Shown here piece by piece: positions 1 to 64,000 of a stretch of DNA of 64,000 nt; within the stretch, counting starts at the first letter, position 1, and each line of letters begins with the position of its first letter. The notes beneath the pieces were generated by a model. The model was not told where the DNA came from. It saw only the letters and a list, made by a program, of their open reading frames with translations, and did not search any database. This stretch comes from a virus. The stretch is from positions 6,592-70,591 of the IMG/VR virus record IMGVR_UViG_3300000059_000319. The stretch is one strand, 5' to 3'. The position numbers were made by a program, and so were the translations under genes.

Positions 1-1
1 A

Positions 2-550
2 TCAAGGACATCAAAGATATTATCTTATGAATTAGAATTTCATACGATATTAAACAGGATAGCATATGATGGGTTACAAGTATTAGATTCTATTGACCCA
101 AGTGTATTTAAGTTATATAGGTCAGAAGATAATAAACATAATATTGGGGTATTTATGGTAACACCAAATCTTACAATAATACAGGATGCAGATTGGACAA
201 CAATTTATCCTGATGGTGTAGATTGCTCTTCTGATTTTTCTTTCTGTACTAACTTGGTTAGTGTGTCACCCACTTTACTTAATACAATTAAACCTACACA
301 ATTAGATGGCTTTTTCAACTATTGTGTTAATCTTGAAATGAATATAAATGATTTTTTCCAGGATATTGATTTATCAGAAGTTACTAATGTAAAAAGTATG
401 TTTGAAATGTGTGGTAAAATAACAGGTGAAGCATTACCCATAATAAGTAGGTTATCACATATTATAAATGTAAGCAACTTTGGTGCTTGCTTTAAGGAAT
501 GTACATCATTATCAGACTACTCATTAATTCCAATCAATTGGAAATCATAA
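2..550 (+). CDS. 5'-truncated BspA/DUF285-like LRR tail adhesin (homologue of 36477..37412)
   Basis: Frame is open from base 2 (SRTSKILSYELEFH...) and aligns with the B protein; C-terminus CTSLSDYSLIPINWKS. Confidence 0.75.
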   Translation, partial: SRTSKILSYELEFHTILNRIAYDGLQVLDSIDPSVFKLYRSEDNKHNIGVFMVTPNLTIIQDADWTTIYPDGVDCSSDFSFCTNLVSVSPTLLNTIKPTQLDGFFNYCVNLEMNINDFFQDIDLSEVTNVKSMFEMCGKITGEALPIISRLSHIINVSNFGACFKECTSLSDYSLIPINWKS

Positions 551-563
551 ATAAATTAATACT

Positions 564-905
564 ATGGCAAATACAGGATTCAAAATAAAGGTATATAGAG
601 ATACCAACCCTTATTCCCCCACATATAACCAAACTAAAACTGAAAGGATATTAGATACTGATGCATGTCCTAATAATGCACCAGATTGGGTTGAAGTATC
701 AAGAACTTGTAATAAGATAACCTATAATCCATCAGGTGTTCAAGGGAATAATGGTAGGGCAACGATTACTTATGAAGATATGAATATTGACAGTCCAAGC
801 TTTGGACAAACTAAAACTGAAATACATGCAGATTTAACTAATTGTCCATTACCTGATACTACATCTGATTATGAATTACAATCATCAGAATGTGAACAAT
901 TTTAA
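564..905 (+). CDS. Small two-Cys repeat linker protein (DxNPxSPTY repeats)
   Basis: Half repeat + full repeat + half repeat; homologue of 37432..37773. Confidence 0.75.
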   Translation: MANTGFKIKVYRDTNPYSPTYNQTKTERILDTDACPNNAPDWVEVSRTCNKITYNPSGVQGNNGRATITYEDMNIDSPSFGQTKTEIHADLTNCPLPDTTSDYELQSSECEQF

Positions 906-914
906 GGTGCTAAT

Positions 915-930
915 AATCTTTATTAAAAAG
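915..930 (+). promoter_or_regulatory. Late-promoter-like motif AATCTTTATWAWAAAG (one of 15 copies)
   Basis: Copies start at 915, 5245, 13179, 16942, 21410, 24718, 30471, 31810, 33503, 37788, 42387, 52775, 56341, 60822, 63721. Confidence 0.75.
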
Positions 931-941
931 AAGATTCAAAA

Positions 942-2849
942 ATGATAAAATTAGATACCTTAAATAACTATGTACTATTTACTGATGAAAATGGTGATGC
1001 ACAGGCTATTGGAAAATTACAGTTAACTTATAAGATTGAATATGAAGATATTACATTCTTTGTATTGAAAGAAGGGAACAAAAAGATATATACAGTACCA
1101 TTTTTTTCAGCTAAGATTGATAATTTATCTGTTGATGGTGTGGTGTACTCCAAAGAAGATTTACCTACTGCATTAGGTACTATATTTTTACCACCATCAG
1201 GTTCTATATCAGGTGAAGTAACTCCAAGTGATATAGCTTACTTACAGCAACAGATAAATGTGAATAGAATAAATGCTAATAAAGCTTATGTATTAGCAAC
1301 ATATGAGACAGAGTATTTAACCTTGACCACTCTGTCAGGAATTGAGACCAAATTGTATATTCCTTATTTCGATTCTGCACAATACTATCTTAAATCACAG
1401 ATTGATAATTTATTAAATACAATAAATAATACCATTAACAATAAAGTTGATATTACTAATGTCTATACTAAGGAAGAAATTAATAATATTATTGATGATT
1501 TAAATATTGACCCTGATGATATAGTTCAAATTGAAAATGATATTGAAGATTTGAAAGCTGGCACCATATCGAAAGTGGTATATACTGCATTAGATGGAAA
1601 GTTAGCAGTAACTGATTATCGTGGTAATGTTACCAATTATACCATTCCATATTTCAATTCAGCTAATTATTATTCAAAAACACAAACTGATAGTGCAATA
1701 AATACAGCAGTTGGTGATTTAAATACTTCTATACAGACTAAATTTGGTGATTACTATACTAAAAGTCAAACATATAGTAAAACAGAAGTAGATAGTAAAA
1801 TAGCATCCATACCAACATTTGATGCAAGTCAGTATTACACCAAAACACAAACTGATACAGCATTAAATTTAAAAGCAGATAAAACTACAACTTATACAAA
1901 GACTGATGTAGATGCTAAATTAACAGAGTATGCAAAAGCATCTACTGTATATACCAAAACACAAACTGATACATTACTTTCAGCAAAAGCAAATACTTCT
2001 GATGTATATACCAAGACAGAGGTGTACACCAAGACAGAAGTAGATGGATTATTGACAGGAAAGGTTAATACAGGTGATGTATATAATAAAACTGAAATTG
2101 ATGATAAAGTTGGGGATTTACAAGACCAAATTAATGATTTAGGTGATTTATCAAATTACTATACTAAGTCAGAAGTAGATAATAGGTTAACCACAAAAGC
2201 TAATGTGGGTGATAGTTATACCAAAGCACAATCTGATACCTTACTATTATCTAAGGCTAATTCATCTGATGTATATACTAAAACACAGACATATACCCAA
2301 ACAGAAGTAGATAATTTATTATCAACAAAAGCAAATCAATCTACAACCTATACCAAGACAGAGGTTGACACCAAATTAAATCAGAAAGCAGATATCACAA
2401 ATGTCTATACTAAATCACAGGTATACACCCAAGCAGAAGTTGATGACAAAATTGTTGATTTGGAATCTGAAATTAATACAGTTAATACTAAATTCAGTAA
2501 TTATTATACCAAAACTGAGAGTGATGAAAAGTATGCTACTAAGAATACATATACTACTGCATCTGTATCGACTACAACACAGGCTTGTAATTTTGCTACC
2601 TATGATTATTTTCATTTGAATCTTACAGGTTCAAATAATAGTTTGACCATTACACCATCGAATCTTGGTGAATATGGTAAAGCATATTATATAACTATTA
2701 ATAATAACAGAAGTGTTGATGTTGAAGTATTAGGTTTGTCAACAATAGTTGGTGAAAATCCTATAATATTGGTAGGTGGAATATGTGAGGTGTCTGTTAT
2801 GAAGTGGGGTGATAATACGACAAAAGCAACATTTATAGTATCTCAATAA
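942..2849 (+). CDS. Tail fibre with YTK(T/S)EVD-type shaft repeats
   Basis: Many YTKTEVDxxL repeats and a C-terminal beta domain; homologue 37815..39716. Confidence 0.8.
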   Translation: MIKLDTLNNYVLFTDENGDAQAIGKLQLTYKIEYEDITFFVLKEGNKKIYTVPFFSAKIDNLSVDGVVYSKEDLPTALGTIFLPPSGSISGEVTPSDIAYLQQQINVNRINANKAYVLATYETEYLTLTTLSGIETKLYIPYFDSAQYYLKSQIDNLLNTINNTINNKVDITNVYTKEEINNIIDDLNIDPDDIVQIENDIEDLKAGTISKVVYTALDGKLAVTDYRGNVTNYTIPYFNSANYYSKTQTDSAINTAVGDLNTSIQTKFGDYYTKSQTYSKTEVDSKIASIPTFDASQYYTKTQTDTALNLKADKTTTYTKTDVDAKLTEYAKASTVYTKTQTDTLLSAKANTSDVYTKTEVYTKTEVDGLLTGKVNTGDVYNKTEIDDKVGDLQDQINDLGDLSNYYTKSEVDNRLTTKANVGDSYTKAQSDTLLLSKANSSDVYTKTQTYTQTEVDNLLSTKANQSTTYTKTEVDTKLNQKADITNVYTKSQVYTQAEVDDKIVDLESEINTVNTKFSNYYTKTESDEKYATKNTYTTASVSTTTQACNFATYDYFHLNLTGSNNSLTITPSNLGEYGKAYYITINNNRSVDVEVLGLSTIVGENPIILVGGICEVSVMKWGDNTTKATFIVSQ

Positions 2850-2876
2850 TTAAAGTAATTTAAAGTCAATAATATA

Positions 2877-2908
2877 TGGGTTGGGGATTTAATAACCCAA
2901 CCCTTTTT
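2877..2908 (+). terminator. Intrinsic terminator after the fibre gene (B counterpart ~39737-39765)
   Basis: GGGTTGGG...CCCAACCC + T run; B AGGGTTGG...CCAACCCT + T run. Confidence 0.7.
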
Positions 2909-2920
2909 AATTTAAAAATC

Positions 2921-3757
2921 ATGGCAAGAAGACATTACAGCACATTCAATAATATAGTAACTGATAATTTGGGCTTAGAAATATTAGTGAGGGTTGAAGA
3001 TGGTGAAGAAGGAACATTAAGACACCTGTTAAGGATGAATAGAAGGCAAATGCCAAATTCCACTACTATTAATTACATGAGATTAGAAGTAGATTGGGGT
3101 GATGGTACTATTGAAACTATTGATATTACACCACTATATACCAATTCTTCATTACAACCCACTTCATTAACCCATACTTATATTTCAGCAGGTGATTATA
3201 CAGTAAGAATTAATCAATTAACTGATAATTTGAGGTCAAGACCCTATTGGATAACGTTCACAACTCCATCTTCCTTATATAAGGAATTAAGGGTTATTGA
3301 GATAAGAAAATTTATTTTTAATGGTATAAGTATTAAATCATTAATTGGTGGCAATATCAACCCAAATACACTTAGGAAATTCAATAATATTCATATGTAC
3401 GAAGTTCAGGATATACAATCAGCAATAGCCATTACATCATCATTATTTGAAAAATTGGATATAAAAGGTATTGTAAATAGCCTTGTATTACCAATCACAA
3501 ACATGAAATCAGCATTCAAGCTATATAAATATAATTTCAATTTGAATGAATTGACTGATAGTTTCGACTTATCCCAAGTCACAGATGTAACATCAGCATT
3601 TGCAGGGTGCCAGAACATGATAGGTACAGGGCAATCATTTATAGATAGATTACCAAGTGGTATTAAAGGAAACCCATATTATGCTGCATACTTATTTCAG
3701 GATTGTAAGAATTTGAGTGATTATGATATTATTGATGAATTATATAAGGATAACTAA
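2921..3757 (+). CDS. PKD-like (VDWGDG) + LRR-like putative receptor-binding protein; likely start MARRHY
   Basis: The track start at 2876 lies inside a terminator hairpin; homologue 39781..40614 starts MSRRHY. Confidence 0.7.
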   Translation: MARRHYSTFNNIVTDNLGLEILVRVEDGEEGTLRHLLRMNRRQMPNSTTINYMRLEVDWGDGTIETIDITPLYTNSSLQPTSLTHTYISAGDYTVRINQLTDNLRSRPYWITFTTPSSLYKELRVIEIRKFIFNGISIKSLIGGNINPNTLRKFNNIHMYEVQDIQSAIAITSSLFEKLDIKGIVNSLVLPITNMKSAFKLYKYNFNLNELTDSFDLSQVTDVTSAFAGCQNMIGTGQSFIDRLPSGIKGNPYYAAYLFQDCKNLSDYDIIDELYKDN

Positions 3758-3763
3758 TTAACT

Positions 3764-4639
3764 ATGGCAAGAAGACATTATAATATAAATACAGACAAAC
3801 CATTACCTGAAACATGGGGTGAATGGGAATTTGAAATTGATTTAACAAGCTTATCACCAGTTAATGTATTGGTTTGTACAATAGAAGATGATGGTGATAT
3901 AGGTTCACCAACGAATAAAGCAGGTGTTATTATAGATTGGGGTGATGGCTCAGAAACTGAAACAATAATGGGTGGTGAAGAATTAAATGCTTGGAATATC
4001 AGACATACATTCCCATCTAACACCAAATACATTATAAATATAAAGGAAGTTTACTATGGTGGTAAGAGACAAGAAAGAATAACAAGATTATATTTTCAAC
4101 TTCAATCTGTTAACTGCTTATCGAGATTGATAAAATATAAATCAAGTGGCATTACTTCATTAAATTATGTGTGTCATAACAGGACATTATTCACAGGATT
4201 TAGTGATGATTTTAAATTTGAAACACCAAATGTTACCCAAGCTACATCTATGTTTTATAACTGCAGTAGTTTAATTGAGTTTCCAACAGGTGTATTTGAT
4301 TTATTAACAAAGAATACAACATTTTATTATGTATTTAATAATTGTACATCTTTAATTACAGTTGGAAATAAATTATTTAACCATAACAGTTTAGTGACAT
4401 CATATGCTGATTTATTTTATGGGTGTAAATCCATGACAAGTAGTATAAATGAAATATTTGATGAAGCTGATTTATCAGAAGTGAATAATGTAAATAATAT
4501 GTTTAGGAATTGTAATAATGCAACAGGTTCTGCATTAGATTTAATAGATGAAATACCACAAATTGCAACACATTCAAGTACATTTACCAATTGTACAGCA
4601 TTATCAGATTATAATTCAATACCATCAACTTGGAGATAA
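3764..4639 (+). CDS. PKD-like + BspA-type LRR putative receptor-binding protein
   Basis: MARRHY start, IDWGDG, F.NC.SL repeats, SDYNSIPSTWR end; homologue 40617..41471. Confidence 0.75.
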   Translation: MARRHYNINTDKPLPETWGEWEFEIDLTSLSPVNVLVCTIEDDGDIGSPTNKAGVIIDWGDGSETETIMGGEELNAWNIRHTFPSNTKYIINIKEVYYGGKRQERITRLYFQLQSVNCLSRLIKYKSSGITSLNYVCHNRTLFTGFSDDFKFETPNVTQATSMFYNCSSLIEFPTGVFDLLTKNTTFYYVFNNCTSLITVGNKLFNHNSLVTSYADLFYGCKSMTSSINEIFDEADLSEVNNVNNMFRNCNNATGSALDLIDEIPQIATHSSTFTNCTALSDYNSIPSTWR

Positions 4640-5017
4640 TATTTTTACCTCAAAAACATTTCCATCATTAAAAGCAATATAATGATTTTCAGATATATAA
4701 TATAAATCAATAAATATTATACTTTCAGGTTCAAGAAGTGAGAATATAAAGCCTGATTGACCATCAGACATACCATAATAGGGTAATGAAATCCACTCAG
4801 GATATTTAATGGTGGCGAATAAATCATATTGATAATTATATGTTTGGTTAATAGACTCTTTAATTGAATCTATTTTCAATTCATTTCTTTTAAGCACCTG
4901 TACAAAATATTCTATTTCAGCTTTTTCTTCTTCTGTAAAATGATGTGTAACTGTATGTGTGTCGTTAACAGTACAGCTAATCAGCATAATAAAAAGAACT
5001 AATAAAGTTTGTTTCAT
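4625..5017 (-). CDS. Antisense moron, putative lipoprotein (superinfection-exclusion candidate)
   Basis: Signal peptide MKQTLLVLFIMLIS-C; own TATATTTG promoter at 5219-5226 (minus strand). Confidence 0.65.
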   Translation of the reverse strand: MKQTLLVLFIMLISCTVNDTHTVTHHFTEEEKAEIEYFVQVLKRNELKIDSIKESINQTYNYQYDLFATIKYPEWISLPYYGMSDGQSGFIFSLLEPESIIFIDLYYISENHYIAFNDGNVFEVKILSPS

Positions 5018-5212
5018 TTGAGATAAAAATAAGAGTGATGTAGCGTATAATCTAAAATAGACTGAAAGGACTGCTACACCCCAACTGACCTAAAATAAAC
5101 CTACTACTACACCACCTTATATGATGCAGCAATACAGTTTATTTTTTAGTGGTCAATTTAATAAAGTAGCAGTTTATCAGTCACTAAAAAATATACTCGT
5201 TGCTATATTCTT
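5018..5212 (-). ncRNA. Structured 5' leader RNA, conserved with 42154..42352
   Basis: Multiple helices with compensatory changes between A and B; G-U pairs work only on the minus strand. Confidence 0.65.
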
Positions 5213-5268
5213 CTGATACAAATATATTAAAAAAAGTCTACAATAATCTTTATTAAAAAGAGATTTAG

Positions 5269-5826
5269 ATGAAACAAATAATAACAAGTAATGGATATAT
5301 CCAATTAATTGATGCTGCTAATGATAAACAACAAGGTTATCAATATGGTGAATTGATGTATAAGATTAATGGTAATGATATATCATTCTACTTTCAGGAA
5401 GATTATTTATATGATAACACTTTATTTTCTGCTTATATTCCTAAATTACAAATAGATGGTGTTACTTATACCAAAGAATTTATAGGTGGTGCACTTGATA
5501 TTATATTTAGGGGTAATGGTTCTGATGGTAGTGGTGATATGTTTAAGGCTCAATATGATACTAATGATAATGGTATTGTAGATAATGCTGAAAAACTAAT
5601 GGGTTATTCACCTGCTGATTTACCTATAAGTACAGAAGTTCAATCTGCTATTGATGGTATTAATGATGATTTAGTTGATGTTAATACCAAAATAACATCC
5701 AATACTAATAAGTTAACATATATTGCTACTGATATTACAAATATTAATGTAGAAATCACATCAATAAATAATAAGATTGGTGATATTGACACTATTCTTG
5801 ATAATATAAATGGGGAATCTATATAA
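5269..5826 (+). CDS. Second fibre/adaptor protein with coiled-coil C-terminus
   Basis: N-terminal ~80 aa resembles the N-terminus of fibre 942..2849; homologue 42413..42841. Confidence 0.65.
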   Translation: MKQIITSNGYIQLIDAANDKQQGYQYGELMYKINGNDISFYFQEDYLYDNTLFSAYIPKLQIDGVTYTKEFIGGALDIIFRGNGSDGSGDMFKAQYDTNDNGIVDNAEKLMGYSPADLPISTEVQSAIDGINDDLVDVNTKITSNTNKLTYIATDITNINVEITSINNKIGDIDTILDNINGESI

Positions 5827-5827
5827 T

Positions 5828-6679
5828 ATGGGAACAACAGCAGATAAATTAAATAAAATATTAGATACCAAAGGAAACATTAAACAAGCTATTATTGATA
5901 AAGGTGTTGATGTTGATGATACTATTGTATTTGCTGATTATCCTGAAAAGATAAGTGAAATACAAAGTGGTGGTGGAAAAGCAAAAATTGTTGATGGAAC
6001 AAAATTTGCATATTCGACATTTGTCGATTTTCCAGAGTATGACATGAGTTATGTATCAGAAATGGCTGATACAAGTTATTTATTCTATTATTGCAATAAT
6101 TTAATATCAACACCTGAATTAGATTTAAATAGTAGTACCACTCTACAAAATGCATTCAACAGGTGTGATAATATTACTGAATTATTCCTTATCAATACAA
6201 ATAATATTGTTAATATGGATAGTGCATTTTTAGCATGCTACAAATTACAAGAAATAAGTGTTGATACATCAGCAGCAACAAAAGCATATCAATTGTTTTC
6301 AAATTGTAATGCTTTGAAAAAATTAAATATAGATACAAGTAAAATGACTGATATGAGGTTAATGTTAAACAACTGTACCTCATTAACAGATTTGGGTGTA
6401 TTAGATGCAATAAGTATACCTTCTGCAACTTTTATTAGTAATATTTTTTCAAGATGTAGTGCATTAATAAATTTCGATGGTTTATTAAATATAAAATATT
6501 CATATAGTATATCAGATTCAAGTTTATTAACTGTTGAATCATTAATGAATTGTATTAATGGATTAGCAGACTTAACAGGTGGAACAAGCCAAACCTTAAC
6601 TATGGGTTCAACAAATCTATCGAAACTGACATCAGAACAAATTGCAATAGCAACATCCAAGAATTGGACATTAGCATAA
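5828..6679 (+). CDS. BspA/DUF285-like LRR adhesin, A only
   Basis: MGTTADKLNKIL... start, repeated LF.NC..L units; no counterpart in B. Confidence 0.7.
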   Translation: MGTTADKLNKILDTKGNIKQAIIDKGVDVDDTIVFADYPEKISEIQSGGGKAKIVDGTKFAYSTFVDFPEYDMSYVSEMADTSYLFYYCNNLISTPELDLNSSTTLQNAFNRCDNITELFLINTNNIVNMDSAFLACYKLQEISVDTSAATKAYQLFSNCNALKKLNIDTSKMTDMRLMLNNCTSLTDLGVLDAISIPSATFISNIFSRCSALINFDGLLNIKYSYSISDSSLLTVESLMNCINGLADLTGGTSQTLTMGSTNLSKLTSEQIAIATSKNWTLA

Positions 6680-6703
6680 TAATACAAATTAAATCTAATA
6701 TAA

Positions 6704-6910
6704 ATGAAAAAGGAAACAATCAAGATAAATAAAATAGTAGCTGATGATGGTTATGTATTTGCAAAACCTGATAAATCAGAAGTATATTCTGACACGTTAT
6801 TTTTAGGTAAAAATGATAAGTCTGAAAACTACATAGAAATAAGCCTTGAGGAAGCTGAGACTATACAAGCTGAACAAGATAAGTTAAACTATAATACTGA
6901 TGGCGAATGA
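6704..6910 (+). CDS. Small fibre-associated hypothetical protein, A only
   Basis: IVADDGYVF...LFLG motif, co-oriented after the adhesin. Confidence 0.6.
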   Translation: MKKETIKINKIVADDGYVFAKPDKSEVYSDTLFLGKNDKSENYIEISLEEAETIQAEQDKLNYNTDGE

Positions 6911-8123
6911 TATTATTAAAACAATTGTATCACTTGCTGATATGTCAGTTCAACGACCTAAGATTGACAAGGCAGCAAAATCTTATGTGAAATTTGGTGG
7001 TACCAATCAATTTCCAAATGAACTTCTAACATTAGCAAAAGAAAGTCCACTTCAATCTGCTATACTGAATAACCAATTTATATATTCTATGGGTGCAGGG
7101 TTTGAAGAATGGACAGGTGAAATTTTCACACCAAACTTATCTTATAATTGGGAAGAACTGACAAGACGATGTATGCGTGACTATATTTATTTACAGGCAT
7201 TTGCAGTTCAGATTGTCTTGAATGAGAATGGAAAGACATATTCATTCTACCATCAACCCATCGACCAAGTAAGATTAGGCAACTATAATGAATTTAATAT
7301 TATAGATACTGCTTATATCTGTACTAGCTGGAAATCTGCGACATCAAAAAATATAGTTGAAATACCCATGTGGGGTTCTGAATCAATACAAAAAGGTAAA
7401 TCATATCTGATGTATTTTAAAGATTATGATTTGGATGAATTATATTATCCAATACCTAAATGGTATTCATCTGCTAATTGGATATTAGCAGATATTTTAC
7501 TATCAAAATACTATGTAAATACTGTTGGTAATGGTTTCACACCATCTACTGTTATCACTTATCCTAATGAAATGGATAATGATAAGAAAGCAGAATTATA
7601 TGATATGTTTAAATCCTGTTTCTCAGGTGTAGAAAATGCTTCTGACATCATTATTCTATTTGGTGAGAATGGTGAGAAACCTGAAATAACACCATTAAAT
7701 GCTTCAAATAATGCTGATTTATATCAAGATTTTTCAAACGAAGTATTAAGCAAAATTATATCAGGTAATAGATTACCATCACCTACATTAGCAGGTATTT
7801 CTTCACCATCGAATCTTGGTGGTGCATCGAATGAACTTCTAACAGCCTATTCACAATATAAACTAACTGTAATACATGACCTTAGAAAGTTTGTACTAAC
7901 TCATATTAATGGGTTATTGAAATTAAATGGTTTACTACCTGTATTGAATATTATTGATTTTGATTTACGTGCTGAAATCGAAGGTCAGATTGAGAAGAAT
8001 GAAGATATCAGCAAAGAAACATTAGATGTTGAATCAGGTGATGAATTGGATAAAGCACAGGAAGATGCAGAAGATGAAGCTGTTGAAAATATGACAAATA
8101 ATGATGAAGATAAAGTAGGATAA
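6900..8123 (+). CDS. Portal protein
   Basis: YVKFG..NQFP..L..L..ESP.QSAIL N-terminus, Y..P.W.S and GF.PS motifs; homologue 42866..44122. Confidence 0.8.
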   Translation: MANDIIKTIVSLADMSVQRPKIDKAAKSYVKFGGTNQFPNELLTLAKESPLQSAILNNQFIYSMGAGFEEWTGEIFTPNLSYNWEELTRRCMRDYIYLQAFAVQIVLNENGKTYSFYHQPIDQVRLGNYNEFNIIDTAYICTSWKSATSKNIVEIPMWGSESIQKGKSYLMYFKDYDLDELYYPIPKWYSSANWILADILLSKYYVNTVGNGFTPSTVITYPNEMDNDKKAELYDMFKSCFSGVENASDIIILFGENGEKPEITPLNASNNADLYQDFSNEVLSKIISGNRLPSPTLAGISSPSNLGGASNELLTAYSQYKLTVIHDLRKFVLTHINGLLKLNGLLPVLNIIDFDLRAEIEGQIEKNEDISKETLDVESGDELDKAQEDAEDEAVENMTNNDEDKVG

Positions 8124-8124
8124 A

Positions 8125-8694
8125 ATGAGTAAGTTAACACAAATATATTTAATTGATGAAACCAAACTAAAACTATATTCTGATATAGCTCGTAATGTGG
8201 GTGTAGATAAAGTTATTCCTTATGTGGGATTGGCACAACCCTTTTATATCGAAGAAGTGTTAGGAGCACCATTAACTGCTGAATTAACACAACAGATAGC
8301 AACAAACACACTAACAGAAGCTAACCAAGCATTATTGCTTAAAATAGCACCACCACTTGCATTATACACACAATTCCTAGCTATGCGTGGTTTGGCTTAT
8401 AGTGTTGTAGAAAAAGGTATTACCAAATTAAAGTCAGAAAATAGTGAAACAGTAAATAGTACAGAACTTGGACAATATATCAATTCGACAAGAGAAAACG
8501 CAGAAATGGCTCTGGAACTATTGATTAAATATTTGTGTGAATGTCGTGATTTATACCCTTTGTGGAAGCCATCACCATCATCTTGTAACTGTGATAAATA
8601 CAGTAAGAATGAAGATGGTACAGATAAGTTAGACAGGGAATTTCATATATACTTTCCCAAAAGAAGTAATAATAGTTGTGGATGCAATAAGTAA
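8125..8694 (+). CDS. Head-tail adaptor (DUF6712-like)
   Basis: Follows the portal; helical, Cys-rich tail; homologue 44119..44676. Confidence 0.6.
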   Translation: MSKLTQIYLIDETKLKLYSDIARNVGVDKVIPYVGLAQPFYIEEVLGAPLTAELTQQIATNTLTEANQALLLKIAPPLALYTQFLAMRGLAYSVVEKGITKLKSENSETVNSTELGQYINSTRENAEMALELLIKYLCECRDLYPLWKPSPSSCNCDKYSKNEDGTDKLDREFHIYFPKRSNNSCGCNK

Positions 8695-8700
8695 TTAAAT

Positions 8701-8961
8701 ATGTGTAAACTAAGGATGGAGGATAAATTAAAATTTCAGTTAATAGTTTCAGCACTATTAATTGTTGTAGGATGTGGTCTATTAATAGCAGGGTTTTGTA
8801 CAGTTCCTGTTGGTGTTATTGATAATTCTGTACTGATAGCATTTGGTGAAATACTAACCTTTGTTGGTGCAGTATTTGGAATTGACTATAACTATAAATT
8901 CAAGATTTTTATGAAAGAAAAAAAGGAGAATAAAGAAAAAAAAGAGGGTATTGATGAATAA
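8701..8961 (+). CDS. Holin, two transmembrane helices
   Basis: Two hydrophobic segments and a basic C-terminus, first gene of the lysis cassette. Confidence 0.7.
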   Translation: MCKLRMEDKLKFQLIVSALLIVVGCGLLIAGFCTVPVGVIDNSVLIAFGEILTFVGAVFGIDYNYKFKIFMKEKKENKEKKEGIDE

Positions 8962-9445
8962 AATAGGTTATGTTATTATCATAATATTATTATGTATTAT
9001 TGGGTATTTCATTATTACCAATAATAGGAATAATAATGTTGAATATATAACTACAACTGATACTATATATGTTGAAAGAATAATACATGATACAGTTCCA
9101 AAGTTAGTTTATCAATCTATCCATAAGTATATTACAGATACATTAATGACCACAGATAGTATCTATATACCTGTACACATTCCAATATCAAATTATCACT
9201 ATTCTAACACATTATATCAAGGTTCTGACACCATTAAATATAATGCGTTTGTAAGTGGTTATAAGACCACATTAGACAGTATTGACATATCCCTCAGATA
9301 CCCACAAATAATACAAAATACAAGCATTACAAGACCAAATAAAGGTATTAAAATCAATCATGGTATTCAGGTTGGTTTAGGTCTTGGTATAATAAACCAA
9401 AAGCCTGATATATATGCAGGTTATGGTCTTCAAATTACTTTCTGA
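8951..9445 (+). CDS. Lysis-cassette membrane protein (DUF6808-like; spanin candidate)
   Basis: N-terminal TM helix, DT-rich stalk, C-terminal Gly/aromatic beta strands ending YGLQITF; homologue 45399..45905. Confidence 0.55.
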   Translation: MMNKIGYVIIIILLCIIGYFIITNNRNNNVEYITTTDTIYVERIIHDTVPKLVYQSIHKYITDTLMTTDSIYIPVHIPISNYHYSNTLYQGSDTIKYNAFVSGYKTTLDSIDISLRYPQIIQNTSITRPNKGIKINHGIQVGLGLGIINQKPDIYAGYGLQITF

Positions 9446-9906
9446 TGAAATTAACTTTAAATCGAATTTACAAAGGTGAAACTTATACTATTGGTAGATT
9501 GTATATAGATGGTGAATATTTTTGTGACACCATAGAAGATACTGACAGGGGATTGAATGATAATATGTTAGTTGAAGAAATAAAGAAAATTAAGAAAGCA
9601 GGGGTTACAGCTATTCCAACAGGTATATATAAAATAGTTATGAATGTGATATCACCTAAATATTCACAGGTGAAATATCAAAAACAATATGGTTATATAA
9701 ATGGGAAATTACCAAGATTGGTGAATGTAAAAGGTTATGATGGTATTCTGATTCATATTGGTAATACAGCAAAAGATACTGATGGTTGTATTCTTGTTGG
9801 TGAGAATAAAGTAAAAGGTCAGGTTATTAATTCAACTGATACATTTAAGAGATTATACAAGAAGTTGGAAGAAGCGAAAGATGAAATTACTATTGAAATT
9901 AAATGA
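9445..9906 (+). CDS. Endolysin, DUF5675 (YkuD/L,D-transpeptidase-like His...Cys motif)
   Basis: TIGRLYIDGEYFCDTIED and GILIHIGNT..DT.GCILVG; homologue 46255..46710. Confidence 0.8.
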   Translation: MKLTLNRIYKGETYTIGRLYIDGEYFCDTIEDTDRGLNDNMLVEEIKKIKKAGVTAIPTGIYKIVMNVISPKYSQVKYQKQYGYINGKLPRLVNVKGYDGILIHIGNTAKDTDGCILVGENKVKGQVINSTDTFKRLYKKLEEAKDEITIEIK

Positions 9907-9952
9907 AAAAGTTTATCTATATTTAAAAAGTTAAACATTTAAATGTACGATT

Positions 9953-10300
9953 ATGTTTGAAACAAGTGAAGTACTTATGACCTATCTGAATGAACATAGA
10001 TTTATGTTAGGTAGTATTTCAAAAAATTTTAATGGAGATGGGGATTATTGGATTATATGGGGAAATCCAATACATGTATTGGTTAATGTTACCTCAAAAT
10101 CAATTGTAGAACTACAACTCCAATATTTTAAATCTGATGATGAAAATGTAGTATCTTTTTCTTCTTTTCCTCTTTCATCATTAAATAATGACAATATTGA
10201 AAGTCTTATGAAAAATGAATGGAGTAATTTAATTAATGAAGATTTGAAACCTTATGAGAATGAAATATTAAAAGTATATTCTAAACATACACTAATTTAA
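9953..10300 (+). CDS. Hypothetical protein (variable slot after lysin), A only
   Basis: 115-aa ORF, no homologue in B. Confidence 0.55.
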   Translation: MFETSEVLMTYLNEHRFMLGSISKNFNGDGDYWIIWGNPIHVLVNVTSKSIVELQLQYFKSDDENVVSFSSFPLSSLNNDNIESLMKNEWSNLINEDLKPYENEILKVYSKHTLI

Positions 10301-10302
10301 TT

Positions 10303-10497
10303 ATGGGACTAATACACACTATAATACAAGATGGAATAAAAGCAAAAAAGACAAATCAAGAAATAATTGATGATGTTGATAAAGAATATGGTATCACAGG
10401 CTATGATATGATAGAAGTAAAAAGAACGATTGAAGATTGGAGAAAAGATTTAAATATAGATGACCCTGATGGAGAATCTACACATTTCTTTGATTAA
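10303..10497 (+). CDS. Small hypothetical protein, A only
   Basis: 64-aa ORF followed by terminator 10524-10560. Confidence 0.5.
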   Translation: MGLIHTIIQDGIKAKKTNQEIIDDVDKEYGITGYDMIEVKRTIEDWRKDLNIDDPDGESTHFFD

Positions 10498-10599
10498 ACA
10501 ATATCTGTAAATTTATATATTAAAAGGTTGGAATGAAATTAAGTAATTCCAACTTTTTTTATTTTTAAAACCTCTGTAACCCTTTACTGATAATACTTT

Positions 10600-10860
10600 C
10601 AAGAAGAGGGGGTGGTTCTACTCAGAACTACATAATATTTAATTTTGGAAGTTTATTTTTATTAAGTAGACCACAGGGTAGTTCAATAAATGAACAAGGG
10701 GGTAGTTCAATTTTTTACCTACATTAAATAACTATAATAATAAATAAATATATATTATAATATTAATAATAATTATAAATAGAATTTATTATAATAATAG
10801 GAAAAAATTTGCTTTTTGCACAGCAAATTTGTTAACAAAAAGTTGGAATTGTTAATTGAT
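10600..10860. other. Putative replication origin of prophage A
   Basis: GGGTRGTTC repeats at 10610, 10676 and 10700 plus inverted GAACTAC at 10625, then a nearly pure AT tract ~10725-10800, upstream of the wHTH initiator. Confidence 0.45.
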
Positions 10861-11101
10861 ATTAGTATATTTGTTAATGTAGGGTGGTGCAATTCCAACT
10901 ATGTCTTAACTCTTAATTCCCTTCAACCTCGAAGTGGTGATGTCAAGACCCTAGAATAATTACAAAGAATATTTAATGTTATTAAACCATATTGGGTTGA
11001 TTTCGCAGAATCAACTTAGATAGGTTGACTTAACAGTTTCACAAGGCTGTTTTTGAAGAAACAGCTACATAGGGTTGTTTAATTAAATTAAGTTGAAGAA
11101 G

Positions 11102-11248
11102 ATGAGTAAAATTAATAGAAAATTCCAAGAGGAAATAGATTATGTACCATATACTGAATTATGTAATGATAATCTTCCAACAGATGAAGATTATGTCTTA
11201 TATGCAGAAATGATGAAAGAAATAGAAATTGAAGAATTTTATAGGTAA
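11102..11248 (+). CDS. Small acidic protein (48 aa), not in ORF track
   Basis: MSKINRKFQEEIDYVPYTELCNDNLPTDEDY...; conserved with 48537..48698. Confidence 0.75.
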   Translation: MSKINRKFQEEIDYVPYTELCNDNLPTDEDYVLYAEMMKEIEIEEFYR

Positions 11249-11419
11249 TAAAAAAAATGAAAAAATATTTTACCAAAATGCTAATTTTTGGACTTGGTGA
11301 CATATTTATATATAAAGGATGATGATTAAATGGTGTAGGTTATTTTTTTGGTTTACTTCCCACACCACATCTTCCAAAAAATAAACCAAAGAAAAATAAA
11401 AAGTAATAGTAAAATCAAA

Positions 11420-12538
11420 ATGAAAACAACAAATGACCAACAAACGATTAAAAGATATAGAACATATGTGGCTAATAACCTAACTGTTATCAAAGATAAT
11501 GCACTATATAAGGTATTGGTGAAATTATTAAGCCTTCAAATGAAGGAAGTAAATAAAGCAGTTAAGAATAATCTACCAACAGATAATATATCATTCCAAT
11601 ATTCATTAAATGAATTTCGTTTGGACTTGCAAATGGGCAAAGCTACAATTGTAAAAAAAATGAATAAACTTGAAGAAGTTGGATTGCTGACAATTGACAA
11701 ATCCAAGAATGAAAAAGATGCTTATAACAAGAACACATACCAATTAAACATTAGCAAATTGGAAGAAATTGAAGATACATTAAATGGTATGAGAAGATTA
11801 GAACGTATAGAATACATCAATCAACTATTTGGTTGTATAACAAGCAAAGGATTACAAAAAATAAAAGAAGAAAGATTAAGTAAAATAGAAGAACAAAAAG
11901 ATATGATTATTAACACCCAATCAGGTATAGAAATACAGCCATCAGAGATAAATAATACCCCAACAGGTATTGATGATAATGAAGAATTATTCCCATGGGA
12001 AGAACAAATTGAAAAGATTGAAATAGCTGCATCAGTACAATATCCAACAGAATATGGTATAAAAGGTGATACATTATTAACAACAACATTACCAACTGTA
12101 CAATTTGATAATATTGAATATCCTGATGTCGATGTTGATATTGAAGATATTAAGATATTTAATATGGAATCAATTGTTACAGAAGTTGCAACAGTTGAAG
12201 ATGATGAATTTACAGGTGAATTATTATTTAAAGATTGGACACCAATAGCAGAAGAAGTAAAAAAAGAGATACCCCAACTTAATTTAATTAAAGAATTGGA
12301 TGATTTGGATATTAATGTAACTCCTGAAAAAATGGAAGTGATTAAATTTAAACTAACATCAACAGATATATATGATTTAACCAAATCAATAGAATGGTTA
12401 TTAAACCACTATAATTCACCAATTAAGCAACCATTTAGAGATAAAATGGAATTTAATTCAATATCAGCAATTACTTCATTCTTAATAGATAAGGGTAGAC
12501 AAATATCAAAGATGAAAAAGCAATTTTTATATCAATAA
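11420..12538 (+). CDS. Winged-HTH replication initiator-like protein
   Basis: SLNEFRLDLQMGKATIVKKMNKLEEVGLL...NTYQLN wHTH pattern; syntenic with 48785..49678. Confidence 0.55.
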   Translation: MKTTNDQQTIKRYRTYVANNLTVIKDNALYKVLVKLLSLQMKEVNKAVKNNLPTDNISFQYSLNEFRLDLQMGKATIVKKMNKLEEVGLLTIDKSKNEKDAYNKNTYQLNISKLEEIEDTLNGMRRLERIEYINQLFGCITSKGLQKIKEERLSKIEEQKDMIINTQSGIEIQPSEINNTPTGIDDNEELFPWEEQIEKIEIAASVQYPTEYGIKGDTLLTTTLPTVQFDNIEYPDVDVDIEDIKIFNMESIVTEVATVEDDEFTGELLFKDWTPIAEEVKKEIPQLNLIKELDDLDINVTPEKMEVIKFKLTSTDIYDLTKSIEWLLNHYNSPIKQPFRDKMEFNSISAITSFLIDKGRQISKMKKQFLYQ

Positions 12539-12556
12539 AAAATAAATTAAGCCAAA

Positions 12557-12730
12557 ATGAAAACAACAACAAAGACACAAAAGATACTGATGATATTAAT
12601 TGGTGCATTCCTTTTAATTGGAATCAAAAACGAATATCAGGATTATAAAAACAATAAGAGAATGGAAGTACAAATTGAAGATGAAGTACATTCCAACATA
12701 ATAAAAAATTATATTAGTAAAATTAAATGA
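12557..12730 (+). CDS. Small membrane protein (57 aa), not in ORF track
   Basis: MKTTTKTQKILMILIGAFLLIGIK...; ATGA overlap with the next gene. Confidence 0.55.
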   Translation: MKTTTKTQKILMILIGAFLLIGIKNEYQDYKNNKRMEVQIEDEVHSNIIKNYISKIK

Positions 12731-13062
12731 ATAGATATAAGATAGATATACCACTTCAAGACCTTATATATTATTTGATGGACTTGAAAAGAAGAACACA
12801 AACATCATACACATCAACAGATGTAAAAAATGCTATGAAACCAACAGGTCAAAATATAAGAATTGAATTAAGTAAATTCTTATTACCTGCACTTCTTGAT
12901 ACTGAATCCTGTTGGACTGATGCAGATAAAGAATTTATCTTATCCAACTACACAGTTGAAGATGTATATGATGAAGATAATATATTGTTAGGGATAAGAT
13001 ATCAATATATGGCAAGATTCATAAAAGCATTTGAAGAAGTATTAGATGAGGTTAGAGATTAA
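12727..13062 (+). CDS. Conserved hypothetical protein
   Basis: Homologue 51457..51810 (YYLMDL.RRTQTSY.STDVKN). Confidence 0.75.
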   Translation: MNRYKIDIPLQDLIYYLMDLKRRTQTSYTSTDVKNAMKPTGQNIRIELSKFLLPALLDTESCWTDADKEFILSNYTVEDVYDEDNILLGIRYQYMARFIKAFEEVLDEVRD

Positions 13063-13132
13063 TTAAATAATAAATAAAGTTCGCACCACTTATAAGTGCA
13101 AAAAATCTTTTAAAATTTTTTATTCATTTGTT

Positions 13133-13170
13133 GGTGCTGATGGTCTGTGAAGATAGTCAGCACTTTTTTA
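13133..13170 (+). terminator. Intrinsic terminator (B counterpart ~52726-52763)
   Basis: GTGCTGA...TCAGCAC + T run directly before the late motif. Confidence 0.7.
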
Positions 13171-13201
13171 TTACCTCAAATCTTTATAATAAAGAATAAA
13201 G

Positions 13202-13648
13202 ATGGACACACAAGATATAATACAAATTACGCATGATGCTATCAATATGTTATCAACACCTGTTAGTATTGATGAATTAAATTCAGTAATAGAATTTAAA
13301 GAATGGATTCAAGACCAAAAATTACCATCTAAGATTAACACCATTAGGTTCAGCCCTATCTATATGGTTGACTTATTTTCATCATTTGACCTATCTGAAT
13401 TTAAAGAAAAAGAAGAAAAGGAATATACAACAGAAGAATATATAAATCAGGTTATGAACTATATTGGATATACTTCAATATATGATTTGACCAAAAAAAA
13501 ACATCCAAAACATAATCCTGATATTACATCACCATGTGTGTGGTTTGATAGTCAAACATCTGCTTATCTGATAATTGGAGAGATAGTATATAAGTTCAAC
13601 CCAACAACAGGTAAAATAAATACAAAAATAACTCATTTTTTTAGCTAA
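13202..13648 (+). CDS. Conserved hypothetical protein behind late-type promoter
   Basis: Homologue 52802..53254; motif at 13179. Confidence 0.7.
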   Translation: MDTQDIIQITHDAINMLSTPVSIDELNSVIEFKEWIQDQKLPSKINTIRFSPIYMVDLFSSFDLSEFKEKEEKEYTTEEYINQVMNYIGYTSIYDLTKKKHPKHNPDITSPCVWFDSQTSAYLIIGEIVYKFNPTTGKINTKITHFFS

Positions 13649-13694
13649 TTATTTACATTTTTTAACATTTCTATATATTTATATATAAAGAGAA

Positions 13695-14249
13695 ATGATG
13701 AAAAACACAACAAAAGAATTAACAGAAAAACAAAAAGAAAGACTTAGACAATTCAACGACTATTGGGGTAAAAAAGTAGTCAAATCATTTTTGATAGATA
13801 ATGGTGTTGATGAAAATACCATCTATGATACTAAGAAATATGATTGCTGTGACTTGATTGTAGAAATGAGTGGTACAATCCACATTATTGAAATCAAAAA
13901 TAGATGGACACCACCAAAATATTATAGACAATTAGAATCATATGCAATTCAAGATGTTAAATATGATAAACTTATACAACGAGCAAAAGATATTGAAGTA
14001 GCACACAACAAAAGATGCAAAATATGGTATATCAATATGTCTCAACACAATATGTTAGTACATGATATAACTGATATAGATATTAGCAAACTTGAAATTC
14101 AACCAAGATGGACAAATAAACAGCACAATTCAGAAGATAAGGAATTACATAATTATTATCAACTGCAGGTGGATGCACCATATACCAAAACCCATCCTAT
14201 CAATAATGGACTAAAAGAAGAAAGGGGATTATTTTATGGAAGCTTCTAA
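13695..14249 (+). CDS. PD-(D/E)XK nuclease-like protein
   Basis: YDCCDLIVE...HIIEIKNR (D...E.K motif); homologue 53365..53895. Confidence 0.65.
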   Translation: MMKNTTKELTEKQKERLRQFNDYWGKKVVKSFLIDNGVDENTIYDTKKYDCCDLIVEMSGTIHIIEIKNRWTPPKYYRQLESYAIQDVKYDKLIQRAKDIEVAHNKRCKIWYINMSQHNMLVHDITDIDISKLEIQPRWTNKQHNSEDKELHNYYQLQVDAPYTKTHPINNGLKEERGLFYGSF

Positions 14250-14847
14250 TAATGCAAGTGAATTTTTAGAATTTATATCTGATAACTATGATATGTTGGT
14301 TGATAGCTTAATGAAGAATGGCACATATGATGAAGATGTATTTCAAGATACTATTTGTAAATGCCATGATAACATCGTGAAAAACAATAAAATAATACAA
14401 TCACATAAAGATTTCTTCTTTTGGTGTGCAAGAAATAATTATATAATGTATACCAACAAACAAAGAAATTCAGAGAAAACTAATTTGAGAACCTTTATTG
14501 ATGAAGTTGAAAGTGAAACATTTAATGAGGGACATCAGAATAAGACAGATGTGAAAGATTATCTAATGTTTTTACAGGATGACAGGGATATGGAAGGTTT
14601 TAGACAAGGTATTGATGAATTATTTATAATTATTAATAATAGAATTGAAGGGTTCTTCACACCAAAAGAATGTATGATTTATATCTTTTACATGAAATTA
14701 AAATCTCATAATAAATTAACCTATAAAAAGCTAAGTGAGATACTTGGAATATCCATATCAGTAATATCCAATACCATTAATAAGGTTAATGATTTTGTAA
14801 GAAATGATGAAAAAATAATTGAAGAAAAAAATAAATTATATGAGTGA
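14236..14847 (+). CDS. Phage sigma-70/ECF-like RNA polymerase sigma factor
   Basis: Region 2-like EDVFQDT...FFFWCARNNY and region 4 HTH TYKKLSEILGISISVISNTINKV; homologue 53885..54517. Confidence 0.7.
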   Translation: MEASNNASEFLEFISDNYDMLVDSLMKNGTYDEDVFQDTICKCHDNIVKNNKIIQSHKDFFFWCARNNYIMYTNKQRNSEKTNLRTFIDEVESETFNEGHQNKTDVKDYLMFLQDDRDMEGFRQGIDELFIIINNRIEGFFTPKECMIYIFYMKLKSHNKLTYKKLSEILGISISVISNTINKVNDFVRNDEKIIEEKNKLYE

Positions 14848-15142
14848 ATTAATACCCACATTTGGTCAATTTTGGTTGGTTGTTGTAATAGGTATCATAA
14901 CATATATATTAACCTTTATTACCACTCATTCAAGACAATATAATTTAGCACAGATAGAGATGTTAAACCATAAACCATTCACATGTTGGTTATGCTCCTA
15001 TGCATGGATTAATTCATTTATATCATTAAATCTTGCATTTATTAATCCTATGTATTTATTGTGGTGTGGGATTGTGACAGGTATAGGAATATTCATAATA
15101 TATAAAAGAAATAAAGAGATTGAAAAAGAGAGAAAAAAATGA
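14840..15142 (+). CDS. Membrane protein with KPFTCxxC motif (DUF1360-like)
   Basis: Hydrophobic segments, HKPFTCWLC; homologue 54510..54827. Confidence 0.65.
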   Translation: MSELIPTFGQFWLVVVIGIITYILTFITTHSRQYNLAQIEMLNHKPFTCWLCSYAWINSFISLNLAFINPMYLLWCGIVTGIGIFIIYKRNKEIEKERKK

Positions 15143-15468
15143 GATTTAATGAATTAAAAGAGAAATATTATAAGGATATAAATGAGAAGTTGGAAGAAAT
15201 AACCATGTTATCCATTCTGGAATATGCTGATATAAAGAATTATAAGATTGATTTATTCAAGATTCAAATGATATTAAATTTTGTGTGGCTTGGAATCATA
15301 GGGTTTATATCACTATTATTCAACTTAATAATAAGTAATAGAATAATAGATATAGTATTTATTATCATGCTGTTATCAGGATTTGGTTTTATCCAAATAG
15401 CTAAGAATAGATTGATTAAAAAATATATAGAAATAAAAAATAAGATAACAAAAAACATAAAATTATGA
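15139..15468 (+). CDS. Two-TM hypothetical protein
   Basis: Two hydrophobic segments; positional counterpart 54790..55098. Confidence 0.55.
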   Translation: MRFNELKEKYYKDINEKLEEITMLSILEYADIKNYKIDLFKIQMILNFVWLGIIGFISLLFNLIISNRIIDIVFIIMLLSGFGFIQIAKNRLIKKYIEIKNKITKNIKL

Positions 15469-15887
15469 ATTTAATAGATGCAGAAAGAAAAATAAGTGTA
15501 AGTAAATCACATAATTACACAAAAGAAAAAGTATTAATAGCAGAAGAATATTTATCAAAAAATAGTGGGTATTCAAGAAATATAAATGTAGATGAATTAA
15601 TTAGAATATATAATACTATTAAAGGTGTTAATGTTGATGCAGGTGCTTGCAAATCCTGTGGAATTGAAAAATATTTAATTGGAATTAAGAATTATGTTAA
15701 ATATGGTAGAATGGTATTATTGAATGAGAATCCTCATGTATTTGATGATGTTGAAGATATTAAAGAAGAACCTATAATTGAAGATAATACTGAAAGAATT
15801 ATAACAGGAATAGAAGAAGAAACACCTGTTGAAGATAATAAAGAGGTTATAACAAAAAAGTCTAATGCAAAAAGTAAAAATAAATGA
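15465..15887 (+). CDS. Conserved hypothetical protein with CxxC (GACKSCG)
   Basis: Homologue 55095..55523. Confidence 0.7.
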   Translation: MNLIDAERKISVSKSHNYTKEKVLIAEEYLSKNSGYSRNINVDELIRIYNTIKGVNVDAGACKSCGIEKYLIGIKNYVKYGRMVLLNENPHVFDDVEDIKEEPIIEDNTERIITGIEEETPVEDNKEVITKKSNAKSKNK

Positions 15888-16667
15888 TATTGAATATAAT
15901 ATACCAACATCTTGGGATGATATCAACTTTGGACAATATTGTGAGGTTTTCTATGATTTAGATAATAATCCTGATAACCTTGATAATATCAACATTAAAA
16001 ATGAAATAAAAGTGTTATCAAGATTAATTGGAATTAATGAAGATGATATATTAAATGCACCTGTTGACTTTTATAATAAACTAAGAGATTTGGTGAAATT
16101 CATATATGAACGTGAATCATTCTATTACCAAGATATTGATAATAGTATTGAAATTGATGGTGTTGAATATCGAATACCATCTAATGAAGAGTTATCATTA
16201 AGACAGCATATTGATGTGGATATTACTACAAACGAGCCATCAAGCCCAACAAAATTTATTGAATTATTAGCTATTATGTTAATTCCAATTGGAAAATCAT
16301 ATGTAGATGCTGTTGGTGATAGAGAGCAATTAATGGAGAAGATAAAAAAATTACCATGTCCTAAATGTTTTAGATTATTAGGTTTTTTTTTGCTCAAAGA
16401 AAATTTATTGAAAGAGATTACAACCACCTATACACAGGTACAGGACCAGGTAAACCAATTAGTAAACAATATGGAGACTTCATCAGAAATTGGAATTGGA
16501 AACATATCGTAAGTACCTTATCACAAGGTGACATACTAAGGGAAGAATTGATATTAAATCAGTTAGCGACAGATGTACTATCACATATGCTATACCTGAA
16601 TCAAAAAACACAAGCAGAAGAAGCACAACGAGAATATGAAAAACAATTAAATAAAAATAGAAAATGA
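15865..16667 (+). CDS. Tail assembly chaperone: G form ends 16512; GT form by -1 frameshift ends 16667
   Basis: GGT TTT TTT TTG at 16381-16392; -1 frame open to TGA 16665-16667 and conserved in B. Confidence 0.8.
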
Positions 16668-16918
16668 AGATATTAAAATTTTATGCTGATTGGTGTCAAC
16701 CATGCAAAACTATGATACCAATATTTTTAAGAATTAAAGAAGAATTAAAAGTTGAAGTGATAGATGTAAATGTTGAAGATAATAATGATATGTGTGTGGA
16801 TTACAATATTAAAGGTGTACCAACACTTATTATATTAGATGATGATGAAAAAGAAGTGAATAGATATGTAGGTTCGACAACCTATGAAAGAATTAAAGAA
16901 TTGATTGAAGCCACCTGA
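16664..16918 (+). CDS. Thioredoxin-like protein, A only
   Basis: KFYADWCQPCK active site, IKGVPT cis-Pro loop. Confidence 0.9.
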   Translation: MKILKFYADWCQPCKTMIPIFLRIKEELKVEVIDVNVEDNNDMCVDYNIKGVPTLIILDDDEKEVNRYVGSTTYERIKELIEAT

Positions 16919-16970
16919 TAAGGTGGTTTTTTCATTTAATAAATCTTTATTAAAAAGATACTATATATAC

Positions 16971-17477
16971 ATGGCAAGGACAAAAGCAACAACAAAAGAG
17001 CTTGAATTAATGGCTGAATATGATGGTCAGTTATCAAGGAATGAAATAATACCCATCTTGGAAGAAGATAAGGTGTTGTTTGCTTCTAATGCCATATTAT
17101 CCAACACCTATCCAAATGCTGTTAAAGCCATACGAAAGGAATTTCAAATATCAAAAGACCAAGCTGAAAAATTAATAGCAAAAGCAAAAATTGAACAATC
17201 ATATGTAAACTCTATGCGTGGTGGTATTGAAGAACAAATAAATGATTTAGTATCAAGATTCGAATATAACCACCAACGTGCATTAGCTAATAATGATATT
17301 AAAGCTGCTAATCAATCGCTTGCAGAAATAGGGCGTTTAAAACAATTATATATCCATAAATATGAAGTAGAAATTACAACTAAGGTATTTGACCTTAGTT
17401 GGGGTACTGCTAATGTAACAGATGTAGATTATATAGAAGTACCAAATAATAATGAAGATGAAGATGTCACATTTTAA
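16971..17477 (+). CDS. terS: Terminase small subunit (likely start MARTK)
   Basis: Directly upstream of TerL; homologue 56369..56881 starts MARTK; track start 16905 lies in a terminator. Confidence 0.65.
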   Translation: MARTKATTKELELMAEYDGQLSRNEIIPILEEDKVLFASNAILSNTYPNAVKAIRKEFQISKDQAEKLIAKAKIEQSYVNSMRGGIEEQINDLVSRFEYNHQRALANNDIKAANQSLAEIGRLKQLYIHKYEVEITTKVFDLSWGTANVTDVDYIEVPNNNEDEDVTF

Positions 17478-18868
17478 TGAATCAAATAAATGATTATAAT
17501 TTAAAAACATTTCGTGGTGGTGTGAGGGATGAAAAAGGTAGAATAGTTGGTAATGGAACAACATTAATTGAAAAAAAGGAACAACCAATTACTATTATTC
17601 CTTATCACCCACATATTCATCAGCTTCATATTCACCAACACCTCGATAGTAAGAAAACCAAATATAATACACTTGTATGTTGTAGGCGATTTGGAAAATC
17701 CAAATTATCAATATCACAATCAATCAAATGGTGTCTTTCAGAAGAAAAACAATTAGTAGCCTATATAACTCACTCACTCAGATTATGTCGAAAATTCTTT
17801 ACAGAAATTGATGAATTGTTCACAGGTGAATTAAGAGATATAGTTATTAAAGATGTAAATAAGACTGAACTAATTATCAAATTCAAAAATGGTTCTGTAC
17901 TTCAATTTTTTTCATTTGAAAATTCAAATAAAATAAGGGGATTTGGTTTTAACTATGCTGTACTTGATGAAGCACAAGAAGTTGAAACAGAAGATTTTTA
18001 TGCAACCATATTTCCAACTATGGCAAATAGAATTTGTAAACAGGTATTGATACTTGGTACACCAAATACTACTGACAGTTGGTTCTATGATTGGTTTGAA
18101 CGTGGAATGAGTGAAGAACCTGAACACAAAAATTATAAATCATTCAGATATACAATTTGGGATATACCTGATTTTTTAATGGATGTATCAGAAAAAAAGG
18201 ATATGGAACAATTCTACCCAAAAGATATATTCAAGATGGAATGGTTAGCTGAATTTGTGGATGGTCTGATTAGTGTATTTAAAGGTTATTTAGAATGTGT
18301 TTTTGATAAAGAAGAAATACCATATGATGCTAAATATGAATATGTAATGGGTGTTGATACAGGTCGCAGCGATTATACTGTTGCTTCTGTTATACGTTCT
18401 GATGGTCAGTTAGTCTATCAGTTAAGAGTAAACAATATTGATTATCATCCTATGGCAGATATGGTTATTCACCTGATTAAAAAATACCATATAAGAAAAA
18501 CACTTATAGAAATTAATAGTATTGGTGATGCCTTCCTATCAATTTTGAAACAAAAATCCAAAGACCAACATATAACAAGACATGAGTGGATTGAAATATT
18601 TACCAATAACGAAAATAAGAGAGATTATATAGAAGAGCTTATTGTTGCATTTCAGAATCAAACAATTAAGATTTTAAATCTAAAAGAGTTAAAAAAAGAA
18701 TTAGGAAAATTCATATTAGAATTTTCACCACGAACAAGGGCAAGAGTATATAAAGGTATTGGTAATTCACATGATGATACTGTTATATCACTTGCATTAG
18801 CATGGAAATGTTTTAAAGAATATAAAGGTAAACTTGATAGAAGTTATGCCATGATTATAAATAGATAA
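17477..18868 (+). CDS. terL: Terminase large subunit
   Basis: Walker A CCRRFGKS, Walker B YAVLDEAQ, RNase H-like GVDTGRSD...HDDTVISLALA. Confidence 0.92.
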   Translation: MNQINDYNLKTFRGGVRDEKGRIVGNGTTLIEKKEQPITIIPYHPHIHQLHIHQHLDSKKTKYNTLVCCRRFGKSKLSISQSIKWCLSEEKQLVAYITHSLRLCRKFFTEIDELFTGELRDIVIKDVNKTELIIKFKNGSVLQFFSFENSNKIRGFGFNYAVLDEAQEVETEDFYATIFPTMANRICKQVLILGTPNTTDSWFYDWFERGMSEEPEHKNYKSFRYTIWDIPDFLMDVSEKKDMEQFYPKDIFKMEWLAEFVDGLISVFKGYLECVFDKEEIPYDAKYEYVMGVDTGRSDYTVASVIRSDGQLVYQLRVNNIDYHPMADMVIHLIKKYHIRKTLIEINSIGDAFLSILKQKSKDQHITRHEWIEIFTNNENKRDYIEELIVAFQNQTIKILNLKELKKELGKFILEFSPRTRARVYKGIGNSHDDTVISLALAWKCFKEYKGKLDRSYAMIINR

Positions 18869-18874
18869 AATACT

Positions 18875-19474
18875 ATGATAGAGGAAATTATTGAATTAAT
18901 GTATAGGTTATCAAAAGAGCACCTATTAATTAAATCATTCAAATATGATACATTTGGAAGGGGTGCAGGTATAGGAAATGAATATTTACCACAAATATTT
19001 TTGGAAGAACCTATATTGATTGGTACTAATGATATAACAGATAATACAACCCAAGCTACAATTAATTTTAATATTATCTTTTCATTATCCAATTTGGAGA
19101 ACTATGACATACCACAACCTACACCATATTATGTACAAGCATTAGCACACAATATTGGTCTTAATATGATAGCAAAGATTGATAAAGAATATGATAATTG
19201 GTTGACTGATATAGATAACATTTACCAACCTTATAAGATTGTATCTTACAACTTCATCACTTTAAAATATTGGTCAGATAATGATTGTGCAGGTGTAAGA
19301 TGCACATTAACATTAGAGAGAAAGAACCCACTTGATAAATGTGATATTGATGGACATTTTGATATTAATAAAAAATTTGAATTTGATGACCTATTACCAA
19401 ATATACCAACACCTGATGCAAGTGGTTGTGTAACATTTGACTTTAAATTACCTGAAATAAATTATGGTGACTAA
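18875..19474 (+). CDS. Neck/tail-terminator-like structural protein
   Basis: Position and size; homologue 58287..58883; function inferred. Confidence 0.45.
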   Translation: MIEEIIELMYRLSKEHLLIKSFKYDTFGRGAGIGNEYLPQIFLEEPILIGTNDITDNTTQATINFNIIFSLSNLENYDIPQPTPYYVQALAHNIGLNMIAKIDKEYDNWLTDIDNIYQPYKIVSYNFITLKYWSDNDCAGVRCTLTLERKNPLDKCDIDGHFDINKKFEFDDLLPNIPTPDASGCVTFDFKLPEINYGD

Positions 19475-19937
19475 TAATGTACTTAATGATATACAAGAAG
19501 CTATTGCGAGAATTGCATTTGAAGCAGTCAGAGCCATTCAATATATAATGGAGAGTGAAAAGGGTATTAATGATAAAGTTAATGCTAATACACTTGTTGA
19601 TAGTGATATATATAATCAAATAGAATATAATGTTGATGATAAATTTTTAATAGATATTCTTATTAATTCATATATAGATAATATTGAATCAGGTAGAAAA
19701 CCTTTTGCAAAGCGTGTACCAATAGAAGATTTAATTATATGGTGCAACAAGAAAGGAATACAAGCAGGTAATGGTATTGTATATGCCATTCAAGATAGTA
19801 TATATAAGTTTGGTATATCCCCAAGACCAATAATGGTTTACGCTTTTGAGAGATGGGATGAAATGTGGAATCAAAGTTGGGCAGATGAAATAACTAATGA
19901 AATATTAGCACCCATAACTGATTTCTTCAATAATTAA
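19464..19937 (+). CDS. Tail completion/neck protein (HK97 gp10-like position)
   Basis: YID.IESGRKP...P...L..W...KG...I...I.K.GI..RP pattern; homologue 58888..59358. Confidence 0.55.
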   Translation: MVTNNVLNDIQEAIARIAFEAVRAIQYIMESEKGINDKVNANTLVDSDIYNQIEYNVDDKFLIDILINSYIDNIESGRKPFAKRVPIEDLIIWCNKKGIQAGNGIVYAIQDSIYKFGISPRPIMVYAFERWDEMWNQSWADEITNEILAPITDFFNN

Positions 19938-19952
19938 TACAAACAATTATAA

Positions 19953-21365
19953 ATGAAAGATATAGAGAAAATATGTGGTTCTTCATTAGACCATTTTTTA
20001 ATATTGGATAGTTCAACACAAGTAACTACACCAACAATAACATTTGTGATTAAGACAGCATCACCAACAACAATATCAATTAAAGATGCAGATAATGAAG
20101 AATGGGAAGGATTAACATTAATAGGTACAGCAGATGGTGTTATTACATCAAATACGTTTGTTACAAAAAATAATGCTATCAGTACAGGATTATCATTATT
20201 AGAATGTCTGAAAAAGAATAGTGTATTTTTCAATTTCAGTACACCACAGATAAATGGTTCACAAATCTCAATTACCTGCAGTCTCGAAATGTCAAGAACC
20301 TATAATATATTATCATCAAATTCAGCTAATATAACTGTAAGTGCAAGTACAGGTGGTGTTGCAATAACTAAGTATGTGGTTGATATGGATGTTACAACTA
20401 ATAATAGTACATCCAATCTATCATTATCGAAGATGGGAATTGATAACCAATTATCATTTAATCTTACAGCACCATTTTCTGTAACCTCTTTTAAATATCC
20501 TATGTCCTGTACATTATTTAGTTATCGTACTGATGGGATAGATACCAATATAAATACTTTAAATACAACACAGTTTTATATATTACCAACAACTTTACAT
20601 AAGTTTGATTGGGTTGATTTCAGTAATGATTATTTTAAAGATGTGTCAGTTCCCAACCCTAAACCAATACTAACAACAAATAATAACAAAACAATAAATT
20701 ATGGTGAAACAATTGCATTATCTTTTTTAACTAATGATGCTAATATTTCATTATTAAAGAGGTATTACACCAATTCAGGAAGATATCTAACACAAGAAAA
20801 AACTAATATCAAAAAGGAATATAATTTAATCAGAGTTGATTTTTATGATACACCTGACTTGTTGACAATAGAACAAAATTACAATACACAAGTTGGATTT
20901 GTTCTATACAATATTGTAGATAGTGCAAATACTATTATAAGTAATGATTTAAGATATGATGTAGTACCAAGTTGTAATCCTAACAATATAGTATTCTTCA
21001 TTAATGAATTAGGTGGTATTGATAGTTTTAATTTCTTGGGTGATAAGTCTGTTGAATATAATATTGATGACCAATTAACCTATTCAACAACCCCAACAAG
21101 ACCATTTACTAACAGTAAATTTATAGAACAAGTTAAATCTAAATATCAGTCAGTAACACATACAACAGCAACAGCATTAATAAATTCATATACTGCTGAT
21201 TGGTTGAATGAATTAAATAAATCCAAGTATGTATTTATATTGGATGAAGATGGGAATGAAACAAGAATTATTGTAGATAAGTTTGATATTGAAGTAACCT
21301 ATGATACAGAACAATATGAACTTGAAATGCAGTATCATAGAAGTGATAATAAAATAAGATTATAA
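19953..21365 (+). CDS. Distal tail/baseplate-like protein
   Basis: C-terminal F.NELGG.DSFNF...WLNEL.KS.YV pattern; homologue 59386..60795. Confidence 0.55.
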   Translation: MKDIEKICGSSLDHFLILDSSTQVTTPTITFVIKTASPTTISIKDADNEEWEGLTLIGTADGVITSNTFVTKNNAISTGLSLLECLKKNSVFFNFSTPQINGSQISITCSLEMSRTYNILSSNSANITVSASTGGVAITKYVVDMDVTTNNSTSNLSLSKMGIDNQLSFNLTAPFSVTSFKYPMSCTLFSYRTDGIDTNINTLNTTQFYILPTTLHKFDWVDFSNDYFKDVSVPNPKPILTTNNNKTINYGETIALSFLTNDANISLLKRYYTNSGRYLTQEKTNIKKEYNLIRVDFYDTPDLLTIEQNYNTQVGFVLYNIVDSANTIISNDLRYDVVPSCNPNNIVFFINELGGIDSFNFLGDKSVEYNIDDQLTYSTTPTRPFTNSKFIEQVKSKYQSVTHTTATALINSYTADWLNELNKSKYVFILDEDGNETRIIVDKFDIEVTYDTEQYELEMQYHRSDNKIRL

Positions 21366-21370
21366 TTGAT

Positions 21371-21400
21371 TGGGATGGCTATAAAAGCTATCCCTTTTTT
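21371..21400 (+). terminator. Intrinsic terminator; similar GGGAT...ATCCC hairpins at ~24679 and ~63679
   Basis: GGGATGGCT-ATAAA-AGCTATCCC + T run, followed by the late motif. Confidence 0.75.
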
Positions 21401-21433
21401 ATTGATATAAATCTTTATTATAAAGAATATTAA

Positions 21434-24247
21434 ATGAATGTAGAATTATATATCAACAATAGACAGGTAGAACTTGATGACCAATTTAATGTAAGTTTGG
21501 ATAAAGAATTTTATGATGCTGTGAACCTAACTACAAAAGAAGTATCATATAGTTATTCAATCAATATACCAACTACCCAACATAACAGGGAGATATTTGA
21601 TTATGTAGATATCGAAGAAACACCAAACAAGTTTGGTCAGGTGTATCAGACACAATTATATGTAAATTCAACTTTAATATTAGATGGTAATTATGTTAAT
21701 GAAGAAATTGATGGTGATTACTATACAGGTAATTTATATGTACCATCACAAAAAAATCTTAAAGATATATTTGGTGAACTCGATATGGTTAATATAATTT
21801 CACATGAATTATATATAAGTAGATGGAATGATATTAAAGAAATAAATTGGAATATGACCAATTCAAATACAGATAAACATATTTGTTTTCCTTTCATTTT
21901 ATATAATATACCTTACAATTCAGATGCAGTATCTGATAAATATACTCAATATGCAAGTTATGAAGATGGTGCTAATTGGGATTTAGATTACATGATACCT
22001 GCATTTAATATAACTTCTGTTATCAAAGATATATTCAAGACATTCAATATGAATGTGGATGGCAATATATTTAATGATGAGAAATTTAATAAGTTATATA
22101 TGACTTATAGTGGTGAATATGATAAATTTAAGAACGCTAAAATTGTACCATATAATTGTCAACTCAACATGAATTATATGGTAAGGAGAAATGAGAATAA
22201 TGATAGTACTATCATTCAAGTGAATGGTTTAGATACCCTTAGATTTTTAGCAGGTGATATATCTGTATCAGAGAATACAACTGTTACAGGTATTCAGGAT
22301 GATTATAATATGATTGTTAAGAGTACCACAAAAACAACAGGACAAATTAAAGTACCTAAAAGTGGTTGGTATAGAATTTCTGCTAGTGGTAATTACCAAA
22401 TGGATGGTTCCAGAAATAATATTTGGAATCAAAATGGTAGATGGTCAGTTTCAGGTGCATATTCTTCTTATGATAATTCAAGTGATGCAACTCATAGACC
22501 TGTTGAGATTCAAATAATAAGAGGGAAATCAGCAGCAGTTACAGCACCTAAACCTATTGGGGTATATGGTTTTGCACCATCACAACCCAATACAGATGCA
22601 GGTCAAGGTCAATCTTGGTCAGCTTTAAATGGTCGTGGTGTTGAAATACAATATCCACAAGGAGCAACAAGATTTCCAAAGAATAATAATACATTATTAA
22701 TTTCAGATGGTACAGCAGATACACCAACTGATGATTTTATATGTGGTGCACACTTTGGTCACTATGGTATCGAAAGAGGTGGGAAATCAGGAGAAAGTAA
22801 TAAACGTGGTGCATTCCTTTATAATAATCCTGACCCAACTAAGACTAATGCATCAATACAAGCTTCTTCATCATGGTATCAAATGCCTGATAACCCTGAA
22901 AATTATACATATGATTACAAACAAGCTAATGTGTTAGTAAGAAGGAGTGGTAAGGATGTTAGAGCATTCTCTAATTGTCAAGCTTATAATGAATTGAATA
23001 TATATACACCATCAGGTGATGACCAAGAAAATTGGATTAAAAGTTGGAATACATCAACCAACTATAATCAGATATCATATAATGGATTAAGTGATTCAAC
23101 TGCTACAACAACAGGTGTAAGGGATGGTAATTTTAAATGTGAAACAGTAATATGGTTAAATGCAGGTGAATATATTGATACATTCTTAATTTGCCCTCTT
23201 CATAATCATGGACGTTGGAGAGGTGGATTCAAAAGGACTTATGATAGACGTGGCGACACGATGCCACAGACATCAGTAAATGTATCTATCAAGATGGCAA
23301 TAATTAATAGTGACCCTGATTGGAATTATACCAAAGAAACCATACCATCATTTGCTGAATTATCTCAAAACAGAAAAAGTAATGTAAATAAAATGTTACC
23401 TGATATAAAAGTGAATGATTTCCTGAATGGGTTTGTTGATACATTCAATTTAAAATTAAGTAGATTAAATTCAAATTCATATTCAATTGATGTTACAAAT
23501 GAAAATGATACAATAGGTGAGATAATAGATATTGAACCATATACAGATATTTCAAGAAACAGATATACAAGAATAGATTTACCATCTGAATATCAATTTA
23601 TTTTTACAGTCGAGCACGAAGAAGAAGGATATACACAATTAGGTACTAATAATCTAAAACCTGAACAATATACAGGTGAAGGTGTATATGTAAACCCTGC
23701 TTCAACAAATGGTTCGATTATAAAGAAAGAAAGTATATTTAGTTACTGTTGGTATAAAGATATTTTATTTAAGGCTTATAATATTGAGGTACTGACACCA
23801 ACCCCAATCATAAGTAATAATGAAGTATGGGATGCAGGAACAACTTATGCAGAAGCATTTGAGAAAGGATTATATACAGATTATTCACCACGTTTATTTT
23901 ACCCTGATACAGACAATATTTGGAAATATACTATATACCCATTAAACAATCAGGATGCAACAGATATAAGATTGGTACCAGTAACTAATAATATATCACC
24001 TGATAATACATTAGAACTATCATATGATAAGTATATATCAAATTCTATCATCAATAAAATGTTTAATGTAAAATTATCAACAGGACATGAAGTTGAATGT
24101 AATCTATATTTACCTAACTATCTATTCAATAAAATAAATAATTCAAGTAGGATTAAAATGAATAATGATTTATATCAGGTCAAACAAATACAACAGTTTG
24201 ACCCATTAGAAGAAAATGAAACCAAACTAATATTGATTAAAGAATAA
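21434..24247 (+). CDS. Baseplate hub/tail tip protein
   Basis: MN.ELYI.N..VEL...Y...I.IPTT.HN.EIF N-terminus; homologue 60848..63652. Confidence 0.6.
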   Translation: MNVELYINNRQVELDDQFNVSLDKEFYDAVNLTTKEVSYSYSINIPTTQHNREIFDYVDIEETPNKFGQVYQTQLYVNSTLILDGNYVNEEIDGDYYTGNLYVPSQKNLKDIFGELDMVNIISHELYISRWNDIKEINWNMTNSNTDKHICFPFILYNIPYNSDAVSDKYTQYASYEDGANWDLDYMIPAFNITSVIKDIFKTFNMNVDGNIFNDEKFNKLYMTYSGEYDKFKNAKIVPYNCQLNMNYMVRRNENNDSTIIQVNGLDTLRFLAGDISVSENTTVTGIQDDYNMIVKSTTKTTGQIKVPKSGWYRISASGNYQMDGSRNNIWNQNGRWSVSGAYSSYDNSSDATHRPVEIQIIRGKSAAVTAPKPIGVYGFAPSQPNTDAGQGQSWSALNGRGVEIQYPQGATRFPKNNNTLLISDGTADTPTDDFICGAHFGHYGIERGGKSGESNKRGAFLYNNPDPTKTNASIQASSSWYQMPDNPENYTYDYKQANVLVRRSGKDVRAFSNCQAYNELNIYTPSGDDQENWIKSWNTSTNYNQISYNGLSDSTATTTGVRDGNFKCETVIWLNAGEYIDTFLICPLHNHGRWRGGFKRTYDRRGDTMPQTSVNVSIKMAIINSDPDWNYTKETIPSFAELSQNRKSNVNKMLPDIKVNDFLNGFVDTFNLKLSRLNSNSYSIDVTNENDTIGEIIDIEPYTDISRNRYTRIDLPSEYQFIFTVEHEEEGYTQLGTNNLKPEQYTGEGVYVNPASTNGSIIKKESIFSYCWYKDILFKAYNIEVLTPTPIISNNEVWDAGTTYAEAFEKGLYTDYSPRLFYPDTDNIWKYTIYPLNNQDATDIRLVPVTNNISPDNTLELSYDKYISNSIINKMFNVKLSTGHEVECNLYLPNYLFNKINNSSRIKMNNDLYQVKQIQQFDPLEENETKLILIKE

Positions 24248-24281
24248 AATCATATATTTGAGATATAACCATTAAAAAAAT

Positions 24282-24650
24282 ATGACTATGGCTTTTTATA
24301 CAGTAAATTTTAAATGTTCAGGTGAAGAATATAATGCAACTCTTAATTCAAGTTATCCACAAGAAAATATAGAGAATATAGATGACATAGAAGATATTGA
24401 AGATGTGGAAGATGTGGAAAATGATGAGAATGTAGAACCTGACTTATTAGTATTACAAGAAAATGTGGAAATTGCAATTATAAAGAAAAAGGAAAAACTT
24501 AATCTTATTGGAAAAGACCATTTTGTTTTAGAAGCATCTTATACTATGGATGAGATAAAATGGGATGCTGATAAAGAAGAACTTTGGGAAGTTATGGAAA
24601 GGGCAACATGGATTCCTATTGATATTACAGATTTGAATGTGAGAGTATAA
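24282..24650 (+). CDS. Acidic moron protein, A only
   Basis: Own TATATTTG at 24253-24260 and a terminator at ~24679-24710; absent between hub and tape measure in B. Confidence 0.6.
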   Translation: MTMAFYTVNFKCSGEEYNATLNSSYPQENIENIDDIEDIEDVEDVENDENVEPDLLVLQENVEIAIIKKKEKLNLIGKDHFVLEASYTMDEIKWDADKEELWEVMERATWIPIDITDLNVRV

Positions 24651-24745
24651 ACAATTTATTTAAACTATTTATATGATTGGGATGTGCTATTAAGTGCATC
24701 CCTTTTTTATTGACAAAAATCTTTATTAAAAAGATTTAAACAACT

Positions 24746-27700
24746 ATGTCTAACACAAACAAAAAAGTATATGTATTAGAAATTCAAGGTACAAAGGAAA
24801 GTTATGATGCAATAGTAAACATTAATGATGTGCTTGCATCTATGGATGAACATATTCAGTCAGTTAACAAACAAGAACAAGAACTAAACAAAACCAAAAA
24901 ACAATCAAAACAAGCTACTGATGAATTAACTAAGGTTCAGGAAAAATTGAATCAATATGATGCTGAATACCAACGAGAATTAGCAAAAGCAAAAGCTGCA
25001 TTACAAGAAAAAAATAAAGCCATCCAAGAAGAAGTAAAAGCTGAAAAATTAGCTGAAGGTTCATACTATGCTAAACAGGCTGCATTATCCAAACTTGGTA
25101 AAGAAATAAAATCATATGTAGCTAATACTGATGAAGAAAAACAACAACTTGAAGAAATGAAAGCACAGTATGCTTCATTAAATGATGAGTTGAAAGACTT
25201 CGATAAAACGATGGGAAACCATCAACGTGAGGTTGGTAATTATGCAATAGCTACACAAGGTCTTAAAGAAGAATTAAAAAATCTTGAAGATGAAATGACC
25301 TCACTTCTTGCAAATGGTATATCTACAACTGATGAAGGATTTCAACAATTAGCACATAGGGCAGGTGAAATTAAAGCAGCTATGGATGATGCTAAAAAAG
25401 AAATAGCAGCATTTTCAGATGGTTCTAAAAAAATTAATGATGTTGTAAATATTGCACAATCCCTTACAGCAGGGTTTGGTTTACTACAATCAGCAACAGC
25501 AGCATTTGGTATTGAGAATGAAGAAGTAAATGAAAGCATCCAAAAAATGATGGCTGCTATGACTGCATTACAATCACTTCAACAAATATCATCATCACTT
25601 ACAGATGAAACATCTGCATCCTATAAAATACTAAATAAAGCACTTCAACTATTTGGATTACAGAAAAAACAAAATACTGTTGCATTACAACAAGATACAA
25701 CAGCACAAACAGTTAATGCAACAGCAACAGGTGCAGCAACAGTAGCTACATCAGCTTCAACAACTGCACTTAAAGCTTTTAAAATAGCATTAGCAAGTAC
25801 AGGTGTTGGATTATTAGTTATAGCATTAGGTTATCTGATTGCAAACTTTGATGAGATAAAAAGTAAGGTAGTTGAGTTCTTACCATTCCTTGGTGAAATG
25901 GGTGAATCTTTTGAAAATCTTAAATCTGTGTTAGCAGGTGTTGGTGAAGCAGTCGTTAATTATCTTTTGACCCCAATTAAGACTGTTATAGCTGTTGTTA
26001 AAGGCTTTATGGAAGATGGTATCAAAGGTGCAGTTAAAGCAGGTACAAATGAATTTAAAAAGGGTATTAATGTTATTGATAACTATAAAAAAGGTTATGA
26101 TAAACAAGAAGCTAAAAACCAACAAAATAGAATTAAAGAAAATGCAAAATCACTTGATAAAGAACTAAATGACAAAATCAAAAACCTTGAAGCACAAAAA
26201 GGTAGAGATTTTAAATTTTCAAAAGATGGAATAGAAATATATAAACAATTCTATGCTAATAAGAAAAAATTATATGATAAGGATAGTGATGATTATAAGA
26301 ATGCTGTAAATGAGGAAATTGCATTTTTACGTGAAGTGACTGAACATGAGCAAGCTGAGTTAAAGAAAAGACAAGATGCTTGGAAAGCAGCAGCAGATAA
26401 AAGAAAAGCAGACTTAGAAAAACTGAAAGAAGATACCAAGAAAATTCTTGAAGATACTACCAAATTATATCTTGATAATGAACAAGTAAGATTGGATGCA
26501 CAAAGAAAAGGTATTGAAGATTTAAATGTATATAACCAAGAACAATTAAATTATAAACTTCAACAATTATCTGATATAAATAAAAAACAAGAAGAATTAA
26601 TTCAAAAGAATTTAGATAAAGAACTTGAATTGGTTAAAGAACAATATGATAAACTAATTAAAGAAGCTGAAAAACTTAACCAAGATACCACACAACTTAC
26701 AGATGATTACAATAAGAGAAAGCAGGGATTACAAGATAAAGCTGATGCAGAAAGGTTATCAAGGGAAAAAGAATTAAATAAACAAATTATTCAAGAACAG
26801 GATAAATTAAATAAATATCAAATTGACCAATCACAAAAAACAGTTGATGAAATCAATAAGACCTTAGATAATCAACTGAAAAACATCAAAACCATGAACA
26901 CCAAAACATCTAAAACTGGTGGGTTCTTTAATGTGATTGATGTTGAAAAAACCAAAAAAGATATTGAAGATGCTAAACAAGCATATGATGATTTGGCTAT
27001 ATCATTACTTGAGCAATCAAAGGTAGTTGCACAAGAATATGATAGGCAATTAGCATTAACAGCACAAACATATGGTTCAGATAGTAAAGAATACCAAGAC
27101 CTTTTAAATAAAAAAACATTAGCACTTGATAAATACTTGTCTGATTATAAAGTAGCTAACCAAGCTTCTATGGACTTACAAAAACAAGAAGCTGATTTGA
27201 TGAATGAATATTGGGATAGTGTAAGCCAACAAATTGGTGAAAGATTTAAATTATTAAATGAAGCTATTCTAACACCATTATATGATGCATTCACAGCTTT
27301 AAATGATATGCAACTTGAACAAGCTCAAAAGAATTTAGAAAAAGTACAGAAACTACATGATAAAGCAGTTCAGGAAGTAACAGATAGCCAAAGTAGAATT
27401 GAAGATTTAAATAATTCTATTACTGCTTCTAATGGTCTTAGACGTGACGAACTTGAAAAAACATTAGCTGATGAAGTTCTAATGTTGAAACAAAGGGAAG
27501 CAGAAGAGCAAAGATTAGCAATCGAAACACAAAAGGCAGAAGAAGAAGTTGCAGAAAAAGAACGTGCACAAAGAAAAATGGATGCAGGTAAAAAAATTAT
27601 TGAAGGTGCTATTAATACTGCAATAGCTGTAACTGCTGCTTTACCTAATCTTGTGTTAGCAGGTATTGTTGGTGCTATGGGTGCTGCTTCTACTGCAATA

Positions 27701-28111
27701 GCTGCTGCACAATATGCTAAACTTGAAGATGGTGGTTTACTATCTGGAAAATCTCATAAACAAGGTGGTATGAAGATACAAGGTTCAAATATTGAAGTTG
27801 AAGGTGGTGAATATGTAGTTAATAAAAGAAGTACACAACAATTTTTACCATTATTAGAAAGAATAAATGAATTTGGTAAAAATAAATCCTCATCTATTAC
27901 TTATAATAATATCTATCATAAATATGAAAATGGTGGTCAATTAGATTATGAATTAATAAATAGTAATTTAAATCAAAATAATCCATATAATAAAATGATG
28001 GATAAATTTAATGATGTTACCAATCAACCTATCTTTGTATCAGTAACTGACATTAACAGAGGACAAAACAGAGTAGCAAAAGTGAAAGATATGGCAGGTG
28101 CAACTTATTGA
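24746..28111 (+). CDS. Tape measure protein
   Basis: 1121 aa, long Ala/Gln/Lys helical coiled coil with hydrophobic Ala/Gly segments, C-terminal GG.H.QGG...EVEGGEYVVN motif. Confidence 0.85.
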   Translation: MSNTNKKVYVLEIQGTKESYDAIVNINDVLASMDEHIQSVNKQEQELNKTKKQSKQATDELTKVQEKLNQYDAEYQRELAKAKAALQEKNKAIQEEVKAEKLAEGSYYAKQAALSKLGKEIKSYVANTDEEKQQLEEMKAQYASLNDELKDFDKTMGNHQREVGNYAIATQGLKEELKNLEDEMTSLLANGISTTDEGFQQLAHRAGEIKAAMDDAKKEIAAFSDGSKKINDVVNIAQSLTAGFGLLQSATAAFGIENEEVNESIQKMMAAMTALQSLQQISSSLTDETSASYKILNKALQLFGLQKKQNTVALQQDTTAQTVNATATGAATVATSASTTALKAFKIALASTGVGLLVIALGYLIANFDEIKSKVVEFLPFLGEMGESFENLKSVLAGVGEAVVNYLLTPIKTVIAVVKGFMEDGIKGAVKAGTNEFKKGINVIDNYKKGYDKQEAKNQQNRIKENAKSLDKELNDKIKNLEAQKGRDFKFSKDGIEIYKQFYANKKKLYDKDSDDYKNAVNEEIAFLREVTEHEQAELKKRQDAWKAAADKRKADLEKLKEDTKKILEDTTKLYLDNEQVRLDAQRKGIEDLNVYNQEQLNYKLQQLSDINKKQEELIQKNLDKELELVKEQYDKLIKEAEKLNQDTTQLTDDYNKRKQGLQDKADAERLSREKELNKQIIQEQDKLNKYQIDQSQKTVDEINKTLDNQLKNIKTMNTKTSKTGGFFNVIDVEKTKKDIEDAKQAYDDLAISLLEQSKVVAQEYDRQLALTAQTYGSDSKEYQDLLNKKTLALDKYLSDYKVANQASMDLQKQEADLMNEYWDSVSQQIGERFKLLNEAILTPLYDAFTALNDMQLEQAQKNLEKVQKLHDKAVQEVTDSQSRIEDLNNSITASNGLRRDELEKTLADEVLMLKQREAEEQRLAIETQKAEEEVAEKERAQRKMDAGKKIIEGAINTAIAVTAALPNLVLAGIVGAMGAASTAIAAAQYAKLEDGGLLSGKSHKQGGMKIQGSNIEVEGGEYVVNKRSTQQFLPLLERINEFGKNKSSSITYNNIYHKYENGGQLDYELINSNLNQNNPYNKMMDKFNDVTNQPIFVSVTDINRGQNRVAKVKDMAGATY

Positions 28112-28483
28112 TAATTTTTGATACCTTTATTCATAATTTATAAATCTGAATATTATAAGAGCCTATTTAAATTTTATTTAATAATAGTCTGATATTCATT
28201 ATGTTAAAAATGATGGTCATTTTCAGGTAGTTATGATTGGTATTAAATTAGTGGAAAGATTATGTTTTTCCTCCTTCATTTTCCCACTCTCTATATGGCA
28301 AATATTTTAATATAATTCACAATAATAAATACTCATATTAAAAATTTGATTTATAATTGATTAGATTTAAAATATGAAATTAGAAAAAGTGACCAAAATA
28401 AATAAATTTAATGTAAGTGGTTGATTATCAATTTAAGGTTCGAGAACTATTCATTCTTGTATCTTTTTTCTGATAAGGTAAAT

Positions 28484-28513
28484 AAAAAGGGTCTGATAGT
28501 TCAAGACCCTTTT
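28484..28513. terminator. Bidirectional terminator downstream of the integrase
   Basis: AAAAGGGTCT-GATAGTTCA-AGACCCTTTT. Confidence 0.7.
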
Positions 28514-28598
28514 GTCTGTTAAATAAGCTACTTCTTATTCGATTTCTGACAGTTTAATATTATTTCTGACCAAATATATTATTGAATAAAATACTAAT

Positions 28599-29801
28599 TT
28601 ATAATGCGATTTTCTTATTTAAATTTTTCATATTTTCCTTTATAGTGCTATTCATTATTTTAGCATACCTTTGGGTCATTCTGCTGTTGGTGTGACCCAT
28701 CATAGCCTGTACAGAAGATAAATCAACATTATTATTTAGTGATACTGTTGCAAATGTGTGACGTGCTAAATGAAAGTGTAATTCTTTCTTAATCCCACAT
28801 ATATTACCAATTTCTTTTAAATATGCATTAACCTTTTGATTACTACACACAGGTAAACGAAAATGATAATCACTATTATTATATTTGGTTACAATATCTT
28901 CTGCTATTGGTAATAAGGGAATGCTTGACATAATATTAGTTTTCTCCCTTTTTTTCATTATCCACTTATCACCATTATCATCAAATACTATATGTTCATC
29001 AAATTTAAGTTCATTACAATCTATGTAAGCAAGACCTGTCAGACAGCTAAAAATGAATATATCCCTTACACAATTAAGTCTATGATTACCAAAATCTTTA
29101 TTATATATTTTCTTTATTTCATTCATAGTTAAATAACCTATATCTACTTTTTCAAGTGATAATCTAATATTTGCAAATGGGTTATTGGGTATTATACCAT
29201 CATTCCAAGCTATTAGACATATCTTCTTTAAATTCTTCATATAGTTAATTGATGTATTGTGACCAATTTTTAGTGTGGTTCTTATATAGTTGAACCAACC
29301 ATCAAGAAATGATTTATTGATTTCAACCATTTCTATATCAGTTCTATTATACTTTTCTTTTAGATAAGCTTTAAGATGGGTTAGGGTGGTCATGTGTTTT
29401 TGCCATGCAGCATATGATACACCATTTTTCTTATATAATGCTTCATATTCATCATTATGTTTTTGATATAGTTTTACAAGTGATGTATCACGTTCATCAA
29501 TTTTACCTTGAAACATATCTTTAATAGTATGAATATTTACAGGTATGTTTTTCATTAATAGCTTAGACTGACATTCATATAATTTCAATCTTGATAGGTT
29601 GATGAAGTTGTTGAACTCGATAGATAATTCATCATCACCAATTGCAATCTGTTGTTCTTGTAACCATTTATCAGGTTCTATTTTTCTTGGTAGTGTTAGG
29701 ATTGTTCTTTCTTTGTTAATAGTAATGGCTACTTCAAGTGGTGCAAAGCCTTGTTTGTTTACTTTGGTTTGTCTAACTGTAAAAAATAAATTGAAATTCA
29801 T
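28599..29801 (-). CDS. int: Tyrosine site-specific integrase (Bacteroidota arm-binding + SAM-like type)
   Basis: RDIFIFSCLTGLAYID, HLARHTFAT, MGH, TQRYAK catalytic motifs. Confidence 0.95.
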   Translation of the reverse strand: MNFNLFFTVRQTKVNKQGFAPLEVAITINKERTILTLPRKIEPDKWLQEQQIAIGDDELSIEFNNFINLSRLKLYECQSKLLMKNIPVNIHTIKDMFQGKIDERDTSLVKLYQKHNDEYEALYKKNGVSYAAWQKHMTTLTHLKAYLKEKYNRTDIEMVEINKSFLDGWFNYIRTTLKIGHNTSINYMKNLKKICLIAWNDGIIPNNPFANIRLSLEKVDIGYLTMNEIKKIYNKDFGNHRLNCVRDIFIFSCLTGLAYIDCNELKFDEHIVFDDNGDKWIMKKREKTNIMSSIPLLPIAEDIVTKYNNSDYHFRLPVCSNQKVNAYLKEIGNICGIKKELHFHLARHTFATVSLNNNVDLSSVQAMMGHTNSRMTQRYAKIMNSTIKENMKNLNKKIAL

Positions 29802-29971
29802 AACAATAATGATTTTAAATTATTAATTATGAGTTTCTTATATTCTATATTTTTATAAAAGCGTTATTTAAATTATTGATTGTTTTAATAATGGCAACTA
29901 CTTAAATAGTGGTTAAGTGACTGTACATCACAAAAGTTCACTATAAGTTGCAGGTCCATAATACCATTTCA

Positions 29972-29989
29972 GAATCCCTCTCTCTCCGC
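29972..29989 (+). other. att core: 3' end of a tRNA-Ser (GAATCCCTCTCTCTCCGC)
   Basis: Matches a T-loop/T-stem/acceptor 3' strand; no 5' tRNA half upstream; 170 bp from the integrase start; ATTGTTTTAATAATG repeated at 29879 and 30273. Confidence 0.75.
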
Positions 29990-30026
29990 TTAGAACGTTG
30001 TAAATGAAGACGTTACACAAATTATT

Positions 30027-30052
30027 AAGCAACCTTTGGGTTGCTTTTTTTT
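30027..30052 (+). terminator. Intrinsic terminator downstream of att core
   Basis: AAGCAACC-TTT-GGGTTGCTT followed by a T run. Confidence 0.75.
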
Positions 30053-30470
30053 ATGTGTTAGATTATAGAAATGTGTTGTTTATCAATTGATTAGTTAATA
30101 ATTTGTTATAACTAATTGATAATTCTCACCCCCTTAACCTCACCCTTCAACGGTTTTCATTTAAAGCTAATAAGTATTCCACACTTAATATAGCCGATAT
30201 AGTGCTATCTAATTGGTCTACACCTAATTGGCTTTAACGGACTTTTACCCCAAAATACCATTATAATAATCAATTGTTTTAATAATGCAACAATTAAAAC
30301 AATACAATTACATTAAAGAACTCATTTAAATATCTGTATCAAAGATAATTAAAGTTGCTCACTCCACCAAAAAACATGCTCACTAATGACAGAAAAGTGT
30401 TCACTTTCTTTGTTCACCCCCCTATTTTTTAAATTATTCCAATAAACAGATAATAAAAAGTTCTTATTCA

Positions 30471-30488
30471 AATCTTTATTATAAAAAG
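30471..30488 (+). promoter_or_regulatory. Late-promoter-like motif ahead of the head module
   Basis: AATCTTTATTATAAAAAG 30 nt before the protease ATG. Confidence 0.7.
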
Positions 30489-30500
30489 GTTATAAGAACT

Positions 30501-31052
30501 ATGAAGAAACTACCAATCTATGATGTTATTCTAACTGATGAAGATTTAGGAATGACAGCAGTAAGTTTTGTTGATGAACCTGCAATAGAAGAATTGTTTG
30601 TAGCCTTCAATAATGACCAAATAATGATGGCAAGTGATAAGCAAGAAGTAGTATCACCAATCTTAATACCTGACCAAGAAATTTACAGATGTGATAAAAC
30701 CACAGGAAAAGAATTTTTTATCAGATGGTCAGTAGAAACAATAGATGCAGTTGCTGTACAATACCTATTGAATCAGTTCAACAATAACACTACCATAATG
30801 CACCCACAATTTTATGATAAGAATTTGAAGTTAGAAGATTGTTTGGTTGATGATGTGTATTTAAAGCGTATGTGGATAATTGAGGATGCAAAGACAGATA
30901 TAATTAATACCAAGTATGGTTATAGTTTACCTGTTGGTACATTATGTACACACTACAAGATTCATAACAAACATCTATGGCAAAGGATAAAGAAGGGTGA
31001 ATTGAAAGGTTTATCAATCGAAGCATTTATGAGTATGGTTAAGGCTCAATAA
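30501..31052 (+). CDS. Prohead protease (XkdF-like)
   Basis: AVSFVDEPAIE, PILIPDQ.IYR, W..IK.GELKGLSIEAF motifs; first gene of the head module. Confidence 0.7.
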   Translation: MKKLPIYDVILTDEDLGMTAVSFVDEPAIEELFVAFNNDQIMMASDKQEVVSPILIPDQEIYRCDKTTGKEFFIRWSVETIDAVAVQYLLNQFNNNTTIMHPQFYDKNLKLEDCLVDDVYLKRMWIIEDAKTDIINTKYGYSLPVGTLCTHYKIHNKHLWQRIKKGELKGLSIEAFMSMVKAQ

Positions 31053-31079
31053 TAAAAATAAAAACACAAAAATAATACT

Positions 31080-31787
31080 ATGAACAAAAAGAAAATGAGT
31101 GTATTAAACAAGCTGATTACATTTTTAAATGATGTAACAGATGAAGCAGAAGCGATAATTGATGTTGCAGAAGTAGATACTACTGATAGTGGTGAAGTTA
31201 CATTAAGCTATACATTAGATAGTGGTGATGTAGTTACAGTTGATGCAGAAAAATTTGTACGTGATGCAAATATGGAATTATTAGAAGAAGGTAGTTATTT
31301 ACTTGAAGATGGTAATTTCTTAGTTGTAGATGCAGAAGGTAAGATTGTAGAAACAGTTGAAGAAGTTGCTGATGAATCAGCAGGTGAAGAAGCACCGATT
31401 GCAGAACGCAAAAATAAAAAAGTAGGACAAAAGAAAGTTACTAAAATTAAACAATCCAAGATTAGAAAAGGAATTAAACAAGAAGATGAAGTATCAGAAG
31501 ATGTAGTAGAAGATGAAAAAGTTACTATTACTATTGATGGTGTTGATTATGAAGTTGATAAAGCTGTTGCTGATTATATTAAGAAATTGGAAGGTGAAGT
31601 TGAAGTATCAGATGCAGAGATTGAACAATTTAAAACTAAGGTAAATAAATTTAAAAGTGAGGTATCACAATTAAAATCAAAATTACCAAGTGGAAAATTT
31701 GTATCAGAAGTAAAATCTGTAAATCAAAGTAAAGAAATGAGTGTTGAAGCATCTATTGCAAATGCACTTTCAAAAATGCGTAAATAA
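31080..31787 (+). CDS. Capsid scaffold-like protein
   Basis: Acidic, L..G.Y.LEDG..LVV..EG.I repeat-like motif, coiled-coil end; between protease and capsid. Confidence 0.6.
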   Translation: MNKKKMSVLNKLITFLNDVTDEAEAIIDVAEVDTTDSGEVTLSYTLDSGDVVTVDAEKFVRDANMELLEEGSYLLEDGNFLVVDAEGKIVETVEEVADESAGEEAPIAERKNKKVGQKKVTKIKQSKIRKGIKQEDEVSEDVVEDEKVTITIDGVDYEVDKAVADYIKKLEGEVEVSDAEIEQFKTKVNKFKSEVSQLKSKLPSGKFVSEVKSVNQSKEMSVEASIANALSKMRK

Positions 31788-31860
31788 TTTAATAAAAAAG
31801 GTTTACCAAAATCTTTATTATAAAGACACAAACAATAAAAAGAAAAACACAAAACAACAT

Positions 31861-32814
31861 ATGGCAAATTTAATTGATGCAAGTGCTATTGAATATACAT
31901 GTTTAGAGAATCGTGAATATTTCGTAAAAGCAATTAGAAAAGGTAACACATTAGCGAATAACTACATACGTGTATTACCAAATGTAACAAAAGAAACAAG
32001 AGTAAAGAAATTAGTATTGAATGGTGCAACTGTATCACAGGTTGATACACGTGATTGTGCATGGACACCAACCCAAAGAATTACAATAACTGACAAATTA
32101 ATGAAAGTAAATAACTTTAAAATTAATGAAGCTCAGTGTTTAGAAGACTTAGATAATTTGTATTCTGAAATGTTGTATTCAAGTGGTGCAAACAAAACTG
32201 AATTACCTGAAGGTTTAGAATCGGTTGTAATGCAACAAATTCAAGCATCATTAGGTAATGATATTGAAAAAATAATTTGGGGTGGTGCAGGTCAAGCAGT
32301 TGATGGTGTACAAGATGGTATTGTTGATAAATCATTAGCAGATGCATCTACTATTAAAATAACAGGTACTGCATTAAACACAGGTAATATTTTATCTGAA
32401 ATAGCAAAAGTATATGATGCTATACCAAATGAAGTAATTGGTGAAGGATGGTTTGACCCTGAACGTGCTGCTGTAAGAATCTTTGTAGATATGAACGCTT
32501 ACAGAATGTTAAGAACTGCATTAGGAACTACACCAACTGATGTACAAGTATTGTTACCAAATTGGACAATCGAAGGTGGTAAATTCTATTACTTAGGTAT
32601 TGAAATTGCTTTGGTTGGATTACCACAAAATACTATTGTTGCAGGTTCTTATGATAACTTAGTATTCTTAACTGACTTGTTATCTGATACTACTTCATTA
32701 CGTGCACAGGTTGGTAATGACTTTGAAGATGAAAATATTTGGAAAGTAAAAGGTAAATATCGTGCTAATGCTGATTATATCTTTGGTGATGAAATAGTTA
32801 TCTATTCAGTATAA
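31861..32814 (+). CDS. Major capsid protein (likely start MANLID)
   Basis: Size, position, I..DIEKIIWGG, promoter motif at 31810; track start 31741 overlaps the scaffold. Confidence 0.75.
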   Translation: MANLIDASAIEYTCLENREYFVKAIRKGNTLANNYIRVLPNVTKETRVKKLVLNGATVSQVDTRDCAWTPTQRITITDKLMKVNNFKINEAQCLEDLDNLYSEMLYSSGANKTELPEGLESVVMQQIQASLGNDIEKIIWGGAGQAVDGVQDGIVDKSLADASTIKITGTALNTGNILSEIAKVYDAIPNEVIGEGWFDPERAAVRIFVDMNAYRMLRTALGTTPTDVQVLLPNWTIEGGKFYYLGIEIALVGLPQNTIVAGSYDNLVFLTDLLSDTTSLRAQVGNDFEDENIWKVKGKYRANADYIFGDEIVIYSV

Positions 32815-32910
32815 TACCAATAACACAAACTTTAAAACTAATATGTGTGGTACATGAAATTGTGTACCACATATAAAAAATAATAACACAAAAAAAACAC
32901 AAAACTACAT

Positions 32911-33432
32911 ATGGCATTAAATTGTAAAATATCAAAACCTATTTTAGAAGATTGTGGTACTGTTGTAAATGGTATTCTAAATATGGCTATTGCGAATTGG
33001 TCAGATGATTATACCGCAACAGCATCAGGTACTGATTGTTATATAGATACTATCGACTTAGGTACTGAAAAATTCTATCAAGCAAACGTAGCAAAAGATA
33101 GTGCATCTGCAAATGCTGAATTATCAGCAGGTGCTAATAAGGATGCAAAAGCTATTAATCATATTGTTAATGGTACATTCAATTCTATCACTTGTGATAT
33201 GATTTCTGATTATAAAAATTATTTATTAGGAACTGTAATAATTGCATTTCAAAGGAGAGATAGAAGTGTATGGATTGCAGGATGGGATAATGGATTAACA
33301 GCAGAAACATTTACATATCAAACAGGTGCAGCAGAAGGTGATGAAGGTGGTATCACATTTACTTATAGTGGTATTCAACCTGATTTCTTATTACCTGTTA
33401 AAGATTGGGCAACCATCAAAGCATTAATGTAA
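32911..33432 (+). CDS. Major tail tube protein
   Basis: C....I..DC....GI...I.N N-terminus, W.AGWDNGL...TGA...D.GG.TFT.SG. Confidence 0.65.
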   Translation: MALNCKISKPILEDCGTVVNGILNMAIANWSDDYTATASGTDCYIDTIDLGTEKFYQANVAKDSASANAELSAGANKDAKAINHIVNGTFNSITCDMISDYKNYLLGTVIIAFQRRDRSVWIAGWDNGLTAETFTYQTGAAEGDEGGITFTYSGIQPDFLLPVKDWATIKALM

Positions 33433-33531
33433 TAATTGAAATAATGAATATTTAAAAGGTAGTAATCTATATATGGTTGCTACCTTTTTTTATATCCATA
33501 CAAATCTTTATTATAAAGAATGAATTAATAA

Positions 33532-34911
33532 ATGAAGTGTAAAATACATAAAGATATATTACCATCTAACCCTGATGGAAGTATAATAAGTGATTGTGGT
33601 AATTTAGATATTGCAACAGGTGGTATTCAAACACCTATTATATTATTTAATGCTGATGAAGTTCTTAATTTGGAATTTCTAAATGATTATAGATTTGATG
33701 AAAATTTAATTGTTGAAACTATTATAACAGATTCAACTTATTTTAAAATAGATGGTAGTTCAATTGAATATAAAGAAGTGTTTACTACCAATAATAAACA
33801 TCAACATACCCTATCATTATCACTAAATAACATTCACCCATCACTTGAAAGTACATTATTTGATGCTAAAAATGGTAGATATATAGTTTGTTTTCGTCCA
33901 AAAGGACAAGATAATTATAGAATGTTTGGTTGGAAAGAAGGTTCTGTTATGTCTATTGAATTAGGAATGAATGAGAGTGCAACAGGTTATACAGTAAAAT
34001 TTACATATGAATCTATATATCCATTATTCCAAGTACTATCAGATAATTTCAAATTAGAAGATAAATTTTTCACAGCCATATGGAATCCATTATATAACAT
34101 ATCCTATTGTGAATTAAATGGTGGTGATAGAACAGGTTTTGCAGTAGCACAATTTGTAGTGAAAGTAAATCAAGCAGGTCAAGCATTAGACAGGAATGAC
34201 CAATTATGTAGCGTTACAGGCTTACCACAGGTTGCATATAAATTGAATGGTACAAGTGGTACAGGTGGATATGAAATTATAGGTACATATTCTGAAAATG
34301 GTGTATTTGATGGTAAGCCTGTAAGGGTGTATGATGAAACAATTTGTCCACCTAATGCAACAGGTACTATAACAGTATCACCAACAGTAATCAATTTAAA
34401 TACAAATACTTCAAATGTACCATATACAGTTACATCAAGTAATGCGTGGAGCTTACGAGAAACACCATCATTAGTTAGTGTTAACCCTAATAGTGGTACA
34501 GGTAATAGTACAGGATTGATAGCAAGGAATAATACAGGTGGTACAAACATAGTATTATTTCAGAATAGAACAACACGTGAAATAGTACAGGTTACAGTTA
34601 ATATTTATTTGATTAAAGTAAATAATAATGTTGTATTGAATAATGGTACAACAGATTTTAATATACCTGTAACAGCAGAAGGTGGTTCAGCAGATTTTAC
34701 ATATGTAGTACCAAGTGGTTTAACGATAACTAAAAATGGTAATATTTTAAATTGTCATGTTACCACACCATCAACATCAGCACAAAATTATCAAATAGTA
34801 GTAACCCATATAAATGATAATACTGAAACACAAACAATTAATGTAAATATAAATGGTGTAAATGCTTCACCAAATTGGGTTGAAATAAGTAGATATTGTA
34901 AATTGGTTTAA
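33532..34911 (+). CDS. Tail-tube paralogue with Ig-like extensions and a C-terminal PNWxxxSxxC strand
   Basis: N-terminal domain resembles 32911..33432; ends SPNWVEISRYCKLV. Confidence 0.55.
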   Translation: MKCKIHKDILPSNPDGSIISDCGNLDIATGGIQTPIILFNADEVLNLEFLNDYRFDENLIVETIITDSTYFKIDGSSIEYKEVFTTNNKHQHTLSLSLNNIHPSLESTLFDAKNGRYIVCFRPKGQDNYRMFGWKEGSVMSIELGMNESATGYTVKFTYESIYPLFQVLSDNFKLEDKFFTAIWNPLYNISYCELNGGDRTGFAVAQFVVKVNQAGQALDRNDQLCSVTGLPQVAYKLNGTSGTGGYEIIGTYSENGVFDGKPVRVYDETICPPNATGTITVSPTVINLNTNTSNVPYTVTSSNAWSLRETPSLVSVNPNSGTGNSTGLIARNNTGGTNIVLFQNRTTREIVQVTVNIYLIKVNNNVVLNNGTTDFNIPVTAEGGSADFTYVVPSGLTITKNGNILNCHVTTPSTSAQNYQIVVTHINDNTETQTINVNINGVNASPNWVEISRYCKLV

Positions 34912-34915
34912 TAGT

Positions 34916-35467
34916 ATGAGATATTGTAATAATTTAGAACATAATATAAAGAATGAATGTAACACACATATATCAGGTATCAGAAGATTGTATTTGATAA
35001 ATGCAAAAGACTATGTTGGTGCTGATGATAGTACCATATACTTAACTATTGGTAGTAGTGCATTTGAAATTGACGCTGCTAAAAATACTGCATCATTAGT
35101 ACAGACTGCAATAACTAATAATAGAAAACAAACACATATTCAATCAGTATTAACTTTTTCGGTAAACAAAGAAGCTTCTAACCTATTGAAACAACAGATG
35201 GATTTAACATTAGGTAAATTCAAAGTATTGGTTGAATATTGGGATAGGTCTTGGTTATTTGCAGATAGTAGTGATTTCTTTTTTGAACAAACAAATGCTG
35301 TAAGAAATACAGGTATTCAAGAAAAAGATTTTGGTGGTTTTACATTCACCTATACATTAAGAAGTTATGATTATGGTATTGATTATGAATCTATGCCTGA
35401 TATTGTATTAGATGGAAGTACAGACCCTAATTGGGAATTAATAAGTGAAGAATGTGAGGTGATATAA
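34916..35467 (+). CDS. Tail-tube paralogue with a C-terminal PNWxxxSxxC strand
   Basis: C...I.NEC...ISGI..LYLIN; TG....DFGGFTFTY; ends DPNWELISEECEVI. Confidence 0.55.
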   Translation: MRYCNNLEHNIKNECNTHISGIRRLYLINAKDYVGADDSTIYLTIGSSAFEIDAAKNTASLVQTAITNNRKQTHIQSVLTFSVNKEASNLLKQQMDLTLGKFKVLVEYWDRSWLFADSSDFFFEQTNAVRNTGIQEKDFGGFTFTYTLRSYDYGIDYESMPDIVLDGSTDPNWELISEECEVI

Positions 35468-36456
35468 TGGCAGAAAGAAATGGATATTTAATAATTGAAG
35501 AAATGGATATAAACCCCAATTCACCAACATATAATCAAACAAGACAAAGAGAATTATATGATGTTGATTCTTGCCCTTTACCTAATGCTGATTATCAATT
35601 AGTTGATGAATTTTGTGAAACAGATTCAGATACAGGTGCAAGAACAGGGTGGAAAATATTAGTATATCAAGATATGAATATTAATAGTCCTACATATTTA
35701 GAAACTTATCAAGACCGAATACAGGATGAAACAACTTGTGATGTACAAACTGTTGACCCTGCATGGGAAGTTATTTCAGAAGCTTGTGAAATAATTACAT
35801 ATGGTTCAGGTAAAACAGGTAATAGTGGTTATTATATTATTACCTACCAAGATATGAATAGTTTATCACCATCATATAATGAAACATATGAAGATAAAAT
35901 ATATAATACTACTGATTGCCCTGCACCCGATATAACACCTAATTGGTTTACCCTATCTTCTACTTGTAAGACTATTAATATTGATGGTGTGATATATGGT
36001 GATGGTACAGCTAACATAGTACAGATTGACAGAAATGAATACTCACCAACTTATAATCAATATCGAGATGTGAATGAACCATCTGATACTTGTTCACAAA
36101 CAATTGGTAGAACAACCATAGGTGGTTATGATAATGCACCTGATGAATTTTTATTTGATACTGATGATTGGGTTGCAAGATTAGAATTGAAAAAAGTAGT
36201 TGGTGGTGTGGTTGATAGTTTGATTTATGTTATCAATTTGAATAAAGATAATATTGGAAAATTTGTATTTAATAATTTTAAAGATGTTCAATACAGAATC
36301 AATAGATGTAGTTATTGGGAATCACCAACATCAGATGAAGTAAGTTTAGATAATATCTATTTAAATCATAGTGAATACCCTGTTGATATTGATGATACAA
36401 GTATTGATGGTAAATGGTTGTTAAATAACACTTTGAATATATTACCAAACAAATAA
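35467..36456 (+). CDS. Two-Cys DxNxxSPTY repeat protein (half + three full repeats) with a C-terminal domain
   Basis: Repeats visible in translation; TAATG coupling to the upstream gene. Confidence 0.75.
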   Translation: MAERNGYLIIEEMDINPNSPTYNQTRQRELYDVDSCPLPNADYQLVDEFCETDSDTGARTGWKILVYQDMNINSPTYLETYQDRIQDETTCDVQTVDPAWEVISEACEIITYGSGKTGNSGYYIITYQDMNSLSPSYNETYEDKIYNTTDCPAPDITPNWFTLSSTCKTINIDGVIYGDGTANIVQIDRNEYSPTYNQYRDVNEPSDTCSQTIGRTTIGGYDNAPDEFLFDTDDWVARLELKKVVGGVVDSLIYVINLNKDNIGKFVFNNFKDVQYRINRCSYWESPTSDEVSLDNIYLNHSEYPVDIDDTSIDGKWLLNNTLNILPNK

Positions 36457-36476
36457 TTAAGATAAAATATTTATAA

Positions 36477-37412
36477 ATGGCAGATAATACAGGATATAGA
36501 TTAGATAGATATAAAGATATAAACCCATATTCACCGACATATGGAAATATAAAAACTGAAAAGGTATATGATACTTCTATGTGTCCTATACCTGTAAGTG
36601 GTGAAATAGTATATAAGATTGTAGTACCAAGTAATAATTATACTGATGTAGCATTTAGTAAGACATACAGTTTTTCAGGTGGTTTGTATAATGGTTGTTC
36701 AGTTCTTATAGATTGGGGTGATGGTTCTAATGAATTAATACCAATCACACAAACAGATGTATCACATACATATACATTAGCAGGTGAATATATTATAAAT
36801 GTTTCAGTTGCTGAAATTGGTAGTGGTGGTATAATTAGTTCTTTCACTATGAGTAAATTAACAAGTGAAATAATTAAATATAAACTAACATTCAAAACAT
36901 ATTTTAATACTATAATTAAACCTACAAATACATTAATAACTTTAATAGAACCAAGTGATTATAATATAATTAGAACAAATGAAGATAATAATGAAAATAT
37001 AGGAAGTTTTGGTTATATGTCTAATTTGGTTGAAGTACAAGATGGTGATTGGAGTAAGATATTTAATAATAAATGTATTGGTTATGGTAGTATGTTTGCT
37101 TTTGATAGCAAATTACAGACTATACCAACCCATATTATGAGTGGTTTAAAACCACGTGCATTAGGTTCTATGTTTTATGAGAATCAAAATTTGGTATTGA
37201 ATATAAATGATTTCTTTGATAATGTAGATTTAAGTAATGTAGATAGTGTAAATAGTATGTTTTATAACTGTAAGAAGATTACAGGTTCAGCATTACCCAT
37301 TATCAGTAGATTAAATCACTTATCAAGCTATAATGATTACTATAAATGTTTTTATAACTGTACATCATTAAGTGATTATAATTCAATACCTGCAAATTGG
37401 AAGGCACAATAA
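36477..37412 (+). CDS. Half repeat + PKD-like + BspA-like LRR adhesin
   Basis: MADNTGY...DINPYSPTY...CP, IDWGDG, MFYNC..., SDYNSIPANWK. Confidence 0.75.
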   Translation: MADNTGYRLDRYKDINPYSPTYGNIKTEKVYDTSMCPIPVSGEIVYKIVVPSNNYTDVAFSKTYSFSGGLYNGCSVLIDWGDGSNELIPITQTDVSHTYTLAGEYIINVSVAEIGSGGIISSFTMSKLTSEIIKYKLTFKTYFNTIIKPTNTLITLIEPSDYNIIRTNEDNNENIGSFGYMSNLVEVQDGDWSKIFNNKCIGYGSMFAFDSKLQTIPTHIMSGLKPRALGSMFYENQNLVLNINDFFDNVDLSNVDSVNSMFYNCKKITGSALPIISRLNHLSSYNDYYKCFYNCTSLSDYNSIPANWKAQ

Positions 37413-37431
37413 ATTTTAATTAAAAAATACT

Positions 37432-37773
37432 ATGGCAAATACAGGATATAAAATAAAGAAATACTTAGATACCAATCCATATTCACCGAGTTATGGAACT
37501 ACCAAAACTGAACGTATATATGCACCTGATGAATGTGTTGATGATGCACCTGCATGGTCAGAGATTAGCAGGGTGTGTAATAAGATAAATTATCAACCAA
37601 GTGGTGTAGCAGGTAATGATGGTAAAGCAACAGTTACATATGAAGATATTAATATTGATTCTCCATCATTTGGAACTACCAAAGTAGAAATAGTTAGTGA
37701 TTTATCTTCATGTCCATTACCAAATAAAACGGCTGATTGGGAATTACAAAATAGTGAATGTGAAGTTGAATAA
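37432..37773 (+). CDS. Small two-Cys repeat linker protein
   Basis: Homologue of 564..905. Confidence 0.75.
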   Translation: MANTGYKIKKYLDTNPYSPSYGTTKTERIYAPDECVDDAPAWSEISRVCNKINYQPSGVAGNDGKATVTYEDINIDSPSFGTTKVEIVSDLSSCPLPNKTADWELQNSECEVE

Positions 37774-37814
37774 AAATCATTCATTCAAATCTTTATTATA
37801 AAGAAGATATTGAA

Positions 37815-39716
37815 ATGATTAAACTTAACACATTAAATAATTATATTTTATTTACAGAAAATAATGGTGATGCATCTGCAATAGGTAAATTATCATTAAC
37901 GTATAAAATAGAAGATGAAGATATTACATTCTTTATTTTAAAAGAAGGTAATAAAAAAATATATACAGTACCATTTATTTCAAGTGCTATTAAAAATCTT
38001 GAAGTAGATGGTGTTGTTTATTCCAAAGAAGATTTACCAACCGCATTAAGTAATATATTTTTACCACCATCAGGTTCAGGTTCGAGTGGTGAAGTTACAC
38101 CTGCTGATATTGCTTATTTACAGCAACAAATAAATGTAAATAAATCAAACACCAACAAAGCATATATTATAGCAACATATGAAGATGATGTGTTGACCTT
38201 GATAACATTAGGTGGTATTGAAACTAAATTAGATATACCATACTTTGATGCTTCTAAGTATTATTTAAAATCTGAAATAGATACATTATTAGGTACTATT
38301 GATAGTAAAATTAATGGTAAAGCTGATAAGTCAGATGTATATTCCAAATCAGAAATTGATGATATTATAGATGATTTGAATATAGACCCATCAGAAATAG
38401 TAGATATTGAAAATGATATTGAAGATTTGAAAGCAGGTACTATATCTTCTGTTGTATATACTGCATTAGATGGTAAATTAACTGTTACTGATTATAAGGG
38501 TAATGCAACTTCTTATACAATACCTTATTTCGATGCTTCTAAATATTACAATAAAACAGAAGTAGATTCTAAAATTGGTGATATATCAACTGATTTTAAT
38601 ACTACAATCAATACTAAATTAGGTGATTACTATAAAAAATCAGAAACATATTCTAAAACAGAAGTAGATGCAAAGATAAACGCATTAGATACTGTTGACC
38701 CCGATGATTATTATACCAAGACAGAAGTAGATACTAAGTTATCAGGTAAAGTAAATAGTGCAGATGTATATACTAAGGCTGTAATAGATGCGAATCTAAG
38801 TAATAAAGCAGACAAAAGCACCACTTATACCAAAACAGAAGTAGATGCTAAAATAACGGCTGTAAATACGTCTATTACTAATGTAGATAATAAGTTTGTA
38901 GACTACACAAAAACTACTGATTTAACAACTTTGTTAGCGAATAAAGCAGATAAATCTACAACTTATACCAAGACACAAGTAGATGATTTAATTAATGGTA
39001 TTGTTATACCTGATGTTGATGATTACTACACGAAATCAGAAGTTGATACTAAGTTAGGTACAAAAGCTAACGTTGGTGATAGTTATACCAAAGCTGAAAG
39101 TGATTCAAAATTAAATACCAAAGCAAATACATCTGATGTATATACCAAGACTGCAACAGATACATTATTATCTGCAAAAGCTAATAGTGCTGATGTGTAC
39201 ACCAAAGCACAAACATATACACAAGCCGAAGTAAATACCCTGTTGAATGGTAAAGCTAATGTATCTAATGTGTACACCAAATCAGAAGTATATTCTAAAA
39301 CAGAAGTAGACACTAAATTACTTGATATTGATACTGATATAACCAATCTTGAAAATAAATTTGGTGATTACTATACCAAGACACAAAGTGATGCAAAATA
39401 TGTAGTTAAGAATACTTATACATCAGTAACTGTATCAGGTGCATCTTCTACATGTAATATATCTACTTATAACTATTATCATTTGACATTAACAGGTTCA
39501 GGTGCAACAGTTGCATTAACTATTAATAATTTACCTGAATATGGTAAAGATTATTACATAACTGTAATAAATAATAGAACTGTTGATGTAGAAATTACAG
39601 GATTATCAACAATTACAGGTGATATACCTGTTGTAAAAGCAGGTGGTTTAGCTGAAATATCTGTTATGAAATGGGCGAATGATACAATAAGAGCAACATT
39701 TATTGTAAGTGCCTAA
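37815..39716 (+). CDS. Tail fibre with YTK(T/S)EVD shaft repeats
   Basis: Homologue of 942..2849. Confidence 0.8.
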   Translation: MIKLNTLNNYILFTENNGDASAIGKLSLTYKIEDEDITFFILKEGNKKIYTVPFISSAIKNLEVDGVVYSKEDLPTALSNIFLPPSGSGSSGEVTPADIAYLQQQINVNKSNTNKAYIIATYEDDVLTLITLGGIETKLDIPYFDASKYYLKSEIDTLLGTIDSKINGKADKSDVYSKSEIDDIIDDLNIDPSEIVDIENDIEDLKAGTISSVVYTALDGKLTVTDYKGNATSYTIPYFDASKYYNKTEVDSKIGDISTDFNTTINTKLGDYYKKSETYSKTEVDAKINALDTVDPDDYYTKTEVDTKLSGKVNSADVYTKAVIDANLSNKADKSTTYTKTEVDAKITAVNTSITNVDNKFVDYTKTTDLTTLLANKADKSTTYTKTQVDDLINGIVIPDVDDYYTKSEVDTKLGTKANVGDSYTKAESDSKLNTKANTSDVYTKTATDTLLSAKANSADVYTKAQTYTQAEVNTLLNGKANVSNVYTKSEVYSKTEVDTKLLDIDTDITNLENKFGDYYTKTQSDAKYVVKNTYTSVTVSGASSTCNISTYNYYHLTLTGSGATVALTINNLPEYGKDYYITVINNRTVDVEITGLSTITGDIPVVKAGGLAEISVMKWANDTIRATFIVSA

Positions 39717-39780
39717 TAATTAAAACTTAATATGTAAGGGTTGGTTAAATAGCCAACCCTTTTTTAATAAAAATAATACT

Positions 39781-40614
39781 ATGAGTAGAAGACATTATAA
39801 TTTATATAACAATATGATAGAAGGTAATTTAAATATAGATTTAGAAGTATCTGTAAGTGCAGATAATGTAGGTAAATTATTACATCTTGGTAGGATGAAT
39901 AGAAGAAATATGACAGGTACAAATATTGCCTATTGTCGTATTCTTGTAGATTGGGGTGATGGTACTGTTGAAACAGTAGATGTAACACCATTATACACTA
40001 ATACAGGCTTACAACCTACTTCATTTACCCACACATATACAGCAGAAGGTACTTATTTAGTATCATTATCACAAATATCTGATAAATCATTAGTTAGACC
40101 TTATTGGTTTACATTTACAAAACCATCAGGTACATATGTAGAATTACCAATAGTAAAAGTTAACAGGTTTAATTTTAATGGTATAAGTATAAAATCTTTA
40201 TTTGGTGGTTCAGTTAATCCATTATCAGTTACCCACATTTTAAATATTAATATACCTGATGTAAATGATTTAAATTCAGCATTTTCAGGTTCATCTAAAT
40301 TTCAAGAATTGGATATTAAAGGTTTATCAAAAATTACTGTACCTATATTAGATTTAAAATCTGCTTTTAGAATACATAAAAACTATGTTTTTGATTTGAA
40401 TCAACTATCTGATAATTGGGATATATCACAAGTTACAGATGTTACATTAGCATTTAGCGGTAATCAGAGTATGACAGGTACAGGACAAACATTTATTGAT
40501 AGATTACCATCAGGTGTAGCAGGTAATGAATATGTATCAGCATATTTATTTGAAAATTGTAAATCATTAAGTGATTATGATTCAATTGATAACATTTACA
40601 AAGACAATATTTAA
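39781..40614 (+). CDS. MSRRHY PKD-like/LRR-like putative receptor-binding protein
   Basis: Homologue of 2921..3757. Confidence 0.7.
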   Translation: MSRRHYNLYNNMIEGNLNIDLEVSVSADNVGKLLHLGRMNRRNMTGTNIAYCRILVDWGDGTVETVDVTPLYTNTGLQPTSFTHTYTAEGTYLVSLSQISDKSLVRPYWFTFTKPSGTYVELPIVKVNRFNFNGISIKSLFGGSVNPLSVTHILNINIPDVNDLNSAFSGSSKFQELDIKGLSKITVPILDLKSAFRIHKNYVFDLNQLSDNWDISQVTDVTLAFSGNQSMTGTGQTFIDRLPSGVAGNEYVSAYLFENCKSLSDYDSIDNIYKDNI

Positions 40615-40616
40615 TT

Positions 40617-41471
40617 ATGGCAAGAAGACATTATAACATAGAAAATAAAGTACCTCAATATTGGGGTGCATGGGAATTTGTAATTGATTTAACATCAGCT
40701 ACATCATTAACTGTTGGTGTATTTTCAACTACATCAAATTATTCTACTTCATATAATCGAAAACCAACATTAATTATAGATTGGGGTGATGGCACAACCG
40801 AAACAAAAGAACTTGCTGCTACATCTACAACCCATCAACATACATTTCCATCTAAATCAGTATTTACAGTACATATAGATGAAGTATTTATACCAAATGA
40901 AGAACAAGCAAGGGTAACAAAATTGTTATTTAATGCACAATCATATGACTGTTTGACCCATATAAATATTTATAAATCAGATGAAATAACCAATATTGAC
41001 CAAATATGTAATAATAGAAAAAAATTGATAGGTTTTGGTAATGGTTTTAAATTTGAAGTACCTAATTGTTTAACTACATCAGGTACGTTTTATGGTTGTA
41101 CAGGTCTTACATCATTACCGAGTGGAATATTTGATATTATGACTAAAATAACATCATTCTATTATATATGTCCTAACTGTACAGGGTTAACATCATTACC
41201 ATCTAAATTATTTAGATATAACACTAAATGTACCAATTACAGTCAGATATTTGCATATTGTTCTGCACTAACAGCTAATTTAAATGATGTATTTGATGGA
41301 GCAACTTTAAATAAAGTAATTAATACTTCATATGGATTTAGAAATTGTAAGATTACAGGTGAAGCATTACCAATAATTGCTAAACTAACATCAGCTACAA
41401 CCATATCAGGTACATTTAATAACTGTACCACATTAACAGATTACACATCAATACCTGCAACATGGAAATAA
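40617..41471 (+). CDS. MARRHY PKD-like + BspA LRR putative receptor-binding protein
   Basis: Homologue of 3764..4639. Confidence 0.75.
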   Translation: MARRHYNIENKVPQYWGAWEFVIDLTSATSLTVGVFSTTSNYSTSYNRKPTLIIDWGDGTTETKELAATSTTHQHTFPSKSVFTVHIDEVFIPNEEQARVTKLLFNAQSYDCLTHINIYKSDEITNIDQICNNRKKLIGFGNGFKFEVPNCLTTSGTFYGCTGLTSLPSGIFDIMTKITSFYYICPNCTGLTSLPSKLFRYNTKCTNYSQIFAYCSALTANLNDVFDGATLNKVINTSYGFRNCKITGEALPIIAKLTSATTISGTFNNCTTLTDYTSIPATWK

Positions 41472-41532
41472 AAAGAAGCACCCCTAAAAGGTGCTTCAAT
41501 AGTTAAGTATAATAATTGAGTGTTAAAGGTAA

Positions 41533-41907
41533 TTATTCTCTCATTAACGATGTACCACCCCTTTTTGATTTGGCATCATCTACTGACATATATACTTTAC
41601 CTTCTTTAATAACTTCAAAACCATACAAATCACTTTTAATCCAATAAGAACCATCACTACCTTCTTGCCAATAAGTGTCATATACTTTTTGTGTACCATT
41701 CCAAGTGTATTCATAGATTATTTTAGCGGTTTTGTCTTTGTTTAAAACATATTTGTTTTTAACATTTCCATCATAACTTTTTTCACCATAATAGTAAACA
41801 ATTGGGTATGAATCACCCGATTCATTTTTATCATCATTTACCACTAAATAAATCAGCATCCCAACAACACCAATAAAAAAGCAAATCACATAATTTTTCA
41901 TAATCAA
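41533..41907 (-). CDS. Antisense moron, N-terminally anchored membrane/exported protein
   Basis: N-terminal hydrophobic helix; same slot as 4625..5017 but unrelated sequence. Confidence 0.65.
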   Translation of the reverse strand: MIMKNYVICFFIGVVGMLIYLVVNDDKNESGDSYPIVYYYGEKSYDGNVKNKYVLNKDKTAKIIYEYTWNGTQKVYDTYWQEGSDGSYWIKSDLYGFEVIKEGKVYMSVDDAKSKRGGTSLMRE

Positions 41908-41937
41908 TTTATTTTTAAGTTATTAAAATATTATTTC

Positions 41938-42153
41938 TTATCGAGGGGGTGAAGAATAAAAACCATAATCATCTAAATCAGAATAATCATATCTATTCTG
42001 TTTTTCGTTTTCTCTAATTTCTCTTTTCAATCTTATCATTTCTTTTTCAGTCTCTTTTATTTTTTTCTGAATAGAAACAATTTCAATTGTTAAATAAGAT
42101 AATATTATGATAATTAGAATGGTAGCAATTGTGTAGTATGTAGAAGTTTTCAT
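41938..42153 (-). CDS. Antisense moron, single-TM coiled-coil protein
   Basis: TM helix then coiled coil; first gene after the structured leader. Confidence 0.6.
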   Translation of the reverse strand: MKTSTYYTIATILIIIILSYLTIEIVSIQKKIKETEKEMIRLKREIRENEKQNRYDYSDLDDYGFYSSPPR

Positions 42154-42352
42154 AAAAAAAAGTTGATGTAGTACATAATTTAAATTGAGTATCGAAGGAA
42201 CGGCTAAATCCCAATCTGTACCAAAATAAACCTGCCACTACACCAACCATATGATGCAGTAACACAAGTCTATCTTTTAGAGTGCAGATTTTCAAAAAAT
42301 TAGCCGTTTTTCGAGTACCTCTAAAAAATATATGCGTTGCTTATATTTTTAT
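42154..42352 (-). ncRNA. Structured 5' leader RNA, conserved with 5018..5212
   Basis: Same helix order with compensatory changes; TATCTTTG promoter at 42360-42367 (minus strand). Confidence 0.65.
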
Positions 42353-42412
42353 TCTAACACAAAGATAGTTAAAAATCATTCACCTAAATCTTTATTATAA
42401 AGAGATTATTAA

Positions 42413-42841
42413 ATGAAAAAACTAATAACAATAAATGGTTATATTCAATTATTAGACAGTAACCAAGACACACAACAAGGTTTTCAATTTGGTGAATTGA
42501 TGTATAAAATAAAAGGTGATAGTATATCATTCTATTACCAAGAAGATTATTTATATGATAATACCTTATTCACAGCACATATACCCAAATTTCAAATAGA
42601 TGGTGTAGTTTACCCAAAAACTACTATTGGTGATGCTCTCGATGTAATATATAGGGGTAATTCTTCATCTGCTGTTGCAGGTGATATGTTTAAATCACAA
42701 TATGATTCTAATGAAGATGGGATTGTAGATAATAGTGAAAGAATTGCAGGTTATTTACCTGATGAATTACCAATTACAAGTGGTTTACAAACAATAATTG
42801 ATGACCTAACATCAAGAATTGAAGCATTAGAAAATGCTTAA
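42413..42841 (+). CDS. Second fibre/adaptor protein, short form
   Basis: Homologue of 5269..5826 lacking the long coiled coil. Confidence 0.65.
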   Translation: MKKLITINGYIQLLDSNQDTQQGFQFGELMYKIKGDSISFYYQEDYLYDNTLFTAHIPKFQIDGVVYPKTTIGDALDVIYRGNSSSAVAGDMFKSQYDSNEDGIVDNSERIAGYLPDELPITSGLQTIIDDLTSRIEALENA

Positions 42842-42865
42842 TAATAAAAAGTAAGAATACTATGA

Positions 42866-44122
42866 ATGAGCAACTTAAAAAACATAAATACTAATGATAA
42901 ATTTCTTAAACAGGTTATACAGTTGGCTGATAGGTCTATTAAGCTACCATCAGTTGACAGAACATCTAAGTCTTGGGTTAATTTTGGTAACAACAATTTA
43001 GCACCGCAAGAATTTATAAAACTTGCAAAAGAATCTAATACACAATCACGCATTTTATCCAATCTATTTATTGAAGCTATGGGTGCAGGTTTTGAGGAAT
43101 GGACACAGGAAATTTACACCCCAAATATGAAATATAATTGGGAAGAATTAACAAGAAGATGCATGAAAGATTTTATACATTTTGGTGCATTTGCTGTACA
43201 AATAACTTTAAATCAAGCAGGTAATAAATACTTATATAAACATACACCTGTAAGTCAAGTTAGATTAGGTAATTATAATAATGAAGGTGAAATAGATACA
43301 GCATATTTATGTACTAATTGGAAATCTGCAAGTAGTCAGAATGTGGTTAAATTACCAATATTTGATACAGTACCTGTACAACAAGGTGAAACATATCTAT
43401 ATTATTTTAAAGACTATGATGTTGATGACATTAATTATTACTATGGTATGCCTTTTTGGTATTCATGTGCTAATTGGATATTATCAGAAATATTATTATC
43501 AAAATACTACCTAAATAATATAGCTAATGGTTTTACACCTTCAACTGCTATACTTTACCCAAATGAACCTGAAAATGATAAAAAAGAAGCAATATATGAT
43601 TCATTACTATCTAATTTTTCAGGTGTTGAAAATGCAGGTAATATAATGTTATTATTTGGTGATAATGGTGTATTACCTGACATTAAACCAATATCTACAT
43701 CTAACAACGCTGATTTGTATAAAACTGTAATTGAAGAAGTAAAATACCAAATTATTACAGGTAATGGTTTAACCCATCCAATATTAGCAGCAGTTGCAAC
43801 TTCAACAGGTTTTACATCACAAGCTGAATTATTAATATCATCACAAGCTAAATATAAATTATCTATTGTGAATAATATTAGAAATTTCGTTTTAGATAAA
43901 ATGAATTGGTTATTAGAGTTAAATGGTTATCCATCAGTACTTAATATTATTGATTTTGATTTAAGAAAAGAAATTGAAGGTAAGGTTGAAGAGAATGAAG
44001 AAAAAGCAAAAGATGTATTAGATGTTGAATCGGGCGATGCAGAAGATAGAGCAAAAGAAGAAGCAGAAGAAGATGCTGTTGAAGACCTTGATAATAAAGC
44101 AGATGAAAATAAAGTAGAATGA
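42866..44122 (+). CDS. Portal protein
   Basis: Homologue of 6900..8123. Confidence 0.8.
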   Translation: MSNLKNINTNDKFLKQVIQLADRSIKLPSVDRTSKSWVNFGNNNLAPQEFIKLAKESNTQSRILSNLFIEAMGAGFEEWTQEIYTPNMKYNWEELTRRCMKDFIHFGAFAVQITLNQAGNKYLYKHTPVSQVRLGNYNNEGEIDTAYLCTNWKSASSQNVVKLPIFDTVPVQQGETYLYYFKDYDVDDINYYYGMPFWYSCANWILSEILLSKYYLNNIANGFTPSTAILYPNEPENDKKEAIYDSLLSNFSGVENAGNIMLLFGDNGVLPDIKPISTSNNADLYKTVIEEVKYQIITGNGLTHPILAAVATSTGFTSQAELLISSQAKYKLSIVNNIRNFVLDKMNWLLELNGYPSVLNIIDFDLRKEIEGKVEENEEKAKDVLDVESGDAEDRAKEEAEEDAVEDLDNKADENKVE

Positions 44123-44676
44123 ACAAGTTAACACAAATATATTTAATAGATGAACAAAAATTAAAACTGTATTCTGACATAACAAGAAATGTTGGTGTAG
44201 ATAAGATTATACCATATGTTGCTTTGGCTCAACCTTTCTTTATTGATGATGTTTTGGGTTCACCACTTGTAGCAGAATTGACACTACAAATTGCTGATGG
44301 TAATCTGACAGAAGCAAATGAAGCTTTGATGTTGAAAATAGCACCTGTATTAGCTCTATATACTCAATATATTGCTATGAGAGGGTTAACATATACCATA
44401 GCAGAAAAAGGTATTGTAAAATTCAAATCAGAAAATTCAGAAACTATATCAGAAAAAGAATTAGCTGAATTTATTTATTCAACAAAAGAAAATGCTGAAA
44501 TGGCAAAAGAATTATTGATTAAATATCTATGTGAATGTAGTGACCAATACCCATTATGGCGACCATCACAAGAATGTAATTGTAATAAATATTTAAAAGT
44601 TAATGAAGGTACAGCAGATGTAAATATGTCAACCCATATATATTTTCCAAAGAAAAGAAAATGTGGTTGTAAATAA
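44119..44676 (+). CDS. Head-tail adaptor (DUF6712-like)
   Basis: Homologue of 8125..8694. Confidence 0.6.
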   Translation: MNKLTQIYLIDEQKLKLYSDITRNVGVDKIIPYVALAQPFFIDDVLGSPLVAELTLQIADGNLTEANEALMLKIAPVLALYTQYIAMRGLTYTIAEKGIVKFKSENSETISEKELAEFIYSTKENAEMAKELLIKYLCECSDQYPLWRPSQECNCNKYLKVNEGTADVNMSTHIYFPKKRKCGCK

Positions 44677-44697
44677 GAGGAAAAGACAAAGAATGTA

Positions 44698-45384
44698 ATG
44701 GCAACAGAAAATGATAGATTTAATTGGTTTGGAAAAATTGTAGGGTTGGTAAGTAAACATGGTAAATTAACCATAGCTTATTGTGTATTAATACTATTCC
44801 TTATTATAAATATAATATACAATCCAATTAATGTAGAAAAATATTTAGATAGATATATAGATAACCAAGAAGTTAAACACCAAAAAGGTATTGAAAAACG
44901 TAAAGAAGCTGATATTAGAATCCCTGATATGTTAGATGTATTAAGATATAAATCAGGTGCTGATAGAGTGATGTTATTAGAATTTCATAATGGTTCACAA
45001 AATGCTTCACTTCTACCCTTTTATCATTTTTCAGCGACTTATGAAAGTATTGATGTGTATTCTGATAGTATTGATTACGTGAATGACCAATACCAAAGAC
45101 AAAATACAGGTAATTATACAGGTTTTTTAGAAAAATTGAAGAAAGATAGATACATATATACATCTGATATAGATGAAGCACCTAACACAAAGATAGTTAG
45201 GAAGATGAAGAACAATAATGTGAAGTCATATTATATATGTGCTATCTATGGTGATAAAAATCAGATGGTTGGATTGTTAGCAATTACATCATCTAAGGTT
45301 GGTGTGTTAGATGAAGTTCAATTAAATAAATTAACACCACCCCTAACACATCAGATAGCTAATCTGATTAGTGGTATTAATTAA
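44698..45384 (+). CDS. Single-TM holin candidate with a large periplasmic GAF-like domain (T4 T-like architecture)
   Basis: Holin position; one TM helix then ADRVMLLEFHNG...GLLAI; unrelated to the A holin. Confidence 0.5.
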   Translation: MATENDRFNWFGKIVGLVSKHGKLTIAYCVLILFLIINIIYNPINVEKYLDRYIDNQEVKHQKGIEKRKEADIRIPDMLDVLRYKSGADRVMLLEFHNGSQNASLLPFYHFSATYESIDVYSDSIDYVNDQYQRQNTGNYTGFLEKLKKDRYIYTSDIDEAPNTKIVRKMKNNNVKSYYICAIYGDKNQMVGLLAITSSKVGVLDEVQLNKLTPPLTHQIANLISGIN

Positions 45385-45398
45385 AAATTTTAATTGTT

Positions 45399-45905
45399 AT
45401 GAAAAACACTATCAATTATATACTTATTGGGTTATTGGTTATCAGTAATGTCTTTATGATTGTGCGTAATTATAAGACTTTCAGAGTTGATAATCAAGAA
45501 ACTATAATTACATATACAGATACTATATATGTCGATGTGGTGGTACGTGATACTGTTTCGATTTTGAAATATAAATATGTTGATAGATATGTTACAGATA
45601 CATTAATGACAATTGATAGTGTCTATGTTCCTGTTAATATTCCAATATCGAAATACCACTATACAAACACCTTATTTCAAGGTTCTGATACTATTAAATA
45701 TAATGCGTTTTTAAGTGGATATAAGACCACATTAGACAGTATTGATATAAGTGTTAGATACCCACAAATAATAGAAAACACCACTATTAAAATGAGTAAT
45801 AAAGGTGGTATAACATATGGTGTTGGTGTAGGTTTTGGTTATGGTTTATTCTACAAAAAACCTGATGTGTTTATTGGTGGTTATGTTGGATGGAAATTTA
45901 AATAA
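45399..45905 (+). CDS. Lysis-cassette membrane protein (DUF6808-like; spanin candidate)
   Basis: Homologue of 8951..9445; ends GGYVGWKFK. Confidence 0.55.
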   Translation: MKNTINYILIGLLVISNVFMIVRNYKTFRVDNQETIITYTDTIYVDVVVRDTVSILKYKYVDRYVTDTLMTIDSVYVPVNIPISKYHYTNTLFQGSDTIKYNAFLSGYKTTLDSIDISVRYPQIIENTTIKMSNKGGITYGVGVGFGYGLFYKKPDVFIGGYVGWKFK

Positions 45906-45906
45906 A

Positions 45907-46239
45907 TTAATCCGATACCATTACATATTCATAAATTGCAAGTATTGCAGGTGCTTCTAATTCTTTAAGAGGTTTTGATGATTCATTTTTAAGAACTAAA
46001 AATCTAAGGTCTTCTAACCATACATCAAATTTGTTTTTGAATCTTACAATAACTTCATCATTTACTACTTCAATTTGAGTTATTGCAACATAACCTTGAC
46101 CTTCAATATATACTACAATATCTGCATCACCAAATAAAAATTCATCATCTAATACAACAATTTTATCATGTACATCTTTCAGAATTTCAGGTAGATTTTC
46201 AAAGATGTTCGTTTTCAACTTTTCCAATAATTCAGACAT
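45907..46239 (-). CDS. Antisense moron inside the lysis cassette, B only
   Basis: 110-aa ORF filling a gap absent in A; TACCTTTG at 46281-46288 (minus strand). Confidence 0.6.
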   Translation of the reverse strand: MSELLEKLKTNIFENLPEILKDVHDKIVVLDDEFLFGDADIVVYIEGQGYVAITQIEVVNDEVIVRFKNKFDVWLEDLRFLVLKNESSKPLKELEAPAILAIYEYVMVSD

Positions 46240-46254
46240 AATACAAATTTTAAA

Positions 46255-46710
46255 ATGAAACTAACTTTAAATCGAATATACAAAGGTACAGAATATACTA
46301 TTGGTAGAATATATATTGATGGTGAATATTTTTGTGATACCATAGAAGATACTGACAGAGGATTAAACCAAGATATGTCAGTTGAAGACATTAAAGAAAT
46401 AAAAGTATATGCTGAAACAGCTATACCAACAGGAACATATAAGATTACATTAAATGTTGTATCACCCAAATTCAGCAAAAAGAAATTCTATAAAGATTTT
46501 TGTGGTGGTAAAGTTCCAAGACTACTTAATGTAAAAGGTTTTGATGGTATATTGATTCATATTGGTAATACAGAAAAGAGTTCAGCAGGTTGTATAATTG
46601 TTGGGAAAAATAAAATTAAAGGTCAGGTAGTTGAATCAACCGAAACATTTAAAAAATTATATAAGATATTGGAAGAAGCAACTGATGAAATTACTATTGA
46701 AATTAACTAA
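46255..46710 (+). CDS. Endolysin, DUF5675
   Basis: GILIHIGNT..SS.GCIIVG; homologue of 9445..9906. Confidence 0.8.
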   Translation: MKLTLNRIYKGTEYTIGRIYIDGEYFCDTIEDTDRGLNQDMSVEDIKEIKVYAETAIPTGTYKITLNVVSPKFSKKKFYKDFCGGKVPRLLNVKGFDGILIHIGNTEKSSAGCIIVGKNKIKGQVVESTETFKKLYKILEEATDEITIEIN

Positions 46711-46741
46711 GTTTGTATTGTAATCAATAGTTAATAAAAAT

Positions 46742-47059
46742 ATGACAGTAGATAAATTCCAAGAATTTCAAAAATACATTACTGATACTGATTTTACAGA
46801 AGAGGATGACTATTATTATAAGTTATATATTAGCTATTATTCTTTTACAGATATACCAAGAGAATTTACTAAAATTTATGAGGGTAATAATTTCAAGACT
46901 GTTATTCAGGATTATATTCCTGATAAATATATAGAAGATATTGATAGGTTATTGATAACATTTGATGATGACCCCTATTTTGGTGATGAATTAGATTTAA
47001 TTGAATTTAAAGATGATTTGGAAGTTATGAAAAAGAGATATGCCGAAAATGGATTGTAA
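46742..47059 (+). CDS. Acidic hypothetical protein, B only
   Basis: 105-aa ORF in the variable slot after the lysin. Confidence 0.55.
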   Translation: MTVDKFQEFQKYITDTDFTEEDDYYYKLYISYYSFTDIPREFTKIYEGNNFKTVIQDYIPDKYIEDIDRLLITFDDDPYFGDELDLIEFKDDLEVMKKRYAENGL

Positions 47060-47318
47060 ATCTAATTTGGAAATTTTAACGTTAAATTTGTTTTATTTAT
47101 TTTTTTAATTGAAAATATTTGTGTATATGGATGTTTTTTTCTACCTTTGTGAAACAATTGGAAAAAGCAGTCCATATTATAACGATAATTAAAAATGCTT
47201 ACTTATTGAAATTAACGATTACTTCAAGATAGAAGTTGTAATTGACACATCAGATTATGGTGTGTTTTTTTATTGCCTGAATTGAAGTGATTATTACTAA
47301 TATTTAAATTAATAATTT

Positions 47319-47645
47319 ATGAGAGAATTTTTAAGTGAAGGTTTTTTAGAAGCAAGTGTAAAAATGAAAAAAGAGGTTGCAAGTTTCTTTATCGAAGCAA
47401 CAGGTGGACAAATAGTATTGAAAGCTTTGGATACTTTCAATTTGTTTATGGGTCTTGAAATAGACTTTAGAGATAAAGATGAAGTGTTATTGGATTTGAT
47501 AAAGAAACATAATACATCATTTGCCGATATTATGAATGATGTTGATTCTTTTAGGACATCAGAAAAAACTGAAAATGGTTGTAGGCATGGATTTGACACT
47601 AATGGCTTTTGCAAAGAACTTGCATACCATTATTTAAACAGTTAG
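47319..47645 (+). CDS. Hypothetical moron with own host-type promoter and structured leader, B only
   Basis: TACCTTTG at ~47142-47149, leader hairpins, terminator ~47694-47726. Confidence 0.65.
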   Translation: MREFLSEGFLEASVKMKKEVASFFIEATGGQIVLKALDTFNLFMGLEIDFRDKDEVLLDLIKKHNTSFADIMNDVDSFRTSEKTENGCRHGFDTNGFCKELAYHYLNS

Positions 47646-48536
47646 TGGTTTGAAGTAAATGAAAAAATATAACTGAAATGAAAAGTATTTATGGGTTGGA
47701 ATGAATAAACATTACCAACCTTTTTTCTTGTTATATATTCTTATAAGAATTATAAATTTTATCATTATTAAATAAATGAAGTTTTTTAAAATTATGTAGA
47801 AGTGTTATAGATTTTATCATTCCTTTTATTTAATAGTATATAATTTAATAATGAAAAATTAATAGTAAATAATTAATAATATATACCTAAAAATTAAGAA
47901 TAAAAAATAATTAATAAAAAGAAATTTTTGAATACATATTTTTGATAATTCTTGCAGAATCTATATAGAATAGTTAAGGTTAATTATTTGCACAATTATA
48001 AATTGAATTGAAATCGAAGATTGAAATGATAATTTATAATCCATATTATTGAAAAAAGATAATACATAATTCCAAGAATAAGATTTTAATGGAATGGTTG
48101 AAGATATAGTATTAATTAATTTAATTATTCCAATATATAAAATAATATAGAACCGCACAGACCCCTAAAACCTTTCAGAACATCATTTAAATCATTTCTA
48201 AGACACTTTATCTACCAATCCGACAGTTTGTATATCCAAGCAGAATACAATTAGTTAAAACTTCTTAAAATAGAAAAGATTGAAAAAGAATTAACAGAAA
48301 ATATTTTGCAGTCTGATGAAAATAATGCATAAAATATTTCTCTTTCTCAATCCTTTTTAGTATATTTGTAGTAGAAATTAAGGTTAGAGAAAAACACAAT
48401 CCTTTCCAATTTCTTAATCAATCAATTTAAAACAATAAAATAATAGTAACAGGTGCAGTAGATTATCTGCACCATCTGCTATTGTCTTATTGTTTTTTTT
48501 ATTTATAAAAATTAGAATTTAAAATATTTATAATAT

Positions 48537-48698
48537 ATGAGTTACAGCAGCAGAGCATACCAAACAGAATTGAATTATGTATCATATCAAGAATTAATGA
48601 ATGGTACATTACCAACAGATGATGATTATTTGGTATGGCTTAAAGAAAAAGAATATGATGATTTTCTACTCCAAGTAGAAGAATTTGAAAAAAGATAA
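48537..48698 (+). CDS. Small acidic protein (53 aa), not in ORF track
   Basis: ...LNYVSYQELMNGTLPTDDDY...; homologue of 11102..11248. Confidence 0.75.
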   Translation: MSYSSRAYQTELNYVSYQELMNGTLPTDDDYLVWLKEKEYDDFLLQVEEFEKR

Positions 48699-48784
48699 AA
48701 AAAGTTTGTACCAAAAGTAGATTTTAGAAAGAAGCAGACTATTTATAGTATATATAAGAATAATAAAAAATAAAATTTGAGAAT

Positions 48785-49678
48785 ATGAAAGAGAATAACA
48801 ACCTGAAAACGTTAGTGATAAATGAACTATTGAAGACATTTACACCAACAGAAACAATAATACTGTCACAAGTATTTAATTATACTAACAAATTCTGTAA
48901 GATTAATTTATGGTACGGAAACAAACATAAACCTTATCATTCCAATTTAAATACAGAACTATACATGGAAACTTATTATGTATCACAACAGTCTGTTTTA
49001 AATGTTTTCAAAAAAGCAGAAAAATTAGGGTATGTAAAAACATTTAATGGTAAAAAAATAGATGGTGGTTTGCAAAAATTCTATTTAGTAAACTTCAATA
49101 AAGTAAATGAAGATTTTGGTACTGATTTTACAGTTGGTGAAGCATTAGAAAATGCATTTTTAACTCATACCAAAAACAAATCACAACAACCAAAACCAAC
49201 AGAAGCACAAGTAGAAGTAAAACCTGAACTTATAAAGATAGCAATAGCAGCTTCTGCACAACATCCGACAAAAGATGGTGAAATAAATGGTTTTGATTTA
49301 AATATGTCAGTTGAAGAAGAACCTATACCTGCTGAACCTGTAAGAACTGAACCACCATTTACATTACCTGCTGTTGAAATTATAGTTGAATCATCAATTG
49401 ATTCATCATTAGTTTCAGAAGAAGAAATTAATTTATTTAAGAAAAATACAGATGAATACCTGTTAGAAAAATGGATGAATACAGATATGTCAGATGCTGA
49501 AAAAAGAGAAAGAATAGATGATAGATTAGATTATTATAAGAGAATTGAAAACCAATTTAAAGAGGTATCAATATTTGATGATGACTACCAACAGAAGATA
49601 TACCCACATCGAGATTTAGTAAAAACTGAATATGGTCTATGGGTGGATAAAGAAGAAACAGTTGAAGAAGAATATTAA
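48785..49678 (+). CDS. Winged-HTH replication initiator-like protein
   Basis: FTPTETIILSQV...SQQSVLNVFKKAEKLGYVK...KFYLVNF; syntenic with 11420..12538. Confidence 0.5.
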   Translation: MKENNNLKTLVINELLKTFTPTETIILSQVFNYTNKFCKINLWYGNKHKPYHSNLNTELYMETYYVSQQSVLNVFKKAEKLGYVKTFNGKKIDGGLQKFYLVNFNKVNEDFGTDFTVGEALENAFLTHTKNKSQQPKPTEAQVEVKPELIKIAIAASAQHPTKDGEINGFDLNMSVEEEPIPAEPVRTEPPFTLPAVEIIVESSIDSSLVSEEEINLFKKNTDEYLLEKWMNTDMSDAEKRERIDDRLDYYKRIENQFKEVSIFDDDYQQKIYPHRDLVKTEYGLWVDKEETVEEEY

Positions 49679-49682
49679 AAAG

Positions 49683-49853
49683 TTACCTTCTAACACCCAA
49701 ACTTAAATCTATTACTCTATCTAATGCAGCATCGTAAGTATTATAATATTCACCTGCTACACAAAAATGAGTACCATCTAAGACTATGATATATTTATCT
49801 TCTTTAATTCTTTTTACTGAAAAAGTAGGTGGTGCAATTTTTTCCTTTTTCAT
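49683..49853 (-). CDS. Small antisense ORF (56 aa), not in ORF track
   Basis: MKKEKIAPPTFSVKRIKEDKYIIVLDG...; TACATTTG at 49874-49881 (minus strand). Confidence 0.55.
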   Translation of the reverse strand: MKKEKIAPPTFSVKRIKEDKYIIVLDGTHFCVAGEYYNTYDAALDRVIDLSLGVRR

Positions 49854-50046
49854 AATGGTATAATTAGATTATCCAAATGTAAAAAAAATATTATGAAAAA
49901 AGTAGATTTTAGCAAAGTAGTAGATATTTATAATAAAAAGAGAGTATGAAAACAAAGATTAAAAAATGGTTGAAAGAAAACCACACTTACATGGTAATAG
50001 GAATGATATTTATTCTAACAATAATAGAGATAATAAAAATAATAAT

Positions 50047-50286
50047 ATGAAGATAAATTTATTAGAAAAAATTGAAACAAACTTTTGGGGTAAACAAAAA
50101 CAAACAACACAGATAGAAATGATATTTGAATTGGAAAACTTTAATAGTCTACCATTACATGTTATTAAGAAATGTAAGAATTTGAGTTCACTCAAATATG
50201 AAGATGGTATCTATAAAATGACCTTGACACTTGATTGTGACAATTTTGAAGATTGGGAAAAATTTGTGTGGTTGAATAGATATTGA
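50047..50286 (+). CDS. Hypothetical protein (likely start MKINLL), B only
   Basis: ATGA-coupled to a 34-aa hydrophobic ORF at 49946..50050. Confidence 0.5.
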   Translation: MKINLLEKIETNFWGKQKQTTQIEMIFELENFNSLPLHVIKKCKNLSSLKYEDGIYKMTLTLDCDNFEDWEKFVWLNRY

Positions 50287-50305
50287 TAATAATAAAGATA
50301 GTGAT

Positions 50306-50812
50306 ATGAGTAGTAAAATGAATTTTAATAATATAAGTACAGAAGATGAATTTGATATACAATTTGAACACATAAATAATTTAAATAAAGAAAAAAGAAA
50401 AAAAGAGGATAAAGAAAATATGAAAGCAACAGGAATTATAACATTAACAGTAATAGCAATTTTAGTATTAATTGTAGGTGGTTTTATGTACGGAATACCA
50501 ACATATAATGTATGGCAACAAGAAATGAGTGGTAAAGCTGAAATGGCACGTGCTGAACAAAATAGAAGAATTTTGGTTGAAGAAGCAAAAGCAAAGTTAG
50601 AAGCAGAAAAATTAAATGCAGAAGCTGAATATGAACGTGCAAAAGGTATGAAGAAAGCTATGGAAGAAGAAAATGGTACACTTACTTCAACCTATAATCA
50701 ATATCTATTCATCAGAACATTAGAAAAATTAGCTGATAAAGGTTCATTACCTCAAATCATATATGTACCATCCGAAGGTTTGACCCCTGTAATGGATATA
50801 AATAAAAAATAA
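50306..50812 (+). CDS. Short SPFH/prohibitin-like membrane coiled-coil protein (start may be 50420), B only
   Basis: TM helix, YNVWQQEMSGKAE.A.AEQNR.I..EEAKA, IIYVPSEG..P. Confidence 0.6.
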   Translation: MSSKMNFNNISTEDEFDIQFEHINNLNKEKRKKEDKENMKATGIITLTVIAILVLIVGGFMYGIPTYNVWQQEMSGKAEMARAEQNRRILVEEAKAKLEAEKLNAEAEYERAKGMKKAMEEENGTLTSTYNQYLFIRTLEKLADKGSLPQIIYVPSEGLTPVMDINKK

Positions 50813-50825
50813 TAGAATAAAATAA

Positions 50826-51470
50826 ATGATAGTAACAGTAAGAAAAAGAGAAGATTTAAATGATTTAAAAAAACAACTCGATAATAAATTAAATAATATA
50901 AAAATAGGTGAAGAACCTGTTGTAATTAGCATTAAAACACCATTATCTGATAATAGAGATAGAAAGATTATAAAAAAATATATTTTAGATACTTTCAATA
51001 TAGAAAAATATATTTCAATTATAGTAACTGAAAATGAAATACAACTAACAAATAATAGTTATCCAACACTTGATTATAAATGTAATATGGAATACGTTAG
51101 TCATGGTTTCTTTTCAAAAAAATATTACAAGTTATATAAGGTATATTTTGATTTTCAAGGTGTAATTGATGACACAGCATATTATACTAATATGGTAAAT
51201 ATAATTTTGAATAATGTACCATATTATCTTTCTTTTTCAAATCTTAGTTGTGATGGTGAATATATCACAGGTCATTTTATTTTATCTCATTTAGAAAAAA
51301 CGACAAAAGAAGAATATAACAATAATCATTTTAAATATTTTGGAAATGTAGATGTTGATATAGAAAAGATATTAAATGAAAATATTGATAGTCGAGATTT
51401 TAAAACCTTAAAAATGATTATTGATAAATATAATGTGAGATTAATAGAATTGAATAATGCAAACTTATAA
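50826..51470 (+). CDS. Hypothetical protein, B only
   Basis: 214-aa co-oriented ORF. Confidence 0.55.
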   Translation: MIVTVRKREDLNDLKKQLDNKLNNIKIGEEPVVISIKTPLSDNRDRKIIKKYILDTFNIEKYISIIVTENEIQLTNNSYPTLDYKCNMEYVSHGFFSKKYYKLYKVYFDFQGVIDDTAYYTNMVNIILNNVPYYLSFSNLSCDGEYITGHFILSHLEKTTKEEYNNNHFKYFGNVDVDIEKILNENIDSRDFKTLKMIIDKYNVRLIELNNANL

Positions 51471-51810
51471 AATAGACTTAACAATAAAGGACTTTACATA
51501 TTACCTGATGGATTTAAACCGAAGAACACAAACATCATATAATAGTACAGATGTAAAGAATAGCACAAAACCAACATATACACATATTAGAACTGAATTA
51601 GGTAAGTATTTATTACCTGTACTATTAGATTTAGATACTTGTTGGACAGATACAGACAAAGAATTTATATTATCAAATTACCAACAAGAAGATGTATTTG
51701 ATGATGATAATAAATTACTTGGTATTAGATATAAATATATGGCAAGATTCTTAGAAGCTTTTGAAAGCTTTTTAGATGATAATAAAGAAGAAATAAAAGA
51801 AGAAAAATGA
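51457..51810 (+). CDS. Conserved hypothetical protein
   Basis: Homologue of 12727..13062. Confidence 0.75.
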   Translation: MQTYKIDLTIKDFTYYLMDLNRRTQTSYNSTDVKNSTKPTYTHIRTELGKYLLPVLLDLDTCWTDTDKEFILSNYQQEDVFDDDNKLLGIRYKYMARFLEAFESFLDDNKEEIKEEK

Positions 51811-52010
51811 AACAAATAATTAATATTAACACTATGTATTTAGAACAAATACATGAATTAAATAGAATTTTAGCTAATGGTTATGATATATTTAAATATG
51901 AAATAATTAATGAATCACAAATATTATTCATTCTCGAATATAAAGAAACATTACCAATAACAATAGTATCAGTTACTGATATGATAAAAAATAAAGAAGT
52001 AAAAAAGTAA
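51807..52010 (+). CDS. Small hypothetical protein, B only
   Basis: ATGA overlap with the upstream gene. Confidence 0.5.
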   Translation: MKQIININTMYLEQIHELNRILANGYDIFKYEIINESQILFILEYKETLPITIVSVTDMIKNKEVKK

Positions 52011-52019
52011 TAGAAGAAA

Positions 52020-52265
52020 ATGATAGATAGAAATGAAAATGAATACTTACCTGTAACAGTAATAGAGGGTGCAGAAGAAGGTAAAAGATTAGATGTTGTA
52101 GTAGATGGTGAAATAAAACCAATTGCAGATTTTTTACCTGTTTTACCTGATAGTTATTTTGAAGATGATGAAGAACGTCAACAAAAGAAAATGTCAGTAT
52201 TAAACAAACTTATTAGATTTTTAAATGATGTAAGTGGTGAAGAAAATGAAGATGAAATAAATTGA
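52020..52265 (+). CDS. Small acidic protein carrying a copy of the scaffold N-terminal motif, B only
   Basis: KKMSVLNKLIRFLNDV vs scaffold KKMSVLNKLITFLNDV. Confidence 0.6.
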   Translation: MIDRNENEYLPVTVIEGAEEGKRLDVVVDGEIKPIADFLPVLPDSYFEDDEERQQKKMSVLNKLIRFLNDVSGEENEDEIN

Positions 52266-52271
52266 TAAGGA

Positions 52272-52688
52272 ATGATTAATAAAGAAGAAAAAAGAAAAGA
52301 ACTTGAAAATAGATTAGAACAATTATTATCTGATATATATGATTTTGGTGATGGTATTTCAGTAGAATATTATGGTATTGATTTAGATATATCATCACAA
52401 ACAAAAAGAGGTAAACTTTTTAATCGTGATGCACAAAAAATCCTATTAATAGAACCAATAATAATTGATAGAACTAATGATAAAGATATATACTATGTAT
52501 ATAATAATGAATTTAAAGGAGATACAAAAGGATGGGGATATTCTTGCAAGTCTTCAATAGACGAATTAGTAAAAGAATTAGAAAGTTTAGAAAGATGTTA
52601 TCAATATGATAAAACAAAATACTGTATGTATTATAAAATTGAACATCAATTATTTGAAAAAATAAACAGTAATAGTACCGACTGCTAA
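52272..52688 (+). CDS. Hypothetical protein, B only
   Basis: 138-aa ORF followed by terminator ~52726-52763. Confidence 0.55.
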   Translation: MINKEEKRKELENRLEQLLSDIYDFGDGISVEYYGIDLDISSQTKRGKLFNRDAQKILLIEPIIIDRTNDKDIYYVYNNEFKGDTKGWGYSCKSSIDELVKELESLERCYQYDKTKYCMYYKIEHQLFEKINSNSTDC

Positions 52689-52801
52689 TAGGGTGCTAAA
52701 AATTCTCAAAATAATTATTATTCGGTGGTGACTTGCTTGTGAAAGTAGGTCATCACTTTTTTTATACCCTTCAAAATCTTTATTATAAAGATAATATTGA
52801 A

Positions 52802-53254
52802 ATGAATAAAGAAAACATAAAACAGTTAGTAATAGATAAATTAAACCTATTATCATTACCCATACCTATCACAACAATTAATAATATTAATGAATTAAAA
52901 TCTTGGGTAACATCATTAAATCTACCATCAGCAGTTAACACCATCAGGTTTACATCTTCTTATATGTTAGACAAATTCAATTCATTTAATATTGATGATT
53001 TTGAAGAAAAAACCGATAGAGCATATACAGATGATGAATATGTAAATCAGTTGATGAATTATTTAGGTTACACATCATTATATAATATGTTGGAGAAGAA
53101 CCACCCATCACTTAATGATGAATATAAAAATATCCCTTGTGTATATTATGATAATAATTCATCAGCATATCTAATAGTAAATGATGTGGTGGTGAAATAT
53201 AATACCAAATCAGCAACATTAGGAAATAAAATATCAAATTTCTTTTCTAATTAA
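52802..53254 (+). CDS. Conserved hypothetical protein (likely start MNKENI)
   Basis: Homologue of 13202..13648; promoter motif at 52775. Confidence 0.7.
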   Translation: MNKENIKQLVIDKLNLLSLPIPITTINNINELKSWVTSLNLPSAVNTIRFTSSYMLDKFNSFNIDDFEEKTDRAYTDDEYVNQLMNYLGYTSLYNMLEKNHPSLNDEYKNIPCVYYDNNSSAYLIVNDVVVKYNTKSATLGNKISNFFSN

Positions 53255-53364
53255 AATATTAATATTCAACATATTAAATGATTATTGAAAAATAATTTAA
53301 CTTTTTTCTGCTAAATATTTACATTTTTTCACATTTCTCTATATTTATTATAAAGAGATGTTTA

Positions 53365-53895
53365 ATGAAAAATATTACAGAAAATGAAAGACTAACACAG
53401 TTTAATGACTATTGGGGTAAGAAAGTAGTAAAAGAATACCTTATTAAAAATGGTGTTGATGAAAATACCATATACGATACAAAGAAATATGACTGCTGTG
53501 ATTTAATTGTAGAAATGGGTGGTACTATACATATTATTGAAATTAAAAACCGATACACACCACCTAAATACTATCGTGAATTACCTGCATATGGAATACA
53601 AGATGTGAAATACAACAAACTATTATTCAAGAAAAAAGAAATAGAAGTATATCACAATAAAAAATGTAGAATACATTATATCAATTTGTCAGAACACCAC
53701 ATGTATGTACATGACATTACTGATGTTGATAGGTCATCACTTGAAGTACAAGAAAGATACACCAACAAACAACATCAATCGGATGTAAAAGTACTACACA
53801 AGTACTATCAATTAAAAGTTAATGCCGAATACACCAAATCACATCAATTACCTGATGAATTGAAACAAGAAAGGATGGTGTATTATGGTAAATAA
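53365..53895 (+). CDS. PD-(D/E)XK nuclease-like protein
   Basis: Homologue of 13695..14249. Confidence 0.65.
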   Translation: MKNITENERLTQFNDYWGKKVVKEYLIKNGVDENTIYDTKKYDCCDLIVEMGGTIHIIEIKNRYTPPKYYRELPAYGIQDVKYNKLLFKKKEIEVYHNKKCRIHYINLSEHHMYVHDITDVDRSSLEVQERYTNKQHQSDVKVLHKYYQLKVNAEYTKSHQLPDELKQERMVYYGK

Positions 53896-54517
53896 TACTG
53901 ACTATAATGACTATCTACAATTCATTAATGATAACTATGATAGGTTAAAAGAAGGGTTAATTAAAAATGGTACATATGATGATGATTCTTTTCATAATGC
54001 CATTATATCAACTTCAAATTCTATTATTAATCATCCGAAAAAAATAGATGATTATGAAAGTTACTTTTTTTGGTGTGCTCGTAACAAATATTTAGATGAT
54101 AAAAAATATAAAGATAGAGATAATAAGAGAGAAGTTAAAGGATTATTTGAACAACAGGAATCACCATATTTTGATGTGGGTGATGATGTTAGCGGTGACA
54201 CAAGACAAACAGATGTTCAATCTTATTTAAATTATTTAATTGAAGAAGATTTTGATAATGAAACATACCATCAGAATGTAAATAAACTCTATAAGAATAT
54301 TATAGATGTGGTTGGTAAAGAGTTTTCACCACTCGAAGCTGATATATATTGCATGTATAAATATTTAAAAGCGAATGGTAAAATTAAGAATAAAAAACAA
54401 TTGTGTAAAATATTCAAATTATCAGAATCAAAGACAAATAATATTCTTGCAAAAATCAATAAATGGGTGAAAAACAATAATGAAATAAAAGAATTAAAAA
54501 GTAAAATATATGATTGA
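53885..54517 (+). CDS. Phage sigma-70/ECF-like sigma factor
   Basis: Homologue of 14236..14847 (YFFWCARNKY; C-terminal HTH). Confidence 0.7.
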   Translation: MVNNTDYNDYLQFINDNYDRLKEGLIKNGTYDDDSFHNAIISTSNSIINHPKKIDDYESYFFWCARNKYLDDKKYKDRDNKREVKGLFEQQESPYFDVGDDVSGDTRQTDVQSYLNYLIEEDFDNETYHQNVNKLYKNIIDVVGKEFSPLEADIYCMYKYLKANGKIKNKKQLCKIFKLSESKTNNILAKINKWVKNNNEIKELKSKIYD

Positions 54518-54827
54518 ATTAATACCAAGTTTTTTTGAATTATGGTTAGTTGTAATAATAGGTATTATAGTATATATAACCACATTCATTACCACCCATT
54601 CTTTAAAGTATAATTTACCTCAAATTGAATTATTTAATCACAAGCCGTTTACCTGTTGGTTGTGCAGTTATGCTACACTTCAAACATTTATATCAATCAA
54701 TTTAGCATTTATCAACCCATTTTATTTAGTGTGGTGTGGTATAATTACAGGTTATGGCATATTTATAATATATAAGAGAAATAAAGAAATTGAAAATGAA
54801 TATAGAACAAGTAAAAAAACAAAATGA
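54510..54827 (+). CDS. Membrane protein with KPFTCxxC (DUF1360-like)
   Basis: Homologue of 14840..15142. Confidence 0.65.
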   Translation: MIELIPSFFELWLVVIIGIIVYITTFITTHSLKYNLPQIELFNHKPFTCWLCSYATLQTFISINLAFINPFYLVWCGIITGYGIFIIYKRNKEIENEYRTSKKTK

Positions 54828-55098
54828 TAATAAACTTACAGAAGTTAGTTTAAAAATAATAAAAGAAATACCAAATACTAATGACTTTAAGAAAGCAATA
54901 TATATAATAATGGCATTATTCTTAGGGGCATTAGCACTTATATTATTTTTTATTGGTGTGTTACTATCATTATTGATAAACATCAATATAATGGTGGTTA
55001 TATGCACTCTAATAATGTGTGGTGGTGTTCATATAGCATTTAGTGCAAAGAATAAATTATTTAAAAAATATAATGAATTAAAAGAATTAATGAAATGA
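54790..55098 (+). CDS. Two-TM hypothetical protein
   Basis: Positional counterpart of 15139..15468. Confidence 0.55.
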   Translation: MKMNIEQVKKQNDNKLTEVSLKIIKEIPNTNDFKKAIYIIMALFLGALALILFFIGVLLSLLININIMVVICTLIMCGGVHIAFSAKNKLFKKYNELKELMK

Positions 55099-55523
55099 AT
55101 ATAATTGAAGCAAACAAAAGACGTGTAAGTGTATCAAAATCACATTCATACACAAAAGAAAATGTATTATTAGCTGAACAGTTTTTAGTTGAATATGGTA
55201 AGAATCAAAGACATATTGACCCTGTGAAGGTATTAGAAGCATATAATGCTATTAAAGGTACATCAGTACAAGCAGGTGCATGTAAATCGTGTGGTTTTTC
55301 AAAATATATAATCGGTATTCAAAACTATGCTAAATATGGCAGAATGGTGTTAGAAAATGAAGGTGTTGATTTAGATGAAAAAGTTGAACCTGTAAGAGTT
55401 ACAGAAGAAATAAGTGAAGAAAGAATTGATACAGGAATTGTAGAAGAAATAAGTGAAGAACCTGTAAAAGAAAATAAGAGTGTAAAAACAAAAAAGTCTA
55501 ATGCAAAAAGTAAAAATAAATGA
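55095..55523 (+). CDS. Conserved hypothetical protein with GACKSCG
   Basis: Homologue of 15465..15887. Confidence 0.7.
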   Translation: MNIIEANKRRVSVSKSHSYTKENVLLAEQFLVEYGKNQRHIDPVKVLEAYNAIKGTSVQAGACKSCGFSKYIIGIQNYAKYGRMVLENEGVDLDEKVEPVRVTEEISEERIDTGIVEEISEEPVKENKSVKTKKSNAKSKNK

Positions 55524-56303
55524 TATTGAATATAATATACCTTCTGAATGGGATGACCTGACATTTGAACAATATTGTCAGGTCTTTTATGACTTGCATG
55601 AACAAGATGAAGAATCTAATAATGAAATTATTAATGTAAAGAATGAAGTAAAAATATTCAGTAGATTAATTGGAATTAGTGAGGATGAAATATTAGATGC
55701 ACCGATTGATTTTTATAATAAATTACGTGACCTGTTATCATTCCTGTATGTACGTGAATCATTTTATTATACTGATGCAGATAATGAAATTGAAATAGAT
55801 GGTATTAAATATCATATTCCAACACAAGATAAAATTAAATTACGTCAACATATTGATATTGATATAACCACACAAGAACCTGATTCACCAACAAAATTTA
55901 TTGAATTATTAGCGATTGTATTAGTTGAAGAAGATAAAGAATATGATGGTTATTATTTAGAATTATTTGAAAAACTAAAGAAAATCAAGTGTACAACAGC
56001 ATTTAAATTATTAGGTTTTTTTTTGCTCAAAGGAAAGATAACGAAAGAAATTATCAACAGTTATACACATCTAACAGCGGAAATAAACCAATTGCACCAC
56101 AGTACACAAAATTTATAAAGAATTATAATTGGAAGCATATTGTTAGTACACTAAGTAACAATAATATACTTGTTGAAGATGAAATATTAAATCTATATGC
56201 TAATGAAGTAATGTCACATTTATGTTATTTAAATGCACGTACACAAGCAGAAGAAGCACAACAGAAATATACAGATGATTTAAATAAGAACAAACGTAGA
56301 TAA
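55501..56303 (+). CDS. Tail assembly chaperone: G form ends 56118; GT form by -1 frameshift ends 56303
   Basis: GGT TTT TTT TTG at 56014-56025; -1 frame open to TAA 56301-56303. Confidence 0.8.
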
Positions 56304-56330
56304 GGGGTTGATTATTCAACCCTTTTTTTA
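56303..56330 (+). terminator. Terminator right after the GT-frame stop
   Basis: GGGTTGA-TTAT-TCAACCC + T run; placement supports the -1 frame extension as the real gene end. Confidence 0.7.
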
Positions 56331-56368
56331 TTCACCACCAAATCTTTATTATAAAAGATAATAGTAGA

Positions 56369-56881
56369 ATGGCAAGAACAAAACCAACAAAAAAAGAACT
56401 TGAATTGATGGAAGAATTTAATGGTGAGTTAACCCGAAATGAGATACTACCATACTTAGAAGAAGAAAAATTAATTTTTGCTTCAAATGCCATATTGTCA
56501 AATACATATCCTAATGCTATTAAAAAAATTAGAAAGGAATTTGAAATAAGTAAAGACCAAGCACAAAATTTAATAGCACAAGCGAAAGAAGAACAATCAT
56601 TAGCTAATGCATATAGAGGTGATATAGAAGAACAAATAAATGAATTGTGTAACCGATTTGAATACAATCACCAATTAGCAATTGAACGTGGTGACATGAA
56701 AGCTGCTAATACTGCATTAGCTGAAATAGGTAAGTTAAGACAATTATACATACATAAATATGAAGTTGAAATATCTACTAAAGAATTTGTACTTGAATGG
56801 GGTACTGCTAATATTCCAACAGATGTAGACTATGAAGAAGTAGATGACAATAATAATGAAGATGAAGATGTACCATTTTAA
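56369..56881 (+). CDS. terS: Terminase small subunit
   Basis: Homologue of 16971..17477, upstream of TerL. Confidence 0.65.
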   Translation: MARTKPTKKELELMEEFNGELTRNEILPYLEEEKLIFASNAILSNTYPNAIKKIRKEFEISKDQAQNLIAQAKEEQSLANAYRGDIEEQINELCNRFEYNHQLAIERGDMKAANTALAEIGKLRQLYIHKYEVEISTKEFVLEWGTANIPTDVDYEEVDDNNNEDEDVPF

Positions 56882-58290
56882 TGATAGAAGTAAATGAAAA
56901 ACAACATATTGATAATTATAAATTAAAAACATTTCGTGGTGGTGTACGAGATGAAAAAGGACGTATTCAAGGTAATGGTAATGTGTTAGTTGAAACAAAA
57001 GATATACCTGTAAAGATAAAACCATACAACCCACATATACATCAGCTTCACATACATCAATACTTAGATAGTGCTAAATCAAAATTCCACATTCTTGTAT
57101 GTAGTAGACGATTCGGAAAAAGTATGTTAGCACTTAACCAAAGTATCAAATGGGCATTATCAAAACCAAAGCAAAAGGTAGCATATATTACTGCATCATT
57201 AAGATTGTGTAGAAAATTCTTCAAAGAAATTAATGAACAATTTCAAGGTGAATTAAGAAGTATAGTCATAGCTGATTCAAACAAAACTGAACTACTTATA
57301 ACTTTTGCTAATGGTTCAGAACTTCAATTTTTCACATTTGAAAACCCTTCAAAATTACGTGGTTTTGGTTTTAATTATGCAATAGTTGATGAAGCACAAG
57401 ATTTAGAAAAAGAATCATTTTTTGCTGATGTAGAACCAACCTTTGGTAATAATATTGCTAAACAGGTATTAATACTTGGTACACCCAATTCAACAGATAG
57501 TTGGTTTTATGATTTTTATGAAAGGGGTATGAGTGAAAAAGATGAAGATGTAAATTATAAATCATTCCACTATACCATATGGGATATACCTGAATATCTA
57601 ATGGGTTATACTTCAAAATTGGATAAACAAAAAAATTATCCAAAAGATATTTTTAAGATGGAATGGGAAGCTGAATTTGTTGATGGACTTATTTCAGTTT
57701 TCAAAAACTATTTAGAATGTACTATTAATGCTGAATCTATTCCATATGACCCATCTGATACATATTTTGGGGGGTTAGATGTAGGTAGAAGTGATTATAC
57801 TGTATTTACAATTATGAATAGAAAATTTGAAATGGTATATCAGTTAAGGGTTAATCAATTAGATTACTATCCTATGGCAACGATGGTAATAAATGCTTTA
57901 AAAAAATACAAAGTAAAAAGAACTGTAATAGAAATGAATAATGCAGGTACACCATTTTTGGAAATTTTGAAAGAAAAAATTAAGAATGAAAATATTCAAT
58001 ACCATAGGTTTGAAGAATTTGTAACCTTAAATGATACCAAACGAGATTTAATAGAAGATTTGATAGTAGCATTTCAAAATAAATCTATTAAGATATTGAA
58101 TTTAAAACCATTACTAAAAGAACTTGGAAAGTTTGTGTTATCATTTTCACCTAAAACAAAGGCACGTATCTATAAAGGGATAGGTAATTCACATGATGAT
58201 ACTGTGATGTCGCTTGCCTTCGCATACAAATGTGTAAAGGATTATGCAGGTTCACTAAATAAAGAATATATAAGAATTATAAAACGATGA
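56881..58290 (+). CDS. terL: Terminase large subunit
   Basis: CSRRFGKS, YAIVDEAQ, GGLDVGRSD, HDDTVMSLAFA. Confidence 0.92.
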   Translation: MIEVNEKQHIDNYKLKTFRGGVRDEKGRIQGNGNVLVETKDIPVKIKPYNPHIHQLHIHQYLDSAKSKFHILVCSRRFGKSMLALNQSIKWALSKPKQKVAYITASLRLCRKFFKEINEQFQGELRSIVIADSNKTELLITFANGSELQFFTFENPSKLRGFGFNYAIVDEAQDLEKESFFADVEPTFGNNIAKQVLILGTPNSTDSWFYDFYERGMSEKDEDVNYKSFHYTIWDIPEYLMGYTSKLDKQKNYPKDIFKMEWEAEFVDGLISVFKNYLECTINAESIPYDPSDTYFGGLDVGRSDYTVFTIMNRKFEMVYQLRVNQLDYYPMATMVINALKKYKVKRTVIEMNNAGTPFLEILKEKIKNENIQYHRFEEFVTLNDTKRDLIEDLIVAFQNKSIKILNLKPLLKELGKFVLSFSPKTKARIYKGIGNSHDDTVMSLAFAYKCVKDYAGSLNKEYIRIIKR

Positions 58291-58883
58291 TAAATGAAAT
58301 AATAGATTTATTCTATGAACTAAGTAGAACACACCCACTTATTAAATCATTTAAATATGATAAGGTAACGATGGGTGCAGGTATCGGTGATGAATATTTA
58401 CCACAAGTTTTTTTAGAAGAACCGATAATGATAAATAATAATAGTGTTGATGATAATGTAACTACAACCACATTAAATTTTGATATTGTTTTTTCATTAA
58501 CTGATAAACAAAATGATGATGTTGAACAACCGACACCCGAAAAGGTGCAATCATTAGCACATCACATAGGTCTTCAATTTATGGATAGAATTAATAAGAC
58601 ATATGATTTATGGTTAGAAGATGAAAATAATGATTACCAACCATTTAAAGTATTATCATATGATTTTATAACATTAAGAAATTGGTATGATAATAATTGT
58701 TCAGGTGTTAGATGTTCCGTTACCTTACAGAGAATGAACCCACTTGATAAATGTGATGATTCTTGGTTTGACCCTGATAAAGAATTACCTATTGATAATT
58801 TATTACCAAATATACCTACACCAAATGCTGATGGTTGTGTGGACTTTGATTTTAAATTACCAACAATAAATTGGACAAAATAA
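58287..58883 (+). CDS. Neck/tail-terminator-like protein
   Basis: Homologue of 18875..19474. Confidence 0.45.
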   Translation: MINEIIDLFYELSRTHPLIKSFKYDKVTMGAGIGDEYLPQVFLEEPIMINNNSVDDNVTTTTLNFDIVFSLTDKQNDDVEQPTPEKVQSLAHHIGLQFMDRINKTYDLWLEDENNDYQPFKVLSYDFITLRNWYDNNCSGVRCSVTLQRMNPLDKCDDSWFDPDKELPIDNLLPNIPTPNADGCVDFDFKLPTINWTK

Positions 58884-58887
58884 TATT

Positions 58888-59358
58888 ATGGCAGTTAACC
58901 CAATACTATATGATTTGAATGAAGCTTTACAACGTATTGCTTTTGATGCTATGCGTGTCATTCAGTTCATTATGGAATCTGACAAAGGAATAAATGAAAA
59001 AACAGGTACTAATACTTTAATTGATAGTGATATATATAATGAATTAGAAATAGATATACATGACACTTCAATTATAGATGTGTTTGTTAATGGTTATATT
59101 GATGCTATTGAAAGTGGTCGTAAGCCATATGCAAAACGTGTACCCATACAAGATTTAATAGTGTGGTGCAACAAGAAAGGAATACAAGCAAGTAATGGTA
59201 TTGTATATGCTATTCAAGACAGTATATATAAGAATGGGATTAAAGCAAGACCCATAATGATATATGTATTTGAAGAATGGGATAAGATGTGGGAAGATTG
59301 GAGTGAAGAACTTATAAATGAAATTCTTGCAGACTTAACCGACTTCTTCAATAACTAA
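58888..59358 (+). CDS. Tail completion/neck protein
   Basis: Homologue of 19464..19937. Confidence 0.55.
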   Translation: MAVNPILYDLNEALQRIAFDAMRVIQFIMESDKGINEKTGTNTLIDSDIYNELEIDIHDTSIIDVFVNGYIDAIESGRKPYAKRVPIQDLIVWCNKKGIQASNGIVYAIQDSIYKNGIKARPIMIYVFEEWDKMWEDWSEELINEILADLTDFFNN

Positions 59359-59385
59359 ATAAATAATTAAGATAAAATATTATAA

Positions 59386-60795
59386 ATGAAAGATATAGAA
59401 AAAATATGTGGTTCATCTTTAAACCACTTTCTAATATTAGATAGTAACACAACCAATATACAACCATCTGTAACATTTACTGTTAAGACAGCATCATCAA
59501 CAACTATAACAATAAAAGATGCAGATAATAGTGAATGGGAAGGTATTGTACTAACAGGTACTGCATCAGGTGTTATATCTTCAACCTCTTTTGTAACTAA
59601 GAATAATGCTATCAGTACAGGCTTATCACTATTGGAATGTCTAAAAAAGAATGGTATATTTTTTGATTTTAATACCCCTGTCATATCAGGTAACCAAATC
59701 ACATTAACATGTAGTCTTGAAATGTCAAGAAGTTATATTATATCTTCTTCTTCAACATCTAACATATCAGTATCAACTAATGGTGGAAATACAACAATAA
59801 CTAAATATATTGTAGATATGGATGTTGAAAGAAAATCAAGTAAATCAAATCTATCACTTGATAAGTATTCAATAGATAATACTGTATCATTTAATTTAAC
59901 TTCACCATTTTCATCTATAACAGAAAAATACCCTTTGATATGTAAATTATTTAGTTATCGTACTGATGGTACTAATACCAATCTAAATACTTTATCAGTA
60001 AATGATTTTTATGTATTGCCTACAACACTACATAAATTTGATGATGTAGATTTTTATAATGATTATTTTAAAGATAGTGCATCACCATTACCAAAACCAA
60101 TACTAACTAATAATATCAATAAGACAATTAATTATGATGAAACTATTGCTTTATCATTCTTAACCAACGATACATCAGTTAAATTACAAAAGAGATACTA
60201 CACAACATCAGGTAGATATTTGACTAAAGACATAAACTATTTATATAAAGAATTTAATTTTATCAGATGTGACTTTTATGATACACCTGATATTGAATTA
60301 ATCGAAACACAATACAATACACAAGTAGGTTATATATTATATAATATATTAGATGGAAGTAATAACATTATTAGTAATGATTTAAAATATAATGTAGTAC
60401 CAAGTTGTAACCCTAATAATATTATCTTCTTTGTAAATGAATTAGGTGGTTTAGATTCATTTAATTTTTTAGCTAATGCATCTACTGAATATGAGATTGA
60501 AGAACAATTAACCTATTCAACAACACCTTTAAAACCATTTACTGATGTGAAGGTTATCGAGCAAGAAAAAAGTAAATACCAAACAATTACACATACGTTA
60601 AAAACATCTATAATAAATAGATATACAAGTGATTGGTTGAATGAATTAAATAAAAGTAGGTATGTATATCAATATGATAATGGTGTTGAAATACGAATAA
60701 TACCAAATAGTTTTACAATCGAAACTACACATGGTGATGAAGAATATGAATTGACATTTAAATATCACAGGTCAGATAATAAGGTTAGGATTTAA
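59386..60795 (+). CDS. Distal tail/baseplate-like protein
   Basis: Homologue of 19953..21365. Confidence 0.55.
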   Translation: MKDIEKICGSSLNHFLILDSNTTNIQPSVTFTVKTASSTTITIKDADNSEWEGIVLTGTASGVISSTSFVTKNNAISTGLSLLECLKKNGIFFDFNTPVISGNQITLTCSLEMSRSYIISSSSTSNISVSTNGGNTTITKYIVDMDVERKSSKSNLSLDKYSIDNTVSFNLTSPFSSITEKYPLICKLFSYRTDGTNTNLNTLSVNDFYVLPTTLHKFDDVDFYNDYFKDSASPLPKPILTNNINKTINYDETIALSFLTNDTSVKLQKRYYTTSGRYLTKDINYLYKEFNFIRCDFYDTPDIELIETQYNTQVGYILYNILDGSNNIISNDLKYNVVPSCNPNNIIFFVNELGGLDSFNFLANASTEYEIEEQLTYSTTPLKPFTDVKVIEQEKSKYQTITHTLKTSIINRYTSDWLNELNKSRYVYQYDNGVEIRIIPNSFTIETTHGDEEYELTFKYHRSDNKVRI

Positions 60796-60847
60796 TTCTA
60801 ACCTTTTTTATTACCCTTCAAAATCTTTATTATAAAAGATAAGATAG

Positions 60848-63652
60848 ATGAATATAGAATTATATATTGGTAATAAAATAGTTGAATTAGATGACAGCTT
60901 TGATATTAGATTAAACAAAGAACTGTATAATACAGAAGAACTTACATCAAAAGAACTTACATATAGTTTTACAATACAGATACCAACAACACAACATAAC
61001 AAAGAAATATTCAATTATGTTGATACAGAAGAAGTACCCAATAAATTTAATCAAGTATATGATGCAGAACTGTATTGTAACAGTACTTTGATAATGCGTG
61101 GTAAATATGTTAACCAAGAAATTGATGTAGACTATTATTCAGGTAATTTATACACACCATCACAAAAAACATTATCAGATATATTTGGTGACCTTGCTAT
61201 GTCCAAAATAAAAAAACGTATGATGTATATAAACACTTGGGATGATATGGGTAAGATAAACACCAAAGCAAGATTTAATAGTAATGCTGATGATAGATAT
61301 TTAGTTTATCCATATGTATTATACAATTTACCATATAATTCTGCATCAGCTACATCAGATAAGTATATTCAATATGCGAGTAATAAAGATGGTGGTAATT
61401 GGAACTATGATGTTATGATACCTGCATTTCAAATTGTGGGTGTTATCAGAGATATATTTGAAACATTTAATTTAAAAGTAGATGGTAATATATTTACTGA
61501 CCCTCGATTCACAGAACTATATATGTCAGTATCAAAAGAGATTGAAGAATTTTATGCAAATAAGATTACACCATATTATGCTAAAATAACAGGTCAATAT
61601 GATACAGTAAGAAATAATAATATTGATAAAACATTAGCACAAGTAAATCAGAAAGATGGTTTTAGAACATTTTCATCAAATTTATTATTGTCAGAAAATA
61701 CACACGTGTCATCAAAAACAGATGAATATGAAATGTTATCAAAAGCTGATAATAACAACACAATACACATTAAAAAATCAGGTTGGTATAGAGTACATTC
61801 AGCAGGTGATTTTGGTTATTATAATGCAAAGAACCAAAGGTGGACACAAAATGGTAGGTATAATTCTTGTTCTGTTTTTTCAGATGGTGATAGGTCATCA
61901 CTTGATTCTTTTCCTTTTGAATTACAAATAGTTAGAAGTCAAACAGGTGTATCACAACCTAAAATGTTAGGGGTGTTTGGTTTTCAACCATCAGATAATC
62001 ATACTGATAGTGGACGTGATATGTCATACAGAGTTGATAATAGTGGTGTTTATGTTAACTATGATAAGGTTAATACTAAATTTCCTATTAATGGTGGTAC
62101 TATGAAAATATATGATTCTACTGACCCAAATTCAGATAACTTTATTCATGGTGCACACTTTGGTATCTTTGGTTATGATAAAGGTTCAGGGGGTAGAAAT
62201 GATGATAGATGGAACTGTTTAGGTAGTTTTTTATATAATAATCCTAATCCAACTAAGAATAATAATAATGAACAAAAAGATAGTGATTGGTACAGATATG
62301 CTAAAAACTATTGGGATAGGTTATATTATTTTAATCAAGTGAATCCGATGATAAGAACATTTGGCAAGAATGTAAGAAGCTTTGGTTGCTTTGATGAAAA
62401 CTATTTATATACTTCACAACAAGTAGATGATGATTGGGTAAAGAAATTTACAAAACAAAATGATAGAGAATGGTATAATGGGTTAAATATATCAGGTGCA
62501 TCATTATATTCTAATTTAAGAGGTATGTGGGATGTATCAAGTGTTATTTGGTTAGAAGAAGGTGATATGATTGATATAGTATCTATCACACCATTACACG
62601 CATACCAACGTGAATCTTGTTCATTTTGGCGTTGTAAGATGAAAGATAAATCTGATTGTGCACCTAACATCAATATTAAATTTGAATTGGAAATAGGACT
62701 TATAAATAGTAATAAGGATTGGAATTATAAAGATGAAGATATACCATACTTTGAATTATTGAAAAAGAACAGAGAATCTAATGTTAATGCACTATTACCT
62801 GATGAAGTAACTATTAATGAATTTCTTAATAATTTTATTTCAACATTCAATCTATCATTAACTAAAGAAAATTCAAATACATATACCATAAATTCAAATA
62901 CCAATAATGATACTATTGGTAAAATAATTGATATTGAACCTTATACAGATATATCTAAAAATAAATATACTCGTATTGATTCACCTTCTGAATACCAATT
63001 TAATTTCAATTTTGATACAGAAGAAGAAGGATATACACAACAAGGTAAAAACAATCTTAAACCAAAAGAATATACAGGTCAAGGTGTGTTTACTAACCCT
63101 GCTGCAACAAATGGAACAATAGATAAAAAAGATACAATCTTTTCATATTGTTGGTATAAGAATATAGATTGGGTTGACCAAAATAATAATAAAACTACTT
63201 TAACTGTACCTGTAATATCAGATAGTGAAATATGGTCAGATGGTATATCATACATAGAAGCACAAGATAAAAACCTATTCCTAAATAATAATTTAAGAAT
63301 GTTTTATGTTGATTTCTCACAACCATATAAATATAATATTCTTGCTAATCCTAATAATAGTGGTACATCTATGTTCATTTATCCTGTAAGAAATAATGTA
63401 AGTGGTGATGGTACATTAGAATTAACCTTTGATAAAAAGATTAATAATTCAATTACCAATAAATTATTTAATATAAAAATGTCATCAGGGCATGAAGTAG
63501 AAACATCATTATATCTACCACCACATTTATTTAATAATATAGATTCTTCAACAAGATTTAAAATGAATAATGATATATACCAAGTGAAAGCATTAGAAGG
63601 GTTTGACCCAACTGAACAAGAAGAAACAACACTAACTTTAATTAAAGAATAA
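60848..63652 (+). CDS. Baseplate hub/tail tip protein
   Basis: Homologue of 21434..24247. Confidence 0.6.
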   Translation: MNIELYIGNKIVELDDSFDIRLNKELYNTEELTSKELTYSFTIQIPTTQHNKEIFNYVDTEEVPNKFNQVYDAELYCNSTLIMRGKYVNQEIDVDYYSGNLYTPSQKTLSDIFGDLAMSKIKKRMMYINTWDDMGKINTKARFNSNADDRYLVYPYVLYNLPYNSASATSDKYIQYASNKDGGNWNYDVMIPAFQIVGVIRDIFETFNLKVDGNIFTDPRFTELYMSVSKEIEEFYANKITPYYAKITGQYDTVRNNNIDKTLAQVNQKDGFRTFSSNLLLSENTHVSSKTDEYEMLSKADNNNTIHIKKSGWYRVHSAGDFGYYNAKNQRWTQNGRYNSCSVFSDGDRSSLDSFPFELQIVRSQTGVSQPKMLGVFGFQPSDNHTDSGRDMSYRVDNSGVYVNYDKVNTKFPINGGTMKIYDSTDPNSDNFIHGAHFGIFGYDKGSGGRNDDRWNCLGSFLYNNPNPTKNNNNEQKDSDWYRYAKNYWDRLYYFNQVNPMIRTFGKNVRSFGCFDENYLYTSQQVDDDWVKKFTKQNDREWYNGLNISGASLYSNLRGMWDVSSVIWLEEGDMIDIVSITPLHAYQRESCSFWRCKMKDKSDCAPNINIKFELEIGLINSNKDWNYKDEDIPYFELLKKNRESNVNALLPDEVTINEFLNNFISTFNLSLTKENSNTYTINSNTNNDTIGKIIDIEPYTDISKNKYTRIDSPSEYQFNFNFDTEEEGYTQQGKNNLKPKEYTGQGVFTNPAATNGTIDKKDTIFSYCWYKNIDWVDQNNNKTTLTVPVISDSEIWSDGISYIEAQDKNLFLNNNLRMFYVDFSQPYKYNILANPNNSGTSMFIYPVRNNVSGDGTLELTFDKKINNSITNKLFNIKMSSGHEVETSLYLPPHLFNNIDSSTRFKMNNDIYQVKALEGFDPTEQEETTLTLIKE

Positions 63653-63748
63653 AACTTAATACTAATTATTTATGAATTGGGATATACCACAAAGTATATC
63701 CCTTTTTTATTCACTACCAAAATCTTTATTATAAAAGATTATAGTAGA

Positions 63749-64000
63749 ATGAGTAACACAAACAAAAAAGTATATACACTTGAAATACAAGGTGTAAAAG
63801 AATCTTATGATGTAGTAGTTAGTATTAATGATGCACTTCAAGTAATGGATAAAACAATACAAGAAGTAAACAAGACACAAAAACAATCTAAATCTACTAC
63901 TGATGAACTTACCAAAGCACAAGAAAAATTAAAACAATTTGATGCTGAATACCAAAAGGAATTAGAGAAAACTAAACAAGCTCTAAAGGAAAAGAACAAA
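63749..64000 (+). CDS. Tape measure protein, 3'-truncated by window end (not in ORF track)
   Basis: MSNTNKKVYTLEIQGVKESYD... matches the A tape measure start MSNTNKKVYVLEIQGTKESYD. Confidence 0.85.
   Translation, partial: MSNTNKKVYTLEIQGVKESYDVVVSINDALQVMDKTIQEVNKTQKQSKSTTDELTKAQEKLKQFDAEYQKELEKTKQALKEKNK

Follow-up and report, generated by a model that had tools for sequence, protein, structure and literature searches.

A minus-strand leader RNA with two predicted alternative folds precedes exchangeable envelope-protein genes in two tandem prophages

Two sister prophages lying within a 64,000-nucleotide stretch of viral DNA (referred to here as the window) each carry a non-coding leader between a promoter box and a small set of minus-strand genes. 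Comparison of four copies of this leader, together with structure modelling, indicates that it has two folds – a long rod (fold I) and a pair of hairpins (fold II) – and that both exist, are kept by compensatory changes, and are specific to the minus strand. On the predicted structures, the leader probably decides whether the envelope-protein genes that it heads are transcribed, and it may well be a terminator/antiterminator leader in which the rod is the default read-through state.

Genomic setting

The window, part of a 75-kb IMG/VR provirus record, contains a tandem pair of diverged sister prophages, which are each 37-39 kb in length and share 70-80% DNA identity. Integrase, O-like replication, large terminase subunit, portal and fibre genes are present in both. 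A tyrosine integrase on the minus strand closes each unit (at 28599-29801 (-), and at the record end beyond the window), and we therefore read the arrangement as two heterologous sister prophages placed head to tail. The host is likely to be a member of the Bacteroidota, because the closest cultured relatives of the portal are phages of Nonlabens (a flavobacterial genus, 25% identity), the GC content of the window is approximately 28%, its genes lack Shine-Dalgarno sequences, and the runs holding the window DNA are labelled insect gut metagenome. Among approximately 186,000 species genomes in a genome collection, the sole portal relatives (L011 and L012) lie on short contigs of two small MAGs that are labelled Clostridia and in which SusD is absent; either these are mis-binned phage contigs or the wider phage group extends beyond Bacteroidota.

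Nearly all genes are carried on the plus strand, and the leader-headed unit is among the very few minus-strand units of each prophage. The leader cassette – promoter, leader and cargo genes – sits between adhesin genes and a gene headed by a phage late motif, the latter being located approximately 1.7 kb upstream of the portal. This palindromic motif, ATCTTTATTAWAAAGA, is found on the plus strand 15-30 nt before many plus-strand start codons (motifs of this type are at 915, 5245, 13179, 16942, 21410, 24718, 30471, 33503, 37788, 42387, and others), and the genes back-to-back with leaders A and B are both preceded by one. Its probable role is that of a late promoter or operator specific to the phage. 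The coordinates of the leaders, their structural elements and the genes that they head are collected in Table 1.

Table 1. Positions of the leader copies, their predicted structural elements, and neighbouring genes and motifs (window coordinates unless a locus is named)
Feature	Coordinates	Strand	Remarks
Leader copy A	5018-5226	-	Between TAnnTTTG box and cargo ATG (5015-5017)
Leader copy B	42154-42367	-	Between TAnnTTTG box and cargo ATG (42151-42153)
Leader copy C	L008:4185-4387		Phage with portal 92% identical to that of copy A
Leader copy D	L032:2337-2534		
Copy A promoter box TATATTTG	5219-5226	-	Matches Bacteroidota -7 box TAnnTTTG
Copy B promoter box TATCTTTG	42360-42367	-	-7 box match
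Copy A non-coding leader RNA, ~195 nt	5018-5212	-	Putative start to cargo ATG
Copy A fold I rod, helices P1-P7, ~57-60 pairs	5045-5196	-	Proposed antiterminator
Copy B fold I rod	42172-42332	-	
Copy A rod apex, P6+P7	5092-5145	-	CUGCAUCA pairs with UGGUGUAG
Copy A segment 1 (UAUUUUUUAGUG)	5182-5193	-	5′ strand of H1ext; rod base in fold I
Copy A segment 4 (CACUAAAAAAUA)	5140-5151	-	3′ strand of H1ext; overlaps A-rich 5′ strand of P6
Copy B H1ext hairpin	42271-42330	-	UAUUUUUUAGAG (42319-42330) with CUCUAAAAGAUA (42271-42282)
Copy A fold II 3′ hairpin	5029-5120	-	Proposed terminator stem; UGGUGUAG (5107-5114) with CUACAUCA (5036-5043)
Copy B fold II 3′ hairpin	42161-42248	-	UGGUGUAG (42238-42245) with CUACAUCA (42164-42171)
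Copy A U-rich tract (UUAUUUUUAU)	5023-5032	-	Directly after 3′ hairpin, 5 nt before ATG
Copy B U8 tract	42154-42161	-	After 3′ hairpin, then ATG
Copy A cargo, 130-aa predicted lipoprotein	4625-5017	-	Signal peptide with LISC lipobox
Copy B cargo 1 (B1), 71-aa protein	41938-42153	-	One membrane helix and a coiled coil
Copy B cargo 2 (B2), 124-aa membrane-anchored protein	41533-41907	-	
Copy B cargo, both genes	41533-42153	-	
Phage late motif	5246-5260	+	Back-to-back with leader A promoter; heads 185-aa gene (5269-5826); bounds cassette there

Four copies of the leader

Copy A had been described in an earlier note, made from the sequence of the window, as a minus-strand leader located between a Bacteroidota -7 box and an ATG, with a homologous copy B in the same DNA. 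This description holds: the two are homologous non-coding leaders that align at approximately 80% identity. Two further copies, C and D, were located in other metagenome contigs by protein-guided look-up and complete a comparative set of four from three independent lineages, and TAT-N-TTTG is present at the equivalent position in all of them. The copy A transcript is expected to start near 5212. Leader A contains no AUG, the sole AUG in leader B opens a frame that is not shared with A, and a small ORF conserved across the leaders was not found. Among the unpaired positions those of the 5′ region are the best conserved, with a GCAACG box and a U6-AG stretch common to all four copies, and this region would be the obvious place for a factor to bind.

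Conservation of the leader is at least that of the adjacent coding DNA. Copies B and D are 97% identical across the leader and 80-81% identical in the flanks, and their first cargo genes differ from the ATG on, in agreement with the proposal that the RNA is the fixed part and the cargo exchangeable; the B/D leader is either strongly constrained or recombining as a unit. Because the set comprises only four copies from three independent lineages, it does not lend itself to formal covariation statistics. A covariance model (R1) was built from the four copies, and pairs were counted on the alignment fitted to it.

Fold I is a long rod

The minimum free energy (MFE) is -61 kcal/mol for copy A and -57 kcal/mol for copy B (z = -5.9 and -5.7, respectively, against shuffles). 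Copies A and B account for the four most stable of 4,256 180-nt windows (both strands, GC-corrected), with their plus-strand complements falling outside the top 25. In the four copies the rod has 57 pairs, and 95.6% of the cells are standard pairs, compared with 34-44% in controls with the 3′ partners shifted by 1-3 columns. Changes on both sides are seen in eight pairs (0-2 in the slid controls), and none of 500 shuffles reached the observed pairing or covariation score. At the apex of the rod, P6 and P7 together form approximately 24 nearly continuous pairs, and in copy A this apex was flagged by a pattern scan as terminator-like, with a 14-bp stem followed by GGUUUAUUUU.

The helices that had been proposed from copies A and B are all present and changed in the way proposed. 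Among them are ACTGCTA/TAGCAGT in A versus ACGGCTA/TAGCCGT in B, AATTGACC/GGTCAGTT versus AATCTGCAC/GTACAGATT, and AAAATAAAC/GTTTATTTT versus AAGATAGAC/GTTTATTTT; the apical TGCATCA/TGGTGTA hairpin is also present. The helix TTTAGNG/CNCTAAA exists as well, but it had been assigned to the same fold as the others, and this assignment fails: it crosses P4 and P5, and belongs to the hairpin H1ext of fold II.

The G-U pairs, 13-16 in each copy, make the minus-strand RNA 14-26 kcal/mol more stable than the plus strand, as had been anticipated in arguing that they favour RNA of this strand. R1 scores 179-198 bits on the minus strand and approximately 18 bits on the plus strand, and matches copy A at 5031-5208 with an E value of 5e-40. 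The asymmetry in both measures argues that the folded species is the minus-strand transcript and not duplex DNA.

Fold II comprises a 5′ hairpin and a 3′ hairpin

The 5′ hairpin of fold II, H1ext, is formed by segments 1 and 4. It has 12 bp, which are paired in 100% of the cells in the four copies, and a stability of -10 to -12 kcal/mol. One position varies, being U-A, A-U or G-C across the three lineages, and the variable base is correctly paired in the rod too.

When the 3′ half of the leader is folded alone, the same long hairpin is formed in all four copies (dG -27 to -35 kcal/mol, z -4.2 to -5.9), with values of -27.1 kcal/mol (z -4.3) for copy A and -30.8 kcal/mol (z -5.2) for copy B. 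Its basal stem consists of UGGUGUAG:CUACAUCA and flanking pairs. The hairpin consensus comprises 28 pairs, and 98.2% of the cells are paired compared with 38-52% when slid; four pairs are changed on both sides, and the observed score was reached by 2 of 500 shuffles. A second, covarying partner for TGGTGTAG had been reported just before the start codon, and this partner is indeed found, as CTACATCA at 5036-5043 and 42164-42171; the 8-bp core is invariant, however, and only the pair adjacent to it covaries, being G-C in A and C versus U-A in B and D. In every lineage, several bases within segments 7-8 are compatible with both of the partners available to them, which constitutes coupled covariation, a signature known from the folding pathway of hok mRNA. 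The earlier suggestion of two mutually exclusive folds thus gains comparative support for each of them across the four copies. Part of the double complementarity could nonetheless be a legacy of internal repeats.

In each copy the 3′ hairpin runs straight into a U-rich tract (U8 in copy B, U6 in copy D, and UUAUUUUUAU in copies A and C), and the modelled hairpin with its abutting tract has the anatomy of an intrinsic terminator. The proposed terminator hairpin is unusually long and has internal loops, and the U-rich tract could be simply an AU-rich translation start region lacking a Shine-Dalgarno sequence, as is typical of this genome. Two other candidate helices were rejected. In the first, a local terminator that spares the rod apex, segment 10 pairs with segment 11; this helix forms in copies A and C, but copies B and D have mismatches. 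The second would join the GCAACG box to sequence lying upstream of segment 6, and differs in register between copies.

Balance and order of folding

The two duplexes that compete for UGGUGUAG (segment 7) are nearly equal in energy, at -12.5 to -16.7 kcal/mol for CUGCAUCA:UGGUGUAG (6:7) and -16.1 to -17.1 kcal/mol for CUACAUCA:UGGUGUAG (11:7). When whole structures are compared, the rod has an advantage over fold II of 4.6-15.5 kcal/mol in every copy. Folding of the growing chain proceeds in the order H1ext, apex, rod in all four copies, with H1ext remaining the MFE structure between its own synthesis and completion of the apex and being lost once the 3′ strands of the rod emerge. At no stage of chain growth is the terminator fold the MFE structure, and the rod is the more stable, so termination would need a kinetic trap or a factor. 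The rod is accordingly stable enough in these models to be the predicted default, read-through state, with termination requiring that H1ext or the 5′ strands be held.

Searches for further copies

Rfam had been named beforehand as the test of novelty. The whole window gave no match to Rfam 15 at gathering thresholds, and the leader is uncatalogued in that release. Below threshold, the best match in the region 4900-5350 was a plant miRNA precursor (E 0.54), a generic long hairpin, and neither IsrK (RF01394) nor C4 (RF01695) gave a match even at E 10. Exact-pattern scans of IMG/VR returned only chance matches inside coding DNA (L007, L037), two pattern scans of JGI metagenomes returned nothing, and blastn against phage and plasmid records returned nothing relevant. 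R1, run on 27 loci from closer and more remote relatives, identified no further members, and the protein routes (portal, 185-aa neighbour and adhesin) led back only to the same four copies. Analogous rods were also sought in distant relatives and the candidates rejected, the most stable windows being coding repeats or ordinary terminators.

There are several partial resemblances elsewhere in the window. In prophage B, a second TATATTTG box at 48361-48500 (+) is followed by a leader with a long-stem intrinsic terminator and a U8 tail (z -5.2); it precedes a small early-region ORF and has an attenuator-like look, and its sequence is unrelated to leaders A and B. Prophage A has a TATATTTG box at 10866 (+), and the leader there (region 10866-11420) is GC-richer, with a fold that lacks significance (z -1.6). 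Immediately ahead of the O-like replication gene, a hairpin at 11326-11400 shares GGTGTAG and A6-TAAAC with leader A. The partial look-alike near 11330 was rejected as a trans target, there being no counterpart in prophage B.

Cargo genes and the cassette

Read directly from their sequences, all of the cargo products are envelope proteins. Pfam and PHROG searches with the copy A lipoprotein were without match, and there is a weak Atlas lead to the Bacteroidota family DUF4948. The cargo genes of A and C and the first of D (D1) encode homologous lipoproteins with lipoboxes, and B2 and D2 encode homologous membrane-anchored proteins. The cargo had been described as unrelated between copies, which is correct for A versus B but not across the whole set, since D carries homologues of both the A lipoprotein and the second gene of B. 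The cargo products are plausibly superinfection-exclusion factors.

One relative, L033, has an empty site in which the adhesin stop codon is followed by approximately 60 nt, the late motif and the next gene, and the cassette is also absent in L010, L030 and L031. From the empty site and the other relatives lacking the cassette it follows that promoter, leader and cargo are one inserted unit, and on these sequence comparisons they behave as a single dispensable insertion, or moron. The features by which phage morons are recognised are all found here: a promoter box of its own in each of the four copies, presence or absence between conserved genes, and independent orientation. L033 retains a degenerate remnant of the leader promoter at L033:95-205, an A-run followed by a TGTATTTATA-like stretch, that extends up to approximately the putative transcript start; this places the cassette boundary near the transcript start. 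L033 may represent a deletion rather than an ancestral empty site.

The genes adjoining the cassette upstream encode DUF285/LRR adhesins (3764-4639, 40617-41471, L008:2937-3806, L032:644-1501, and L033:1-120), which share a conserved C-terminal peptide, TF-NCT-L-DY-SIP--WK. At copy A, the adhesin stop region and the 3′ end of the convergent cargo gene have 15 nt in common.

A model for the leader, and its alternatives

We infer transcription from the promoter box, termination at the U tract, a default state, and the existence of a trigger, and these combine into the following model. A host-type TAnnTTTG promoter would give a transcript of approximately 195 nt up to the cargo start codon. In the nascent chain, the small 5′ hairpin H1ext would form first, through pairing of segment 1 with segment 4, and the apical hairpin second. 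By default, the later 3′ strands would zip onto the waiting 5′ strands to give a rod of approximately 57-60 pairs, which would tie up both terminator strands and leave CUACAUCA single-stranded, such that polymerase reads into the envelope-protein genes. Alternatively, the 5′ strands would stay locked in H1ext, for instance through a protein or RNA bound to the conserved 5′ region, and the 3′ strands would then pair with the 3′ half of the rod, with CUACAUCA displacing CUGCAUCA from UGGUGUAG. The resulting long hairpin, with the U tract immediately following it, would stop transcription a few bases before the ATG.

A rival reading, which we consider unlikely, is that the rod is a fixed 5′-UTR structure – for example, a processing site for RNase III or a stability element determining the level of cargo mRNA – and that fold II is an incidental by-product of repeats. 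This fits with the rod being the thermodynamic ground state in all copies, and with the length of the nearly continuous P6/P7 pairing, approximately 24 pairs being sufficient for RNase III to cleave, examples being lambda sib and the leaders of rnc and pnp. It does not account for the compensatory changes that fold II has of its own, for the significant stability of fold II in isolation, or for covariation in H1ext, and it gives the invariant CUACAUCA and the U tract no role.

The earlier note favoured a translational switch or antisense-type control. In a translational switch, the ribosome landing site of a full-length mRNA would be masked, either by fold II or by pairing close to the ATG. 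The fold II hairpin does end 5-10 nt before the ATG, forcing fold II in B and D adds a 5-bp helix that includes the AUG, and with genes that lack Shine-Dalgarno sequences an open AU-rich leader probably matters for initiation. However, the start codon and the preceding 10-20 nt are mostly unpaired in the ground state (mean unpaired probability 0.49-0.67), the helix covering the AUG is missing in A and C, and a stem with an immediate U tract – the arrangement of the alternative hairpin – is the signature of a terminator. The translational switch is thus not supported in the form given, and we regard it as quite unlikely.

The leader could also be the source of a trans-acting small RNA, a terminated or processed species of approximately 120 or 190 nt operating in the manner of P4 CI and P1 C4 RNAs, with UGGUGUAG being seqB-like by analogy. 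One segment with two complementary partners recalls the seqA/seqB/seqC arrangement, an apex-truncated RNA adopts a shape common to the four copies, with three hairpins and a U tail, the pattern scan flagged the apex as terminator-like, and a clear protein repressor was not found among the small set of prophage ORFs scanned. Even so, this reading is very unlikely: a crude duplex-energy scan of both prophages gave noisy hits, none of them at matching positions; the 8-mers are not specifically placed elsewhere, and over-representation of CTACATCA traces to coding repeats in fibre genes; relatives without the cassette (L033, L010) show that it is dispensable for the phage; and the Rfam IsrK and C4 families are unmatched. 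It is scarcely credible that the element acts at the level of DNA – as a recombination site for cargo exchange, an origin, or a protein operator – for while a long imperfect inverted repeat does adjoin exchangeable genes and CTGCATCA-N6-TGGTGTAG resembles a palindromic operator, the opposite strand has A-C mismatches in place of the 13-16 G-U pairs and is 14-26 kcal/mol less stable, R1 gives approximately 180-198 bits on the minus strand against approximately 18 on the plus, the element lies exactly between promoter box and start codon, and a dedicated recombinase was not found nearby.

A related proposal can be added to the terminator/antiterminator model itself. Both sister prophages carry a leader with identical UGGUGUAG and CUACAUCA cores, and cross-talk between them is therefore physically possible. 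By analogy, a terminated stable RNA of approximately 190 nt might pair in trans through UGGUGUAG/CUACAUCA with the nascent leaders of the sister prophage or of incoming related phages, which we consider highly improbable.

Comparison with known systems

[quoted passage not shown] 2026, PMC13401043). Each separates a promoter from the first gene of an operon on a mobile element, and in both a long imperfect stem is extended to give the antiterminator (PMC13401043); here P1-P5 extend the P6-P7 apex, and the MFE structure of the growing chain zips downward. In cATT a weak, conserved upstream stem-loop competes with the extension and favours the terminator, a part that H1ext would play in the prophage leader, and the terminator is in each case just before the first gene (PMC13401043). 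The antiterminator is the default in both, shown for cATT and predicted for the leader (PMC13401043). The two differ in that the central stem-loop of cATT survives in both states, its extension competing with a separate downstream terminator, whereas the 5′ strand of the proposed prophage terminator is the 3′ strand of the rod apex, so that the whole rod must refold (PMC13401043). The hosts differ too, cATT being found on Gram-positive conjugative plasmids with conAn and the leader in a Bacteroidota-type prophage (PMC13401043). There is no evidence for common descent, and the prophage leader, by analogy, would work like cATT but is no member of the cATT family.

The trp-type and protein-dependent attenuators offer a more general likeness, with H1ext corresponding to the anti-antiterminator, the 6:7 apex to the antiterminator, and 7:11 with the U tract to the terminator; as in the trp type, one shared strand is central to the competition. 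Unlike ribosome-mediated attenuators, the leader has no leader peptide and no conserved ORF overlapping segment 1, and unlike classical attenuators it has no recognisable ligand-binding junction, and its antiterminator is a rod of approximately 57 pairs rather than a short hairpin.

The P4 CI and P1/P7 C4 RNAs are likewise phage-borne, and share with the leader a segment – here UGGUGUAG – that is complementary to one partner upstream (CUGCAUCA) and another downstream (CUACAUCA), in all four copies, as well as a link between pairing and premature termination, which is predicted for the leader. In contrast to those RNAs, the three segments are contained within a single 200-nt leader and can act in cis, the cassette is dispensable, and neither the sequence nor the structure is matched in Rfam. 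A further parallel is lambda sib/tI, where a terminator hairpin is embedded in a longer hairpin that forms only in read-through transcripts; the prophage leader also has its proposed terminator hairpin within a longer structure. However, lambda sib lies downstream of int and acts via RNase III and 3′ decay, whereas the structure of the prophage leader is upstream of the cargo.

Prophage control of lysogen-expressed surface genes in Bacteroidota is poorly understood, and to our knowledge few transcription attenuators have been characterised in this phylum. The leader offers a compact test case, with three competing helices that are each marked by natural compensatory mutations, and its cargo is easy to assay, consisting of lipoproteins and membrane proteins encoded next to phage receptor-binding genes. 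If terminated leaders do pair in trans, they would provide a Bacteroidota phage with an RNA-based layer of cross-talk or immunity similar in kind to P4 CI. Should the rod-or-terminator logic hold, it would extend the zipper-type principle (PMC13401043) to a different phylum and to a different kind of mobile element.

Follow-up and report, generated by a model that had tools for sequence, protein, structure and literature searches.

The locus studied here raises the question of how two related phage genomes came to be joined across a short copy of a tRNA-Ser 3′ end, and whether that join belongs to a bacterial chromosome, to a free replicon, or to a faulty assembly. The source record is an IMG/VR provirus of 75,384 bp in a single contig with 28% GC, and its bases 6592-70591 make up the 64-kb stretch analysed here, hereafter called the window. 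IMG/VR classes the record as a provirus and not as circular. Its first base is the ATG of the first gene of one unit (A), and its last base is the start codon of the integrase of the other (B). Ends at gene edges are as expected from provirus trimming, and this trimming accounts for the absence of the outer att sites from the record. The host is an insect-gut member of the Bacteroidales that has not been cultured. The two units and their integrases are as follows.

Window 1-29801, beginning 6,591 bp before the window, + strand: unit A (prophage A), about 37 kb, collinear with B.
Window 30501-64000, continuing 4,793 bp past the window, + strand: unit B (prophage B), about 39 kb, ending at the start codon of its integrase.
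Window 28599-29801, − strand: integrase of A (intA), 400 aa, IntDOT-type tyrosine recombinase (PF17293, PF13102, PF00589).
Record 74194-75384, − strand: integrase of B (intB), IntDOT-type (PF17293, PF13102, PF00589).

A blastn comparison of the whole record with itself gave a single collinear diagonal at an offset of 36-39.7 kb with 66-81% nucleotide identity. Unit A, at record bases 1-36392, is collinear with unit B, at 37092-75384, and their DNA is about 70% identical. An earlier reading, made from the window sequence only, had stated that homologous genes recur with a period of 37-39 kb; the diagonal bears this out, as do the two gene pairs that it had named. The products of window 564-905 and 37432-37773 share 68% of their residues, and the 1121-aa gene at 24746 is 65% identical to a 1126-aa gene starting at window 63677. 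Across the 34 A-B gene pairs, protein identity ranges from 28 to 82% and is mostly 55-75%, and the genes private to one unit are clustered in the middle of the units, in the early region. Both A and B have genes for an XkdF-type prohead protease, a large terminase, a portal-like protein, and a virion structural protein, together with tail-fibre-like proteins and a tape-measure-like protein. A and B are two complete phage genomes, adjacent to each other in direct orientation and with an integrase apiece, which is the arrangement that defines tandem prophages. The terminase is less than 33% identical to any of 50,697 phage records, which indicates an uncultured lineage; by such sequence comparison, A and B are without close cultured relatives.

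Two side observations concern the units as catalogued. The first gene of A is one ORF of 432 aa (XkdF protease plus a C-terminal part; L003 1-1299), and the same place in B is occupied by two ORFs of 183 and 235 aa (window 30501-31052 and 31080-31787); this is either a fusion/split difference between the sisters or a break in B. The 75-kb record was scored by CheckV and IMG/VR as a single provirus, 100% complete, despite its two phage genomes. Tandem prophages can therefore inflate the genome-size and completeness statistics of virus catalogues.

Both integrases have the domains Arm-DNA-bind_5 (PF17293), Phage_int_SAM_5 (PF13102), and Phage_integrase (PF00589) on record, and the HxxR and C-terminal RY motifs are legible in their translations. 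Judged by its domains, intA belongs to a type that is typical of Bacteroidota. The two proteins are 82.5% identical, and their N-terminal arm-binding regions are nearly identical.

Between intA and the first gene of B lie 699 bp (window 29802-30500) without a credible ORF. The following features were located in this junction.

Window 29802-29971, + strand: integrase-side (left) att arm of A; in an alignment with its counterparts from B and from a related provirus (L129), a block ending in GCAAC is conserved.
Window 29879-29893, + strand: first copy of the 15-mer ATTGTTTTAATAATG, a candidate arm-type integrase site, inside a block conserved among left arms.
Window 29972-29989, + strand: 18-bp core GAATCCCTCTCTCTCCGC, identical to the last 18 nt of tRNA-Ser.
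Window 29990-30500, + strand: right att arm of B on the side of gene 1, homologous to, and diverged from, the arm upstream of the first gene of A (L008).
Window 30027-30046, + strand: terminator-like hairpin, 38 nt past the core, with equivalents in the right arm of A and in the 128-nt flank beyond B.
Window 30273-30303, + strand: second copy of the 15-mer (30273-30287) and, nine bases on, an inverted 11-nt partner (30293-30303).

The core GAATCCCTCTCTCTCCGC occurs once in the record and corresponds to the tRNA-Ser 3′ end in Bacteroidota. It comprises the 3′ part of the T-loop, the 3′ strands of the T-stem and the acceptor stem, the discriminator, and one base more. The sequence-only reading had placed an integrase and an 18-bp tRNA-Ser 3′ end between the units, and the coordinates of intA and of the core agree with it. 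ARAGORN detected no whole tRNA in the window. The related provirus (IMGVR_UViG_2910949487_000003; L129 1447-2800) has an integrase with 62% identity and carries the same 18-bp core at the same distance from it as here (about 190 bp), indicating that the targeting of this tRNA-Ser end is a family trait. As judged by reading its sequence, the DNA past the core of this provirus is GC-richer and ends in a putative transposase-like ORF.

The 15-mer ATTGTTTTAATAATG has exactly two occurrences in the window, located 93 bp to the left and 284 bp to the right of the core in blocks conserved among the arms; a 15-bp repeat flanking the core had already been pointed out from the sequence, and it is present at 29879 and 30273 as described. 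When the 699-bp junction was simulated 2000 times with a first-order Markov model, 0.45% of the simulations produced an exact direct repeat of at least 15 nt. With up to two mismatches allowed, the counts of the 15-mer in the window were not above chance. The 15-mer is a plausible candidate for an arm-type integrase site. The right arms also contain short direct repeats just upstream of gene 1 (window 30355-30420; L008 300-350), B having G[CT]TCAC[TC] four times and A having CAGTCACT three times; these are possible regulator sites. The hairpin at 30027-30046 would end the tRNA transcript if B directly adjoins the tRNA. Each tRNA-proximal arm supplies a terminator hairpin of its own, and the tRNA gene would thereby remain expressible.

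The arms support the view that window 29802-30500 is an internal hybrid site, in which attR of A would be fused to attL of B. On this view, phage DNA on either side of the core gives the junction the look of an attP, but the two arms come from two different phages. A hybrid also fits the observation that the arms at the junction differ from the right arm found next to the first gene of A (L008) and from the left arm found next to intB (L005), both described below. Pairwise, the arms of A and B are homologous and have diverged much as the remainder of the two genomes has. Pattern scans of viral and metagenome contigs revealed no independent A-only or B-only genome or attP. In these scans, the first 43 nt of A had no match in viral or metagenome contigs, the left arm of A plus core and the left arm of B plus core had none in viral contigs, and a degenerate pattern spanning attL and attR had none in metagenome contigs.

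The reliability of the join was examined through the words that the two units have in common. Exact words common to A and B reach at most 55 nt, and the longest lies in the middle of the units, far from the junction; in the junction and next to it, A and B have no exact word of at least 21 nt in common. The core of 13-18 bp is below any assembler word size; a de Bruijn graph therefore cannot cross from A to B there. The sequence-only reading had asserted that the repetition of genes is not an assembly duplication, and this holds, with units about 70% identical and no such shared word at the junction. A 105-kb MEGAHIT contig (ENA assembly ERZ27241893) carries the junction and is identical over 12.4 kb, and run X1 contains 99% of the 31-mers that were sampled from window 27500-32500. 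The junction was found in three differently built assemblies, which rules out a quirk of one assembler; these assemblies probably share the source sample and are not independent biological replicates.

The 105-kb contig has a 112-bp insertion that is missing from the record (L001 135-251; approximately window 31042-31046). It has 36% GC and predicted hairpins, sits between the protease gene of B and the next gene, and had no match among the sequences compared. Since the ENA contig joins the junction to this variant of B, at least two B genotypes are joined to A. In the ENA assembly, B is fragmented and polymorphic, with the 112-bp indel and a 99.7% identical variant.

The outer ends of the units were found on contigs outside the record. 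A Logan contig of run SRR4051758 (L008) contains record bases 1-1287 without differences and adds 469 bp upstream. It starts with TCCGGGGGTTC, followed by the 18-bp core (L008 12-29) and by a 440-bp AT-rich arm that leads to the first gene of A. The eleven bases before the core belong to the T-stem and T-loop of a tRNA. A 29-nt tRNA-Ser 3′ end, T-arm included, lies about 440 bp upstream of the first gene of A and about 7.0 kb before the window. The 29-mer (TCCGGGGGTTC plus core) is present at no fewer than 120 genome loci, almost all in Bacteroidota; it forms the 3′ end of tRNA-Ser at 116 of 120 loci, and the anticodon is UGA at 113. From the window alone, an intact tRNA-Ser had been predicted about 7 kb upstream: the 3′ end is at that place, and we infer the intactness of the gene from its last 29 nt. 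On the other side, an ENA contig (L005) is 99.99% identical to the record over its final 11.2 kb and extends 319 bp past it, through the integrase-side arm of B, a 13-bp core CCTCTCTCTCCGC, the bases CA that complete CCA, and 128 nt of further DNA. This 128-nt right flank has 39% GC and its own hairpin terminator and does not match anything in the record. A second integrase and core had also been expected downstream; the integrase lies 3.6-4.8 kb past the window, and the core is about 190 bp further. Both flank predictions were set beforehand as refutation tests, and their agreement with contigs outside the record supports the first reading of the locus.

The three cores (in L008, in the window, and in the 13-bp version of L005) are direct repeats in the same orientation, and the three sites are identical over the 13-bp common core. 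Aligned on the core, they read tRNA/core/A right arm, A left arm/core/B right arm, and B left arm/core/other DNA, which is how a pair of tandemly integrated prophages is built. They were read on separate contigs (record, Logan, and ENA), apparently from the same sample.

We consider it likely that A and B form a chromosomal head-to-tail tandem array at the 3′ end of one tRNA-Ser gene. The layout would be tRNA-Ser, core, A right arm, A genes, intA, A left arm, core, B right arm, B genes, intB, B left arm, core, and further DNA. Such an array would arise through site-specific recombination by IntDOT-type integrases recognising the same 13-18-bp tRNA-Ser core. A could have integrated into the regenerated tRNA adjoining a resident B, B could have integrated into attR of a resident A, or a pre-formed A+B dimer could have integrated as a whole. 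As the three sites do not differ anywhere in the 13-bp common core, these three routes give identical products. The attempt to read the order of arrival from the core sequences was abandoned for this reason, and the earlier suggestion that A, being nearer to the tRNA, is the newer arrival does not follow. With three directly repeated sites and similar integrases, excision of A, B, or A+B would be possible. Each of these events is plausible given the 82% identity of the integrases and the nearly identical arm-binding regions.

The tandem arrangement could also have been produced by homologous recombination between a resident phage and a superinfecting relative. The junction would then be the intact attP of one phage, and the A/B boundaries would lie inside genes. 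The only exact 15-mer common to the arms links the left arm of A with the right arm of B, a hint of this route, and the matching blocks in the right arm of A and the left arm of B are more diverged. A homologous route was also judged plausible for tandem prophages of M. abscessus (PMC9934374). However, units with about 70% identity and a longest common exact word of 55 nt are a poor substrate for RecA, and the arm comparisons are weakly informative in DNA of 25% GC, in which other arm pairs reach 13-15 of 16 matches. At this level of identity, homologous recombination is less likely than the integrase route, and we regard it as an unlikely origin of the array.

A further alternative is that the junction derives mainly from an extrachromosomal circular co-integrate of A and B (a 76-kb dimer), with the outer ends contributed by single lysogens. 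The outer ends and the junction were indeed read on different contigs, and several genotypes coexist (the 112-bp indel and the 99.7% identical variant of B). However, such a circle requires a second junction, consisting of the left arm of B, the core, and the right arm of A, and this was present in no contig. The record is classed as a provirus that is not circular, and both outer ends have the arms expected of a chromosomal array. A co-integrate replicon had been raised in the sequence-only reading; its standing is now lower, as ends joined to a tRNA and to non-phage DNA exist, albeit on separate contigs, and we consider this explanation quite improbable. Least credible of all is a chimera in which prophages or phages from other cells or loci were fused by the assembler at the shared tRNA core, since, although the sample is a metagenome of mixed strains and all junction-bearing assemblies possibly derive from it, the 13-18-bp core is too short for an assembler, no word of 21 nt or more is shared near the junction, three differently built assemblies contain the join, and its 31-mers are present in the run.

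Relatives of the 128-nt flank (L005 1-128) were sought among 401 sampled Bacteroidales genomes. A single full-length relative was found in genome G135, where it is 76% identical from the first base and is located directly after a tRNA-Ser(GCU) gene. About 130 bp further, G135 (C49 3679-5393, L191) has genes for a Mob_Pre relaxase and for an integrase of the IntDOT type that shares 36% identity with intA. From these genes, the G135 element is identified as integrative-mobilizable, with its integrase adjoining the tRNA. A second copy in G135 (C23 9680-9812, L190) is 75% identical and follows a bare 13-bp core CCTCTCTCTCCGC without a tRNA, which is the arrangement at the end of B. The stretch was absent from the 96 other searched genomes of the family of G135, and a pattern composed of the core and the right flank had no match in genome contigs.

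The right flank was also considered as plain host chromosome, that is, as a marker of a tRNA-Ser(GCU) locus. This reading was rejected because the stretch in G135 sits between the tRNA and the integrase and relaxase genes, because its second copy follows a bare core, and because it is absent from the 96 family members. On the simplest interpretation, which is somewhat more likely than not, the flank would be the tRNA-proximal arm of a third integrated element, of which 128 nt are visible; the stack would then consist of at least three elements. Bacteroidales may repeatedly have acquired stacks of elements at tRNA-Ser ends.

At the left end, a T precedes the T-stem; 12 of the 15 UGA genes have T at this position, and none of the 13 GCU or CGA genes does, which favours the UGA isoacceptor at the end of A. 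Against UGA, the only relative of the right flank adjoins a GCU gene; this conflict is removed if the right flank is mobile DNA. The two kinds of tRNA-Ser 3′ end are one base apart in the last 28 nt, so that related elements can use either. In Bacteroidales tRNA-Ser genes with UGA, GCU, CGA, and GGA anticodons (L146-L181), the last 28 nt are nearly the same, with one C/T difference. A genome therefore offers several near-identical targets to a single integrase specificity. In some Bacteroidales genomes, a UGA gene lies next to a CGA gene. Integration of A and B into two adjacent tRNA-Ser genes with a later deletion was considered and is without support; the adjacent pairs inspected were UGA and CGA genes (two UGA genes at one locus), with unrelated flanks.

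We also put forward, as a tentative and rather doubtful generalization, that the tRNA-Ser 3′ end in these Bacteroidales is a stacking site at which hybrid junctions let integrases swap att arms and whole genome halves between sister phages, or let a phage be excised together with its neighbour. If this were true, sister phages would pile up serially at this end along with an integrative-mobilizable element, all of them having IntDOT-type integrases with a common specificity, and there would be site-specific module shuffling and phage-assisted mobilization in gut Bacteroidales. Apart from this generalization, the locus documents that two diverged phage relatives can share one tRNA site, as a case of polylysogeny in a gut lineage of Bacteroidales that is uncultured, and it provides defined att sites for probing the cross-reactivity of two 82% identical integrases.

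Several known systems can be compared with this array. In tandem dilysogens of phage lambda, one attB holds a resident phage genome and, beside it, a second one; an att junction between phage and phage lies inside the pair, and the two genomes are usually identical or near-identical. In contrast, A and B are about 30% diverged, and their internal site is thus a true hybrid. The conjugative transposon CTnDOT uses loosely specific sites. The integrases of A and B share the three domains of CTnDOT-type (IntDOT-family) integrases, consistent with a Bacteroidota host, but they are phage integrases aimed at a tRNA-Ser 3′ end.

The closest counterpart is the pair prophiT36-2a and prophiT36-2b of M. 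abscessus, two different complete prophages that share one tRNA attB in direct orientation, encode a tyrosine integrase apiece, and are bounded by attL(a), a hybrid attR(a)/attL(b), and attR(b) (PMC9934374). Which of them integrated first is ambiguous, and a site-specific as well as a homologous route was weighed; they belong to different clusters, have integration-dependent immunity, and were each shown by PCR to excise (PMC9934374). A and B resemble this pair in sharing one tRNA attB with a hybrid internal junction and in the ambiguity of order and route. They differ in that they are collinear sisters with IntDOT-type integrases from an uncultured Bacteroidales bacterium and are known from sequence alone.

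Site-specific accretion at tRNA or other att sites is also well described for ICEs, IMEs, and CIMEs (PMC5704250). It leads to tandem arrays in which direct repeats of the core mark the boundaries and excision follows complex patterns (PMC5704250, PMC13651849), and it has recently been extended to phage-ICE tandems in 135 species (PMC13651849). The array of A and B is of this form, and a probable IME-type arm beyond B fits it; unlike ICE/IME accretion, both demonstrated members here are phages, and the third element is deduced from 128 nt. The locus is a further example of established accretion at a tRNA att site and not a new kind of system. What is new is the 128-nt right flank, which is probably not plain chromosome. 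The value of the locus lies in being a clean example of a mechanism that is already established.

Follow-up and report, generated by a model that had tools for sequence, protein, structure and literature searches.

A two-cysteine repeat divided between adjacent genes of tandem prophages: a probable split-repeat docking system for mounting phage adhesins

In chaperone–usher pili (Fim, Pap), an incomplete β domain is completed by a strand of the next subunit, and modular chains are assembled in order with adaptor and tip subunits. A strand on a separate chain also docks, and then locks covalently, in SpyTag/SpyCatcher, an engineered split of CnaB2 that serves as a plug-and-play tag and is grouped with natural intramolecular isopeptide domains as relatives in kind. 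In phages, receptor-binding-protein anchors (the T7 gp17 N-terminal domain, T4 gp10-like modules and Dit/BppU docking in lactococcal siphophages) place a shared N-terminal module, encoded just after the hub, on varied receptor-binding C-termini, and the adhesins are exchangeable. Distal and major tail proteins are found decorated with Ig-like, BACON or carbohydrate-binding domains; we know of none reported to end in a half repeat that is continued by the next gene product.

In the locus described here, a two-Cys repeat is divided between neighboring genes, and we propose that adhesins are mounted on the tail by rebuilding this repeat across two chains. Such a split-repeat docking system would probably be new, and to our knowledge its principle has not been described for phages; we regard it as a rather probable reading of the data. 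The locus shares with the receptor-binding-protein anchors the layout given above. However, the known anchors dock through the surfaces of whole domains, which are mostly trimers, whereas the module here is a half repeat with its complement at the C-terminus of the hub protein, and no sequence match of this module to a Pfam, PHROG-annotated or PDB family was found. Like the decorated tail proteins, the hub B459 combines a tube-like N-terminal domain with BACON/Ig-like domains. SpyTag/SpyCatcher is man-made and forms a Lys–Asp isopeptide, whereas the phage system would be natural, has another fold and sequence, and may form a disulfide.

The window analysed is a stretch of 64,000 nucleotides from an IMG/VR record, a provirus of two tandem sister prophages (copies A and B) with ~70% nucleotide identity between them. 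Three proteins of the window end with an orphan P element (B459, B183 and B113), each stopping at Cys plus three residues, and three start with an orphan S element: B329 (MAERNGY), B311 (MADNTGY) and B113 (MANTGY), with DxNPxSPxY and a Cys following in each case (Table 1). The C-terminal pattern W-x6-C-x3-stop occurs in 3 of the 107 window ORFs, namely B459, B183 and B113, compared with 0.03 expected by residue shuffling. The mapping was performed with an HMM trained solely on internal units of other proteins, in which the N-terminal S elements matched model positions 22–57 only, with i-E values of about 1e-15 to 1e-18; together with the ORF reading, it located the plug and socket termini in the ORFs to which the original prediction had assigned them. 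The stop codon of B183 and the start codon of B329 share nucleotides (TAATG). In copy A, five matching genes have termini identical in pattern to those of copy B, including the socket–repeat–plug protein that had been predicted to be conserved there.

Table 1. Features of the locus, in positions of the window.
Feature	Position (strand)	Description
173-aa tail-tube-like protein	32911..33432 (+)	No terminal P; B183 paralogue, presumed tube subunit
B459 (hub)	33532..34911 (+)	459 aa; tube-like N-terminal domain, degenerate internal P+S, two BACON/Ig-like domains, orphan P; C-terminal end SPNWVEISRYCKLV
B459 orphan P (plug)	34870..34908 (+)	PNWVEISRYC plus KLV; HMM model positions 2–13, i-E 5.5e-5
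B183	34916..35467 (+)	183 aa; tube-like paralogue; flexible C-terminal tail closing with orphan P; C-terminal end DPNWELISEECEVI
B183 orphan P (plug)	35423..35464 (+)	HMM model positions 1–14, i-E 2.5e-5
B329	35467..36456 (+)	Orphan N-terminal S, three whole P+S units, variable C-terminal domain
B329 orphan S (socket)	35476..35580 (+)	b2–b3 hairpin plus Cys36; model positions 23–57 only, i-E 4.6e-15
B329 complete cis P+S units (n = 3)	35584..36093 (+)	Model positions 1–57, i-E 1e-15 to 8e-26
B311	36477..37412 (+)	Adhesin-like; orphan N-terminal S, then PKD-like region, then DUF285/BspA-type LRR region
B311 orphan S	36483..36590 (+)	HMM i-E 2.4e-16
B113	37432..37773 (+)	113 aa; C-terminal end TADWELQNSECEVE
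B113 orphan S	37435..37536 (+)	By HMM
B113 whole unit	37549..37719 (+)	By HMM; one unit
B113 orphan P	37732..37770 (+)	HMM i-E 9e-4
A113	564..905 (+)	Copy-A orthologue of the B113 extender; S / unit / P layout kept

The repeat unit comprises ~55 aa, occurs in tandem arrays, and consists of the P element (PxWxxxSxxC), a loop and the S element (GYxIxxYxDxNPxSPTY, about 14 aa, then CP). It is predicted to form a three-stranded antiparallel β unit of strand P, strand b2 (GYxIxxYxD), the NPxSPTY loop and strand b3. In the AF2 model of B329, P (residues 43–52), a 6-residue loop, b2 (59–69), a further loop and b3 (80–86) form a pattern that recurs at pLDDT above 90, with the P-less first unit lower (pLDDT 65–89); P reaches the next b2 via a short hairpin loop, and a 12–14-residue linker leads to it from the preceding b3. 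Among 314 distinct cis units, covariation formed two ladders, an antiparallel one between P and b2 (column sums 38) and one between b2 and b3 (column sums 76), indicating the sheet order P-b2-b3 with P at the edge. The Trp(P)–Arg(b3) column pair also covaries. The cysteines followed the same phase: 87 array-final S elements retain Cys although the sole available partner is the upstream P-Cys, while S elements with Cys but without an upstream P-Cys number 112 at N-termini versus 5 at internal positions (two of the three internal exceptions shown have a mis-called start). Moreover, 41 internal arrays strictly begin with P, and P-Cys is still present in most of the other 32. Strand pattern, covariation and cysteines thus upheld the phase first proposed, in which the unit is P plus S, and the orphan termini are therefore halves of one unit, cut in the P/b2 hairpin loop.

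The edge position of P corrects the earlier analogy to donor-strand complementation. Pilins are Ig-like sandwiches that lack the central G strand, and their donor strand is an N-terminal extension. The phage unit, by contrast, is a small sheet of three strands; the strand to be donated would come from a C-terminus and take the edge position, and each half has a cysteine. Pili also require a periplasmic chaperone and an usher, whereas the phage system has neither: no PapD- or usher-type match was found among the neighboring genes, which are phage head and tail genes, and no Ig-like match was found in the repeat region. Membership among the chaperone–usher donor-strand systems was rejected on these grounds. 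A second structural likeness is to small disulfide-stapled three-stranded sheets of the midkine/pleiotrophin and thrombospondin type-1 repeat type, with which the phage unit shares its length of ~55 aa, its antiparallel strands and its conserved Cys; the covarying Trp(P)–Arg(b3) pair is a further point of this comparison. Foldseek with the repeat listed C-terminal domains of pleiotrophin/midkine twice (probabilities 0.99 and 0.90), but with TM-scores of 0.14–0.26 and no sequence similarity. This is a resemblance only.

A profile search for the P+S repeat recovered at least 252 cluster representatives at E<=1e-3, 50 of them at E<=1e-30. No family in Pfam or NCBIfam matched it, the best match in a PDB sequence search had an E value of 1.2, and tblastn of B329, B459 and a distant S module against 50,697 phage records gave no cultured-phage match. 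Judged by these searches, the two-Cys repeat appears to be a widespread family without a database entry. The repeat was also found in giant bacterial proteins of cell-surface type.

The orphan P is a conserved property of the hub. Homologues of B459, which itself carries its degenerate internal unit at residues about 180–275 (BLAST sub-alignment), numbered 37. Of these, 35 are complete, and every one of the 35, the most distant at 33% identity, terminates in P and keeps its Cys, with 3–8 residues after P and exactly 3 residues past Cys in 28/35. With the S-Cys of the 112 N-terminal units, this bears out the expectation of one conserved Cys on each half. In the nine B183 homologues, P171, W173, C180 and E181 are invariant. 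The AF2 monomer model of B183 is poor (pLDDT 58.6; strands plus one helix), and in it the tail (residues 151–183, pLDDT about 30) is disordered and not packed on its own domain. That the plug carriers are tail-tube-like paralogues, as first suggested, is consistent with weaker evidence. The 173-aa protein, whose gene is flanked in all relatives by those of the capsid and the hub, aligned with B183 in BLASTP (24% identity, E 4e-8). Nearly all of the top Foldseek rows of B183 were chains of tail tubes, terminators or baseplates; their probabilities reached 0.98, but with every E>1e-3 and TM below 0.5 they are non-significant. In addition, an Atlas feature neighbor of B183 is annotated 'Phage tail protein', and B459 has as neighbors major tail proteins in which He_PIG, Big_2 or BACON domains occur.

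B329 is only 38% identical to its copy in A, and its variable C-terminal domain is a candidate receptor-binding end. B311 matches phrog_9915; its match to Pfam DUF285 (17.2 bits) is below the cut-off of 25, and a PKD match is likewise weak and below cut-off. S-starting relatives give unambiguous LRR matches (P0107, for instance, matches LRR_5 at 5.7e-56), as do further called genes, and the socket opens over 100 large adhesins of LRR type. Adhesins of the B311 type have S with no P after it, and Cys36 of B311 has no cis partner nearby. B113 is 67% identical to its copy in A, and 113-aa homologues are also present in L087 and L094. The idea that this protein is an extender gained support from a relative without the 113-aa gene, in which an additional S+P is fused to the B183 homologue (P0007).

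Relatives showed that the two loose ends belong together. In 13 cluster representatives, Rosetta-stone fusions were found in which a full hub (HMM positions 1–456 of 457, E 1e-64 to 1e-164) continues in the same chain directly past P into xTGYxIxxYxDxNPxSPTY, the chain then running P-S-...-S into other domains. B459 aligned over its entire length with P0096, which is one of these fusions (32% identity, E 7e-67), and its orphan P matched the P that opens the covalent array there. The B183 fusion P0007 belongs to the same line of evidence. The position of the cut is also conserved: 104 of 109 S-starting proteins have 3–5 residues ahead of Gly, and the loose ends of P and S add up to 7–8 residues in 18/20 junctions, which is within the cis loop range. 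Furthermore, co-occurrence of the split termini in relatives, proposed as a check, was observed. An S-starting gene directly follows 41 of the 53 P-ending genes with downstream sequence; the remainder are mostly followed by a B183-like paralogue and then an S-starting gene, and the others are caller artefacts. In every locus checked, the S-starting gene came at a spacing of -1 to +20 nt. In a prospective look-up from distant S-starting proteins, the upstream neighbor ended in P in 3/3 cases.

For pairing in trans, the two lines of evidence diverged. Complex prediction of B183 with residues 1–100 of B329 scored 0.33 versus 0.00 for the best control, with 100% contact agreement between runs and a partner pLDDT of at least 77, although a pass at 0.33 is likelier wrong than right unless the guess had been likely beforehand. 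The mark was reached by 58/80 solved complexes and 2/110 mismatched pairs; 7 of the 80 solved complexes and both mismatches passed it at 0.60 or under. By the cis covariation rules, native plug/socket pairs were no better than permuted ones (24 pairs, p = 0.25), nor were they with 35 unique pairs (p = 0.79; ladder columns only, 0.99), in a test that is small and confounded because the terminal elements form their own subtypes. The pairing originally proposed is therefore hinted at by the complex model, while the cis-like covariation across chains did not appear.

We suggest the following mechanism. In this phage group the unit is divided between genes: a single P strand closes the tail-tube-like proteins B459 and B183, and a single b2–b3 hairpin opens the adhesin or side-fibre proteins B329 and B311. 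The C-terminal P strand of the hub would pair with b2, which forms the free edge of the adhesin's first unit, restoring one whole repeat from two chains; with P at the sheet edge, this is likely to be edge-strand augmentation, not the insertion of a missing central strand. Two otherwise partnerless cysteines would then be positioned for an inter-chain disulfide after the virion leaves the cell. B113, with S, one whole unit and P, may be an adaptor or extender that takes one plug and presents another. Which plug meets which socket, and the placement of these proteins on the virion, are likewise presumed. More tentatively, the system might possibly be a natural, genetically encoded tag-and-catcher, in which the strand snaps in, a disulfide locks it after release, and two-half adaptors (113 aa) build branched or polymeric appendages.

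It is unlikely, though not negligibly so, that the orphan elements are leftover halves that never meet, produced when gene fission or module shuffling cut an exposed hairpin loop. The N-terminal S would then be a self-sufficient adaptor docking elsewhere, for example on BACON/Ig domains or the tube ring, and the terminal P would pack on its own protein or act as a spacer. Even without P, the first unit comes out as a hairpin in the model, with pLDDT up to 89, and so may be stable alone, native pairs lack cis-like covariation, the complex score is low, and several loci have one plug gene and two socket genes. The reducing cytoplasm in which assembly takes place also counts against the docking mechanism. 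Leftovers, however, fit poorly with a 14-residue orphan P that keeps its Cys and a near-fixed 3-residue tail in every complete hub, with an S-Cys retained where no cis partner lies upstream, with fused homologues in which both ends are one unit, and with a B183 tail that is disordered in the monomer model.

Another phase, in which the domain is S plus the next P, is improbable. The adhesins would begin with complete domains, and the terminal P of the hub would be a brief conserved extension serving something else, such as contacts in the ring or recognition by a chaperone. Under this phase the 113-aa protein divides without remainder into two units (Cys pairs 35/49 and 94/110), and the ends 3 residues past the P-Cys and 3–5 before GY could be domain borders. 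Against it stand the short loop from P to the next b2 and the longer linker behind it, the P:b2 ladder inside P+S, the arrays that open with P internally and run P-S-...-S after the hub, the array-final S elements that keep Cys with no downstream partner, and the B311-type adhesins in which no P follows. Recoding where the hub and adhesin genes meet, by stop-codon readthrough or frameshifting, could also yield a fused protein, with the repeat whole in cis in some of the product; the genes abut, and about half of the junctions are in one frame, with one stop and 1–6 codons between the ORFs. Of 35 unique junctions, however, 18 had a frame offset of 0, 12 one of +2 and 5 one of +1, with spacers varying from -1 to +20 nt, and copy A is in frame with a 3-nt gap whereas copy B has a -1 overlap in another frame. 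These varying frames argue against recoding, and all adhesins start from an ATG of their own, with a conserved MAxTGY. Programmed recoding was rejected for want of a conserved frame relation and is highly improbable.

If the halves pair, split-repeat docking would provide a compact, portable rule for mounting and exchanging host-recognition proteins across an uncultured phage clade, in which adhesins could be swapped freely by retaining an N-terminal socket of roughly 40 residues. Hub/adhesin pairs would be predictable from sequence alone, and the small natural peptide/domain pair, possibly disulfide-locking, would be usable in protein engineering. The modes of virion assembly would then come to include strand complementation of a split repeat, a principle familiar from bacterial pili.

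The open reading frames and termini of the original prediction were all as stated, and the same pattern was present in the sister prophage, copy A. The repeat unit (~55 aa) comprises a strand of the form PxWxxxSxxC (plug) and a b2–b3 hairpin, GYxIxxYxDxNPxSPTY...CP (socket), and its elements were parsed by HMM rather than by regular expression. The hub protein B459, the tube-like B183 and the 113-aa protein B113 each terminate in a plug followed by exactly three residues, and a socket begins after 3–5 residues in B113 and in the adhesin-type proteins B329 and B311. An HMM trained solely on internal units of unrelated proteins recognised the terminal plugs (i-E 2.5e-5 to 9e-4) and matched the N-terminal sockets at model positions 22–57 only (i-E ~1e-15). 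The C-terminal pattern was found in 3 of the 107 ORFs of the window, against 0.03 expected from residue shuffling. The observation of a repeat divided between chains is thus confirmed, and its support goes well beyond what a reading of the sequence alone could show.

That the structural unit is a plug plus the socket that follows it, as had been assumed, was indicated by four agreeing lines: AlphaFold2 modelling, covariation, array starts and cysteines. In the AlphaFold2 model of B329 (36 sequences), the repeats had pLDDT above 90; each plug strand led into the following GY strand (b2) via a 3–6 residue turn, the connection to the preceding b3 was a longer linker of 12–14 residues, and the first unit, which lacks a plug, showed a lower pLDDT (65–89). 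Strand pairing was inferred from DSSP together with covariation, and two antiparallel ladders emerged when mutual information was computed for 314 distinct cis units, plug:b2 with column sums of 38 and b2:b3 with column sums of 76. Therefore, the sheet order is plug–b2–b3, with the plug at the edge. In addition, the plug is the first element of internal arrays, and the arrays that follow the hub run plug–socket–...–socket before other domains. In 87 array-final sockets the Cys is retained although the sole available plug Cys is upstream, and socket Cys residues with no upstream plug Cys are almost confined to 112 N-terminal units. These counts leave one otherwise partnerless conserved Cys on each half of the split unit.

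The hub family contains 37 homologues (33–74% identity), and the C-terminus lay just after the plug in 35/35 complete homologues and exactly three residues past its Cys in 28/35. Similarly, P171, W173, C180 and E181 were invariant across nine B183 homologues. Thirteen cluster representatives contain a full-length hub (HMM positions 1–456 of 457) that runs on in one chain without a stop, and the hub plug is directly followed by xTGYxIxxYxDxNPxSPTY, further units and a C-terminal domain. End-to-end alignment with one of them, P0096, placed the last residues of B459 as the first plug of the covalent array. These 13 continuing chains are Rosetta-stone fusions of hub and adhesin. BLAST against P0096 also detected, within B459, a degenerate internal plug–socket unit (residues ~180–275; WNPLYNISYC..GDRTGFAVAQFVVKVNQAGQAL..C) and a second socket-like element ending in CPPN.

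The repeat profile matched 252 cluster representatives; of the 150 listed, the majority were proteins of 500–1300 aa with a socket from residue 2, and BspA-type LRRs stood at the end of many socket-starting proteins among the matches listed. A degenerate DNA pattern for YxDxNPxSPTY hit 59 viral loci, only 11 of which were true matches, and the related-locus search gave no relatives with B183 alone and only four weak loci with the 113-aa protein. The idea that this small protein acts as an extender is consistent with the layout of P0007 (locus L017), a B183 homologue that carries an extra socket and plug where the 113-aa gene is absent. Moreover, giant proteins of 1400–2500 aa with signal-peptide-like N-termini (P0016, P0043, P0048, P0088, P0128, P0147 and P0157) bear 4–18 tandem copies near the C-terminus, and Pfam DUF5977 was matched in both that were scanned (P0016 and P0043). 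Thus, phages are not the only carriers of the repeat.

Plug-ending and socket-starting genes, whose co-occurrence in relatives had been proposed as a check, were found together across the loci examined. With metagenome loci included, the socket-starting gene was directly 3' of the plug-ending gene in 41/53 cases; most of the remaining 12 had a B183-like paralogue next, itself then followed by a socket-starting gene, or a mis-called start. In a prospective test from three distant socket-starting subfamilies, the upstream neighbour ended in a plug in 3/3. At the first 20 junctions the second gene lay −1 to +20 nt from the first, and the loose ends added up to 7–8 residues in 18 of them, within the range of the cis loop. 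Recoding at the hub/adhesin junction, by which the halves would be joined in one chain, was considered as another route. Frame offsets of 0, +2 and +1 occurred at 18, 12 and 5 of the 35 unique junctions; because these offsets are mixed, readthrough or frameshifting is not the general route, and recoding was rejected on these statistics. The 18 junctions with both ORFs in one frame are separated by a stop and 1–6 codons and look like simple fissions via a stop codon in the loop, which suggests that the hairpin loop has repeatedly been the site of fission or fusion through single mutations.

We infer that the two halves pair in trans, with the plug of one chain completing the sheet of another. 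Complex prediction, proposed originally for each plug peptide with each socket protein, was run for one pair, B183 with residues 1–100 of B329, and lent weak support, with a score of 0.33 against 0.00 for the best control. In the benchmark, 58 of 80 solved complexes attained the score mark, as did 2 of 110 mismatches; passes at 0.60 or under included both of these mismatches and only 7 of the 80 solved complexes. Contact agreement among the B183/B329 runs was 100%, with a partner pLDDT of at least 77. The B183 plug was disordered in the monomer model (pLDDT ~30), which fits, and does not prove, a tail awaiting its partner. Native plug/socket pairs followed the cis plug:b2 covariation rules no better than permuted pairs (p = 0.25 for 24 pairs; p = 0.79 and 0.99 for 35 unique pairs), a result that is uninformative to negative rather than supportive. 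Charge-based matching of B459 with B311 and of B183 with B113 was rejected, the pairs not being conserved in copy A. Taken together, comparative inference and one weak structural prediction make docking through the split repeat the best explanation, and one that we consider rather likely. Copies A and B each have three plug genes and three socket genes, and L017 has two of each; several relatives have one plug gene and two socket genes, from which competition for hub sites would follow.

The suggestion that the plug carriers are tail-tube paralogues is plausible and not proven. B183 and the 173-aa tube-like protein are paralogous (24% identity, E 4e-8), and Atlas neighbours were phage tail proteins, those of B459 being major tail proteins with Ig, BACON or Big_2 decorations. 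Nearly all Foldseek matches of the poor B183 model were to tail tube, terminator or baseplate chains, none of them significant.

The window spans bases 6592–70591 of a 75.4-kb IMG/VR provirus record, in which self-comparison revealed two tandem sister prophages, A and B, with ~70% nt identity. The structural genes of copy B run from window position 30501 onward, and the record opens with those of copy A (L009); the terminase, portal, tape-measure-like protein and integrase genes are elsewhere.

Features of the structural region of copy B and of related loci (window positions unless a locus is named)
Feature	Position	Copy or locus	Remark
XkdF-type protease	start 30501	copy B	
Scaffold-like protein	start 31080	copy B	
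Capsid protein	start 31741	copy B	distantly like Nonlabens phage P12024
173-aa tube-like protein	start 32911	copy B	
B459 (hub)	start 33532	copy B	
Degenerate unit in B459	34069..34356	copy B	
B183	start 34916	copy B	
B329	start 35467	copy B	
B329 C-terminal domain	36094..36453	copy B	L009 5860..6205 in copy A
B311	start 36477	copy B	
B113	start 37432	copy B	
633-aa fibre	start 37815	copy B	
LRR proteins		copy B	3' of fibre gene
Gene-order segment	21434..33432		
Integrase	28599..29801		minus strand
Homing-endonuclease genes	5842-6744	L081	opposite strand
Homing-endonuclease genes	17039-17797	L082	opposite strand
Homing-endonuclease genes	582-1106, 5645-6394, 9386-9994	L083	opposite strand

The order ~990-aa protein, tape-measure-like protein, protease, capsid, tube, hub and adhesins is unusual and is kept in non-integrated relatives (L081–L084, L128); the window integrase lies between the tape-measure-like and protease genes, and NUMOD- or HNH-type homing-endonuclease genes lie between structural genes of relatives. 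Two hub-bearing contigs from animal gut samples (L093, L094) are filed as 'MAG: Clostridia bacterium', whereas the only cultured relatives of the capsid are Nonlabens (Flavobacteriia) phages, and the binning of these contigs may be wrong. The paired LRR proteins (39781..41471, 2876..4639) start with MSRRHYN or MARRHYN in copy B, a second N-terminal tag common to adhesin-like proteins, which may be another docking peptide. Whole-protein identity between copies A and B was 38% for B329 and 67–74% for B459, B183 and B113. The C-terminal domain of B329 differs strongly between the two copies, as one would expect if diversifying pressure acts on a receptor-binding end.

The repeat and the hub had no match in Pfam, NCBIfam, PDB sequences or cultured phages, and the repeat in the elongated B329 model had no meaningful structural match by Foldseek or VIA-align; only the C-terminal domain resembled FN3/Ig sandwiches (Z ~4, not significant). 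The plug–socket unit bears a weak likeness to midkine- or TSR-type disulfide-stapled three-stranded sheets. Docking through the split repeat would work in the manner of donor-strand complementation in pili, yet falls outside that class: the fold differs, the donated strand is C-terminal and lies at the sheet edge, and neither a chaperone nor an usher is present. It is alike in logic to split-domain tags, SpyTag/SpyCatcher being one example, and a further parallel is with the N-terminal anchor modules of phage receptor-binding proteins. The known kinds of arrangement to which split-repeat docking relates are modular adhesin anchoring and strand complementation.
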